Positions 1 to 50,119 of a DNA stretch of 50,119 bases are shown here, piece by piece. A model generated the notes under the pieces. The model was not told the origin of the DNA, did no database searches, and saw only the letters and a program-made list of their open reading frames with translations. The stretch is from a bacterium (GTDB taxonomy: Bacteria > Hydrothermota > 32-111), in the NCBI GenBank assembly GCA_050239825.1, contig JBFXGO010000005.1, positions 1 through 50,119 of the forward strand. Direction: 5' to 3'. The translations under genes and the position numbers were made by a program. Within the stretch, counting starts at the first letter, position 1, and every line of letters begins with the position of its first letter.

Positions 1-14
1 CAAAGGAGGACTGA

Positions 15-254
15 ATGAATACAAAAATAAATGCATGGGGAAATAGTCTTGCAGTAAGAATACCGAAGAATATTCTTGACGAACTGAAACTGAAGGAGAA
101 TGACTCTGTGACTGTTGAAAGAGAGAATAACTGCATCAGAATAAGACCGGCAAAGAAAAGACTGAAACTCTCTGATTTGGTTGATAAGATAAAGCCATCA
201 AACCTACATGCCGAAATTGAAACAGAAGAGGGATTCGGAAATGAAGCGTGGTGA
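15..254 (+). CDS. mazE: AbrB/MazE-family antitoxin
   Basis: 79 aa with swapped-hairpin motif AWGNSLAVRIPK; AGGAGG RBS at 4-9; overlaps the downstream MazF gene; C-terminal GNEAW resembles MazE. Confidence 0.92.
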   Translation: MNTKINAWGNSLAVRIPKNILDELKLKENDSVTVERENNCIRIRPAKKRLKLSDLVDKIKPSNLHAEIETEEGFGNEAW

Positions 255-585
255 TTATGTGCCTGACAGGGGGGATGTTGTGTGGCTTGATTTTACTCCG
301 CAGACAGGACATGAACAGAGAGGGAGAAGACCTGCTCTGGTTGTGAGCTCTGCTATTTATAATAGAAAGACAAATCTCGCCTTGTTTTGTCCGATAACAT
401 CAAAAGTGAAAGGTTATCCGTTTGAAGTCAAAATCAGAAATGAAGACATAAATGGGGTCATACTTGCCGACCAGATAAAATCATTGGATTGGAAAGCAAG
501 AAAATCTACTCTCATATACAAAGCGGAAAAAGAAATTATTAACAGAGTCATGTCCCTGATAGAATCACTTCTGCTTGACGAATAA
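241..585 (+). CDS. mazF: MazF/PemK-family endoribonuclease toxin
   Basis: Motifs YVPDRGDVVWLDFTPQTGHEQRGRRPALVVS, CPITSKVKGYPFEV and LADQIKSLDWKAR. Start moved to ATG 241, which overlaps the mazE stop. Confidence 0.95.
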   Translation: MKRGDYVPDRGDVVWLDFTPQTGHEQRGRRPALVVSSAIYNRKTNLALFCPITSKVKGYPFEVKIRNEDINGVILADQIKSLDWKARKSTLIYKAEKEIINRVMSLIESLLLDE

Positions 586-605
586 GTTTCAATCATCCGC
601 ATCTA

Positions 606-633
606 TTGACTCTTTTTTTTATTTTAGTATTAT
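606..633 (+). promoter_or_regulatory. putative sigma70 promoter for the dehydrogenase operon
   Basis: TTGACT (606-611), 16 nt, TATTAT (628-633); GGAGG RBS before ATG 662. Confidence 0.5.
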
Positions 634-661
634 TTACATATAAACAATTAACGGAGGTTCT

Positions 662-1777
662 ATGGCAAAATATAAAATAGCATGGATGCCGGGAGACGGC
701 ATTGGAATTGATGTGATGGATGCAACAAAGATAGTGCTTGATGCGCTGAAATTTGATGCAGAGTACATTCCCGCAGACATTGGCTGGGAGATATGGAGAA
801 AAGAGGGTGATGCCCTTCCGAAGAGGACAATTGATATATTGAACAATGTAGATGCGGCTCTTTTCGGCGCAATAACATCAAAGCCGAAAGAAGAGGCAGA
901 GGCAGAGCTTGCGCCGGAGCTTCAGGGAAAGAACCTGAAATACCTCTCTCCGATAGTGAGGATGAGGCAGATGTTCAATCTCTACTCCAACCTGAGACCC
1001 TGCAAAGCATACAAAGGAAACCCTCTCAATTTCAAAGATGACATTGACATAGTCGTATTCAGGGAGAATACGGAGGACCTCTACTCGGGTGTCGAGTATT
1101 TCCCTGTCCCTGAAGATGTAAGAACAGTCTTGAACAAACATCCGAAGATGAAGGAATTTGCAAATGATCCGAATGACGAGATGGCAATATCTTTAAGAAT
1201 AATGACGAAAGACGGATGCACTAACATCGTGCGCTCTGCATTTGAATATGCAAAAAAATACGGAAGAAAGAAGGTGACTCTCATTGAGAAGCCGAATGTG
1301 ATAAGAGAGACATCAGGGCTCATGACAAGAATAGCGCGTGCTATAAGCAAGGATTATCCTGAGATAAAATTTGACGAAGTGAATGTCGATGCCGCATGCA
1401 TGTGGCTTGTAAAGAATCCCGAGTCATTCGATGTAATAGTGACATCCAATATGTTCGGCGACATTGTCTCAGACCTTGCGGCTCAGCTTGTGGGCGGACT
1501 CGGGTTCGCATCAAGCGGCAACATAGGCGACAAGGTGGCTGTCTTTGAACCCACACACGGCTCTGCTCCGAAATACGCAGGTCAGTACAAGGTGAATCCA
1601 ATCGCCTGCATTCTTGCGGCAAAACTTATGCTCGACTATCTCAAGGAAGAGAAGGCAGGCTCCAGACTGGAAGCCGCTGTGGCAAAGGTAATAGCAGAGG
1701 GGAAGGTAAGAACCTACGACATGGGAGGTAAAAATACATCTCTTGAAGTCGGCAAGGAGATTGCTTCTAAGCTTTAA
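662..1777 (+). CDS. isocitrate/isopropylmalate/homoisocitrate dehydrogenase family protein
   Basis: PGDGIG, NLRP, RENTED, NMFGDIVSDLAA and FEPTHGSAP motifs of beta-decarboxylating dehydrogenases. Substrate not assignable. Confidence 0.93.
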   Translation: MAKYKIAWMPGDGIGIDVMDATKIVLDALKFDAEYIPADIGWEIWRKEGDALPKRTIDILNNVDAALFGAITSKPKEEAEAELAPELQGKNLKYLSPIVRMRQMFNLYSNLRPCKAYKGNPLNFKDDIDIVVFRENTEDLYSGVEYFPVPEDVRTVLNKHPKMKEFANDPNDEMAISLRIMTKDGCTNIVRSAFEYAKKYGRKKVTLIEKPNVIRETSGLMTRIARAISKDYPEIKFDEVNVDAACMWLVKNPESFDVIVTSNMFGDIVSDLAAQLVGGLGFASSGNIGDKVAVFEPTHGSAPKYAGQYKVNPIACILAAKLMLDYLKEEKAGSRLEAAVAKVIAEGKVRTYDMGGKNTSLEVGKEIASKL

Positions 1778-2783
1778 TCTGTTTTTTCTCTTTTTAAGCG
1801 TATATTCAGAACCCGTCATTCTTTCGCCTGACGCGAATGTGGCGGGTTCTTTTGATTTTCTGAACCCCTCCCGCCAGTCATACTGCTATGACTTTGTGAG
1901 ATTCGGTGCATTCAACAATTTCATGACTGCCGACATGACCACAGTATTGACCCAAGCCAACATTCATATAAAGGACTTTTCAACAGGCGGGATAATACTC
2001 TATAGGCCAAATCCGCTTATGAGCACCCTGTCAACAGGAGCGACAGCCGGATATTCCTTTCAGGCGGTCTCTTTTGGATGTATGCTGATGCTTGTCTCTG
2101 ACAGATACAGCGACGGAGTAACGGAGATTGCTATGAAAACAATTCTCTCGGCGTCGATTGAATCAGGCGGATTTTTTGCATCAACATCATACGGATTTGA
2201 AGAGAGAAATTTCATTTACTCTTTTTCTGCGGGAATTCAGAGAGAGGATGTCAAAATCTTTTTGCAAGCTCATAAAGAGAACTCATTTGAACTGACTGGC
2301 GGAATCTCTTTCAGATTTAATGAGAAGTTCTCAATGGACTTTGCCGGAGATACTGAAAAAAGGATATTCTACGCTCTTGAAGCGGTTCAGCTCCCATATA
2401 GAATCGAATATATGGGCATGGCGCACCAAAACCTTCCGCTCTCAAACGGGGTCTTTTTCTCTCTCTTGAGAGGAAATCCTCATTTCAGACTTGAAGAAGT
2501 TAAAACTGTGAAAAATAAATTTCAGCTGGAAGGCAAGATAAGCATAAAGGAGGAGATTTCCATTCCCTTAAATCTCAACAGATGCTCTTACGATGAAATT
2601 CTAAAGCTAAAAAATATCAGCCGCCCCGTGCTGAGGAGAATATATGTTGAGAGACTTATAAACGGCGAGTATGAGGATTATGCAAGAATAGATTCCCTGC
2701 CCGGAGTGGGAACGACAACTCTGGAAAGAATAAAAGAGCAAACATACATAGGAGATGAAGATGGAGAAGAAAAAAAAGAGTGA
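1743..2783 (+). CDS. exported hypothetical protein with beta-strand-rich N-region and C-terminal helix-hairpin-helix (ComEA-like) domain
   Basis: Hydrophobic N-terminus; alternating aromatic/Gly strands; C-terminal LNLNRCSYDEILKL...LPGVGTTTLERIK HhH signature. Start uncertain. Confidence 0.6.
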   Translation: MKSARRLLLSFNLFFLFLSVYSEPVILSPDANVAGSFDFLNPSRQSYCYDFVRFGAFNNFMTADMTTVLTQANIHIKDFSTGGIILYRPNPLMSTLSTGATAGYSFQAVSFGCMLMLVSDRYSDGVTEIAMKTILSASIESGGFFASTSYGFEERNFIYSFSAGIQREDVKIFLQAHKENSFELTGGISFRFNEKFSMDFAGDTEKRIFYALEAVQLPYRIEYMGMAHQNLPLSNGVFFSLLRGNPHFRLEEVKTVKNKFQLEGKISIKEEISIPLNLNRCSYDEILKLKNISRPVLRRIYVERLINGEYEDYARIDSLPGVGTTTLERIKEQTYIGDEDGEEKKE

Positions 2784-3297
2784 AATAGTGTATGACGGAA
2801 GGATTTTCAAAGTCAAAAGGGATGAGGTGATTCTTGAAAACAAGAGGGAGAGCATAAGGGAGGTTGTAGTTCATGGCGGTTCTGTCGCCATGCTTCCCTA
2901 TGATGATAAAAAGAAAATTTTTTATCTTGTGAAGCAGTACAGATATGCAGTTGGCAAATATGTTCTTGAGATTCCTGCAGGAACCCTTGAAAAGAATGAG
3001 AAGATAGAGAGCGCAGTAAACAGAGAGCTTTCCGAAGAGGTGGGTTTTGTCTCCAAAAACATAGTCAAACTTGCCTCGCTGATGCCCTCCCCCGGATTTC
3101 TCACGGAGGTACTCCATCTTTATCTTTGCAGGGATTTGATAAAAGAGAAGAGAGAAAAAGATTTCGACGAAGAGATAGAAGTCATGAAATTGACTGAGGC
3201 GGAGCTTGACAGTCATATAAAAACAGATGAGGCGCTTGACGGAAAAACAGTCGCCGCGTTTCTTCTCTGGCGCGAGTTTGCAAAGAAAAATGGTTAG
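2761..3297 (+). CDS. Nudix hydrolase (ADP-ribose pyrophosphatase-like)
   Basis: Nudix box GTLEKNEKIESAVNRELSEEVG; QYRY and SPG motifs of the NudF type; GGAG RBS at 2751. Confidence 0.92.
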   Translation: MEKKKKSEIVYDGRIFKVKRDEVILENKRESIREVVVHGGSVAMLPYDDKKKIFYLVKQYRYAVGKYVLEIPAGTLEKNEKIESAVNRELSEEVGFVSKNIVKLASLMPSPGFLTEVLHLYLCRDLIKEKREKDFDEEIEVMKLTEAELDSHIKTDEALDGKTVAAFLLWREFAKKNG

Positions 3298-4855
3298 AAT
3301 AAGCATCTTGATTTTGTCTGTCCTGCTGTCTTTGTTTCTTTTTGCCCAAGATGAGTATGAGGCGGAATGGTCTTTTCTCTCTGATTCCATATCGGATTAT
3401 CTTAGCGACCATTCTTTGTTTTTAACAGAGGAGATGCGCAATGAAATCATGCTGTTAATAAAAGCAAAAAAGAGTATTACATACGGGAATATATTTGAGA
3501 TAACTTCAAATGAACTTGTTTCAAAGACAATCTATGACAGAATATCAGAGAGAGAGAGGGGCGCACTCTTAACTGCCGGAATCTACACTGATTCACTTAT
3601 CTCTTCAAATCACAAGACATTCATAAAGCAAACATTCAAAAGCAGTGAGATAAAAGAGTTTGTAATTATAGAAAAGGATATCGGAGAGAGCAGTTACTTT
3701 GACAACATGAAGGGAGGTATAAAATACAATACTCTTCTCGTAGGAAACTACAGGCTTAAAACCGGAAGAGGGCTGTTCTCCGACTATTCAAGCTACTTCT
3801 CGTCTTCGGATGCGCCCTTCTATTCAGACAGAGCGGAGCTTGATGCCACATACGACGAATATCCGGCATATTTCGGAGGCGCATTCACAAAGGGATTTTA
3901 CAGCTCGCTTCTGACAGTCTTCATGTCGGGAGTTAAGCATGATGCAAGGATTGATTCTTCAGGCAGTGTTATTGAAATAATGAAATACAATGTGCATGAC
4001 GACTCTCTATCGATAAGCAGGAAAGACAATTTATCCGCCTACTGCGGGGGATTTATTGCGAGGGAAGATAAGCAGAGGGTAAACATTGCTTTTTCTTACA
4101 CCCGTTTTTCGCGGATTCTTCTGGAGGCGGAAAGCAGAGATATTTTTATATTCTCAGTCTTCGGCAAAAAGGATATTTTTTCATACGATGCCGCTTACTC
4201 TCTTTTCAACGGCTTCGCAATGTCGGCAGGTTTAAAGAAAGAGGCAAAGGATGTTCTCTTCCACTCGGGCTTCACAATGAACTCGGAATTTTTTAATCCG
4301 CATGCAAAATCATACTCGGAGAAAAATTCCTGTGTCACTGCCTTTGCGGAAGCTTCTATAAGAAGTCCGGTAAAAATAAACGAAAAGCTGAGCTGGTTTA
4401 GTGACAATGAGAGTGAAATAGAGAATGAGATAACCGTCCATCCGTTGAAAAATATTGAACTTCATTTCAATTCAAAACTAAGCGATAATCTTATTCATGA
4501 GGCAGTAATAGTATTCAAGGGCGCGGCAAAAGATTTCCTCACTGCAAAGAACTCCTACTCATTCAAAACAACAGGCACATTCACCGCAAAAGCGGATGCA
4601 TCTTTCATGACAAAATTTGCGGCGATATCTCTCTTCGGTTCCTACTGCAATGTCGCTGAAGGAGACATTGAGGCAGTATATGGGTATGCGATAGAGTCAG
4701 TCTATCCGCTTCGCACATTCCGCGAGGGGGAGGGTTTCCTCTTCGGAGCTCTTCTTAAAGCCGCAGGAAACGAAAGAGCAGAACTTAATGCAGTTGTAAC
4801 ATTTGATTCTTCGGAAAAAATAAGGGGCGGCATAAGCGTCGAGATTAGGTTCTGA
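3290..4855 (+). CDS. putative outer-membrane beta-barrel protein related to Bacteroidota ComEA/HhH-barrel proteins
   Basis: Signal peptide MVRISILILSVLLSLFLFA; EKDIGE..YFD..GNYRLKTGRGL motif; amphipathic strands; C-terminal VEIRF (terminal Phe typical of BAM substrates). Confidence 0.55.
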   Translation: MVRISILILSVLLSLFLFAQDEYEAEWSFLSDSISDYLSDHSLFLTEEMRNEIMLLIKAKKSITYGNIFEITSNELVSKTIYDRISERERGALLTAGIYTDSLISSNHKTFIKQTFKSSEIKEFVIIEKDIGESSYFDNMKGGIKYNTLLVGNYRLKTGRGLFSDYSSYFSSSDAPFYSDRAELDATYDEYPAYFGGAFTKGFYSSLLTVFMSGVKHDARIDSSGSVIEIMKYNVHDDSLSISRKDNLSAYCGGFIAREDKQRVNIAFSYTRFSRILLEAESRDIFIFSVFGKKDIFSYDAAYSLFNGFAMSAGLKKEAKDVLFHSGFTMNSEFFNPHAKSYSEKNSCVTAFAEASIRSPVKINEKLSWFSDNESEIENEITVHPLKNIELHFNSKLSDNLIHEAVIVFKGAAKDFLTAKNSYSFKTTGTFTAKADASFMTKFAAISLFGSYCNVAEGDIEAVYGYAIESVYPLRTFREGEGFLFGALLKAAGNERAELNAVVTFDSSEKIRGGISVEIRF

Positions 4856-4866
4856 TTGCCCCTCTA

Positions 4867-4895
4867 TTGACTTTTTTTTCTTGGAAGAGTAAACT
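4867..4895 (+). promoter_or_regulatory. putative sigma70 promoter
   Basis: TTGACT (4867-4872), 17 nt, TAAACT (4890-4895); AAGGAGG RBS before ATG 4916. Confidence 0.55.
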
Positions 4896-4915
4896 GAAAT
4901 CAAAAAAGGAGGCTT

Positions 4916-5524
4916 ATGAAAAGGTTCTCAAAATTAATGATACTTGTTTTTCTGGCAGTTCTTATTGCCGTCACGGGCTGTCCGAAATCGCCGGCTGTTC
5001 AGACTTCTTCCGAGATGCCTTCATTCGCAATGTCCGGAGCAAAATTTGTTTACCATGTTGAATACTTCGGAGACGAGTATGATTTCATAGTTGATTTGAA
5101 GAATCTTTCAAAGGACATTGAATTTGACTGGTCTATGACATCTCCGATGAATTCGTCGGGGAATGTTATCATTAGAGAGAAGGCGCTTAAAAATGCGACG
5201 AGTCTCTTCAATTATTACTCAAACGGAGACACTCTTGATATGGAGGATTACACTTCCATTTGGGTTTCAAAGGCAGTATACAATGCTTTGAAAAATGACG
5301 ATATAGTCACAATAGATGCGGGCGACGGTGATGAAACCCTGACATTTGAAGAGATACAAAAATTTACGGTTGTGATAAACGGAGAGGATAAAGAGCTTGA
5401 CTGCATCTATGCATCATCAGACCTCTTTGGATGGTTCTGGATTCTTGACAGCCAGAAATTTCCCCTTATACTCAAGATGGATATAGGCTGGACAATAACA
5501 TTAACGGAGATCATTACAGAGTAG
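4916..5524 (+). CDS. hypothetical lipoprotein
   Basis: Basic N-terminus, hydrophobic core and lipobox VTGC; strong RBS. Confidence 0.7.
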   Translation: MKRFSKLMILVFLAVLIAVTGCPKSPAVQTSSEMPSFAMSGAKFVYHVEYFGDEYDFIVDLKNLSKDIEFDWSMTSPMNSSGNVIIREKALKNATSLFNYYSNGDTLDMEDYTSIWVSKAVYNALKNDDIVTIDAGDGDETLTFEEIQKFTVVINGEDKELDCIYASSDLFGWFWILDSQKFPLILKMDIGWTITLTEIITE

Positions 5525-5549
5525 ACTGGTCTCGGATTTTTTTACATAG

Positions 5550-7307
5550 ATGGCAAAAAGAAAAGCGGACTTAAGACTTGTTCTGCGCATAATTCCATAT
5601 TTTGCAGATGAGAAGAGACTGTTCCTGACAGGATTTTTCTCCATGATACTTGTCTCTCTGGCTAATATCGTCGACCCGCTGATTATAGGGCATATAATTG
5701 ACACAATTGTTCCTGCAAAGGACATAAAACAGCTCTTTCTGTATGCGGGACTTTTTATCCTTGTAGTGGTTTTTTCCGGGATACTGGCTTATATTCAGAC
5801 AATTGCAATGGCTAAGCTCGGAGTGTCAATTATCACACGCCTGAAAAAAGACCTCTATGAGCATATGTTGAAGCTTCCGATATCTTACTTTGACAAGAAT
5901 CCTGTGGGGGCGCTGATGTCGAGAGTCGAAAGCGACAGTGAGAATGTGATGCAGTTGTTTTCATCATTTTCAATCATGGTGATAGGAAATTTCATATTCT
6001 TCCTTGCAATGATAATCGTGCTTCTCTTCAAGAACGCGCAAGTGACTCTCACGATACTTATTCCAATTCCATTTCTCTTTGCGGCGGCACTCATAATGAT
6101 TAACTACCTGAAGAAGTTCTTCAAGAGGGTGCGCGAGCTGAATGCCGAGATAATAGCAGTTCTCACAGAATACATACAGGGCATATTCATTGTTCAGCTT
6201 TTCAACAGGGAATTGATGGCTCAGAATATTCTTGACATTAAATCGAAAAATAAATTCAAGGTTGAGAAGAATGCCGCTATGGTTGAATACTCATTCTGGT
6301 CTCTCTACGGCTTCACTATTGAGATTCTTTTCATAGTTCTTGTCATCCTTCTTCTCTCGCCAAAGGTTATTGCCGGCGCAATCACAGTCGGAACTCTTGT
6401 TATCTTTGTACAGTATGGCAGAAGGATATTTGAGCCCTTGATACAGATTTCGGAAAATCTAAACATGATACAGCGCTCACTTGTCTCTCTCTCAAGAATT
6501 TTTTCAATACTTGACATCAAAGACGAAAAAACATTCTTTCTTGATTCAAAAAAACCCAATTTTGAAAAATCAATCTTGTTTGAAAATGTCTCTTTTGAAT
6601 ATAAAAAGAATGAATTGGTTTTGAGCAATATAAACATTGAGATAAAAAAGAATCAGAAGGTGGCTCTTGTGGGGGCATCAGGAAGCGGAAAGACTACGAC
6701 AGTACTGCTTCTCTGCGGTTTCTATCATCCGACTAAGGGAAGAGTTCTTATTGACGGAGAAGACCTGAGAAATACAAACATATTTGAATGGAGAAAAAAG
6801 ATAGGACTTGTCATGCAGGATATATTCATGTTTCCCGGCAACATACTTGAGAATATAAGAATATACAATGATGAGATAAGCGAGGAGCAGGCGCTCTATG
6901 CTTTGAGAAAAGTTCAGGTAGATGAAGCAATCATGCAGGGCGAAGGATTGCTTAGGGAGCTATCGGAAAGGGGGCAGAATATTTCCACAGGAGAGAGACA
7001 GCTTCTTTCATTCGCGCGCGCCCTTGTTTTCAATCCCGAGCTGATAGTTCTTGATGAGGCGACATCATCGGTTGACCCGCGAACCGAACGCAGAATAAGG
7101 GACGCAATGGATGACATGCTGAAAAACAGAACATCTCTTATAGTGGCTCACAGACTTTCGACAGTTCTCAATGCAGACAAAATATATCTCTTTCAGGACG
7201 GTGGAATCATTGCGGAGGGAGACCATAAAGAGTTGATGGAAAAGTCGGAAGAGTACAGAAAACTTGTTAAACTGCAGTTTTTGACGAAAAATGAAGATGA
7301 AAATTGA
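5550..7307 (+). CDS. ABC exporter half-transporter (TMD+NBD), consensus Walker-B subunit of a heterodimer
   Basis: TM domain; Walker A GASGSGKTT; degenerate signature ISTGERQ; Walker B LIVLDE; H-switch AHRLST. Confidence 0.93.
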   Translation: MAKRKADLRLVLRIIPYFADEKRLFLTGFFSMILVSLANIVDPLIIGHIIDTIVPAKDIKQLFLYAGLFILVVVFSGILAYIQTIAMAKLGVSIITRLKKDLYEHMLKLPISYFDKNPVGALMSRVESDSENVMQLFSSFSIMVIGNFIFFLAMIIVLLFKNAQVTLTILIPIPFLFAAALIMINYLKKFFKRVRELNAEIIAVLTEYIQGIFIVQLFNRELMAQNILDIKSKNKFKVEKNAAMVEYSFWSLYGFTIEILFIVLVILLLSPKVIAGAITVGTLVIFVQYGRRIFEPLIQISENLNMIQRSLVSLSRIFSILDIKDEKTFFLDSKKPNFEKSILFENVSFEYKKNELVLSNINIEIKKNQKVALVGASGSGKTTTVLLLCGFYHPTKGRVLIDGEDLRNTNIFEWRKKIGLVMQDIFMFPGNILENIRIYNDEISEEQALYALRKVQVDEAIMQGEGLLRELSERGQNISTGERQLLSFARALVFNPELIVLDEATSSVDPRTERRIRDAMDDMLKNRTSLIVAHRLSTVLNADKIYLFQDGGIIAEGDHKELMEKSEEYRKLVKLQFLTKNEDEN

Positions 7308-9057
7308 TACGCATATAGTGTGGATCTGGAAAAACCTCTGGTCCCATTACAAAAGGTTCATCGTTCTTCTTGTATTCATTACGATGCTCTCCACGGCAGT
7401 CAGTGTTTCATATCCCTTCATTTTTAAGCTTCTGATAGATAAGTTCGCGGACATAGCGGAGAACAAAGCTCTACATCCTGAGCCGATGAAGGAGATATAC
7501 AAAATATTGTGGATATTCATCTCAATAGGAATAGTGAGAATATTTGCAGGACTATACCCCGGATTCAGAGCCTATATGAATCTTGTATTTGAATATATTT
7601 TAAGAAAGAAGTATTTCAACGAGATACTGAAAAAGGACTACAAATTCTTTTTGAAATTCCGCACAGGAGACCTTGTGACTAGACTAACGGAGGATTTGAG
7701 CGATTTTCCAAAGATATGCTGGTTTTCCTGTTCCGGTATTTTCAGGGCATTTGATTCTTTAAGCAAGATTCTCTTTTCGCTTGCTATGATGGCTACTCTG
7801 AGTTGGCGGCTGACTCTGATTTCAATATTGCCTCTGCCTATAATGGTGGTGATATTTCTTATAACTTCCGAGAAACTGTACAAGAAATTCAAGCTGAATC
7901 AGGAGGCGATAAGCGAAATAAACAATCAGCTTGAGATGACATTCTCAGGCGTGAAAATAATAAAATCATTTGTGTGCGAGGATAAGTATAAAAGATTTTT
8001 CAAAATAGCTCTTGACAGAAAATTCGATACGCAGATGGAGGTCGTCAAACTTGACACGCAGCTTCATATGGTCTACCAATACATTGACCAATTTGCTCAG
8101 ATTGTGGTGATAATATTCGGAGGCTATATGGTGGTGGTGGGAGAGATCTCTATCGGCACATTCTTTGCATTCTATACTTATCTTGCGATGCTTGTTTATC
8201 CCATGCTTGACCTTCCCCAGCTATTTGTATCGGGAAAACAGGCTTTTGTCAACATTGACAGGCTTGAAGAGCTGAAGGATTTTCCTGTTTCAGCCAAAAG
8301 AACAGGAAAAAAAGTCATTGAGAAGGTTGATGCTCTTAAATTCAATAATGTTTCATTCGGTTATGAGGGGAGAGAGACCGGAATTTTAAGAAACATAAAT
8401 TTTGAGGTGAAGAGGGGTGAGAGAGTTGTAATAATCGGGCCTGTGGGTGCGGGAAAATCAACAATTCTTTCTCTGCTTACCGGAATTCTAAAACCAACGA
8501 GCGGAGATATCTTCATCAACAGCACTCCTCTTGAAGAGGTTGAGATGAACTCATTTAGGGACAAGATAGGGTATGTTCCTCAGGAGCCGCTTCTCTTCTC
8601 CGGCACAATAAGGGAGAATATTGAGTTCGGACTAAAAAACATTTCGGAAGAGACATACAGAGAGGCGATTTCCGTTTCCCAGATAGAAAAGGAGATTGAG
8701 GGATTCACGGATAAGGACAGAACAATGATAGGACAGAGGGGCGTAAACCTTTCAGGAGGACAAAAGCAGAGGATAGCCATAGCAAGAGCGCTCATAAGAA
8801 AGCCGGAGGTGCTAATATTAGATGATATAACAGCGTCGCTCGATGCGGAAAATGAGGAAAAACTGTGGCATGATATAGGAAGAATATTCAAAGATATAAC
8901 CTGCTTTATTGTTTCCCACCGTCTTTCGACAATCAGGTATGTCGACAATGTGGTATTCATGGAGGCCGGCACTGTTGTGGGAAAGGACAGGCATGACAGA
9001 ATGATTGATAAATTCGAATCGTATAGGGACTACATTCAGGAGAGGTCAAAAAAATAA
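7291..9057 (+). CDS. ABC exporter half-transporter (TMD+NBD), degenerate Walker-B subunit of a heterodimer
   Basis: Walker A GPVGAGKST; LSGGQKQ; Walker B ILDD (catalytic Glu replaced by Asp); overlaps the upstream partner. Confidence 0.93.
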   Translation: MKMKIDTHIVWIWKNLWSHYKRFIVLLVFITMLSTAVSVSYPFIFKLLIDKFADIAENKALHPEPMKEIYKILWIFISIGIVRIFAGLYPGFRAYMNLVFEYILRKKYFNEILKKDYKFFLKFRTGDLVTRLTEDLSDFPKICWFSCSGIFRAFDSLSKILFSLAMMATLSWRLTLISILPLPIMVVIFLITSEKLYKKFKLNQEAISEINNQLEMTFSGVKIIKSFVCEDKYKRFFKIALDRKFDTQMEVVKLDTQLHMVYQYIDQFAQIVVIIFGGYMVVVGEISIGTFFAFYTYLAMLVYPMLDLPQLFVSGKQAFVNIDRLEELKDFPVSAKRTGKKVIEKVDALKFNNVSFGYEGRETGILRNINFEVKRGERVVIIGPVGAGKSTILSLLTGILKPTSGDIFINSTPLEEVEMNSFRDKIGYVPQEPLLFSGTIRENIEFGLKNISEETYREAISVSQIEKEIEGFTDKDRTMIGQRGVNLSGGQKQRIAIARALIRKPEVLILDDITASLDAENEEKLWHDIGRIFKDITCFIVSHRLSTIRYVDNVVFMEAGTVVGKDRHDRMIDKFESYRDYIQERSKK

Positions 9058-9059
9058 TA

Positions 9060-9085
9060 GCGGCAATTTCTATACAAATTGCCGC
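9060..9085. terminator. perfect 10-bp hairpin; terminator-like on the minus strand, or REP-like palindrome
   Basis: GCGGCAATTT-ctatac-AAATTGCCGC. The A-run at 9048-9054 gives a U-tract only for a minus-strand transcript. Confidence 0.45.
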
Positions 9086-9176
9086 GATGAAGGAGTGTGT
9101 TAGGGAGGGTTTTTGTTAGTATCAATTGTATAGACGCTTCAAACTTGAAAATCCCCCGCGGAAAAAATCTTTTTAT

Positions 9177-9205
9177 TTGACATGAAGTGTAAAGTGGGTT
9201 ATATT
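9177..9205 (+). promoter_or_regulatory. putative sigma70 promoter for the CLC-gpgS operon
   Basis: TTGACA (9177-9182), 17 nt, TATATT (9200-9205). Confidence 0.6.
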
Positions 9206-9238
9206 TTAAACTGCAAACAAAAATCAAAAGGAATGTAA

Positions 9239-10519
9239 ATGAAGAATAAAATCAGGGAGCAGAGGACACTCTTTTTCAGTATTGCAAAATGGACATTGCT
9301 TGCAGTTGCAGTGGGCGGCATCGTTGGATTCTCAACATCTGTTTTCCTGAAAATACTGGGATTCTCCATAGAGAAGACCGGAAAATTTGGAGCCTTGCAT
9401 TATATTTTTCTGCCTCTTATACTCATTTTTACATCAATTATTGTTAAAAAATTTGCGCCTGATGCAGAGGGGCACGGAACTGAAAAGGTTATAGAGGCGG
9501 TCCACAAAAAAGATGGGCTTATGGATTTTAAAGTTGTGCCAATTAAGCTTTTTGCCACTATTATGACATTGGTATTCGGAGGGTCTGTCGGGAAAGAGGG
9601 GCCATGCGCTCAAATAGGCGCCGGACTTGCATCTTCATTCGCTCAGATCTTTAGGTTCAATCCCTATGACAGAAAAAAAATAGTTATATGCGGTATAAGC
9701 GCAGGTTTTTCTTCGGTTTTCGGCACTCCGATTGCCGGGGCTCTCTTCGGCGTCGAAGTTCTCTTTGTGGGATCCATCCTCTACGATGTTCTTCTTCCCT
9801 CATTCATTGCTTCGATAGTCGGTTATAATATTTCACTGATGTTCGGGCTCACTCCAATGTATTTTCCGGTTACCTTGAATTACATCATTTCCTATAAATT
9901 GATGATGTATGCAATAATATCAGGAGTGATTTTCGGTATTATATCATTCATACTTGTGGAGGCTCTTGAAAAGGGTAAACGATTTGCAAAAGCAATACAT
10001 GTTAAAGAGTGGCTCAAACCAGCCATAGGAGGAGTGCTTCTTGTCATACTCTACACTATTGTTTCAAAAAGCTATTCCGGTCTCGGAGTGGAGACCATAG
10101 AGAGGGGGCTTGCGGGCGAGAGACTCAATTGGTTCGACCCGTTTCTAAAAATGGCGGCGACTTCAATAACATTGAATTTTGGCGGCAGCGGAGGCATTGT
10201 AACTCCAATATTCTACATAGGCACAGCCGCAGGAAATGTTTTAGGCCAGATCTTCAAGCTTGATGTGGGGCTTTTTTCGGCATTCGGCTTCGCAGGGCTT
10301 TTGGCGGGGGCTACAAATACTCCGATTGCCTCAAGCATAATGGCAATAGAAATTTTTGGTCCGGCGATAGCGCCTTACGCTTCTGTGGTCTGCATAATCA
10401 GTTTTCTTATGACGGGACACAGGAGCGTTTATCCTTCACAGATACTCGCCATAAAAAAATCCCATTCAATCGATATAGAACTTGGAAAGGAGGTTGAATC
10501 GTCGAAAATCAAAACATAA
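9239..10519 (+). CDS. CLC (EriC) family chloride/anion channel-transporter
   Basis: GKEGP motif, FGTPIAGALFGVE, GGSGGIVTP and ATNTPIAS; many TM helices; no CBS domain. Confidence 0.92.
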   Translation: MKNKIREQRTLFFSIAKWTLLAVAVGGIVGFSTSVFLKILGFSIEKTGKFGALHYIFLPLILIFTSIIVKKFAPDAEGHGTEKVIEAVHKKDGLMDFKVVPIKLFATIMTLVFGGSVGKEGPCAQIGAGLASSFAQIFRFNPYDRKKIVICGISAGFSSVFGTPIAGALFGVEVLFVGSILYDVLLPSFIASIVGYNISLMFGLTPMYFPVTLNYIISYKLMMYAIISGVIFGIISFILVEALEKGKRFAKAIHVKEWLKPAIGGVLLVILYTIVSKSYSGLGVETIERGLAGERLNWFDPFLKMAATSITLNFGGSGGIVTPIFYIGTAAGNVLGQIFKLDVGLFSAFGFAGLLAGATNTPIASSIMAIEIFGPAIAPYASVVCIISFLMTGHRSVYPSQILAIKKSHSIDIELGKEVESSKIKT

Positions 10520-10529
10520 GGAGGCATCT

Positions 10530-11903
10530 GTGATAAGCATTATAATACCGGTTTTAAATGAAGAGCGCACGATAGGGTCGGTGATTGATTTCTGCAAAAA
10601 ATCAAGCGAGACAACAGAGATTATAGTCATAGACGACAAATCCATAGACGAGACAGTAAATATAGCAATTTCAAAGGGTGTGAAAATCTATACAAGCACA
10701 AAGCTCGGAAAGGGTTCGTCTATGAAGGACGGGTTTCTTATCTCCAAAGGCGATATAGTCCTATTTCTTGACGGAGACATAGCCGATTACCCTGAAGGAA
10801 CGATTGAGAATATGACATCTCCGATAAAGGATGGAAGGTGCGATTTTACTAAATCATATTTCAGCAGAGAAGCCGGAAGGGTCACCGAACTTGTGGCGAA
10901 GCCTCTTTTAAGCATTCTTTTTCCGGAACTTAGCAGATTCAAACAGCCTCTCTCGGGAATAATAGCCGGAAGACGGGAATTGTTCGAGAAGATTGAATTT
11001 GAAAATGATTACGGAGTGGATATAGGAATTTTGATTGATATTTATAAATCAAGCGCGAAAATAGAAGAGGTATTCATTGGCAATATTGAGCATAAGATGA
11101 AACAATGGCAGGAGCTTTCTGCGATGTCCAAGCAGGTGTCAAAAGCAATTTTGAAAAGGTCTTCCAAAAATGAGAATCTCAATCTTGATTCTCTCGGAAC
11201 AGTCAATATCATCAAAGACCAGATGGATTTGGCTATTAAAGAGATGCTTCTGACGCTTAAGAAAATGGTTGTTTTTGACCTTGATGATACCATCTATGAA
11301 GGAAGATTTTTATACACAGCCGCCAAGGAATTGGGTTTTTATGACAATCTGATGAAGATTATGCTTGAAAAGGATGAACCTTATGTGCTGACCAAGAGAG
11401 TTGCCACTCTTTTCAAAGGCGTCAATATAGCAAAATTCTATGAAATTGCCGAAAGCATAAAAATAATAGATGACACTATAGATGTTGTCAGAAAATTGAA
11501 AGAACAGGGATTCATTGTAGGAATTATTTCTGAAAGCTATGATATTGTTGCTGAGCATGTTAGGAAAAAAATAGGAGCGGATTTTGCTCTGGCGAACGAA
11601 ATAGAATTTTCAGAATCAGTAGCGACGGGAGAGGTTAAAATACCTGCTTACTTCATGAAAAACGACAGGTCTGTCTGTTCCCACAATTATTGCAAAACAA
11701 ATGCAATGCTAAATATTGCAGAAAAATACGGGATTTCTATTTCAAATATAATAGCTGTCGGAGACAGTGAAAGGGATATTTGCATAGTAAAGACCGCGGG
11801 AATCGGAGTCTCCTTCTGCTCTATGAATCTGGTTCTGAATTATGTGGCTGACAAGGTGATTCAAGAGAAGAGATTTCAGGAATTGTTGAATATAGCATTG
11901 TGA
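10530..11903 (+). CDS. glucosyl-3-phosphoglycerate-synthase-like GT-A glycosyltransferase fused to a SerB-like HAD phosphatase
   Basis: N-terminal IIPVLNEE, LDGD and GRVTELVAKPLLSILFPEL..QPLSG..YGVDIGILID (GpgS/MpgS-type); C-terminal HAD motifs VFDLDDT and GDSERD. GTG start after AAGGAGG. Confidence 0.8.
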   Translation: MISIIIPVLNEERTIGSVIDFCKKSSETTEIIVIDDKSIDETVNIAISKGVKIYTSTKLGKGSSMKDGFLISKGDIVLFLDGDIADYPEGTIENMTSPIKDGRCDFTKSYFSREAGRVTELVAKPLLSILFPELSRFKQPLSGIIAGRRELFEKIEFENDYGVDIGILIDIYKSSAKIEEVFIGNIEHKMKQWQELSAMSKQVSKAILKRSSKNENLNLDSLGTVNIIKDQMDLAIKEMLLTLKKMVVFDLDDTIYEGRFLYTAAKELGFYDNLMKIMLEKDEPYVLTKRVATLFKGVNIAKFYEIAESIKIIDDTIDVVRKLKEQGFIVGIISESYDIVAEHVRKKIGADFALANEIEFSESVATGEVKIPAYFMKNDRSVCSHNYCKTNAMLNIAEKYGISISNIIAVGDSERDICIVKTAGIGVSFCSMNLVLNYVADKVIQEKRFQELLNIAL

Positions 11904-11913
11904 TTATTCCCCC

Positions 11914-11943
11914 TTGACAATTTTTTGCTGAAAATTATATTAT
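11914..11943 (+). promoter_or_regulatory. putative sigma70 promoter of hsp20
   Basis: TTGACA at 11914-11919, followed 16-18 nt later by TATATT/TATTAT; AAGGAGG RBS. Confidence 0.55.
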
Positions 11944-11967
11944 ACCAAAACAACAAGGAGGACATAA

Positions 11968-12417
11968 ATGAAGAACAATTTACAGAAGTTTACGCCTATG
12001 GGCGAGCTTTTCGACCTGAGAAAAGAGATTGATTCAATGTTTGACAACCGTTTCTTCGGCGGAATGCTGCAGAGATTCGGAGATCAGGCATGGGCTCCGG
12101 TCATGGATATCACTGAGAGCGAGAAAGAATTCACCGTAAAGGTGGAGTTGCCCGGCATGAAGAAGGAAGAGATAAAAATTAACATTGAGAACAACATACT
12201 CTCAGTTGAAGGTGACAGAAAGAGCGAATCAGAGGAGAAGGGGAAAACCTTCCATAGGATTGAGAGGTCATACGGGTCTTTTTACAGAGCAGTTTCTCTC
12301 CCCAAGCAGATTGACGAAACAAAGATAAAGGCATCGTTTAATGAGGGTCTTCTTACAATAGTTCTTCCCAAGACTGATGTGGCCAAATCCAAACCCATAG
12401 AGATATCCGACAAGTAA
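11968..12417 (+). CDS. Hsp20/alpha-crystallin small heat-shock protein
   Basis: WAPVMDI.E, ELPGMKKEEI, ERSYGSFYRAVSLP, GLLTIVLPK and C-terminal IEI motif. Confidence 0.95.
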   Translation: MKNNLQKFTPMGELFDLRKEIDSMFDNRFFGGMLQRFGDQAWAPVMDITESEKEFTVKVELPGMKKEEIKINIENNILSVEGDRKSESEEKGKTFHRIERSYGSFYRAVSLPKQIDETKIKASFNEGLLTIVLPKTDVAKSKPIEISDK

Positions 12418-12442
12418 GAAATGCCCTGAGCCTATGTTTGAT

Positions 12443-12471
12443 AAGACGCCCATTGGGGCGTCTTTTTTTTT
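12443..12471 (+). terminator. Rho-independent terminator after hsp20
   Basis: AAGACGCCC-attg-GGGCGTCTT stem-loop followed by a T-run. Confidence 0.85.
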
Positions 12472-12521
12472 ACACAAACTTTATATTGACAAAACCTCAA
12501 TAATCCTTATATTTATTGACT

Positions 12522-14240
12522 ATGCTTGCAAGATTCATTCTATCATATTACAAAAAAACGCCGCTGAAGATGCTCTTCGGATTTGTGATGCTTATAATGG
12601 TTGACCTAGCTCAGCTTTTTATTCCGAGAATGGGTCAGAAGGCGATTGACCTTGTGGCATCCGGAAATCAGGACCTGAACTCTCTCATGAAGCTTTCGCT
12701 CATCACCGTGGGTCTTGCTCTAAGCATTGGAATCTGCCGTTTCACATGGAGGATGATAATAATCGGCACATCCCATTTCATTGAGAATGATTTTAAAAAC
12801 AAACTCTATGACCATCTGCTCAAATTGGATTCAAATTTTTACAACAAAACCAAAACCGGAGACATAATGGCGCACATGACAAATGACATGCAGGCCTTAA
12901 GAATGTCAACGGCTTTCGGAATGATATCAGGGTTTGATGCAATATTCCTCTTTTCGGCGGCATTGATTTTCATGCTCAAACTTGATGTCAAGCTCACTCT
13001 CTTTGCAATGGCTCCACTACCTATTATTTCAATTATCACGCTCTTTGCAATGAAGCTGATGTTCAAGTATTTCAAGGATGTTCAGGAATCCTTTTCACAG
13101 CTGACGGACAAGGTGCAGGAGCTTTTAAGCGGAATCAAGGTTGTTCAGGCATTCCGTCAGGAAGATAAGGAGAGGGAGAGGTTCAATGTCACGAGCAGAG
13201 ATTATGTGAAAAAAAACATTGACCTTATTAAATTGTGGGGGACAATGTTTCCTCTTATATTCTTCTTCTCAAATCTCGGAGCGGCTTTGGTTTTGTATGT
13301 GGGAGGCCAATACGCAATACTCGGAGAGATAACCCCGGGCGAGTTTGTAGCATTCTTTGTCTATCTCGGAATTATCACATGGCCTATGATGGCTGTAGGA
13401 TGGGCGTCAAACATTTTCCAGAGAGGAAACGCATCTTACAAAAGAATAAGGGAATTTTTAAAGGAAGAGGCGAAGATAGTTGATGGCCGGGACGCAAAAT
13501 CAGTCAGCTTGAAGGGAGAGATTGAATTCAGAAATGTTTCATTCTCATATCAAGATAAGAGTGTACTGAAAAATTTATCAATGAAGATAAACAGCGGAGA
13601 GTATATAGGAATTATAGGAAGGATAGGCACAGGAAAGTCAACGATTGCAAAACTTATACTCCGAATAATTGAACCGACATCCGGAGAAATTCTCTTTGAC
13701 TCCATTGATTACAGAAAAATAAAGATAGATTCTGTCCGCGATTCCATCGGCTATGTGCCTCAGGATTCGTTTCTCTTCTCTATGTCAATAATTGATAATA
13801 TTAAGTTCGGAAAGAGAGATGCAACAGATGAAGAGGTTCAAGCCGTAGTCAAGGCATCAGCGTTTTACAAAGACCTTATTGATTTCAAGCATGGGCTTGA
13901 GACGATTGTGGGAGAAAAGGGAGTGACTCTCTCAGGCGGTCAGAAGCAGCGCCTCTGCATAGCGCGGGCCCTGATAAGAAAACCGAGCATACTGATACTT
14001 GATGATGCTCTCAGCGCAGTTGACACTAATACTGAAAAAGAGATACTGCACAATCTCTCCGATTTTTCAAAGGGTATCACAACCATAGTCATATCACACA
14101 GAATTTCGTCATTTATAAATGCCGATAATATTTATGTGTTGGGCGACGAGAATCTTGAATCAAGCGGAAAACACTCGGAGCTTATACTGAGTTCGCCTCT
14201 GTACAGGGAATTTTACAGAATTCAAAGGATGGAAGAGTAA
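12522..14240 (+). CDS. ABC exporter half-transporter (MdlA/YheI-like), degenerate Walker-B subunit
   Basis: TGDIMAHMTND; Walker A GRIGTGKST; LSGGQKQR; ILDDALSAVD. Confidence 0.93.
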   Translation: MLARFILSYYKKTPLKMLFGFVMLIMVDLAQLFIPRMGQKAIDLVASGNQDLNSLMKLSLITVGLALSIGICRFTWRMIIIGTSHFIENDFKNKLYDHLLKLDSNFYNKTKTGDIMAHMTNDMQALRMSTAFGMISGFDAIFLFSAALIFMLKLDVKLTLFAMAPLPIISIITLFAMKLMFKYFKDVQESFSQLTDKVQELLSGIKVVQAFRQEDKERERFNVTSRDYVKKNIDLIKLWGTMFPLIFFFSNLGAALVLYVGGQYAILGEITPGEFVAFFVYLGIITWPMMAVGWASNIFQRGNASYKRIREFLKEEAKIVDGRDAKSVSLKGEIEFRNVSFSYQDKSVLKNLSMKINSGEYIGIIGRIGTGKSTIAKLILRIIEPTSGEILFDSIDYRKIKIDSVRDSIGYVPQDSFLFSMSIIDNIKFGKRDATDEEVQAVVKASAFYKDLIDFKHGLETIVGEKGVTLSGGQKQRLCIARALIRKPSILILDDALSAVDTNTEKEILHNLSDFSKGITTIVISHRISSFINADNIYVLGDENLESSGKHSELILSSPLYREFYRIQRMEE

Positions 14241-16291
14241 TGGAAGAAGAAAGGCAGTTTAAAACATCCGACAAGAATCTTCTAAAGAATATTTGGGGAT
14301 ATTCAAGAAAATATCTTCTGCAGATAGTAATAACCTTTGTATTGTTAATCCTCATCAGTATATTGCAGATAGTGCTTCCGCTTATATCAAAGAATGCAAT
14401 CGACAATTTCATACAAAAGGATTACACCTCCTTAAGGGTCTCTGATTTTTCTTCCGCAGTGTTTGAAAAAAACAAAACTTATTCTTACAGAGCCGATTCT
14501 TTGTTTTTTGTTCCTTCGCGCGTTTTGACTAAGGATGAATTCTATCAGATGAAGAGAGACTCTGTGATGATGAAAGATAGGTATTATCCTGTTGAAGCAA
14601 GATACAAATCTCATCTTGAATCCTCGGAAATTGATTTCACAGTTGCAGGGGAATTCTTGTTTGTAGAGCAGAATTCTCTGAAAGAGCTTGAATCATCGGT
14701 TTTAAGAGATGTAAGGGCGAAGGATATCTCCAATGTAAAAAAATTCGCTCTCTTCTTTGTTCTTCTCCTGATAGCGTCGTTTTTGTTTGATTATATACAG
14801 GTGATTTTACTGGCAGTGGTCTCCGAGAAGATAATGTATGACATGCGCGATAGGATGATGAAGCATCTCATGTCCCTTTCGATGGATTTTTTCCACAGGA
14901 ATCCCCTCGGCCGGCTTGTCACAAGGGCGACCAATGACATAGCGGCTCTGCGCGAACTCTTCACGGATGTCTTTTTATTCTCTTTAAGGGATATAATAAC
15001 AATCGTCGGAGTAATATTTGTTATGTTTAGGATGTCCCCCAAACTCTCTCTTGTTGTTCTTGGCACAATGCCTTTCGTGGTTTTGCTTCTATACCTTTTT
15101 CAAAAGTTTGCGCGGGGAGCATACAGAGATGTGAGGACCACTCTTGCCAAAGTAAATGCATTTCTCTCCGAAGCTGTCACGGGAGTCTCCCTGATACAGG
15201 CGTTTCATCAGGAAAAACAGTCCTACGATGACTTTGCAGTGACAGGTAAAAACTATTACAGAGCGAACATGAATCAGCTTCTTATATTTTCGATATTCCG
15301 ACCCCTTATAGATGTTATGTCACACATAACAATGGCTGTGATGATATATGTCGGAGGGAGGGGAATCTTCAACGGAGAGTTCACCATAGGCATTCTATTC
15401 GCTTTTATGTCATATATTGAGCTTTTCTTCAGACCTATCTTTGATTTCTCTGAAAAGTACAACATATACCAGTCCGCGATGGCGTCATCCGAAAGGATAT
15501 TCCTACTGCTTGATGAAAAATCATCGATAAAGGAACCGGAGAATCCCAAAAAGCCGAATAAACTGCTCGGAAAGATTGAATTCAAAGATGTGACATTTGA
15601 ATATAAAAAGAATGAACCCGTGCTTAGAAATGTGTCATTCACCATTGAACCCAACAGTTCTGCGGCATTCGTGGGAGCCACAGGAGCCGGAAAGACAACG
15701 ATTATAAATCTTATAATGAGGTACTATGATCCCTGCGAGGGAGAGATACTTATAGATGGAATAAACATAAAGGATATGCCGGTTGATTTCATAAGGTCTT
15801 ACTTCGGCCTTGTGATGCAGGATGTAATGATATTTTCAGGCGACATAAAGTACAACATACTTTTAAACAGGGAGATTGATGACAAAAGGATGATTGAGTA
15901 TGCTGAGTATGTCAATGCGGACAAGTTCATAAATAAGCTTCCCGACAGATATTCAACCATGCTGAATGAGAGAGGGACAAACCTCTCGACGGGACAGAGA
16001 CAGCTTCTCGCATTTGCGCGCGCCCTTGTTGACCAGCCGAAAGTTCTTGTTCTTGACGAGGCAACTTCAAATATTGATTCCGAAACCGAATATCTGATTC
16101 AGGATGCCATAAAGAGAATAATGAATGAAAGAACTACCATTGCAATCGCGCACCGCCTCTCCACCATTCAGGATGCGGATGTGATTTATGCGCTTCACAA
16201 GGGTAAGATAGTGGAGCAGGGCACCCACAAAGAGCTTCTTGCAAACAGAAAAATTTATTACGACCTTTACAAACTGCAGTATGTGAAGTAA
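14240..16291 (+). CDS. ABC exporter half-transporter (MdlB/YheH-like) with extracytoplasmic insertion
   Basis: GRLVTRATND; GATGAGKTT; LSTGQRQ; VLDEATS. A ~110-aa soluble insert lies between TM1 and TM2. TAATG coupling to the upstream partner. Confidence 0.93.
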   Translation: MEEERQFKTSDKNLLKNIWGYSRKYLLQIVITFVLLILISILQIVLPLISKNAIDNFIQKDYTSLRVSDFSSAVFEKNKTYSYRADSLFFVPSRVLTKDEFYQMKRDSVMMKDRYYPVEARYKSHLESSEIDFTVAGEFLFVEQNSLKELESSVLRDVRAKDISNVKKFALFFVLLLIASFLFDYIQVILLAVVSEKIMYDMRDRMMKHLMSLSMDFFHRNPLGRLVTRATNDIAALRELFTDVFLFSLRDIITIVGVIFVMFRMSPKLSLVVLGTMPFVVLLLYLFQKFARGAYRDVRTTLAKVNAFLSEAVTGVSLIQAFHQEKQSYDDFAVTGKNYYRANMNQLLIFSIFRPLIDVMSHITMAVMIYVGGRGIFNGEFTIGILFAFMSYIELFFRPIFDFSEKYNIYQSAMASSERIFLLLDEKSSIKEPENPKKPNKLLGKIEFKDVTFEYKKNEPVLRNVSFTIEPNSSAAFVGATGAGKTTIINLIMRYYDPCEGEILIDGINIKDMPVDFIRSYFGLVMQDVMIFSGDIKYNILLNREIDDKRMIEYAEYVNADKFINKLPDRYSTMLNERGTNLSTGQRQLLAFARALVDQPKVLVLDEATSNIDSETEYLIQDAIKRIMNERTTIAIAHRLSTIQDADVIYALHKGKIVEQGTHKELLANRKIYYDLYKLQYVK

Positions 16292-16385
16292 GAGCTACTT
16301 TTAATATAATATAGAATCAATTTCCCCACCAATTTTTAAAATATCAAATTGACAAAAAACTTATCTGATAGAGCATGGATTGGCG

Positions 16386-16403
16386 TTTTGTCAAATGACA
16401 AAA
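16386..16403. promoter_or_regulatory. perfect palindrome, candidate operator
   Basis: TTTTGTCA-aa-TGACAAAA, 7 nt upstream of a -35 box; an extra TTGACAAAA half-site at 16349-16357. Confidence 0.45.
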
Positions 16404-16410
16404 AAGACTA

Positions 16411-16439
16411 TTGACTTTTGTGGGTACATTTTTTATAAT
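16411..16439 (+). promoter_or_regulatory. near-consensus sigma70 promoter of the variable surface-protein locus
   Basis: TTGACT (16411-16416), 17 nt, TATAAT (16434-16439); AAGGAGGT RBS at 16463-16470. Confidence 0.75.
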
Positions 16440-16473
16440 AAAAGAGATTGGTAAAAATACAAAAGGAGGTAAG

Positions 16474-19400
16474 ATGAAAAGAAGGTTGAATCAATTTAAC
16501 AAAGGTGGAGAAAAAGGTAAGGGGTTACTCTCTCTCTCTCTCTCTCTCTACTAAATCAGCGTTTAAGAAAATTAATACTTATCATAGTTGGGATAGCGGT
16601 ATTTTTCTCATTAAAAGCATACACAATAGAAACAAAAGAAGAGCTACTTGCAAAGTATAATGCTGACAAAATAGGTGCACTTCTTCTTGATACGCTAATA
16701 ATTCCGCACGGAAATGATTTTAACACAATATCATGGGCGGCATCATATAATATTTGGGGGCTTTTTAGAATGTACAATTCAACGGGCAAGCTCGAGTACT
16801 TGGATTTAGCCGTTAATAGCTGTAAAAAAATAATGACTTTGAGGGATGATGTCCGAGGTGTAGTTTCAAGAAGAAATGGTGATGGCACCTATATAACAAT
16901 GCCAGTCTGGAGGTGCACATACTATATGACTTATTCAATTGATAATTTTGGGGTAAATTTTACAAATTATATGAAAGCCAATGATTTGTACAAATACTGT
17001 TTAATAGATTCTATAAGGAATGATACAATAGGAGGAGACACTCTGATATATTTCCCTGACTCAAGTGCTTATTTATACGATAAGTCTGGAAGGGGATCAG
17101 ACCCGGATTATCTTGACATCTTAAAAGCAAGAACAAAAATAGTGAATTATTACGGATTGACGATAAAAGATTTTGCTGCTTATCAAGCAGCAGGTATTGG
17201 AAATATTTGTAGCACATTGCTTGAAATGATAATTGTACTAGACAGCACAAATTTATGGGATAGATATGGATTAAGTGGACAAAAGAATAATTTGATTGAA
17301 TTTGTACGTGAGAGTGTGGAAAGTCAGTATTCTGAATGGCGCACATTTAGTGAGAGGGAGGTGACCTATGGTTTATATTTATGGCCAGAAAGGGATGAAA
17401 CATATTATAGATTAATGTGGCACTCACGATTTGATAAATATGACACAATACCTGTTAATCAAAATATGTGGATGGGGAGAGCACTTCTAAAAATGGCACA
17501 AATAACTGGAGAAGAAAAATATAATACTCAGGCAACCTTGTTGGCAAAAGCCATAAAAAGAATACTTTATTTAGATGATGAAACATACCAATGGTCAAAT
17601 ACATATTTATTCTACCCAGATGCTAATAAAGCGGAGGATATTTCACATGCACTTGGAGTTTTAAGTTATGTGTATGAGTATTGCGATTTGCAATCATCAA
17701 TGAATTTAGAAGAAGTTTTTTATAAACGGGATTTAGATCGTTTTACTAACATGATGATGAAAAATGTATATTTAGGCGATATTAGTTATTACAAGTATAA
17801 GTATATAACGGAGGAAGATGACAGTGAAGATTTAAATATAGAAATACCTGATGAAGAGAAAATACTTACAGACAGAATACTTGATTCAGTGTTAGTACTG
17901 CCTGATGGTGAATATGATGTTAATTCATTGGTGGATGGAAAATCAAATATAGTAGATTACAGATTTCTGTATCAAACAAATTGGTGCAGAGCGACGGTAG
18001 CATATTGGGCTAATTATCAAAAATATGATCCAAGAATAATGGAGATGGCATATAATATAACTGGAAATCATGCTGCACCTGAGATTGCATTGTCCTACTT
18101 ATTATCTAATTATGACGATTACAGACCTGCGAAGATAGAGTTGAGCAAGCCGAATATAGCATACAGCACGGATGATTATTTAGAGATTACAGTGGACAGT
18201 ATAAAGATGCTGGGTATATTTAAATATGCAGTATACCAAGAGAACGGAGATACATTCACAACAGGAGGAATAGCGGGAAAGGATGTGGAGGATCATATTA
18301 TCCAAGTGAATGATTTGAGAACAAAGAGCGCAGAGGATATAGTGTTCAAGTATTGGTCGGATAATAATGGGATATTGGGTCCATCGAAAGAGGTGGTGAT
18401 CCCTGTGGTGGGAGATACGCTGTATGTCGGACACAGAGATGAGATACCTGTATTGAAGTATGAGGATATAGAGATAAAAGTCACAGACAGAAAGATATCC
18501 GAACCCTTGCCGGATGGATATCCATATACAGTCATTGAGGGCTGCACGATAGATGTTTATTACTGCGACGGAAGAATGGATAAGGGACTAACAAACAGTT
18601 TTGGCACAGTGATATGGAATGATAAATATATACAAGGCACTCAACCATTAATGATAGTGGCATATAAGGATGGGTATTTCCCTGATACGAGTTACATAGA
18701 GCCATATATGTGGTCAACAACACAGGATGCGATGGGACCGAGCAGTAGCAATCATATAGTAATGTATTATGATACATTAAAAGATACTACAATGGTTAAT
18801 ATGGTTTATAATGATGGAGAACGGATAATAAGCTGCACGAGTGAGGATTTCGGAGAGACATGGATAACAGTTTCAATGGGTAGTGGGTTAAATCCCTCAA
18901 TTACCAGTGTGGCAAATATAGGAAGCGCCTTGATATGGAAATACGGAGCAGGCTGGGCATATTCATATAGGACATCACCATGGACGCCGATTGACACAAA
19001 CTATTTTGATGTAATTAATTCAGTTATGCCGTCAATTATAACTGAGCCGGGATCAGATACAATGATATGGCTTGCGGGGCTTTGTGAGTCTCAACTGTAC
19101 AATGGAAATTATGATATAGTTTATTCACAGTTTAAATATTACCGATGGGATACATTTAGCCAAACGGTTTTGATCAATTCGACAGGTGAATTAAACGAAG
19201 AAAACTATCTTGCTATACCGCAGGCGAATCCGTCAATAGGAGCAAAGGACTGGAGCGGAATATACGCGCCGATGTTTGCATTTGAGGATAAGAATGGCGA
19301 GATTATAAAGAAAGAATTGGATCCGAAGACAAATTTATGGAATTCTATAACCAACCAATCCAACACATCAACTAAGTCCTGCAATCCGTATGTCAATCCG

Positions 19401-20477
19401 AAATCATATACTGACAATTTGAAGATTGTGTGGCAGGAGGAAGTAGCTTTGAACAGTTATAGAATTTATTTGGATGGAGTGAGGTTTGCTTATGATAATA
19501 CGGAGACAGACAAGAGATATCCTAAGATAAAGGATAAAATCCTGACATACATAGAGAATGGGAATAAAATGGTGGTATGTCCGAAGCTGATAAAATCAAC
19601 ATATGCCAATATAGAGATAAACGCTTCAGACAGTATCTTTAATCCTGAGATAGCAATGTATGTGACTTCAAACAGTGCATTGACAAAGATATATGTGAGG
19701 AGCGTATATACTGTAAAGAAGGATGACTACTATAGGATTGAAACGAGCTATGACAGGGTGGTTTCAGAGGATATGGCATCAGCCCTTATAGGCAATGAGA
19801 TAACTCTGAGTATTCCTACTGTTATTACAACAACAAGCTATTTGAAGGACTACCTGCCTTCAGGAGATAAACAGAAGGTGGAGAGGATAAGCGGGACATA
19901 TAACGGACTAAACAGATACAAGGACTACATGGTTGAGATTAAGACAACAAACAACAACAAGAATCAGCCGTATGTCGTAGTAGTAGATGGAGAGCTTGAG
20001 ACAGTGATATACGGTAAAGAAAACACAACACAGATACGGATAGACAGGAATGATTACTCAGAAGACAGGGGTATAGAGATATACCTTGACAGAGTAATAG
20101 GCAGTCCAAACAGAACAGTGGAGATGAAGGTTTATGAGTTTGACAAGATAGAGTCAGAGGTAAGCAATGCCGGAGCAAAGAAGATTAAGCTGTTTAATCC
20201 ATCAGAAGAAGGAAAGGATATTGACTGCGGGATTAAAGTGGATAAAATCAATGGTAAGCAGATAGTATTCAAGATAATGACAGACAGAGATGATGAATTG
20301 ACTGTAAAGCTTATAGACATAACAGGCAGGGAGGTGAATATGCCGATAAAGAAGCAGGTGAAGAGAGGTGAAAACACAATAAGAATAGAAACGGAGAGGA
20401 TGTCAAGCGGCATATACTTTTACACAGTAGAAGTAGGCGGAATGAGACAAACGGGCAAAGTGATGGTGATAAAGTAG
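16474..20477 (+). CDS. large secreted protein with T9SS type-A-like CTD; frameshifted (phase-OFF) at the (CT)11 tract
   Basis: ATG 16474 has a perfect RBS but its frame stops at TAA 16552-16554. The long frame (annotated from 16770) is open back to 16521 and encodes signal peptide RLRKLILIIVGIAVFFSLKA with no ATG. C-terminus VKLIDITGREV...SSGIYFY...KVMVIK is a CTD. Confidence 0.8.
16528..16549 (+). repeat. (CT)11 simple sequence repeat between start codon and signal-peptide core
   Basis: Read directly: ...GGGGTTA CTCTCTCTCTCTCTCTCTCTCT ACTAAAT...; the longest dinucleotide tract noticed in the window. Confidence 0.95.
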
Positions 20478-22323
20478 AATGAATAAGATAATCAGGAGCA
20501 AATGAAAAGATTACTATTGATACTGACGCTGGCAGTAATGCTGTCAGCGTCAATTATTATTGCTGAAGAGTTCCAGATAAGACAGATATTTGATATTGGA
20601 GATGGAGGACCTAGCAGTTTATCTGCCCCAAGAGCATTTTTGATGAATAGTGAAGAAATCTTAAAGCTATGTTCATGGCAACTTCATTATTATAATTATT
20701 TCTACATTTATAATTCAATTGAAAAAGATATGGAATTAATTAAAACAATTGAAAATGGTAATCTGGTGGATTTTGGTGATTATGATTATGATGGCATTAC
20801 AGATATCCTCGGAGTATTGCCTTCGTCGCTAACAACAATATATATATGCGAACAAACTGATAGTGATAGTATACATGTTGAATGGACCTGGAATAGCGGA
20901 GCAGTCATGGAAAATGGTATAGCTGCCTTAACGACAACCAATCTTTTCAAGACAGATGGGAGAGACAGGTTTTACGGGTCTCCAAACCCATATCAAGAGT
21001 ATGGAGAGCCATACGGCTGGTTTTATGCTGAGAGTGACAGCGATAACAGCTACCATGTGGAATATGTGAGTGACAACGGAGGAGACTTCAGAATAGTTTA
21101 CACAATGGATGTAGGATATGTTGATGATGACAGCTTATTGGATGTGGTAGCAGGGACGAATATGGGAGCGACGATATGGGAATCAAAGGATTCGGATAAT
21201 GACACATTTACGAATATAGTTGATCCGGATTCATATAGGGGCGGGGGACTGATAAAAATAATGAATGATATAGACAAAGATAACTTAAATGAATTCATGA
21301 CAGCCGGCAAGGCATACGACCAGTCGCCTGCTGAATGGCTATTTGGTATTTGCGAAACAAAGAGTAATGACTTATATGATACAATATGGAGCCATTGGAT
21401 TCGGAAGGACTACGGGCCGGTTGGAGCATCTTTTGACGGCTGCGGAGGCGACTATGGAGACATAGACGGAGACGGACAAGATGAACTTGTGCTTTGCGCA
21501 GGAAGCATAATAGAAGTGTTTGAGGTGGCAGAAGATGACAGCTTCGAGATGATATGGAGCATGGATAATGACACATTCTCAGGGAGCCTTGTATTGGTAT
21601 ATGACTTCACAGGCAATGGCAGAGCAGAGATAATCTGGACAGGCCAGTCGGACCCCCAACTGCCATTGACTTATGATATGGAGGTAATGAAGACATACAT
21701 AATAGAATGGGATACTTTGTATGATGAAAACAAACCCACACTTGATTCTGCAGTGGCGTATGAGGGGACAGTGGTGGGAGACGGGATAGATGAGGATGAT
21801 ATAGTGGGCCTGTATTTTAACAGAAGCATGGATACCTGCACAGTGAACAGAGGTAACATAGATGAAGTATTGAAACTGAGCAATAGCCATACATGGCTTG
21901 ACGGGACAGACAGCTTGGGAGCGGTGTGGTGGAACAGTATAAGGACAATAATGTTCATCAAGTTTAAGACAAATACAGAAAACCCTACAATAGCGGTAGG
22001 AGATACAATAAGCCCTGATAGTCTAACCATAAACGGAAGCGAACCATACAGATACCCTTGCTATAATGAGGTGATACTCAGAGGCGACTTTGGGCCGACA
22101 GGGATACAAGAAAACCGTGAGATAAAAGATGTTGCAGAGTTACAGAGTATCAGAGTAACAGGTTGTAAGACAATAGAGTGGAATACAAATACAGAAGCGA
22201 CATTAACAGTTTATGACATATCAGGAAGAGAATTAATTAAAGAGGAATCAGAGACAACAGGAGAACACAAAACAGACATCAAACACTTGAAGAACGGGAT
22301 ATACTTTATAAAACTGAAAACTA
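20313..22323 (+). repeat. tandem direct repeat unit, copy 1 (~2.08 kb period)
   Basis: Aligns with 22396-24409 at offset 2083 (5' part) and 2086 (3' part). Confidence 0.9.
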
Positions 22324-22364
22324 ACAATGAATCAATCACGCAGAAGCAGATAATAATAAGGTAA
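20502..22364 (+). CDS. secreted FG-GAP/VCBS-like (DxDxDG) beta-propeller protein with CTD, paralog A
   Basis: Signal peptide MKRLLLILTLAVMLSASIIIA; repeats DYDYDGITDIL, DIDKDNLNEF, DIDGDGQDELV, DFTGNGRAEII; CTD LTVYDISGRE...LKNGIYFIKL. Confidence 0.75.
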   Translation: MKRLLLILTLAVMLSASIIIAEEFQIRQIFDIGDGGPSSLSAPRAFLMNSEEILKLCSWQLHYYNYFYIYNSIEKDMELIKTIENGNLVDFGDYDYDGITDILGVLPSSLTTIYICEQTDSDSIHVEWTWNSGAVMENGIAALTTTNLFKTDGRDRFYGSPNPYQEYGEPYGWFYAESDSDNSYHVEYVSDNGGDFRIVYTMDVGYVDDDSLLDVVAGTNMGATIWESKDSDNDTFTNIVDPDSYRGGGLIKIMNDIDKDNLNEFMTAGKAYDQSPAEWLFGICETKSNDLYDTIWSHWIRKDYGPVGASFDGCGGDYGDIDGDGQDELVLCAGSIIEVFEVAEDDSFEMIWSMDNDTFSGSLVLVYDFTGNGRAEIIWTGQSDPQLPLTYDMEVMKTYIIEWDTLYDENKPTLDSAVAYEGTVVGDGIDEDDIVGLYFNRSMDTCTVNRGNIDEVLKLSNSHTWLDGTDSLGAVWWNSIRTIMFIKFKTNTENPTIAVGDTISPDSLTINGSEPYRYPCYNEVILRGDFGPTGIQENREIKDVAELQSIRVTGCKTIEWNTNTEATLTVYDISGRELIKEESETTGEHKTDIKHLKNGIYFIKLKTNNESITQKQIIIR

Positions 22365-22368
22365 ATAT

Positions 22369-22560
22369 ATGAAAGGAGAAGGAGACATAGAAGTGATAGA
22401 CATAACAGGCAGAGAGGTGAATATGCCGATAAAGAAGCAGGTGAAGAGCGGAACAAACAGCATAGTAATAGAAACGGAGAGGATGTCAAGCGGCATATAC
22501 TTTTACACAGTAGAAGTAGGCGGAATGAGACAAACGGGCAAGGTGATGGTGATAAAGTAG
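22369..22560 (+). pseudogene. orphan CTD fragment duplicating the 3' end of the large 16474-20477 gene
   Basis: IDITGREVNMPIKKQVK...ERMSSGIYFYTVEVGGMRQTGKVMVIK is nearly identical to the last ~54 aa of the large protein; no signal peptide. Confidence 0.75.
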
Positions 22561-24409
22561 AATGAATAAGATAATCAGGGGCAAATGAAAAGATTACTAT
22601 TGATACTGACGCTGGCAGTAATGCTGTCAGCGTCAATTATAAATGGAGATGAGTTTCAGATAAAACAAATATTGAATGTTGGGACTGGGCATCCTGTTTC
22701 ATATGATGTCCTAACCAAATTAAATTATTATAATAACAGAAGTTTGTTAATAATAAATTATTATGTTAATAGAATCCAATCAGATTTTTATGAATATAAT
22801 GGCTTTTCAAATTCATTTGAAAAGTGTAACACTCTAGACTCCGGCTGGGTATATGACGATGGTGATTTTGATTTAGATGGAAAAATAGATTATCTGGGTT
22901 CAACTTTGTATGATACAAGTAGCGTAGCAGTACAAGAACAATCAGATACAAATATGATTAATAATATATGGACTTGGACAAGTGGCCATGTGTTTGAAAA
23001 TGGATTATACGCATTATCCTCCACCAATTTATTCAAGACGGACGGGAGAGACAGGTTTTACGGTTCACCTAATCCGTATCAAGAGTATGGAGAGCCATAC
23101 GGCTGGTTTTATGCAGAGAGTGACAGCGATAACAGCTACCATGTGGAATATGTGAGTGACAACGGAGGAGACTTCAGAATAGTTTACACAATGGATGTAG
23201 GATATGTTGATGATGACAGCTTATTGGATGTGGTAGCAGGGACGAATATGGGAGCGACGATATGGGAATCAAAGGATTCGGATAATGACACATTTACGAA
23301 TATAGTTGATCCGGATTCATATAGGGGCGGGGGACTGATAAAAATAATGAATGATATAGACAAAGATAACTTAAATGAATTCATGACAGCCGGCAAGGCA
23401 TACGACCAGTCGCCTGCTGAATGGCTATTTGGTATTTGCGAAACAAAGAGTAATGACTTATATGATACAATATGGAGCCATTGGATTCGGAAGGACTACG
23501 GGCCGGTTGGAGCATCTTTTGACGGCTGCGGAGGCGACTATGGAGACATAGACGGAGACGGACAAGATGAACTTGTGCTTTGCGCAGGAAGCATAATAGA
23601 AGTGTTTGAGGTGGCAGAAGATGACAGCTTCGAGATGATATGGAGCATGGATAATGACACATTCTCAGGGAGCCTTGTATTGGTATATGACTTCACAGGC
23701 AATGGCAGAGCAGAGATAATCTGGACAGGCCAGTCGGACCCCCAACTGCCATTGACTTATGATATGGAGGTAATGAAGACATACATAATAGAATGGGATA
23801 CTTTGTATGATGAAAACAAACCCACACTTGATTCTGCAGTGGCGTATGAGGGGACAGTGGTGGGAGACGGGATAGATGAGGATGATATAGTGGGCCTGTA
23901 TTTTAACAGAAGCATGGATACCTGCACAGTGAACAGAGGTAACATAGATGAAGTATTGAAACTGAGCAATAGCCATACATGGCTTGACGGGACAGACAGC
24001 TTGGGAGCGGTGTGGTGGAACACAGCGAGGGACAGGATGTTTATAAAGTTTAAGACGAATACAGAAAACCCTACGATAGCAGTTGGAGATACAATAAGCC
24101 CTGACAGTATAACCATAAACGGGAGCGAGCCATACAGATACCCTTGCTATAATGAGGTGATACTCAGAGGCGACTTTGGGCCGGAAGGGACGGGAGAAAG
24201 CCGTGAGATAAAAGATGTTGCAGAGTTACAGAGTATCAGAGTAACAGGTTGTAAGACAATAGAGTGGAATGCAAATACAGAAGCAACATTAACAGTATAC
24301 GATATATCAGGAAGAGAATTAATTAAAGAGGAATCAAAGACAACAGGCGAACACAAAACAGACATCAGACACTTAAAGAACGGGATATACTTTATAAAAC
24401 TGAAAACTA
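22396..24409 (+). repeat. tandem direct repeat unit, copy 2
   Basis: Matches copy 1; core 23077-24022 is essentially identical to 20991-21936. Confidence 0.9.
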
Positions 24410-24450
24410 TGGCAAAGTCATACACCGTTAAGTATCTAAAACTAATTTAA
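22585..24450 (+). CDS. secreted FG-GAP/VCBS-like beta-propeller protein with CTD, paralog B
   Basis: Same first 19 aa and core as paralog A; divergent residues ~20-145 and last ~13 aa. Confidence 0.75.
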   Translation: MKRLLLILTLAVMLSASIINGDEFQIKQILNVGTGHPVSYDVLTKLNYYNNRSLLIINYYVNRIQSDFYEYNGFSNSFEKCNTLDSGWVYDDGDFDLDGKIDYLGSTLYDTSSVAVQEQSDTNMINNIWTWTSGHVFENGLYALSSTNLFKTDGRDRFYGSPNPYQEYGEPYGWFYAESDSDNSYHVEYVSDNGGDFRIVYTMDVGYVDDDSLLDVVAGTNMGATIWESKDSDNDTFTNIVDPDSYRGGGLIKIMNDIDKDNLNEFMTAGKAYDQSPAEWLFGICETKSNDLYDTIWSHWIRKDYGPVGASFDGCGGDYGDIDGDGQDELVLCAGSIIEVFEVAEDDSFEMIWSMDNDTFSGSLVLVYDFTGNGRAEIIWTGQSDPQLPLTYDMEVMKTYIIEWDTLYDENKPTLDSAVAYEGTVVGDGIDEDDIVGLYFNRSMDTCTVNRGNIDEVLKLSNSHTWLDGTDSLGAVWWNTARDRMFIKFKTNTENPTIAVGDTISPDSITINGSEPYRYPCYNEVILRGDFGPEGTGESREIKDVAELQSIRVTGCKTIEWNANTEATLTVYDISGRELIKEESKTTGEHKTDIRHLKNGIYFIKLKTMAKSYTVKYLKLI

Positions 24451-24472
24451 ATTTCTGTTAAACTCAAAATTC

Positions 24473-24501
24473 TTGACATAACTATATCAGTATGTTATAC
24501 T
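24473..24501 (+). promoter_or_regulatory. putative sigma70 promoter of secDF
   Basis: TTGACA (24473-24478), 17 nt, extended TGnTATACT (hexamer 24496-24501); AGGAGG RBS. Confidence 0.7.
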
Positions 24502-24540
24502 TATTTGTTTTGTAATTATATATAATGCATAGGAGGCTTA

Positions 24541-26079
24541 ATGAAACTGGATATCAGATGGAGAGTTCTGATTGTTGTCTTGGTGCTGGCGCTTTCTTTG
24601 TACCAGCTCTACTTTACATTCAAGTACTACACACTTTCAAATGAAGACAAGGTGAAGATGAAACCCGATGAAATAAGCCGCTTAAAAGACAGAGCGCTTC
24701 ATCTGGGTCTTGACCTGCAGGGAGGAATGAACCTGATACTTGAAGTTGACAAGACACAGCTGTCAAAGGAAGAGGCGGACGGAGCTGTTGACAGAGCTCT
24801 TGAAATTATAAGGAACAGAATAGACCAGTTCGGAGTTTCTGAACCAGTCATTGAAAAACAGGGAGCCAACAGAATAAATATCCAGCTTCCGGGAGTTGTT
24901 GACAGAGAGAGGGCAAAAGCCCTACTCGGGCAGACGGCTCAGCTCGAATTCAGAATAGTGGCGGAAAATGATGTCTTTCAAAAACTCATTGAAAACATAG
25001 ATAAGAGGCTTGATGATTTGAAATATGAGGAGAATGAGAGGCTTGGCACTTCAGTTGATTACAATGGCTCTGATTTCATTGTTTATCCTGAAAATGTGCA
25101 GGTAATAAAAGACATTCTCGCAATAGAAGAGATAAAGAAGCTTATTCCTGCTGATTATATAATAATGTGGGGCAGAGAGAGGGAGAGAGAGGGCACGACA
25201 ACTTCAATGCTTTATCTTGTGGACAAAAACGCTGTTTTGAAGGGAGACGCAATACTTGAAGCTCTTCCGGGCATAGGAACCAGCGACAATCCATACGGAG
25301 TCAAAGTACAGCTCACAATGAACCGTACGGCAAAAAACAAGTGGGCATCTATAACAGGTTCAAACATAGGCAGAAGAATAGCATTCTCTCTTGATTCAAT
25401 AATTGTTTCAGCTCCTGTGGTTAGGGAGAGAATACCTTCGGGAAATACGGAAATTTCCATGGGAACGGGAACTATAGATGATGCGAAGGACCTTGCCATA
25501 ATACTAAAGGCAGGAGCTCTTCCCGCGCCAGTAAAGATTGTTGAAGAACGCTCTGTCGGACCATCTCTCGGTTCGGATTCCATAAATCAGGGAGTAAAAT
25601 CAATAATTTACGGAGCCATAGTGGTATTTATTTTTATGGCAATATATTATGCAATGTCTGGGCTCATTGCCGACCTTGCAATGATTTTAAACCTTACGAT
25701 ACTTCTCGCGGTCCTTTCATTGTTCCGCACTACACTGACTCTGCCCGGAATGGCGGGACTCATTCTTCTCGTAGGTACAGCCATCGATGCCAATGTGCTT
25801 ATTTTTGAAAGAATCAGGGAGGAGATAGCCTCGGGAAAGACAATGAAGACTGCGATTTCAACAGGCTATGCAAAAGCATTCACCACGATACTTGACGCCA
25901 ATCTCACATCTCTTGTGACTGCAATCATTCTATATTGGTTCGGAACCGGACCTATTAAGGGATTCGCGGTTACATTGGGATTGGGTCTGGTGGTCAGTTT
26001 CTTCACCGCGATATTCGTGACAAGGGTGATTTTTGACCTGATCACAAGCAACAAGAACTTTAAGCGGCTTTCAATATAA
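24541..26079 (+). CDS. secD: protein translocase subunit SecD
   Basis: LGLDLQGG, RIDQFGVSEP, QLPGV, LKAGALPAP, VGPSLG, TLPGMAG, DANVLIFERIREE. Confidence 0.97.
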   Translation: MKLDIRWRVLIVVLVLALSLYQLYFTFKYYTLSNEDKVKMKPDEISRLKDRALHLGLDLQGGMNLILEVDKTQLSKEEADGAVDRALEIIRNRIDQFGVSEPVIEKQGANRINIQLPGVVDRERAKALLGQTAQLEFRIVAENDVFQKLIENIDKRLDDLKYEENERLGTSVDYNGSDFIVYPENVQVIKDILAIEEIKKLIPADYIIMWGREREREGTTTSMLYLVDKNAVLKGDAILEALPGIGTSDNPYGVKVQLTMNRTAKNKWASITGSNIGRRIAFSLDSIIVSAPVVRERIPSGNTEISMGTGTIDDAKDLAIILKAGALPAPVKIVEERSVGPSLGSDSINQGVKSIIYGAIVVFIFMAIYYAMSGLIADLAMILNLTILLAVLSLFRTTLTLPGMAGLILLVGTAIDANVLIFERIREEIASGKTMKTAISTGYAKAFTTILDANLTSLVTAIILYWFGTGPIKGFAVTLGLGLVVSFFTAIFVTRVIFDLITSNKNFKRLSI

Positions 26080-26085
26080 GGAGGA

Positions 26086-27396
26086 ATGATGTCATTTTCC
26101 AAGATAAAACTTCCGGAGATAGCCTTTATAAAGAACAGAAAAATTACTTATGCTATTTCCATAATTTTGATAATTGTGAGTCTGCTTTCAATGCTTTTTC
26201 ACGGAGGATTGAAATCAGGAATAGATTTTACAGGCGGAATAGTACTTCAGGTGCATTTTGACAAAGAGGTGCATATTGACCAACTTAGAACAGCAGTAAA
26301 AGAGGCCGGATACGGCAATGCGATGATTCAGAAATACGGAACATCCTCGGATTTCCTTATTAAAGTGCAGGGCGACTATGAGAAGGACAAGGACACTCTG
26401 GGACCTGTTGTGGCCGAGTTCGCAACATACCCGAACCCAACGGCAGGAGAGAAATCCGTGGCTTTAAGGGTGAGAGTCAAAGATGACAAGAGCGCGATAA
26501 AAAATCTTTTCCTGCGTTCCGACATATACTCTGCGGTTCAGCAGGTAAGCGCAATTGACAAGTATGACATACTTGACGAATACGGCACTATTGACATATC
26601 TGTTGAAGGATTTGCAAAGGATACCATAATTGATTTGTATCTTTTTGCAACCGATTATTCCGACAATGTCGGCCCCGAAAAGAAAATACAGATTCAGATA
26701 ACCAAAGACAAAAATACAGCTTCAAAGATTGTTGCAGAATGGGTTGATTCTACATTGGCAAAAAAAGAGACAAAAGCAGTTGTCTTTTCACCCTCTGAAA
26801 AACTTGTCAATCATCTGAAAGAAAAGTTCAAAGAAAATAATATCAGGGTTGACAGAGAAGAGGTTGTCGGTGCCGCAATGTCAAAGGAACTGCAGATGAA
26901 ATCACTTTGGGTAGTTCTTTTGGGGATGCTCGCCATTCTTGTTTATGTGTGGTTCAGGTTTACATTCCGTTTCGGAGTCTCGTCGGTTATAGCACTATTT
27001 CATGATGTTCTGATAACTTTAGGATTCTTGTCATTGACGGGACGAGAGATGTCGATACAAATAATAGCGGCTCTTCTGACTCTTATAGGGTATTCAATAA
27101 ATGATTCTATAATTGTTTCAGACAGGATAAGGGAGAATATAAAACTCCTCAGAAAGGATTCATTCCCCGACATTGTTAATAAATCTATAAATCAGGTGCT
27201 CGGAAGAACTATCATAACATCAAGCACTACACTTTTTGTGCTTCTTAGTTTGTTTGTCTTCGGAGGCGCAGTTATTCATGATTTTGCGTTTACTCTGATT
27301 ATCGGAGTATTTATAGGAACATACTCTTCCGATTTTGTAGTGGCTCCGCTCGTAGTTGACTGGGAGCTCAAATATCCCACCAAAAAGAGGGGGTGA
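26086..27396 (+). CDS. secF: protein translocase subunit SecF with ~135-aa periplasmic insertion
   Basis: GIDFTGG, ALFHDV, LTLIGYSINDSIIVSDRIREN, RTIITS, GTYSS; 436 aa, longer than typical SecF. Confidence 0.95.
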   Translation: MMSFSKIKLPEIAFIKNRKITYAISIILIIVSLLSMLFHGGLKSGIDFTGGIVLQVHFDKEVHIDQLRTAVKEAGYGNAMIQKYGTSSDFLIKVQGDYEKDKDTLGPVVAEFATYPNPTAGEKSVALRVRVKDDKSAIKNLFLRSDIYSAVQQVSAIDKYDILDEYGTIDISVEGFAKDTIIDLYLFATDYSDNVGPEKKIQIQITKDKNTASKIVAEWVDSTLAKKETKAVVFSPSEKLVNHLKEKFKENNIRVDREEVVGAAMSKELQMKSLWVVLLGMLAILVYVWFRFTFRFGVSSVIALFHDVLITLGFLSLTGREMSIQIIAALLTLIGYSINDSIIVSDRIRENIKLLRKDSFPDIVNKSINQVLGRTIITSSTTLFVLLSLFVFGGAVIHDFAFTLIIGVFIGTYSSDFVVAPLVVDWELKYPTKKRG

Positions 27397-27402
27397 CGCA
27401 AT

Positions 27403-27753
27403 ATTCTGAACACCTTTGAAAAAAGCTTAAAAAAAGGCGACATACTATTCAGGCAGGGAGACCCCCCTGATGAAGTGTATATGGTCAAGAGCGGAAAGAT
27501 TGAAATATTCATAAATGAGGGAGATGATAAAAAGCGTCTTGCAATTGTTACGGAGGGAGAATTCATAGGGGAAATGTCCATAATAGACGGCAGACCAAGG
27601 TCTGCGTCAGCAGGCGCCTTTGAAGATGCCACTGTGATAATGCTTGACAGAAAATCTCTCCTTAAGCAGATTGAGGAAGACCCGATGCTTGGAGCTCTCA
27701 TCACAACTCTTGTGAGACGACTGCGGGATATGGACAGAAAAGTTGCCAGGTAG
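27403..27753 (+). CDS. stand-alone cyclic-nucleotide-binding (cNMP) domain protein; start uncertain
   Basis: KKGDILFRQGD...YMVKSGKIEI...GEFIGEMSIIDGRPRSASA. Domain similarity extends upstream of ATG 27475; only ATT 27403 or CTG 27406 follow the GAGGGGGTGA SD-like motif. Confidence 0.75.
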   Translation: MLNTFEKSLKKGDILFRQGDPPDEVYMVKSGKIEIFINEGDDKKRLAIVTEGEFIGEMSIIDGRPRSASAGAFEDATVIMLDRKSLLKQIEEDPMLGALITTLVRRLRDMDRKVAR

Positions 27754-27766
27754 CAAAGGAGTCTCT

Positions 27767-30337
27767 ATGAAACGCTTTTTTTACTCTACGATTCTTCTTC
27801 TTGCGGCAGTGATTCCTTCTCTATTGTTCGGTCATTCACCCCTTATAAGTGAGGTCATGATAAATCCTATAAATGTAAGTGACAGATCCGAATGGATTGA
27901 GATTTACAATAATGGGTTACACCCGATTTTAATAGATGGATGGAAATTGACAGATCAGGGATTTGGAGAGACGGGAGAAGGCGCTTGGGTAATTCCAATT
28001 GACAACCACTATCTTTACCCGGGTGGAAAAATTACGTTGGCGTGGTTCGCAGACTCTTTCATGCTGTATTACGGATTTGCTCCGGATTTTGCTTTAACCC
28101 CAGGTTCCACAGATGCAAAAGGACTTTCAGGTAGTTGGTCTGGCCTCAACAATACGGGCGAACAAATTTATTTGAAAAACGAAAATGATTCAATAATAGA
28201 TTGTTTTGCATTTTTAAAAAAGAGAGATACGACAGATGCATTTGTAACTCCTGAAAGTATTTGGTATCCTCTAATGTTGCCTGTAAAAGTAGATACTTCC
28301 TTTCTAAGAAATCCGGATAATGTGGAAGGAGTTGAATTTTTTGATGAAGTATCTGAGTCCCTGTCAGTATCATGGGCATACGAATCGGGACAGGAATTTG
28401 CAGGACCGGAAACAGGCGGTTTAAATCCACAAGGACTAATGATAAGCAATTTTTCACAGAATCCCTCTTCACCTAATTTTCTTGATAAAGTAATAATTTC
28501 ATGCAATGCCACATCCGATACGAGTGTTAATTATGTGAAATTATATTGGTCTAACAACAATTTCATAAATACGGATTCTTCGACAATGAACAGACAAACC
28601 GGTGATACGACATTCTTAGATACGATTCCAAGTTATTCCAAATCTTCAGACATCAGATATTTTTTGAAAGCTGTTGATGATAAAGGAAGAACAGTTTACG
28701 CTCCTCCTGCGGCTCCGGCTTCATACTATAGGTATATAGTCGCTGATACAGGAGAATCTTATTTTGAGGTGCATTTCAACAAGAGTGTTGATGTAACTCT
28801 GGCAAATATGAATGTTGCTTCAGGCGAAGATTCCCTCGACTTTTATCTTGTAAAATACATTCATAATGCGCAAAAAACAATCGACTGCTGTTTTTACGAT
28901 TTTGACAGGCAGATTGTTGCCGATTCTCTTGAAGCGGCTCACAACAGAGGTGTGAAGATAAGATTTATAACAGATAAAGACTATGAGACTCTTGCTCAGG
29001 TTTCTCAGCTTGAGGCGGCAGGAATAACCGTTATAGATGATGATTTCCCGCTTTCATATGAGGGAAGCAACTTAATGCACAACAAGTTTTGTGTGATTGA
29101 CACAACATACACATTCACCGGTTCATGGAACATAACCGACAACTGCACAGACAGAAATGCGAATAATTCCATAATAATAAGGGACAGACAGGTAGCTGAA
29201 AACTACATTAAGGAATTCACTGAAATGTGGGGTTCTACCACAATGACACCCAATGCCTCTGTCTCTAAATTCTCGACTCAGAAGACAGACAATATTTCGC
29301 ATGTTTTTATTGTTGACAATGATACTGTGAAAGTCTATATGTCGCCTTCTGACGGCTGTGCATCAAAGCTTATGACCGCAATAGCCACAGCCAACAGTTC
29401 TATATACTTTTGCATATTCGTCTTCTCTCATCAGGGAATATCCGACGCTATGAAATCAAAATACGACGGCGGCGTAGATGTCCGCGGTGTCTTTGATGCA
29501 ACATACTGGAATGCCGACTATTCGAAATCACTCGATATGAGAGGCCTATGGAATAATTCATCAAACAACAATCCTTGGTCGCCGCCTGCGGATGTCTTCC
29601 GTGATTCAGTTGACGGTAACCTTCTGCATCACAAATATATGCTTATTGATGCAGACCAGTGGGACTCAAACCCGATAGTCGCGACTGGATCATTCAACTG
29701 GTCTGATGCCGCAGAGGATGGAAATGACGAAAATCTTGTTCTTCTCCATTCAAAATATTTTGCAGACCTCTTCTTGCAGGAATTTGCGGCAAGGTATGAG
29801 GAGGCGGGTGGTGCAGATAGCATTTCAGTTGATACGAAGCTTCAGCAGATAAACATTGCTGTTAGAAGGGACAAGGCGGATGTAATAATCAACTATTCGC
29901 TTGAGAATTCCTCTCTCTCTTCAGTTGAAATTGATTTTAACGAGAAAAATGTTTTTACATCACAATCTTTAAATGGTCAATTTACCCACAAAAACAGCGA
30001 AGCAGGAAAATATGATGTTTTTGCGCTGAGAAAGAGCGGAGTAAGAGAGCATCTTGGTCAGTTTTTTGTTGATGGATATGGACAGATTTTATCAGTCATT
30101 TCTGAGAACAACCTTTGGACAAAAAAGTCGCCTTACAAAGCAAGAGTGTCCGGAGCAGGTATTATTGAAGTCGCAGTGATAAATGCCATCGGTGAGGTAG
30201 TTGAAAAGAAAAGTTTGGATCTGTCGAAAGAGAGCTTCTATTCGCCCTCCCAAAATATTGCCGGAGGAATTTACTATGTAAGATTCTCCGATAAATCAGG
30301 AAACAATCTAACTGAGAAGGTTTTAAAGGTCAAATGA
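27767..30337 (+). CDS. secreted lamin-tail + phospholipase D/nuclease (2x HKD) protein with CTD
   Basis: Signal peptide; lamin-tail motif ISEVMINP..EWIEIYN..GWKLTD; HNKFCVID..GSWN and HHKYMLID..GSFN; CTD INAIGEVV...GGIYYVRF...KVLKVK. ATG 27767 after AAAGGAG. Confidence 0.8.
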   Translation: MKRFFYSTILLLAAVIPSLLFGHSPLISEVMINPINVSDRSEWIEIYNNGLHPILIDGWKLTDQGFGETGEGAWVIPIDNHYLYPGGKITLAWFADSFMLYYGFAPDFALTPGSTDAKGLSGSWSGLNNTGEQIYLKNENDSIIDCFAFLKKRDTTDAFVTPESIWYPLMLPVKVDTSFLRNPDNVEGVEFFDEVSESLSVSWAYESGQEFAGPETGGLNPQGLMISNFSQNPSSPNFLDKVIISCNATSDTSVNYVKLYWSNNNFINTDSSTMNRQTGDTTFLDTIPSYSKSSDIRYFLKAVDDKGRTVYAPPAAPASYYRYIVADTGESYFEVHFNKSVDVTLANMNVASGEDSLDFYLVKYIHNAQKTIDCCFYDFDRQIVADSLEAAHNRGVKIRFITDKDYETLAQVSQLEAAGITVIDDDFPLSYEGSNLMHNKFCVIDTTYTFTGSWNITDNCTDRNANNSIIIRDRQVAENYIKEFTEMWGSTTMTPNASVSKFSTQKTDNISHVFIVDNDTVKVYMSPSDGCASKLMTAIATANSSIYFCIFVFSHQGISDAMKSKYDGGVDVRGVFDATYWNADYSKSLDMRGLWNNSSNNNPWSPPADVFRDSVDGNLLHHKYMLIDADQWDSNPIVATGSFNWSDAAEDGNDENLVLLHSKYFADLFLQEFAARYEEAGGADSISVDTKLQQINIAVRRDKADVIINYSLENSSLSSVEIDFNEKNVFTSQSLNGQFTHKNSEAGKYDVFALRKSGVREHLGQFFVDGYGQILSVISENNLWTKKSPYKARVSGAGIIEVAVINAIGEVVEKKSLDLSKESFYSPSQNIAGGIYYVRFSDKSGNNLTEKVLKVK

Positions 30338-31251
30338 GTGAAATAAAGGTCTCTGTCATATCCTCAGCATTCAATGAAGAGGATAATGTTCCTATTCTTG
30401 CTAAATTGTTTGACGAATTCAATAAAAAACAGCAAATATCTTATGAACTTGTTCTGATTGATGACGGTTCTAAAGATGGAACATACGAGAAGATGGTGCA
30501 AGCATCCAAAACATATAAAAATATTATAATTGCAAAACACAGAAAAAATTTCGGCAAGACAGAGGGAATCCTTACAGGACTGAAAGTATCTTCAGGGAAA
30601 CTAATAGCGGTCTATGATACTGACATGCAGTATTCTCTTGAAGAGCTTCCAAAGATGGTGTCAAGGATTGAGAAGGACGGGTATGATATCTGTACAGGAT
30701 GGAAGCAGGGGAAGTACACAAAAGCATTCGTTTCGAAAGTGTACAACAATCTGTCAAGAAGGATCTTCAATCTTCCGATTCATGACCAGAACGGTCTAAA
30801 AGTTTTAAAAAGAGAGGTCTTCTCTGAAATTCACCTGAGAAAAGAGTGGCACAGATACATAATTTCTCTTGCTGTGAACAAGGGTTTTACGGTCTGTGAA
30901 GAGAAAGTCGAACTTCATCAGCGTCAACACGGAGTTTCAAAGTATGGCACAAGCTTCAGAATTTTCATAGGAATATTCGATATGATGACAGTAAAATTTG
31001 TTATCTCATTTTTAAAAAAGCCGATGCTATTCTTTGGAGTATCGGGAGCCGGTCTGCTTGCTCTCGGAATTCTCACCGGAATAACCGCCTTGATTCTGAG
31101 ATTCGGATTCAATCTCGGATTCAGGCCTCTTCTCTACCTTGTAATGCTCTTGATACTGTCAGGTCTTGTTCTTTTTGCCATTGGATTCATAGCAGAACTC
31201 ATGGCAATAATATTTGAAGAGGTTGAAGAGATTAAAAAAAGAAACAAATGA
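30334..31251 (+). CDS. GT2 glycosyltransferase, ArnC/GtrB-like (polyprenyl-phosphate sugar transferase)
   Basis: AFNEEDN, IDDGSKDGT, NFGK, DTDMQ, GVSKYG; two C-terminal TM helices. Confidence 0.88.
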   Translation: MSEIKVSVISSAFNEEDNVPILAKLFDEFNKKQQISYELVLIDDGSKDGTYEKMVQASKTYKNIIIAKHRKNFGKTEGILTGLKVSSGKLIAVYDTDMQYSLEELPKMVSRIEKDGYDICTGWKQGKYTKAFVSKVYNNLSRRIFNLPIHDQNGLKVLKREVFSEIHLRKEWHRYIISLAVNKGFTVCEEKVELHQRQHGVSKYGTSFRIFIGIFDMMTVKFVISFLKKPMLFFGVSGAGLLALGILTGITALILRFGFNLGFRPLLYLVMLLILSGLVLFAIGFIAELMAIIFEEVEEIKKRNK

Positions 31252-31928
31252 AGCTTTCAGTAATTATTCCGGCATACAATGAGAGGGATTACATAAGGCA
31301 GATTGTTGAGAAGGTGAGAAATGTCAAGTTGGAAAAGGAAATAATAATAGTGGATGATATGTCTGCTGACGGCACGAGAGAGATACTCAAATCAATGAAT
31401 TTTCCTGATCTGAAAATTGTGTTCCACGAAACAAATAAAGGAAAGGCTGGCGCAATAAGGACCGGAGCGGATTATGTGACCGGTGACATAGTCATAATTC
31501 AGGATGCAGATCTTGAGTATGATCCTGATGATTATTATTCTCTGGTGAAGCCGATAGAGGAGGGATATGCCGATGTGGTTTACGGAAATAGGTTTTCTCC
31601 GGAGAATCTGAAGAAACTGACAATTCTTCAGTATGCGGGAAATATGATTATGACTCTTTCGACATCATTCCTTATCGGGCGCAGAATCAATGATATGGAG
31701 ACCTGTTATAAGACTGTAAGGGCAGACATGTTCAGAAGAATAGATATAAAATCCAAGGGATTCGGAATAGATCCCGAGATAACAATCAAACTGATAAGAA
31801 TGAAAGCCAGATACAGGGAAGCTCCCATAAGATACTATCCGCGCGATTACTCGCAAGGCAAGAAGATACGGCTCAAAGATGCGATGAGGACATTTTATAC
31901 AATACTGAAACTTGGGTTTTTGAATTAA
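31248..31928 (+). CDS. GT2 glycosyltransferase (DPM/DPG-synthase-like)
   Basis: IIPAYNE, VDD, IQDADLEYDP, DMETCYK. Confidence 0.9.
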   Translation: MKLSVIIPAYNERDYIRQIVEKVRNVKLEKEIIIVDDMSADGTREILKSMNFPDLKIVFHETNKGKAGAIRTGADYVTGDIVIIQDADLEYDPDDYYSLVKPIEEGYADVVYGNRFSPENLKKLTILQYAGNMIMTLSTSFLIGRRINDMETCYKTVRADMFRRIDIKSKGFGIDPEITIKLIRMKARYREAPIRYYPRDYSQGKKIRLKDAMRTFYTILKLGFLN

Positions 31929-33089
31929 ATGAAGATTCTTCATATTACAACAGCTTTTCAAAGAGACAAGGATGATATAATAACTCCCTGGCTTGTCAAT
32001 CTTTTGAAAATTCAGGCTGAGAAGAATGATGTGTCTGTTCTTACAAGCGGATATAAAAATGTAAAAAAAAATCAGAAACTCGGCAATATTAAAATTTACA
32101 GATTTAACTATGCTCCCAAAAAACTGATGAAAATGACCCATGATCTGACAATTCAAGATTATATCCAAAAGAATCCGCTTTCAATTATGCTTCTGCCGGC
32201 ATTTTTCATTGCAGGAATTATCAGTTGCCTGCAGCTCGTAAAAGAGAAAAATATAGATGCAATAATTGTGCATTGGCCGTTTCCTCTTTTCTTTATAACA
32301 TTACCGGCAAAACTGATTTTTAGGAAAAAAATCGTATCCGTATTTTATGGAGCCGAACTCAAACTATTTAAAAGCAAATTTAAAAGAATAAAATTCATCT
32401 TCAGATATATCTGCAAATCATCAGATTCAATTGTCGCAATTTCAAATGCAACTGCTGAAGAGGTAAAAGAACTCTCCGGAATGACTAAAGTTTCTGTAAT
32501 TCCCTATGGAGTGAAGATTATAGAGTGGAGAGAAAATAAGAAAGAGAACATAATTCTGACTGTCGGTCGCCAGGTTGAAAGAAAGGGGACAGAGTATCTT
32601 ATCAAGGCGATGAAATACATCAAAGAAGATTATAAACTTGTTGTAATAGGCGAAGGACCGGAATTGAACCGTTTAAAAGAGCTGGCGGAGAATGAAGGAA
32701 TTGAAGAGAAGGTCTCATTTGAGGGTTGGGTCAGAGATAAAGAGCTTGATAAATGGTATGATAGAGCGAAAATATTTGTTCTTCCGGCAGTCCATGATTC
32801 AAGGGGAGACACCGAAGGTCTTGGAATGGTTTTAGTTGAGGCAATGATGCACGGCGCTGTCTGCGTTGCTACCGGAATAGGAGGAATAACAGATATTATA
32901 CAAGATGGAGAGACCGGTCTCTTTTCAAAAGAAAAAAATGAATTTGACATTGCCGAAAAGATAAATAAATTGATTGCCAATCCTGGTTTATATAATAAAA
33001 TACGCGAACGATCCTTTGATTATATTAGTAAAAATTTTGCTGTAGATAAAGTTAGCGAAAAGTATGATAAACTTTTAAAAGGAGAATAA
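31929..33089 (+). CDS. GT4 glycosyltransferase
   Basis: VGRQVERKG and EGLGMVLVEAM (EX7E) motifs. Confidence 0.9.
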   Translation: MKILHITTAFQRDKDDIITPWLVNLLKIQAEKNDVSVLTSGYKNVKKNQKLGNIKIYRFNYAPKKLMKMTHDLTIQDYIQKNPLSIMLLPAFFIAGIISCLQLVKEKNIDAIIVHWPFPLFFITLPAKLIFRKKIVSVFYGAELKLFKSKFKRIKFIFRYICKSSDSIVAISNATAEEVKELSGMTKVSVIPYGVKIIEWRENKKENIILTVGRQVERKGTEYLIKAMKYIKEDYKLVVIGEGPELNRLKELAENEGIEEKVSFEGWVRDKELDKWYDRAKIFVLPAVHDSRGDTEGLGMVLVEAMMHGAVCVATGIGGITDIIQDGETGLFSKEKNEFDIAEKINKLIANPGLYNKIRERSFDYISKNFAVDKVSEKYDKLLKGE

Positions 33090-33091
33090 TA

Positions 33092-34303
33092 ATGAAGAGG
33101 ATGGGGATTATTTTTGTTTTGCTGTTTGTTTCATTAATGTGTTTTTCAGACAGCCTGAATTTCATTCTTATTGATACATGCATTACTGATGCCGATAGAC
33201 TTCTTGATGTGGAGTGCTATGGCAATTTGCTTTACTGTGCGGATTTTGCAAATGATATAAGAGTTTTCAATGCTTCCGATGTGGAAAATTTAATAGAATT
33301 GGGAACAATTGCTGTAAATGGCTATCCTCAAAGATTTTCCTTTTTTGGACATTATCTTTATTCAGCAAACCGAGACGGAGGACTATGTCTTCTTGATCTT
33401 TCGGAAGGTGTATTACCTCCAATCAAAGCTCACTACAATGATGGAGACGTGATAACGGGAATATGGGGGGACTCACAATTTGTTTATGCTGCAGGACCTG
33501 ATGGATTTAAAGTATTCTCAATTGAAAACGACACTCTTCTCCTGAAAGACAGCATCTACACCGTAACATTCACTTCAAATGACGTTTATGTAAAAGGGGA
33601 CAGAGCATATGTGTGCAATTGGGATAATGGAACTTCGATAGTTGATATATCCGATAAGAATAACTTAGATGTAATATCTACCATTCCGACATCTGACTAC
33701 TCTTGTGAATGTTATATAAGGGATACTATTCTTTATGTGGCTGAATATTCAAACGGCGTAAGGTGTTATGATGTCTCCGATGCATCTAATCCGATTCAAA
33801 TTGATAGTATGCCGATTGGAAGTGCTATTGAGATGCAATTTAACAGAAATCGTCTTTTTGTGGGCAACGCAGAAGGAATTTACGTTTATTATCTTAATCA
33901 GAACGGGTCTTCCACTCTTATAGGGTTCTACACAGGATATGATGTATCCAAAGGTATTTCTATAAGAAATGATACTGTTTTCTCTTGTGCGGAATTTTCC
34001 GGAATGAATATTTATGAATTTTGTGACCCACTGGCTGTTTGTGAAAATCCTCCTTTTAAGTCGAATGAATCTATATCGATACAAACATTTTTTTTGGGGA
34101 GAATTAAAATCTTGTCGGAATCAGAAGAAATCTGCCGAATGGAAGTACTCGATCTGTCCGGAAGGAGAATTATGGATAATTCCCTGAATTTGAATATTGG
34201 AATGAACGAATTTCAGATTCCCGACATTAGTTCAGGAAGCTATTTCATTTTACTTAGAACAAAAGAAAATGTGCTGTGCAGAAAAATAATCTATTTAAAG
34301 TGA
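33092..34303 (+). CDS. secreted LVIVD-repeat beta-propeller protein with CTD
   Basis: Signal peptide; repeats such as VYVKGDRAYVCNWDNGTSIVDISD and LYVAEYSNGVRCYDVSDASNP; CTD VLDLSGRRI...SSGSYFI...KIIYLK. Confidence 0.75.
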   Translation: MKRMGIIFVLLFVSLMCFSDSLNFILIDTCITDADRLLDVECYGNLLYCADFANDIRVFNASDVENLIELGTIAVNGYPQRFSFFGHYLYSANRDGGLCLLDLSEGVLPPIKAHYNDGDVITGIWGDSQFVYAAGPDGFKVFSIENDTLLLKDSIYTVTFTSNDVYVKGDRAYVCNWDNGTSIVDISDKNNLDVISTIPTSDYSCECYIRDTILYVAEYSNGVRCYDVSDASNPIQIDSMPIGSAIEMQFNRNRLFVGNAEGIYVYYLNQNGSSTLIGFYTGYDVSKGISIRNDTVFSCAEFSGMNIYEFCDPLAVCENPPFKSNESISIQTFFLGRIKILSESEEICRMEVLDLSGRRIMDNSLNLNIGMNEFQIPDISSGSYFILLRTKENVLCRKIIYLK

Positions 34304-34309
34304 GGAAAA

Positions 34310-35044
34310 ATGGAAAAATATGACATCTACAACTGGAAATTAACAGAGAGACTTCAAGAGTACATAAAGAGGTACGGGTTAAAGTACACTGTTGAATATT
34401 CATTGGAAAAATTATTCTCACCATTCCTTCATATTTATTACAACAAAATGAAGGAGCATGAAAAATTCATTTTTAAGGGAGGCGAGCTTTATTATTTTTA
34501 TCATAAGTATCGTTCGACCTGGGCGAATGAGAGAATTGTTGAAATACCGATATTCAAAAATCTGATTGACAAATTCACTTCAAATCAAATACTGGAAGTC
34601 GGAAATGTCCTTAGTCACTACTATAAAACAGATTATGACATTCTTGACAAGTATGAGAGGATGGAAAATATAATACAGAAGGATATTCTATCATACTTAC
34701 CGGAAAAGAAATATAAACTTATAATAAGCATCTCCACTTTTGAACATATAGGATGGGATGAAAATCCCAGAAATCCGGAGAAGGTGAAAGAAGTCATAGA
34801 GCATATAAAAAAGCTTCTTGACAAAGACGGAGAGCTTGTTTTTTCTGTGCCGATAAATTACAATCCGGAACTGGATAAAATGATTTTCAGCGGAGAAATC
34901 AAATTAAACAGCAAAATCTACCTGATAAGAACAGACAGACAAAATCATTGGGTTGAGGCGCAGGAAAAGGATATTCTGCTTTCAAAATACGGATACCCAT
35001 ACTTCTGTGCGAATGGTCTGCTGATAGGCAGTATTAGGAATTAG
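34310..35044 (+). CDS. putative class I SAM-dependent methyltransferase-like protein
   Basis: ILEVGNVL, ISISTFEHIG and LDKDGELVFSVP resemble methyltransferase motifs; glycan-cluster context. Confidence 0.55.
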   Translation: MEKYDIYNWKLTERLQEYIKRYGLKYTVEYSLEKLFSPFLHIYYNKMKEHEKFIFKGGELYYFYHKYRSTWANERIVEIPIFKNLIDKFTSNQILEVGNVLSHYYKTDYDILDKYERMENIIQKDILSYLPEKKYKLIISISTFEHIGWDENPRNPEKVKEVIEHIKKLLDKDGELVFSVPINYNPELDKMIFSGEIKLNSKIYLIRTDRQNHWVEAQEKDILLSKYGYPYFCANGLLIGSIRN

Positions 35045-37484
35045 GTTTTTTCAGAAGAGCAAAAAGAATAATAAAAGCAAGAGCCAAAAGGCTCACAATG
35101 GCTGAAAATATCTGCAGGTTTGGGTCAAACCATAGAACCACTCTGTTCTCGCCCTGATGCATTTTTACTCCCCTGAATAATCCAAATGCTTTATAAATCT
35201 TTTCCGGAGAATTATTCACGGAGCATTTCCACGATTTATAGTATTGGTCGAGGATGACAAGCATGCACTCTTTGTTTGTCTTTACGCTCAGTTCTATGCG
35301 ATTGGGTGTGTATTTGACTATAGTGACATCCGACTTAAGCTCCTCGTCTGTTGAGGTGATTTTGGGATCCTCATTGAATATTGCGAAATCAAGGCCGCAG
35401 GAGGTGTCCGAATCAATTGTCTTTAAAATAGAATCCAGATCTTCCATAACAATGTATGAATCTATGCAGAATGCACGGGGGAGGTAACTTTTCAGTGCCA
35501 TTATAGAGTAATTGTTTATTCTGCCGACCTCCCTGAAACCCATTGACCTGTACAAACCGCCATAGAACATTATTGCATTTTTAGACCTCTCGTCAAATCC
35601 TGCAGTATCAGAGGGAATGAAGGGAACGATAGAATACTTGACATTCAAAAACTTTATTCTGTTCGGAACCATGAATATTTTTTCCGGATTGAACATAACT
35701 GATTCACCGTTATTTATAAATTTCTGATAATCTGCAAATGGAGAAGGGTGGTTGCCTGAAATTATCTCAAAACCGTGAAGCGTAAGGTAGTCGTCATTTC
35801 TATATCCGAATGAAAATAACCTGTATTTGTCATTATCTTCATGAAGACTTTTTACTACATCGTCTTCGGCAAAATACTTATCAGGCGAATCTACCGGCAC
35901 TACGAATTTTGCATTGTTGACCCATAGGTCTGAAACCATTAAAAATCCGAGAATAAGCAGGACATGAGTTTTTGATTTCCCCTTTGAGAGTTTGAAAGAA
36001 AAGAATGTCGCCACAGCAAAAATAACAGTTTTAAAAGCGCTTGCCGAAGATGAAGTGACCGCAGTTCTAAGCGACTCATATTTTTGGCCTGCGGTTTTTT
36101 GAAAAATGTCAATTACCAACTGAGGGAAGAGAAGTATTAGTAAACCGAAAAGCCCGGCGAAAGAGGCCGTATATAAAAGTGAATCTGAATTTTCCTCGTC
36201 AAATATAAGTGCGGCAAGAACAATCGTTGAAAATGAGGCAATGAAAAATATGAGCTCTGGAGCGCGGAATTTATCGACATAGGGGAAGAGAGAATAAAAC
36301 ATTCTGTAAAGCGGAGTGTTTCCTCCCAAGGCGAGTATGATGACTGTTACAAAGGAGACGGAAAAGAATAGAGTCATGCTTCTTTTTTTGGAACTCAATA
36401 GCATGGCCAATGCAAGAATAAATGGAATTACCCCAATGTATGTAGAATGAAGTTTGAATGGGTTTTCGCCCCAGTATGTGTTTGTCTGGTTTATGTTGAT
36501 TCCTGCAAATCCGCTTACCAACTGGTCGAAGATGTCGGGGAATCCCATTGACCATGAAACTGCATAGGCATAATCCCTCTCCATTCCCCTTGCCGCAAAA
36601 GGAAGAAATCTCATTATCGGAAGATACTGTACGAGGGAGAGAGCCACAGTCATTGCAACAAATACCGCGGAGTATGTGTAGATTCTGACAGTCTCTTTTC
36701 TCATTTTTCTGTCAAGTATTGCAGGTAGTATCACTACCACAAGAAGAAAAACGGCAAACCCGGCATATTTCTGTATCAGAGAAAAGAAAAATCCCAGAAC
36801 AACAGCCGCCGCAAAAGTGTAATTTCTGAATTTGTGAGTATATGCTGAATTTATATGATTGAATGCAATATAGAAGAGAGAGAAAACTATTGCATAATAG
36901 GAGGATTGTATGTGGCCCGTTAGAAGCATCATCGCAGAGGGAATGGATGAAAGCATAAACCATTTGACAGTGAGAGTTTCAAGCGCTTTGTCTATGCAGT
37001 AAATAAGAATCGGCAGGCATGATATAACCATGAACCTTCCGTCGTGTCCGCCGTAGATTTCCGAGAGCATTGCGCTTGTAAACATAAAAACAACAGAAAA
37101 TATTCCTGCGACAAGTTTTGATTTAACCTTTCTTGAAAGATAAAGGTACATTCCGAAACCGGCTATTATCATGTGAATGAAGAATATAAGAGTCCAAACA
37201 GTGAATGTCGGAAAGACATATTTTAGAGGTAGTGTCAGAGGATGAAAGATCTCTCCGAAGAATCCTTCGCCTGCAGGAATTCCGGCAAACTGGCTGGGGT
37301 TCCACAGAGGAAACTGCTTTTCTGCCTTGATGCTCCTTTCAAAAAAATCCCTCTGCATGTATGTGCCTGAAAGCCAGTCTGTTCCGAAAAGCATCTTCTT
37401 TGAAAAGATGACATCTCTCAAAAACAAAGATGAAAAAATTATCAGAACAGAGAGCAAAATTAATTTGTCTTTATGATTTTTCAT
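35034..37484 (-). CDS. YfhO-family (GT-C fold) polytopic membrane glycosyltransferase
   Basis: PLWNPSQFAGIP, GHIQ..YY, YIG, FRAPE, YLPRAF and C-terminal YTPNRIEL...W...VN...FRGV; many TMs. Confidence 0.82.
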   Translation of the reverse strand: MKNHKDKLILLSVLIIFSSLFLRDVIFSKKMLFGTDWLSGTYMQRDFFERSIKAEKQFPLWNPSQFAGIPAGEGFFGEIFHPLTLPLKYVFPTFTVWTLIFFIHMIIAGFGMYLYLSRKVKSKLVAGIFSVVFMFTSAMLSEIYGGHDGRFMVISCLPILIYCIDKALETLTVKWFMLSSIPSAMMLLTGHIQSSYYAIVFSLFYIAFNHINSAYTHKFRNYTFAAAVVLGFFFSLIQKYAGFAVFLLVVVILPAILDRKMRKETVRIYTYSAVFVAMTVALSLVQYLPIMRFLPFAARGMERDYAYAVSWSMGFPDIFDQLVSGFAGININQTNTYWGENPFKLHSTYIGVIPFILALAMLLSSKKRSMTLFFSVSFVTVIILALGGNTPLYRMFYSLFPYVDKFRAPELIFFIASFSTIVLAALIFDEENSDSLLYTASFAGLFGLLILLFPQLVIDIFQKTAGQKYESLRTAVTSSSASAFKTVIFAVATFFSFKLSKGKSKTHVLLILGFLMVSDLWVNNAKFVVPVDSPDKYFAEDDVVKSLHEDNDKYRLFSFGYRNDDYLTLHGFEIISGNHPSPFADYQKFINNGESVMFNPEKIFMVPNRIKFLNVKYSIVPFIPSDTAGFDERSKNAIMFYGGLYRSMGFREVGRINNYSIMALKSYLPRAFCIDSYIVMEDLDSILKTIDSDTSCGLDFAIFNEDPKITSTDEELKSDVTIVKYTPNRIELSVKTNKECMLVILDQYYKSWKCSVNNSPEKIYKAFGLFRGVKMHQGENRVVLWFDPNLQIFSAIVSLLALAFIILFALLKKPNS

Positions 37485-38391
37485 TTTTCCTCCATAGAAT
37501 ATCGCTCTTTATGAGTGTGAAAAGAAAAAGAAGTTCGCTCAGAGTCATTTGAATCCTTGACAGAATTGAAATCGTCAATGCAATGCTTCCCGAAAGCGAA
37601 TGAGAGAGAAGAAATACCATCACTCCCTCTCTGATGCCTATTCCAGATGGAATAAATATTACTATGAAACCGAGAACCCAAGAAATAGGATAAACTGAAA
37701 TTAAAAAGACTGAATTCGCAGAGACGCCTATTGATTTGACTAGAAAAAGAAATTGCAGTCCGAATGCAAGCCACATTGCTGTGTATATGCCGTTAAGAAT
37801 AAATATGTCTTTAAGCTCCATGCTAAATTCTATGGGCTCTTTTTTGAATTTTACAAGAAAGAAGTTCATAATGGATGAGAAAAAACTCGGGTTCACCAAA
37901 GATATTGCAATGTATGCCACAGGAAAAAGAAGGAGCATTGCTGTTGAATTGTTTGAAATATATCCGTATGAAATAAGAAAGAAAGTAAGACCCGTAAGAA
38001 CAAGATAGAATGTTTCGACAATAACAGCGGTAAACGATCTTCTTTTTGATATTCCAAGTCTTTCGGCAAGAATCGTCCTTCCAACCGTGAACCAAACCTT
38101 ACCCGGGATGTATCTGCCAAAAGTTGACAGTCCTATTACTCTCATGGAATTGATAAGAGAAATGGATTCGTTCATTTTTGAAAGGATGAATTTATATGCC
38201 AAGGAGAGAAGCGAGAACCATATAGGCACAAATGCAAAGGAAAGAGCAAGAAGATGCATGTTGAAATGGAGAGATTTGAAATCAATTTTTGAGAACTCCT
38301 TGGAAAGTTTCAATACTAAAAAGAAAAAGACCACAATAGTGACGATGATTGAAATTATGTTGAAAATTTGTTTGCTGGTAACTTTATTCAT
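37471..38391 (-). CDS. lysylphosphatidylglycerol-synthase TM-domain / flippase-like (UPF0104) protein
   Basis: GRYIPGKVW and PSGIGIREG motifs; hydrophobic throughout. Confidence 0.82.
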   Translation of the reverse strand: MNKVTSKQIFNIISIIVTIVVFFFLVLKLSKEFSKIDFKSLHFNMHLLALSFAFVPIWFSLLSLAYKFILSKMNESISLINSMRVIGLSTFGRYIPGKVWFTVGRTILAERLGISKRRSFTAVIVETFYLVLTGLTFFLISYGYISNNSTAMLLLFPVAYIAISLVNPSFFSSIMNFFLVKFKKEPIEFSMELKDIFILNGIYTAMWLAFGLQFLFLVKSIGVSANSVFLISVYPISWVLGFIVIFIPSGIGIREGVMVFLLSHSLSGSIALTISILSRIQMTLSELLFLFTLIKSDILWRKNEKS

Positions 38392-38460
38392 AACTATATA
38401 TTACCCAAATGTAAAAAAAATTCAATGAAAATTTTGATATCATGAATAATTAGATCCCTA

Positions 38461-38489
38461 TTGACAAAATATAAATTCCTATATATACT
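38461..38489 (+). promoter_or_regulatory. putative sigma70 promoter
   Basis: TTGACA (38461-38466), 17 nt, TATACT (38484-38489); AGGAGG at 38501. Confidence 0.65.
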
Positions 38490-38510
38490 TATATCATGCA
38501 AGGAGGATTT

Positions 38511-39857
38511 ATGAAAAGAACACTTTTTTCCATTTTATTTTTTTTGATGTGCTTGTGTTTATCAGCTGAGATTGATTATTCAATCTATAATCCTTTGGAT
38601 TCCAACTTTCTATATCCGAAATCTGCTAAAAGTAGTTCAAACATTGAACTTATTTATTCATATACTTATGATATAGATAGAATGCTTGATGTCATTGCTA
38701 TTGACACATTTTGTTTGGTCTGTGATTTCTCCAAAGGGCTAAAAGTTTTCAGCATTGCCAATCAAGAAGCTCCTTATCTTATAGGAACAGGCGAAACAGG
38801 AGGTTATGTACAAAGGATGTACATACATGAGGATAAAGTGTTTGTAGCAGACAGAAAACCGGGAGTATCGGTTATATCATTTGAAGATCCTGCGGAGCCG
38901 TTTCTTCTATCAAGCTATGAAACCGGTGATCTGACTTATGGAGTATATGCGGAAAATCCGTCCGGCAATGAAAAATCTCTTCCTATTAATGTTGATACAA
39001 CATCGACATTGAACAAAGAACCGTTTTTGTATGCGGCTGACAGGTACGGCGGACTTCTTCTTTTCAATGTGACAAACTTCACTCCCAAACTAATGGGACA
39101 GTGTCTGGTGGGATCAGATTATTGTAACAATGTGTGGGTTGAAAAGAGTATTGCCTATGTGGCAAACTGGAGTGACGGCCTTAATGTCGTGGATGTCCAC
39201 AATAAAAATATTCCGATAGTTATAAATAATATTCCAACCAAGGGATTTGCGGCAGACCTGTACATTGTTGATACAACTCTTTACCTCTGTGACGGCGATG
39301 GCCAGTTAAGAATTTTCAATATTGTTGATCCTTATAAAATTGTCGAGCTGGGCACATATGTTACAAGGGGGCAGGCAATTGATGTGTATGTTGTAAATAA
39401 CACGGCATACATTGCGTGTGAATATGGAGGAATAGCAATAGTGGATGTCTCAAATCCTTTAATGCCTCTTGAACTGGGTTACTATCAGGACGGGTCAGCA
39501 CCGAGGGGAGTCTATGCTGTAGGAGACTATATATATGTTGGCGCACAATACAATGGATTCAAAGTATTAAAATATCTGCGTCCTTCCCATGAACTGCCGG
39601 TTGACAGAGACAAAGATGAAAGAGTAAAGCTAATTGATAAAAATATTATAAAAAAGTTTGACGAAAACAGCGAACAGGTTTGTATGACAATTTACAACTC
39701 TCTCGGAACAATAGTGAGCGAAGTGACACTCTCATCGGTCAAAAACTCGCCCGGTGATATAATAAAAGGCATAAAATCTCTGAAAAACGGATTCTATTTT
39801 TATCTCATCGAAAACGGAAAGGAAAAAATAAAGGGCAAATATACACTGATAAGATAA
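38511..39857 (+). CDS. secreted LVIVD-repeat beta-propeller protein with CTD
   Basis: Signal peptide; repeats AYVANWSDGLNVVDV and AYIACEYGGIAIVDVSNP; CTD IYNSLGTIV...LKNGFYFY...KYTLIR; paralog of 33092-34303. Confidence 0.78.
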   Translation: MKRTLFSILFFLMCLCLSAEIDYSIYNPLDSNFLYPKSAKSSSNIELIYSYTYDIDRMLDVIAIDTFCLVCDFSKGLKVFSIANQEAPYLIGTGETGGYVQRMYIHEDKVFVADRKPGVSVISFEDPAEPFLLSSYETGDLTYGVYAENPSGNEKSLPINVDTTSTLNKEPFLYAADRYGGLLLFNVTNFTPKLMGQCLVGSDYCNNVWVEKSIAYVANWSDGLNVVDVHNKNIPIVINNIPTKGFAADLYIVDTTLYLCDGDGQLRIFNIVDPYKIVELGTYVTRGQAIDVYVVNNTAYIACEYGGIAIVDVSNPLMPLELGYYQDGSAPRGVYAVGDYIYVGAQYNGFKVLKYLRPSHELPVDRDKDERVKLIDKNIIKKFDENSEQVCMTIYNSLGTIVSEVTLSSVKNSPGDIIKGIKSLKNGFYFYLIENGKEKIKGKYTLIR

Positions 39858-39905
39858 ATAGAATTTTTTACTTGAATATTTTTGCCTCCAATATATAATA
39901 TATAT

Positions 39906-40619
39906 ATGAGAACATTAATTATTATACCCACATACAACGAAATTGACAATGTAGAAAGAATTATCAATTCCGTTTTAAATCAGTCTGCCGAAATTGAAAT
40001 CCTTATAATTGATGATAATTCACCGGACAAGACAGCTCTTAAAGTGAAAGAGATGATGGCGTCAAATAAGCGAATTCAAATGATTGAGCGTCCGGGCAAA
40101 ATGGGCCTTGGAACAGCTTATGTGACTGGGTTTAAGTATGCCATTGAAAATAATTATGATTTCGTCTTTGAAATGGATGCCGATTTTTCACATGACCCAA
40201 GCGACATAAAGAGATTCCTGAAAGTGATAGAATCAAATGATCTTGTAATAGGGTCAAGGTATTCGGATGGCGTAAGCGTGGTTAATTGGCCTATGAAGAG
40301 GCTGCTTCTCTCATATTTTGCAAATATATATGCAAAGGTGGTGACCGGAGTGCCTGTAGACGACCTTACCGGTGGCTTCAAATGCTATAGGGTGTCATTT
40401 CTCAAAAACATAGAACTTAAAAGAATAAAATCGGATGGATACGGATTTCAAATTGAAATTGATGTAAAAATATTCAAAAAAGGCGGCAGAGTTATTGAAA
40501 TCCCCATAATATTCAGAGACAGGGTAGACGGAGATTCAAAGATGAATAAGAAGATAATCTGGGAGGCTTTCTGGTTGGTGTGGAGGTTGAGACTTCTTTC
40601 AATTTTCAATAAGCTATGA
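39906..40619 (+). CDS. polyprenol-monophosphomannose synthase (Ppm1/DPM1-like GT2)
   Basis: IIPTYNE, DDNSPD, GLGTAY..GF, EMDADFSHDP, DLTGGFKCYR, GYGFQIE. Confidence 0.9.
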   Translation: MRTLIIIPTYNEIDNVERIINSVLNQSAEIEILIIDDNSPDKTALKVKEMMASNKRIQMIERPGKMGLGTAYVTGFKYAIENNYDFVFEMDADFSHDPSDIKRFLKVIESNDLVIGSRYSDGVSVVNWPMKRLLLSYFANIYAKVVTGVPVDDLTGGFKCYRVSFLKNIELKRIKSDGYGFQIEIDVKIFKKGGRVIEIPIIFRDRVDGDSKMNKKIIWEAFWLVWRLRLLSIFNKL

Positions 40620-40622
40620 GAT

Positions 40623-41519
40623 ATGGTAACAATAATAATAGTTACTTATAACTCGGAAAATTTCATAAAAAAATGCATTGAGGGTGTATATTCAAAAACT
40701 GAAGATGTGGAATATGAAATCATAGTAGTTGACAACAACTCTACAGACAGAACCGCTGAAATTGTCTATAGGAATTTCAAAAATGTCAGACTCATAAGAA
40801 ATAGAAAGAATATGGGATTCGGAGCCGCCAACAACATAGCCATAGAAAGGTCTTCCGGTGAATACATAATGCTTCTTAACCCTGATACTGTTCTTGAAAA
40901 CAATGCGATAAAAGTGCTTGTTGACCAGCTGAAAGCAGATTCCAATGTCGGTTGCGCCGGTGCCAAGCTCCTATATTTTGACGGCTCACTGCAATTGTCT
41001 TGCAGACAATTTCCCAATTATATAAATGTTTTTTTTGGGAGACGCTCGATAATCCGCCATCTGTTTCCAAAGAATCCGGTAAGCCGCGAATTTATGCTTG
41101 AAAATATGGACTATAACTATGTACAGGAGGTTGATTGGATAATGGGCGCGGCAATGATGATGCGCCGCAGTACGATAGAAGAGGTGGGGAGTTTCGACGA
41201 GAGGTATTTTCTGTTTGTTGAAGATACTGACCTTTGCTATAGAATGGTCTCTTCCGGCAAAAAGGTGGTTTATGTTCCTTCAGCCGTGATAAGGCATTTT
41301 CATGGAGCAAGTGTTAGAAGGGGATTCTCAAAATCTCAGCTTCACCACAATATCGGAATGTATAAATTTTTTAAAAAATATTCAATACCTAAAAACAAAG
41401 CACTTGAATTTGTTCTTTACTGTGCCATACTTGTAAGGCTTACCATAGTTTTTGCAACCGAACAGTTTTTCACGGTTCTAAAGCTTGTCAGAAGAAAACC
41501 AATGGAGGAGTACAGATGA
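40623..41519 (+). CDS. GT2 glycosyltransferase (WbbL/rhamnosyltransferase-like)
   Basis: IIVTYNS, VVDNNSTD, GFGAANN, LLNPDT, FDERYFLFVEDTDLC. Confidence 0.88.
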   Translation: MVTIIIVTYNSENFIKKCIEGVYSKTEDVEYEIIVVDNNSTDRTAEIVYRNFKNVRLIRNRKNMGFGAANNIAIERSSGEYIMLLNPDTVLENNAIKVLVDQLKADSNVGCAGAKLLYFDGSLQLSCRQFPNYINVFFGRRSIIRHLFPKNPVSREFMLENMDYNYVQEVDWIMGAAMMMRRSTIEEVGSFDERYFLFVEDTDLCYRMVSSGKKVVYVPSAVIRHFHGASVRRGFSKSQLHHNIGMYKFFKKYSIPKNKALEFVLYCAILVRLTIVFATEQFFTVLKLVRRKPMEEYR

Positions 41520-42352
41520 ATTCAAAAAATTTCGAAAATAGTCAGACAGTTGACAGAGCTGTCTATCAGTTAAATGTCTTTCGTTTGCATGAATATGAAA
41601 TTGTAAAGGATTATATAAAAGGAAAAACAGTTCTGCATGTGGGCTGCAAGGAAGGGGCAGGCACTCAGTTAATGAGTCTTCATGCCGCAAAGGTTGTGGG
41701 GATGGATTCTGATCCTGAAATGATAAAAAGGGCCAGAGAGGACAACAAACGGGATAATATTGAATTCATAATGATTGATTCGGACGAAAAGAAGAGTCTT
41801 CCGTTTCAATCCTCTTCATTTGATGCAGTAGTGGCGTTTCAGTTTCTGGAAAATCTTGAAGAACCGTCGGTTTTTTTGAGAGAGGTGAAGAGAGTTTTGA
41901 AAAACAACGGAATTCTGATTATGTCAACACACAACAGGTCTATACGTCTCTTTCCGTTTCAGGCGCCGTGGAACTATTTTCATAAGAAAGAGTATGATTA
42001 TTATGAATTTGAAAACATTCTTGCCAGACATTTCGAGGATTTTAAGATAAAAGACCTCTCATTTACCGGAATGTGCCGAAGACGCGAGCTCGGGCGGCTG
42101 ACAAAAGTGAAAATATTTTTAGCTCCGTTTTCCGCAGTCTTTGTGCCAGAGAAGATTCGAAACAGAATGCTGGAAATAATATGGAATGTTTTCAAGGGAG
42201 ACCTGCTGTTTTTCATTGGCAAGAGAGACTTATACAAGGCGGCGGAACAGGAAGCCAAATATGTCAAAAAGCACATCTTAGTAAAGGAGATGTCAAAGAG
42301 CAAGCCCATCTATTTCCTGTGCTTCTGCACCAATAGCAAAAAAACGGAATGA
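41516..42352 (+). CDS. class I SAM-dependent methyltransferase
   Basis: VLHVGCKEG, LPFQSSSFDAVV, LREVKRVLKNNG. Confidence 0.8.
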   Translation: MNSKNFENSQTVDRAVYQLNVFRLHEYEIVKDYIKGKTVLHVGCKEGAGTQLMSLHAAKVVGMDSDPEMIKRAREDNKRDNIEFIMIDSDEKKSLPFQSSSFDAVVAFQFLENLEEPSVFLREVKRVLKNNGILIMSTHNRSIRLFPFQAPWNYFHKKEYDYYEFENILARHFEDFKIKDLSFTGMCRRRELGRLTKVKIFLAPFSAVFVPEKIRNRMLEIIWNVFKGDLLFFIGKRDLYKAAEQEAKYVKKHILVKEMSKSKPIYFLCFCTNSKKTE

Positions 42353-42915
42353 AGATAGCCGTAACAGGTAAATTCGCAAGCGGAAAAAGCTCTTTCTGCT
42401 CATTTTTCAGCAGGGGGAAGATATGGGTTCTCTCCGGAGATGAAATAGGAAAAGAGGTTCTTGAGGAAAATAAAAGTGAGATTCTCTCCCTTCTTAAAAT
42501 AAAACAATCCGATGATTATCTTGAAAAGATGAAAAAACTTTTTCTTGAAGACGAATCAAAATTCATCAAATACAACAATTGGATGTACCTGCACCTTCCC
42601 GAAGAGATTATTAGCAGATGTTCGAGATATGACGATATCATCCTTGATGCGGCGCTTGTTTTCGAGTGGCAGATTGATGAGTATTTTGATTTCAACATAC
42701 TTGTTCTTGACGGCAGTTTCAAAGAGAGGTTCAACAGGGCATCGGAGCAGAGGCCTGGTGCGGATGAAGAGCTTTATAGATTGCTTGACAAATATCAGTG
42801 GAGCGATGATAAAAAGAAAATTTATGCGAATCTGTGTGTGGAGAACAACGAAACCCTAAAGGAACTTAAGGCGAAAGCCGATGAGACATTCAATAAAATA
42901 TTCGGGATTGATTAG
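42349..42915 (+). CDS. coaE: dephospho-CoA kinase (divergent)
   Basis: IAVTGKFASGKS P-loop, D.IG..V, ILDAALVFE, Q and VENN motifs. Confidence 0.7.
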   Translation: MKIAVTGKFASGKSSFCSFFSRGKIWVLSGDEIGKEVLEENKSEILSLLKIKQSDDYLEKMKKLFLEDESKFIKYNNWMYLHLPEEIISRCSRYDDIILDAALVFEWQIDEYFDFNILVLDGSFKERFNRASEQRPGADEELYRLLDKYQWSDDKKKIYANLCVENNETLKELKAKADETFNKIFGID

Positions 42916-43759
42916 TATTCTTATTCTTTCATTTGCTTCATGCAGTGCAGAGCCGATAGATGGCGACTATGCATTCTCTCTGATTGAGAAACAGTGCTCT
43001 TTCGGAGCAAGAGTGCCGGGAACCGATGCACATGAAGAATGTGTGTTTTTTATCAGGAATGAGGCTGAAAAGTACGCGGACACGGTTTATTTGCAGCAAT
43101 TCAAGAAGAGAGTATCCTATGACTCGGATACAATCCTTTTCACTAATATAATTGCGGAGATTAATCCGGACGAATCAAGAAAAATAATGCTCTTTTCCCA
43201 TTATGACTCAAGGCCATTTTCATCAAAGAAAAACACGCCGACACCGGGGGCAAATGACGGAGCTTCCAGCACAGCTCTATTGATAGCAATGATGAAGCAG
43301 ATGAAGAAAGACAGCATAAAAGATAATATTGTCTTTGTGTTTTTTGACGGAGAGGATGGAGGGAGGGATATTCACTATGATGAATGGTTCATAGGGAGCA
43401 GGTACTTTGCGGAAAAATACAATGAAAAGCTTCCCGAAATGGCAATACTTCTCGATATGATAGGAGACAATGACCTTCTTATAAAAAAAGAGGGGAATTC
43501 CGAGTTGTTTAATCATGAACTGAATACGAAAATATTTAAAAATGCAGAGAAGCTTAAAAAGAAGACATTTGAAAATGCAATAGGATATTTTGTCGATGAC
43601 GACCATATAGCCCTTAACAAAGCTGGTTTCAGGTGCGTGGACATAATAGATATGGATTATGCCTACTGGCACACTCCGGAAGACACTCCCGACAAATGCT
43701 CCAAAGAGAGTCTTGTTGATGTCGGAGAGGTTATTTTAAAGACAATTTATGAAAGATAA
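42881..43759 (+). CDS. M28-family zinc peptidase / glutaminyl-cyclase-like lipoprotein
   Basis: Lipobox FASC; FGARVPGT, HYDSRP, GANDGAS, FFDGED, LLDMIG, DDH, YWHT. Confidence 0.8.
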   Translation: MRHSIKYSGLISILILSFASCSAEPIDGDYAFSLIEKQCSFGARVPGTDAHEECVFFIRNEAEKYADTVYLQQFKKRVSYDSDTILFTNIIAEINPDESRKIMLFSHYDSRPFSSKKNTPTPGANDGASSTALLIAMMKQMKKDSIKDNIVFVFFDGEDGGRDIHYDEWFIGSRYFAEKYNEKLPEMAILLDMIGDNDLLIKKEGNSELFNHELNTKIFKNAEKLKKKTFENAIGYFVDDDHIALNKAGFRCVDIIDMDYAYWHTPEDTPDKCSKESLVDVGEVILKTIYER

Positions 43760-44066
43760 GAAGTATTTTTTCTTCACTCTCTTTTTGACCGGAGCGGCTA
43801 TTTTAATAACTCTCATTTCTTCTGCAGAAGCCGGCAAACAAAGACCGTTACAATCTGTGATAAAAGATGTGAAGGTTGACATAAACAATGCTCAGATTGA
43901 AGATCTAATGAGGATTCCCGGCATAGGAGAGAAGAAGGCGCGTGATATAATCGATTATCGCGAAAAGGAGGGCATCTTTATGTCTGTTGAAGAAATAATG
44001 AATATAAAGGGAATCAAAAAAACTACATTTGAAAAAATAAAAGAGCATATTTATGTTTCTGAATAA
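43749..44066 (+). CDS. comEA: ComEA-family HhH DNA-binding protein
   Basis: N-terminal hydrophobic anchor; VDINNA..EDLMRIPGIGEKKA..IIDYRE..G.F..VEE..IKGI. Confidence 0.85.
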   Translation: MKDKKYFFFTLFLTGAAILITLISSAEAGKQRPLQSVIKDVKVDINNAQIEDLMRIPGIGEKKARDIIDYREKEGIFMSVEEIMNIKGIKKTTFEKIKEHIYVSE

Positions 44067-44937
44067 AATCAGAAGAATTGATCTTGCAGAATACTCAGAA
44101 CTGACGAAAGAATACACACTGAAAAGCGTTTTTACCGAAAGAGATTATATGTCAGCTGTCATGAAAATAAAAAACATAGAGCTCTTTTCTCTTTCAAACA
44201 AGGAAAAAATCGTGGGAGTCTTTCCCGTCAATGTAATAAAACGCGGATTCGTAAGAATCTTTCTTCCGCCGCCATTCACCCCATACTTCAACCTGCTTCT
44301 TTCATCTGTGCCTGACAAAGAGCGGGAAAAAATGAGATTCCTTGAAGAGACAATCGGGAATTATGTTTCATTCCTTAAAGCAAAATTCATGTATTTTTCT
44401 GTACCGCAATCACCTGACTTCGACGATTCAAGGCATTTCTCATGGAGCGGAGCTTCTGTTTCTTTAAGATACACCTATATTTATTCAAACAATCAGATGT
44501 CCGCAGATTCTGTCGACAGAATGCTTAAAAACAGAAATATTGGAGAAATTTCGGAGGAATATGATTTTGAGAACAGCTATAATATGCTTAAAGTTTCATA
44601 CAAGAATAAACCTCCGGTGAAGCTGAAAGAGTATCTTCTCTTGATGGAATCTCTGAAAGAGAAAAATCTGATAAAATGCTTTTCATCAAAAGATGCAAAT
44701 GTGACATTTCTGCTGGACCGGGAGTCGTCAACAGCCTATACATACAATATAAGCGGAAGGGAGACGGCGCCGCTCATTTTCTCCGCTGCCACAAGAGGAT
44801 TGTTGGACGGGTTTTCAATAGATTTCCACGGAGCAAACACGAAGAGAATCTCTCTCTACAAATCAATGTTCAACCCAAAGATAAAAAGCTATTTCAGTAT
44901 TTCAGGCTACCATGATTTTTTTAAAAAATTCAACTGA
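44053..44937 (+). CDS. hypothetical protein, FemAB/GNAT-like
   Basis: PPPFTPYF, RYTY and IDFHGAN..ISLYKSMFNP resemble GNAT/FemAB-type glycan-modifying proteins. Confidence 0.5.
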   Translation: MFLNKIRRIDLAEYSELTKEYTLKSVFTERDYMSAVMKIKNIELFSLSNKEKIVGVFPVNVIKRGFVRIFLPPPFTPYFNLLLSSVPDKEREKMRFLEETIGNYVSFLKAKFMYFSVPQSPDFDDSRHFSWSGASVSLRYTYIYSNNQMSADSVDRMLKNRNIGEISEEYDFENSYNMLKVSYKNKPPVKLKEYLLLMESLKEKNLIKCFSSKDANVTFLLDRESSTAYTYNISGRETAPLIFSAATRGLLDGFSIDFHGANTKRISLYKSMFNPKIKSYFSISGYHDFFKKFN

Positions 44938-46339
44938 ACTTGAAGCCGACCTCTTTCTTGTAGCGGCAGAGAATATTTATCTTCACTCAGGTATTTTGGA
45001 GAGCGGGAGAGGAACGAAGGTTGAATACATTGGGAGTCTTGAAGAAGCAGAGAAGCCGGGAATCTATATTCTCAGAGATGACAATCTTGCCTCAGGCTTT
45101 ATAAAAAGCATGAGCAAGTGTGATGAATATTTCATACCGAATGAAAACATTCCTTCAGGTTTTCAGACAGATGAAACTTCTCTCTTTTGCGAGAAGGATG
45201 GAATTTACCTTCTTAAATTTGACTTGATTTTCATGATGCTCTCTCTGATGTTTAACAAGGTTCGTTTTGATAAGAGAGAGGATTTTGTCTCCTTTGGAAG
45301 GTATCAGAGAATTCCATTCATGGAGCATCTCCTCTTGAAACTTAAAGATGATTTAAAGATGCTTTCAGTCAAAAACAAATCCATATTTGCAGAAACTTCT
45401 TATGATGCCGCGCCTCACTTCCTGCCGACATTTGATTTTGACAGAATACATTATTACAGCTCATTGAAGGATATCGTTTATACGGCGCTTTCTGCACTTG
45501 GCGCGAAAGGAAAAGCGAAAACCTATATGGAGGCAAGAAGAGCCGAGAGAAAAGACCCTTGGGAAAGAGGCGAAGAAATTAAAAATCTCCTTGAAAAAAA
45601 TAAACTGAAAGGGGCATATTTTGCCTTTGTTTCAGAGAGAGATAAATTTGCAGTCAGGTACTCATTAAAAGATGCAAGGGCAATTAAAGAAAACTCCCCT
45701 GAAAATACGGCATTCGGCATACATTTGTCATACGAATCAGCCTCAGAAATCGGCAGGGCGAGAAAAGAGATCGAAAAAGGCAGGAAGATAAATGACGGAA
45801 AAATGTATACAAGATTTCACTATTTGTACCATATAAATGAAAGAATAAGCGAAATGATGAACGAAGAGAATGTTTCAGCAGATTTCTCTGAAGGTATGAG
45901 GGGGCGAATAGGCTTTTCGAACGGATTTTGCGCGCCATATAGGCTTAAAAGCCAAGGAACTGTGGAAATACCTGTCTCGGCAATGGACAGCGCAATGGTT
46001 CTTGAATCAAAAAAAGAATGTTATTCTTTATTGAAGATTGCCGAAGAGGTGGCCAGAGTCAATGGTGTTTTTGCTACAATATATCACCCGTCTTCGATGG
46101 ACAGAAGGACATTTCCAGAGTATGACGGCATTATAGAGGCAATGATTGAAGCTGGGAGAGGCATGGAGAACAAATCCATGGAGGATATTTTGGAGCATTA
46201 CATGACTCGTCCCGTTTTTTTATATGAAGATAAAATATTTTCAGTTGACAATAATTCAAAAAAGAATATAAAATTATATTTGAATGACAATAAGATCCTG
46301 CTTAAAAAAGGTGAAAGCATAACAATAAAGGAGGAATAA
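44912..46339 (+). CDS. polysaccharide deacetylase-like protein
   Basis: TFDFD, FGIHLSY, RFHYL, IGF.NG.C.PY, EIP..AMD, IYHP motifs. Confidence 0.65.
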   Translation: MIFLKNSTELEADLFLVAAENIYLHSGILESGRGTKVEYIGSLEEAEKPGIYILRDDNLASGFIKSMSKCDEYFIPNENIPSGFQTDETSLFCEKDGIYLLKFDLIFMMLSLMFNKVRFDKREDFVSFGRYQRIPFMEHLLLKLKDDLKMLSVKNKSIFAETSYDAAPHFLPTFDFDRIHYYSSLKDIVYTALSALGAKGKAKTYMEARRAERKDPWERGEEIKNLLEKNKLKGAYFAFVSERDKFAVRYSLKDARAIKENSPENTAFGIHLSYESASEIGRARKEIEKGRKINDGKMYTRFHYLYHINERISEMMNEENVSADFSEGMRGRIGFSNGFCAPYRLKSQGTVEIPVSAMDSAMVLESKKECYSLLKIAEEVARVNGVFATIYHPSSMDRRTFPEYDGIIEAMIEAGRGMENKSMEDILEHYMTRPVFLYEDKIFSVDNNSKKNIKLYLNDNKILLKKGESITIKEE

Positions 46340-46596
46340 TGAAAAAAAATGTTATCCTGATTTTGGTAAACAACAGGAGCAAATCGGCAGTGGCAATGCA
46401 GAAGCTTCTCACTGAATTCGGATGCATAATAAAGACGCGTCTCGGCGTACATGATGGAGTTGAAAATGTTTGTTCTGAGTGCGGTCTTGTGATGGTTGAG
46501 CTCTCAGGAGAAGATAAAGAGGCGAAACTTCTTCATGACAAACTGATAGCAATAAAAGGCGTTACTGCAAAACTCGTCAGCTTGAAGATGAAGTAA
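46339..46596 (+). CDS. small ACT-like protein, TM1266 (iron-only hydrogenase regulator)-like
   Basis: MQKLLTEFGCIIKTRLGVH motif; AAGGAGG RBS. Confidence 0.7.
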   Translation: MKKNVILILVNNRSKSAVAMQKLLTEFGCIIKTRLGVHDGVENVCSECGLVMVELSGEDKEAKLLHDKLIAIKGVTAKLVSLKMK

Positions 46597-47748
46597 TTGA
46601 CAAAAAGACTGATTGTTGTAACTAGTCTACATAGGGCTGACGACCACAGAATTTATCACAAACAAATACTCTCCCTTAAGGGAGAGTATGATATTACTTT
46701 AATATGCCCAAAAGACAAATTACCGCCGGGGTTTAAACCTGAAGTAAAGATAATTCCCATAGACGGTGGAGAGGGCAAATTATCAAGACTTTTCTTCATA
46801 TATCGCATTTTGAAATTATTAAGGAAAGAGAGGAATTCTCTGATCCTTTTTCATGATTTTGAGCTTATTTTTGCGGCTGTTTTTCTAAGAATCTTAGAAA
46901 ATGGAAACGAAATACTTTATGATATGCATGAGGACTATCCAAGCCAGATTCTTCTCTCAAGAAAAATCCCTGACGCTTTTAAGCCTTCATTTTATATTTT
47001 TCTTATGCTTTCAGAGATGCTTCTTCTGCCTCTGTTTGATCACCTATTCACTGCAGATGATTTTCTTAAAAGAAAATACTATTCAATTATGAAGGGGAAA
47101 ATAACTTCCGTTTTCAATTTTCCGGAATTTAGGCGCGTTGAAATCAAAAGGATTCAGAAAGAAAGACTCTCTCTCGTTTATTGCGGAGGCCTTTATTTTG
47201 AAAGAGGTTTATATGAACTATCAGTACTTGCCGAAATGCTACCGGAATGCGACATCCACCTTTTCGGAAGAACATTTACGGATGAGGAGAATGATTTTCT
47301 CAAAAAGAGTATCGCTTCTCATAAGAATATAATTTTTCACGGTTATAAACCATATGATGAACTACTTCAAATTCTTCCCGCAATGGATTTCGGTCTTGTC
47401 CTGATGAAGGCAAACAAAAAATTCAGAAGGAACATATCCGTAAAACAGTTTGATTATATGCTGTCGGGGGTTCCGGTCATAATAAGAAAAGGACTTGTCT
47501 CTTTTGTGGAGGATGGAATTACAGGATACAATGTGTCATCTGTTGAAGAAGCAGCAGAAAAGATAAAAAATGTTGGATATGAGGAAATAGACATTATGAG
47601 GAAAAAAGCATCAGAAAAGATAGAGAAAGAGCTGAACTGGAAAAAGGAATCTATGAAAATGAAGGAGAGTCTTAGGAAAATAGTCAGTCTGAAAGGTGCT
47701 TCTGAATGTCAAGAATATCGTCAAGACCCGCAAAAAAGGCATCGATGA
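46597..47748 (+). CDS. GT4 glycosyltransferase
   Basis: TSLHRADDHRIYHK, FHDFE, YDMHEDY, KQFDYMLSGVPVI; TTG start. Confidence 0.8.
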   Translation: MTKRLIVVTSLHRADDHRIYHKQILSLKGEYDITLICPKDKLPPGFKPEVKIIPIDGGEGKLSRLFFIYRILKLLRKERNSLILFHDFELIFAAVFLRILENGNEILYDMHEDYPSQILLSRKIPDAFKPSFYIFLMLSEMLLLPLFDHLFTADDFLKRKYYSIMKGKITSVFNFPEFRRVEIKRIQKERLSLVYCGGLYFERGLYELSVLAEMLPECDIHLFGRTFTDEENDFLKKSIASHKNIIFHGYKPYDELLQILPAMDFGLVLMKANKKFRRNISVKQFDYMLSGVPVIIRKGLVSFVEDGITGYNVSSVEEAAEKIKNVGYEEIDIMRKKASEKIEKELNWKKESMKMKESLRKIVSLKGASECQEYRQDPQKRHR

Positions 47749-48829
47749 TATTAGAGTCAAATTGCTTGTCTCTTTCCACCTGAATTAGGTCAAGGATTTT
47801 TTCAAGAGGCCACGGGTCTTTGTAAGGTCTCTTTGTCGCCAGAGCGTCAAAAACATCTGCAAGCGCGACAATTCTTCCCTCAATCGGGATATTCTCTCCC
47901 TTGAGTTTGTTGGGATATCCATTTCCATCATACCTCTCATGATGGCTCAATGCTATGGATGCGGCAAATTTTATAAGGTGCTCCGATGAGTCCTTCAAAA
48001 TTTCGTATCCCATGGTAGTGTGCTTTTTCATCATATCCCACTCATCCGGGTCAAGCTTAGCAGGTTTAGTCAGAATGGCGTCAGGAATACCGAGTTTGCC
48101 GATGTCATGAAGTGGACTTGCATAGAGAAGCAGTTCGCAGTATTTTGTATCAAAGCCCATATTACGGGCTATTATTTCAGAGTATCTGCTCATTCTCTTG
48201 ATGTGTGTGCCGGTGTCAGTGTCTTTGTACTCGGCCGCCACGGATAATCTGTATATAGTCTCAAGATGAGCCCTCTTGATGCTGTCTTTGAGCTGCACAT
48301 TCTTAATAGCCACAGCGGCTATTGAAGCGAATGATTCTATGATTTTCTCAATCTCGTCAGAGTATGTTACGATTTTTTCATCAGAGTCCTTGGCATTTAT
48401 CAGCTGAAGAACGCCTATTACCTCCTTCTCATTGTCTTTCATGGGAATCGTGAGCATTGAGGTCGATTTATAGTTGTTGTTATTGTCGAATTCCACATTG
48501 AATGAGAATGGGTATGTTTTAGGAATATCATAGACATCATCTATTCTGATTATATCTCCGGTAAATGCGGCATACCCTGCAATGGAGTTTTTGTCTATGT
48601 AAATAGGGAATGATTTGAAATTTTTATTTATGTCTTTTAACGTGTCATTCTGCGTAATCAGAAATATAAGCCGGTTTCCCTCCTTTAAGTAGAGAGAGCC
48701 TGCATCGGAATTGGTTATTTCCCGTGCTTTCTTCAGAACAGTATCAAGCAGGTCATTCAGGGAGGATTTTGAGCTAATAAGTATTGAAATGTTTATTAGT
48801 TCATTGAGTATTGTCTCTTTGTTCAACAT
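47684..48829 (-). CDS. GAF + HD-GYP cyclic-dinucleotide phosphodiesterase
   Basis: GAF (IAGYAA..G, SMLTIPM, GVLQLIN); EYKD..TG.H, LHDIGK, HHERYDGNGYP, ADVFDAL..RPYK. Confidence 0.92.
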   Translation of the reverse strand: MLNKETILNELINISILISSKSSLNDLLDTVLKKAREITNSDAGSLYLKEGNRLIFLITQNDTLKDINKNFKSFPIYIDKNSIAGYAAFTGDIIRIDDVYDIPKTYPFSFNVEFDNNNNYKSTSMLTIPMKDNEKEVIGVLQLINAKDSDEKIVTYSDEIEKIIESFASIAAVAIKNVQLKDSIKRAHLETIYRLSVAAEYKDTDTGTHIKRMSRYSEIIARNMGFDTKYCELLLYASPLHDIGKLGIPDAILTKPAKLDPDEWDMMKKHTTMGYEILKDSSEHLIKFAASIALSHHERYDGNGYPNKLKGENIPIEGRIVALADVFDALATKRPYKDPWPLEKILDLIQVERDKQFDSNIIDAFFAGLDDILDIQKHLSD

Positions 48830-48903
48830 ATTAATATAATATCAAGATTTAAGGTAATGTCAAGTAGCGCAGAATTTGAGAAGAAAAAAGGAAAAATCAG
48901 CTA

Positions 48904-50119
48904 TTATTTTTCCATTTCTTGAAGGAAATGTGAAATTGAAATTAAGTTTCCTAAAGTGTTATTATTTATATAATTTATATCAGTATTCTTTTTTAAAATT
49001 CCAATTTCAATCAAAAACTGAAGGTTTTCTCGAACATAATGCGAATTTCTCACATCTGAGTAATATGAATCAGAGAGAGAACTTCCCAGAAAAAGGGTCT
49101 TTTTCAAAGCTTTTTGAGAAATCTTTCTCAATAGTCTGTACCCTCTATTATAAAAAGTTATGAATCCGTCCTTAATTATGTATCGATACTCGGAAGAGGA
49201 TGTGACATCATTTGTAGTGCTGAGACGGGCAACCTCGCGATTGTATTTTGTGATTAACTTTCTGTGCCACATATCAAATACCTTTTCACTCACATTTTGC
49301 TTTATTGAATACAAGAAAAGAGAATATTCCAAGAAGGGGGAATAAACATCATAGTAATTGTTTATAACAACTGATGATATCGTTCCTGTTAGGGCAGGTA
49401 CTATAAGTTTATATCTTATATTCATAATAGATTCGATCTTTCCGGTTAAAATCAGTTTTTTCATTTTAGAAATTCTTGATTCATCAACTCTGTGTCTTAA
49501 ATCAACAAAATTAGCATTTAACAGGTTAAAATTGAATCCGATTGGCTCAATTCTCATCTTATAGAGTTTGTGGGGGTCGAATTTTCCTATAGTATAAAAA
49601 GGGAACTCATGCATAATATAAATCTCTTTGTATAATTCCCCTCCATTTCCGTTAAAAACAAGATTTATACCGTGTCTCTTTCTTAAATCGGCGACCTGAA
49701 TATTTCTGTGCATATTAATAGTATTCACAAGCCCTTCAGATAGAATATTTGACAATTTCAGTTCAGAATCGGCATTTGAGAAAGTGTTCTCCATTTCCAA
49801 ATGCTCTATTTTTAAAATGTCTGATATTTCTTTAGCTAAAAGGAATTCTTTTTTTGCTTGGCTTAAGGCTGTGAATGAAGAGAAAGATAAATTGTAATAT
49901 TTGAGTGCGACAGCCAAGAGTCTTGAGTCCATCCCACCTGTAAGGTCACAGCTTATTTTTGAATTATTAAGAGATATTTTGAGATTCTCAATAAAATCGA
50001 CAAATTCTATAGACGAAACATTTTCTGTCTTCTTAATAAGTTTAAATTCATTTTCTTTATTGATATAAAGAACTTCATCACCTGTAATTTGCTTTATACT
50101 ATCAAACAGTGTATCGGGT
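48904..50119 (-). CDS. asparagine-synthase (AsnB)-like amidotransferase, 5' end outside window
   Basis: Frame is open to the window edge (..TLFDSIK..KISCDLTGGMDSRL..); NGNGGEL and YSPFL motifs of the AsnB synthetase domain. Confidence 0.7.
   Translation of the reverse strand, partial: PDTLFDSIKQITGDEVLYINKENEFKLIKKTENVSSIEFVDFIENLKISLNNSKISCDLTGGMDSRLLAVALKYYNLSFSSFTALSQAKKEFLLAKEISDILKIEHLEMENTFSNADSELKLSNILSEGLVNTINMHRNIQVADLRKRHGINLVFNGNGGELYKEIYIMHEFPFYTIGKFDPHKLYKMRIEPIGFNFNLLNANFVDLRHRVDESRISKMKKLILTGKIESIMNIRYKLIVPALTGTISSVVINNYYDVYSPFLEYSLFLYSIKQNVSEKVFDMWHRKLITKYNREVARLSTTNDVTSSSEYRYIIKDGFITFYNRGYRLLRKISQKALKKTLFLGSSLSDSYYSDVRNSHYVRENLQFLIEIGILKKNTDINYINNNTLGNLISISHFLQEMEK

What the first reader, a model, noticed from the sequence alone, without database searches (positions are those of the whole stretch)
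16463..16625. (CT)11 slipped-strand switch holds a ~1,330-aa surface protein out of frame (phase-OFF)
Seen: a consensus promoter and AAGGAGGT RBS lead to ATG 16474, which reads MKRRLNQFNKGGEKGKGLLSLSLSLY-stop (TAA 16552). The long ORF frame is open from 16521 and contains a typical signal peptide (RLRKLILIIVGIAVFFSLKA|YTIE) but has no ATG until 16770. (CT)10 or (CT)13 would fuse ATG 16474 in frame with the signal peptide and the whole gene. Known: CT repeats in signal-peptide coding regions phase-vary Helicobacter pylori OMPs (oipA, sabA, hopZ). Inference: an ON/OFF contingency locus for a CTD-secreted protein in a probably uncultured lineage; the ORF caller truncates the gene.
Basis: partly seen in the sequence, partly recalled or inferred. 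Interest (0 to 1): 0.82.

Follow-up and report, generated by a model that had tools for sequence, protein, structure and literature searches.

The report
CT-repeat on/off switch, surface protein
A run of eleven CT pairs sits between the start codon and the export signal of a very large secreted protein in an uncultured WOR-3 bacterium and puts the gene out of frame, and related genes carry the same kind of length-variable repeat, so this is most likely a reversible on/off switch of the type best known from pathogens.

Summary
(CT)11 lies at 16528-16549. An SD-ATG leader (16474) stops at 16552. A 1,318-codon frame (16521-20477) carries a signal peptide and a T9SS C-terminal sorting domain, and has no ATG/GTG/TTG before 16770. 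Only (CT)7/10/13/16 join leader and gene.

The contingency-locus reading is supported, mainly by comparison:
- The three longest simple repeats in this 2.1-Mb genome, (CT)13, (CT)11 and C11, each sit at the same leader position of a paralogous >1,100-codon T9SS cargo gene.
- Relatives labelled WOR-3 carry (CT)7-18 or C7-14 there.
- In one orthologue set, 1.4 kb is identical in five genomes except for C8/C9/C10.
- Out-of-frame orthologues are under purifying selection, dN/dS 0.08-0.14.
- A database homologue (P0021) has the leader fused in frame.

Of 26 interpretable loci, only 1 is ON.

Not shown: read-level length variation at this locus. Only contigs were available, and they break at the tract.

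The mechanism is known. The lineage is new, and so is the cargo, which has a carbohydrate-enzyme-like fold. This scan had already noted poly-C switches on other WOR-3 DNA (e1-1438988).

The parts
16349..16403 (.). Three copies of TTGACAAAA in inverted orientation just upstream of the -35 box. They include the near-perfect palindrome TTTTGTCA-AA-TGACAAAA. Possible operator; function not tested.
   Evidence: the repeat finder. Conserved in the own-genome C31 paralogue and in three loci of a same-genus genome (alignment).
16411..16439 (+). Sigma-70-type promoter-like site TTGACT-17 nt-TATAAT.
   Evidence: 11 of 12 matches. The same architecture is seen upstream of paralogues. A consensus match only; transcription was not shown.
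16463..16470 (+). Shine-Dalgarno sequence AAGGAGGT, 3 nt before the ATG.
   Evidence: Read directly. Equivalent AGGAGG precedes the leader start at the related loci.
16474..16554 (+). Leader ORF as it reads in the assembled (OFF) phase: 26 codons plus TAA. In an ON phase its first 18 codons and the Leu-Ser repeat would form the N-terminal extension of the signal peptide.
   Evidence: A homologous leader is fused in frame in database protein P0021.
16528..16549 (+). (CT)11 simple sequence repeat, the proposed slipped-strand switch. ON at 7, 10, 13 and 16 units; OFF at 11.
16551..16619 (+). Signal-peptide coding segment in the long frame: basic n-region (RLRK), hydrophobic core LILIIVGIAVFF, SLKA|Y cleavage-like site.
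   Evidence: Translation. Read by inspection; no signal-peptide predictor was available.
16521..20477 (+). Long open frame of 1,318 codons plus stop: the body of the phase-variable T9SS cargo protein (P0001).
16620..17990 (+). N-terminal domain with an (alpha/alpha)6-toroid fold like carbohydrate-active enzymes.
   Evidence: AlphaFold model: pLDDT 73, pTM 0.78. VIA-align best Z 18.8 to GH76 4v1r_A, rmsd 3.8, 265 aligned. Foldseek best E 3.4e-3. Pfam gives only sub-threshold GH127 / C5-epimerase hits in homologues.
18420..20240 (+). All-beta region (propeller plus sandwich-like) with one Asp-box-like motif, SEDFGETW, at residue 774 of P0001.
   Evidence: Model: pLDDT 83.5, pTM 0.79. Foldseek hits to GH32 levanase, GH43 and sialidases at E 8e-9 to 1e-6, with low TM of 0.2-0.37. 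Motif.
20271..20468 (+). T9SS type A C-terminal sorting domain.
   Evidence: PF18962. TIGR04183. PDB 8glj_D, E 0.029.

Best explanation
The (CT)11 tract is a hypermutable simple sequence repeat placed between a short basic leader (SD-ATG plus 18 codons) and the signal peptide of a 1.33-kaa surface or secreted protein exported by the type IX secretion system. Slipped-strand mispairing during replication adds or removes CT units (inferred, not observed here). Only lengths of 7, 10, 13 or 16 units place the leader ATG in frame with the signal peptide and the whole gene (shown). The assembled allele, (CT)11, terminates translation after 26 codons, and the long frame has no start codon of its own before the signal peptide, so the gene is OFF (shown for the frame; expression is inferred). 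The gene belongs to a set of T9SS cargo genes in this WOR-3 family that share a modular promoter-leader-repeat front end with either (CT)n or poly-C. Each 2-Mb genome holds several such loci, and almost all are OFF in the consensus. This fits sparse, stochastic expression of alternative surface proteins (bet-hedging). The selective agent is unknown; for a free-living anaerobe, phage, predator or substrate fluctuation are the guesses.
For: 1. Frame logic.
2. Enrichment in the own genome: the two longest dinucleotide runs, (CT)13 at C11:3421-3446 and this (CT)11, and the longest homopolymer, C11 at C30:14382-14392, each lie 10-18 codons into the open frame of paralogous 1,150-1,318-codon T9SS cargo genes. 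Each is preceded by SD-ATG in another frame. The other (CT)6-8 runs are not in that context, except for a decayed fourth copy on C50.
3. Same position in relatives: the N-terminal domain was found in 9 of 13 other genomes of the same family and in 0 of 27 outside it. Their 5' ends carry (CT)7, (CT)15 and C8/C9/C10. Pattern scans and a family scan add (CT)10-18, C7 and C8-C14 loci.
4. Hypermutability: across five genomes of one genus, 1,419 aligned columns around the tract have 0 substitutions, and the only differences are C8, C9 and C10. The 800 columns upstream differ at 194 positions. Two other loci show (CT)14 vs 15 and (CT)16 vs 18 on near-identical flanks.
5. Both states exist: C9 is in frame (416+ codons). 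Database homologue P0021 (53% identical) has the leader, a short Leu-Ser stretch and the signal peptide in one frame.
6. Not pseudogenes: dN/dS is 0.077 over 842 codons between two orthologues that are both out of frame. It is 0.14 and 0.135 for two further pairs.
7. MutS and MutL are present, so tract instability would not be a side effect of lost mismatch repair.
8. T9SS context: SprA is above its cut-off. PorV-like and PorU-like proteins are present (below cut-off). The genome has 67 CTD matches.
Against: No read-level or strain-level length variation was seen for this particular locus. The single read-laying run returned only contigs, and none was listed as bridging the tract. Pattern scans found no second copy of this exact locus. 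The window gene has no close orthologue with DNA in hand, so selection on it was not measured; the dN/dS values come from paralogous lineages. Only 1 of 26 interpretable loci is ON, fewer than the one-third expected from random tract lengths. This could mean that the 'OFF' alleles are expressed by some other route. Switching, expression and export are all inferred.
Confidence: 0.8

Rival explanations
1. Recoding rather than switching: the out-of-frame alleles are the normal state, and a fraction of transcripts or ribosomes slips on the (CT)n or poly-C tract (transcriptional realignment or ribosomal frameshifting). The protein would then be made constitutively at a low level.
For: Only 1 of 26 loci is ON (binomial P 3.7e-4 against one-third; kin are not independent). 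Out-of-frame genes are under purifying selection. Among the 14 poly-C loci, 10 are exactly one C short of the in-frame length, 3 are one C long and 1 is ON (my tally).
Against: Among the 12 (CT)n loci, the two out-of-frame classes are equally filled, 6 and 6 (my tally). A directional programmed shift does not predict this. The same orthologue occurs as C8, C9 and C10, which fits DNA-level switching. In-frame alleles exist. No stimulatory structure was looked for. A strong excess of OFF is also usual in multi-locus phase-variable families (recalled for Neisseria opa genes).
Confidence: 0.08
2. Assembly or sequencing artefact at this locus: the true majority allele is in frame (for example (CT)10) and the gene is simply intact.
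For: Dinucleotide runs are error-prone. In the probable source run, two contigs end or start at the tract and none is listed as bridging it.
Against: Twenty-five other leader tracts from many independent assemblies are also out of frame, in both directions. A 22-nt tract is shorter than the usual assembly word sizes. Even if the length were wrong, a (CT)10 tract at this position would still be a contingency-type repeat.
Confidence: 0.07
3. A decaying pseudogene: the repeat was only the site of an inactivating frameshift, and the family is being lost.
For: One copy in the same genome (C50:139742-140867) keeps the leader, (CT)8 and 116 codons, then is deleted down to a CTD remnant. A stand-alone CTD fragment lies at window 22369-22560.
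Against: The frame stays open for 1,318 codons after the tract, in DNA of 40% G+C. The out-of-frame paralogues have 1,150 and 1,234 open codons. dN/dS is 0.08-0.14 between out-of-frame orthologues. Tracts are kept long and perfect in many lineages.
Confidence: 0.03
4. The leader is an independent small upstream ORF, and the large protein starts at a non-canonical codon downstream of the tract, so the repeat does not gate expression.
For: In two related loci the leader-repeat cassette is followed by a gene with its own SD and ATG (L029; L032). Some paralogues have an ATG or GTG just after the tract (own C11 copy; L028; L055/L056).
Against: In the window no ATG, GTG or TTG exists between the tract and 16770, which is past the signal peptide, and no SD-like sequence precedes the signal peptide. 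P0021 and the C9 allele show the leader read through into the signal peptide.
Confidence: 0.02

Closest known systems
[quoted passage not shown]
   Same: The repeat unit (CT) is the same. So is its place in the 5' coding region, ahead of or inside the signal sequence, and the ON/OFF logic by reading frame through slipped-strand mispairing. Passages read in PMC5371856 state this for SabA and OipA.
   Different: The proteins are unrelated. Here the protein is a 1.3-kaa T9SS cargo with an (alpha/alpha)6 toroid and beta-propeller-like domains, not a Hop-family beta-barrel. The organism is an uncultured WOR-3 bacterium found in a landfill metagenome run, not a host-restricted pathogen. MutS and MutL are present here. 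The same gene family also uses poly-C tracts.
Neisseria opa genes (pentamer repeats in the leader-peptide coding region; recalled, not checked in a paper here)
   Same: A multi-copy family of surface-protein genes, each with its own repeat in the leader-coding region. Each switches independently, and most copies are OFF at any time.
   Different: The repeat unit, protein family and secretion route differ. Switching is demonstrated experimentally there and only inferred here.
Poly-G/C contingency loci of Campylobacter, Neisseria and Haemophilus (abstracts seen in search listing: PMC6321876, PMC5084427)
   Same: Homopolymeric C/G tracts of 8-14 near the 5' end of surface-related genes, varying by single units between near-identical genomes, as in the poly-C paralogues here.
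   Different: Those organisms are host-associated. Here the tracts are tied to one modular leader (consensus M-x-NFKKRLT-(C)n-RYL...) in front of T9SS cargo.
Earlier notes of this scan on other DNA (e1-1438988, e1-4997183)
   Same: Poly-C or poly-G tract between the start and the signal peptide of T9SS cargo in WOR-3 or sludge bacteria, read as a phase switch.
   Different: This locus uses a dinucleotide repeat. It also shows that (CT)n and poly-C versions coexist in paralogues of one genome.

Membership tests
SSR-driven translational phase-variable gene (contingency locus) | Long perfect simple repeat inside the 5' coding region, far longer than the genomic background. | tested here: met
   (CT)11 is the second-longest of 141 dinucleotide runs of 5 or more units in 2.115 Mb. 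The next-longest outside this gene set are (CT)8.
SSR-driven translational phase-variable gene (contingency locus) | Repeat number decides whether the start codon is in frame with the gene. | tested here: met
   ON at 7, 10, 13 and 16 units (1,331-1,337 codons). OFF otherwise (22-64 codons).
SSR-driven translational phase-variable gene (contingency locus) | Tract length differs between otherwise near-identical sequences. | tested here: met
   Met for related loci: C8/C9/C10 with 0 substitutions in 1,419 columns; (CT)14/15 and (CT)16/18 on near-identical flanks. For this exact locus no second copy was found.
SSR-driven translational phase-variable gene (contingency locus) | Length heterogeneity within one population, with reversible switching. 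| not testable with these tools
   Only contigs of the probable source run were served. They stop at 16519 and restart at 16559. No culture exists.
SSR-driven translational phase-variable gene (contingency locus) | The gene is kept functional despite being out of frame. | tested here: met
   The frame is open for 1,318 codons. dN/dS is 0.077, 0.14 and 0.135 for out-of-frame orthologue pairs of the paralogous lineages. Not measured for the window gene itself.
Type IX secretion system type A cargo | C-terminal sorting domain above the curated cut-off. | tested here: met
   PF18962: 29 bits, cut-off 27. TIGR04183: 24.5 bits, cut-off 23.
Type IX secretion system type A cargo | N-terminal Sec signal peptide. 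| tested here: inconclusive
   RLRK, a 12-residue hydrophobic core and SLKA|Y are visible in the long frame. No predictor was available, and the peptide is only translated in an ON phase.
Type IX secretion system type A cargo | T9SS machinery encoded in the genome. | tested here: met
   SprA is over its cut-off (407.6 bits summed). PorV-like protein at E 7e-37 and PorU-like at E 4.7e-77, both below cut-off. The GldM model found nothing, and it did not ring in any control genome either.
Helicobacter Hop-family outer-membrane proteins | Sequence or fold homology to Hop/OipA/SabA proteins. | tested here: not met
   Pfam reports only Por_Secre_tail. The folds are an (alpha/alpha)6 toroid and a beta-propeller-like region. 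It works like these genes but is not a member.
GH76-like / other (alpha/alpha)6 carbohydrate-active enzymes | Fold plus family-level sequence match and catalytic residues. | tested here: inconclusive
   The fold match has Z 18.8, but helical models typically reach about Z 14. Pfam hits in homologues are all below cut-off. Catalytic residues were not examined.

The most novel reading that the evidence does not exclude
A whole 'phasome' in a free-living, uncultured candidate phylum. WOR-3 bacteria of this family put a portable promoter-leader-repeat cassette, in (CT)n or poly-C versions, in front of several unrelated T9SS cargo genes. The bases after the repeat are conserved even where they are read in different frames. 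There are 4-5 such loci per 2-Mb genome, and nearly all are kept OFF in the population consensus. Each cell would then display only a sparse, stochastic subset of large glycan-enzyme-like surface proteins. The driver would be phage, predator or substrate pressure rather than host immunity.
Probability: 0.45. Interest if true: 0.72.

Novelty: new member of a known kind. Interest (0 to 1): 0.6.

Why it matters
Repeat-driven phase variation is textbook biology for host-adapted pathogens. It is rarely documented in free-living, uncultured lineages. My searches found no paper combining WOR-3 with phase variation or with type IX secretion, and only one general review combining slipped-strand with type IX secretion.

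If the reading holds, three things follow:
- Small-genome environmental bacteria would be hedging the display of big secreted, enzyme-like proteins.
- Gene callers would systematically truncate or miss such genes in MAGs. Here the call is 994 aa instead of about 1,333, and two paralogues are called from an internal Met of the signal peptide (P0007, P0020).
- Tract-length counts in metagenomic reads would offer a culture-free way to watch bet-hedging in situ.

Tried and rejected
- **Read-level allele counting.** The look-up of sequencing runs gave one full holder, X1, a landfill metagenome that may be the source, and only as contigs. Read laying showed a 16,667-nt contig aligned up to 16519 and a 3,823-nt contig aligned from 16559. 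The repeat itself was skipped by the tool, and no (CT)n counts could be made. X2 held only a 37-nt piece. X3 and X4 held nothing. This is no evidence either way.
- **CT-pattern scan of metagenome contigs.** 0 hits.
- **Scan with the window-type left flank.** It returned only the two same-genus loci already known plus two unrelated contexts, L088 and L091.
- **Word-indexed protein search.** It returned only the window's own truncated gene call.
- **Chance hits of the poly-C pattern, dropped.** L033, L037, L040; L045, L047, L049, L050, L052, L053.
- **Loci left out of the ON/OFF tally of 26.**
  - L029 and L032: the cassette is followed by a gene with its own start, or by a short ORF.
  - Own C50 remnant.
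  - L060: contig end.
  - L086: N's beside the tract.
  - L048: cut at the contig start.
  - L026: non-coding context.
  - L059: (CT)8 inside an ordinary signal peptide, in frame. Counting it would give 2 ON of 27.
  - L044 and L051: metagenome copies identical to loci already counted.
- **Function.** PDB sequence search and NCBIfam gave only the CTD. Foldseek on the N-terminal model gave no hit at E <= 0.001.
- **Considered and rejected.** A link to the hairpin-repeat families noted earlier in this genome; nothing of the kind lies at this locus.
Full report
**1. The observation**

- A promoter-like TTGACT-17-TATAAT lies at 16411-16439, and AAGGAGGT at 16463-16470.
- ATG 16474 opens a frame that runs through (CT)11 (16528-16549) and stops at TAA 16552-16554 after 26 codons.
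- A second frame is open from 16521 to 20477, 1,318 codons (P0001). Straight after the tract it encodes a basic stretch, a 12-residue hydrophobic core and SLKA|YTIE.
- The first ATG, GTG or TTG in that frame is at 16770, well past the signal peptide.
- A script that changed only the number of CT units shows that 7, 10, 13 or 16 units give one ORF of 1,331-1,337 codons from ATG 16474. Every other length from 5 to 17 gives 22-64 codons.

**2. The protein**

- Pfam and NCBIfam recognise only the C-terminal T9SS sorting domain. A PDB sequence search finds the same and nothing else.
- The genome (2.115 Mb, 67 contigs, 99% complete, 39.8% G+C) encodes SprA above its cut-off, PorV-like and PorU-like proteins below their cut-offs, and 67 matches to the sorting domain.
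- A model of residues 34-490 (pLDDT 73) is an (alpha/alpha)6 toroid. Its best VIA-align Z is 18.8 to a GH76 mannanase, followed by other carbohydrate-active toroids. Foldseek gives only E 3e-3.
- A model of the region encoded by 18420-20240 (pLDDT 83.5) is all-beta. It hits GH32, GH43 and sialidase structures at E 1e-8 to 1e-6 with low TM.
- HMMER against 1.84 billion representatives finds only 75 relatives at E <= 0.001. Distant ones fuse the toroid to FG-GAP repeats plus a CTD, or to CBM4_9.
- I read it as a large, lineage-restricted, probably glycan-binding or glycan-cleaving surface protein. That part is low-confidence.

**3. The repeat is not an isolated accident**

A genome-wide scan finds 141 dinucleotide runs of 5 or more units. 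They fall off steeply: 116 of 5, 19 of 6, 2 of 7, 2 of 8. Then come two outliers, this (CT)11 and a (CT)13 at C11:3421-3446. The G/C homopolymers run 130, 23, 4, 2 for lengths 6-9, then one C11 at C30:14382-14392.

All three outliers lie 10-18 codons into the open frames of paralogues of the window protein (1,150 and 1,234 open codons). Each is preceded by a promoter-like site, AGGAGG and an ATG that is out of frame with the long ORF.

- A fourth copy on C50 keeps the leader and (CT)8 in frame. It is deleted after 116 codons, down to a CTD remnant.
- A fifth paralogue (C31) has the same promoter region and no repeat; its ATG runs straight into the signal peptide.
- The other (CT)6-8 runs in the genome are not in such a context.

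**4. Relatives**

- The N-terminal domain was found in 9 of 13 other genomes of the same family and in 0 of 27 further genomes of the phylum.
- Record titles of matching public MAGs read 'candidate division WOR-3' or 'TA06', with a few obviously different bin labels.
- Their 5' ends carry (CT)7 and (CT)15 in a same-genus genome, on nearly identical flanks, and C8, C9, C10, C10, C8 in five genomes of another genus.
- Anchored pattern scans and a family-wide (CT)8 scan add more loci: (CT)10, 12, 14, 15, 15, 16, 18 and C7, C8, C8, C10, C10, C11, C13, C14. All sit behind an SD-start-leader and in front of a signal peptide.
- Several of these front different proteins; some have LVIVD-like N-termini rather than the toroid. 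So the promoter-leader-repeat module is shared among different T9SS cargo genes.
- The bases just after the CT run (AC-W-AAATCAGCG-W-TT) are conserved at the nucleotide level, although they are read as ..NQR(L/F)R.. in some genes and ..KSA(I/F)K.. in others.

**5. Hypermutability**

In the genus with the poly-C orthologue, an alignment of 2,219 columns from five genomes (each seen twice through two tools; identity checked) has 196 variable columns.

- 194 of them lie in the first 800 columns.
- The other two are the gap columns of the tract.
- The 1,419 columns from 300 nt upstream to 1,100 nt downstream of the tract have no substitution at all.
- The tract itself is C8, C9 or C10.

Two CT loci behave the same way: (CT)14 vs 15, and (CT)16 vs 18.

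**6. ON and OFF**

- The C9 allele is in frame (416+ codons).
- Database protein P0021, 53% identical to the window protein's N-terminus, has a homologous leader, a short Leu-Ser stretch and the signal peptide in one frame. So the leader ATG is the family's real start.
- Gene callers otherwise start these genes at internal Met codons of the signal peptide (P0007, P0020).
- Of 26 loci where both the leader and the long frame can be read, 1 is ON. The binomial P against one-third is 3.7e-4. The loci are related, so this overstates significance. Dropped loci are listed under Tried and rejected; including L059 would give 2 of 27.
- Among the 12 CT loci, the two out-of-frame classes are filled 6 and 6. 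Among the 14 poly-C loci the split is 10 one C short, 3 one C long and 1 ON.
- I take the excess of OFF as the usual picture of a multi-locus phase-variable family in which most copies are silent in most cells. It also keeps the recoding rival alive.

**7. Not pseudogenes**

NG86 dN/dS between orthologues that are both out of frame:

| Pair | Codons | dN/dS | Note |
|---|---|---|---|
| own C30 copy vs same-genus copy | 842 | 0.077 | |
| G002 L018 vs L054 | 169 | 0.14 | |
| own C11 copy vs same-genus copy | 403 | 0.135 | dS near saturation |
| two recent paralogues in the same-genus genome | 380 | 0.66 | relaxed or diversifying selection |

MutS and MutL are intact.

**8. What could not be done**

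The one sequencing-run search gave a single full holder, served only as contigs. Two contigs end and begin at the tract, and the tool masks the repeat. The decisive count of CT-length alleles at this locus therefore remains open. No second copy of this exact locus turned up in the genome or metagenome collections.

**9. Comparison with what is known**

- The mechanism matches CT-repeat control of H. pylori sabA and oipA (passages read in PMC5371856) and poly-G/C contingency loci of Campylobacter and Neisseria (abstracts in the listing). It also matches, by recall, the leader repeats of Neisseria opa genes.
- The protein is unrelated to any of these.
- Literature searches:
  - 'WOR-3' with 'phase variation': 0 papers.
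  - 'WOR-3' with 'type IX secretion': 0 papers.
  - 'slipped-strand' with 'type IX secretion': 1 general review.
  - Wider searches returned pathogen work. The one passage found in a 2025 review (PMC11868660) says nothing on environmental lineages.
- This scan had already flagged poly-C or poly-G switches before T9SS cargo on other DNA (e1-1438988, e1-4997183). The present locus adds the dinucleotide version and the link between the two within one paralogous family.

**10. Verdict**

It is a new member of a known kind. The 0.6 interest rests on three things: the lineage is uncultured, there are several such loci per small genome, and the consensus is almost always OFF.

Noticed in passing
window 22369-22560: A stand-alone 63-codon ORF that is only a T9SS sorting domain. 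It is 85% identical to the C-terminus of the phase-variable protein, and lies between two FG-GAP plus CTD paralogues (20502-22364 and 22585-24450). It looks like a remnant of a deleted copy.
   Followed up: partly
window 16349-16403: Three inverted copies of TTGACAAAA, including the palindrome TTTTGTCA-AA-TGACAAAA, about 17 nt upstream of the -35 box. They are conserved upstream of the repeat-less paralogue on C31 and of three loci in a same-genus genome. Possibly an operator, which would add transcriptional control on top of the frame switch.
   Followed up: partly
L012 930-943 (G005:C52): A homologue in another genus has no coding repeat. Instead it has an A14 run that fills the promoter spacer, TTGAC(A)14CGAT-TACAAT, giving 17 nt between the hexamers. 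This is a candidate promoter-spacing switch for the same protein family.
   Followed up: no
G000:C50:139742-140867: A fourth leader-(CT)8 locus in the same genome. It is in frame, but the gene is cut to 116 codons. About 600 nt with no long frame follow, then a 62-codon CTD remnant: a decayed family member.
   Followed up: yes
G000:C31:42050-42270: About 170 nt upstream of the repeat-less paralogue's start lies a remnant of the other leader type (SD plus ATG plus the first 7 codons of the C11-type leader). This suggests front-end swapping by recombination.
   Followed up: no
L013-L017 (genus g5 poly-C locus): The 1.4 kb around the tract is identical in five genomes whose upstream 800 nt differ by 113-156 substitutions. 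This suggests a recent transfer or sweep of this gene's front part between species.
   Followed up: partly
poly-C loci: G000:C30, L013-L018, L031, L034, L041-L043, L046, L054: Ten of 14 poly-C loci are exactly one C short of the in-frame length, 3 are one C long and 1 is in frame. The short class ends the leader peptide after 17-20 residues; the long class gives 34-39 residues. The cause is unexplained. It could be selection for the cheaper OFF state, a mutational bias, or slippage rescue.
   Followed up: partly
L026 1185-1210: A MAG labelled Bacteroidales has (CT)13 followed by the same 15 bases as the WOR-3 cassettes, but with no leader or long ORF around it. It may be a chance match, a mis-binned fragment or a cassette remnant.
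   Followed up: no
L025 vs L027 (same-genus genome): Two recent paralogues with (CT)15 and (CT)7 share near-identical front ends. Their dN/dS of 0.66 over 380 codons is much higher than between orthologues.
   Followed up: no
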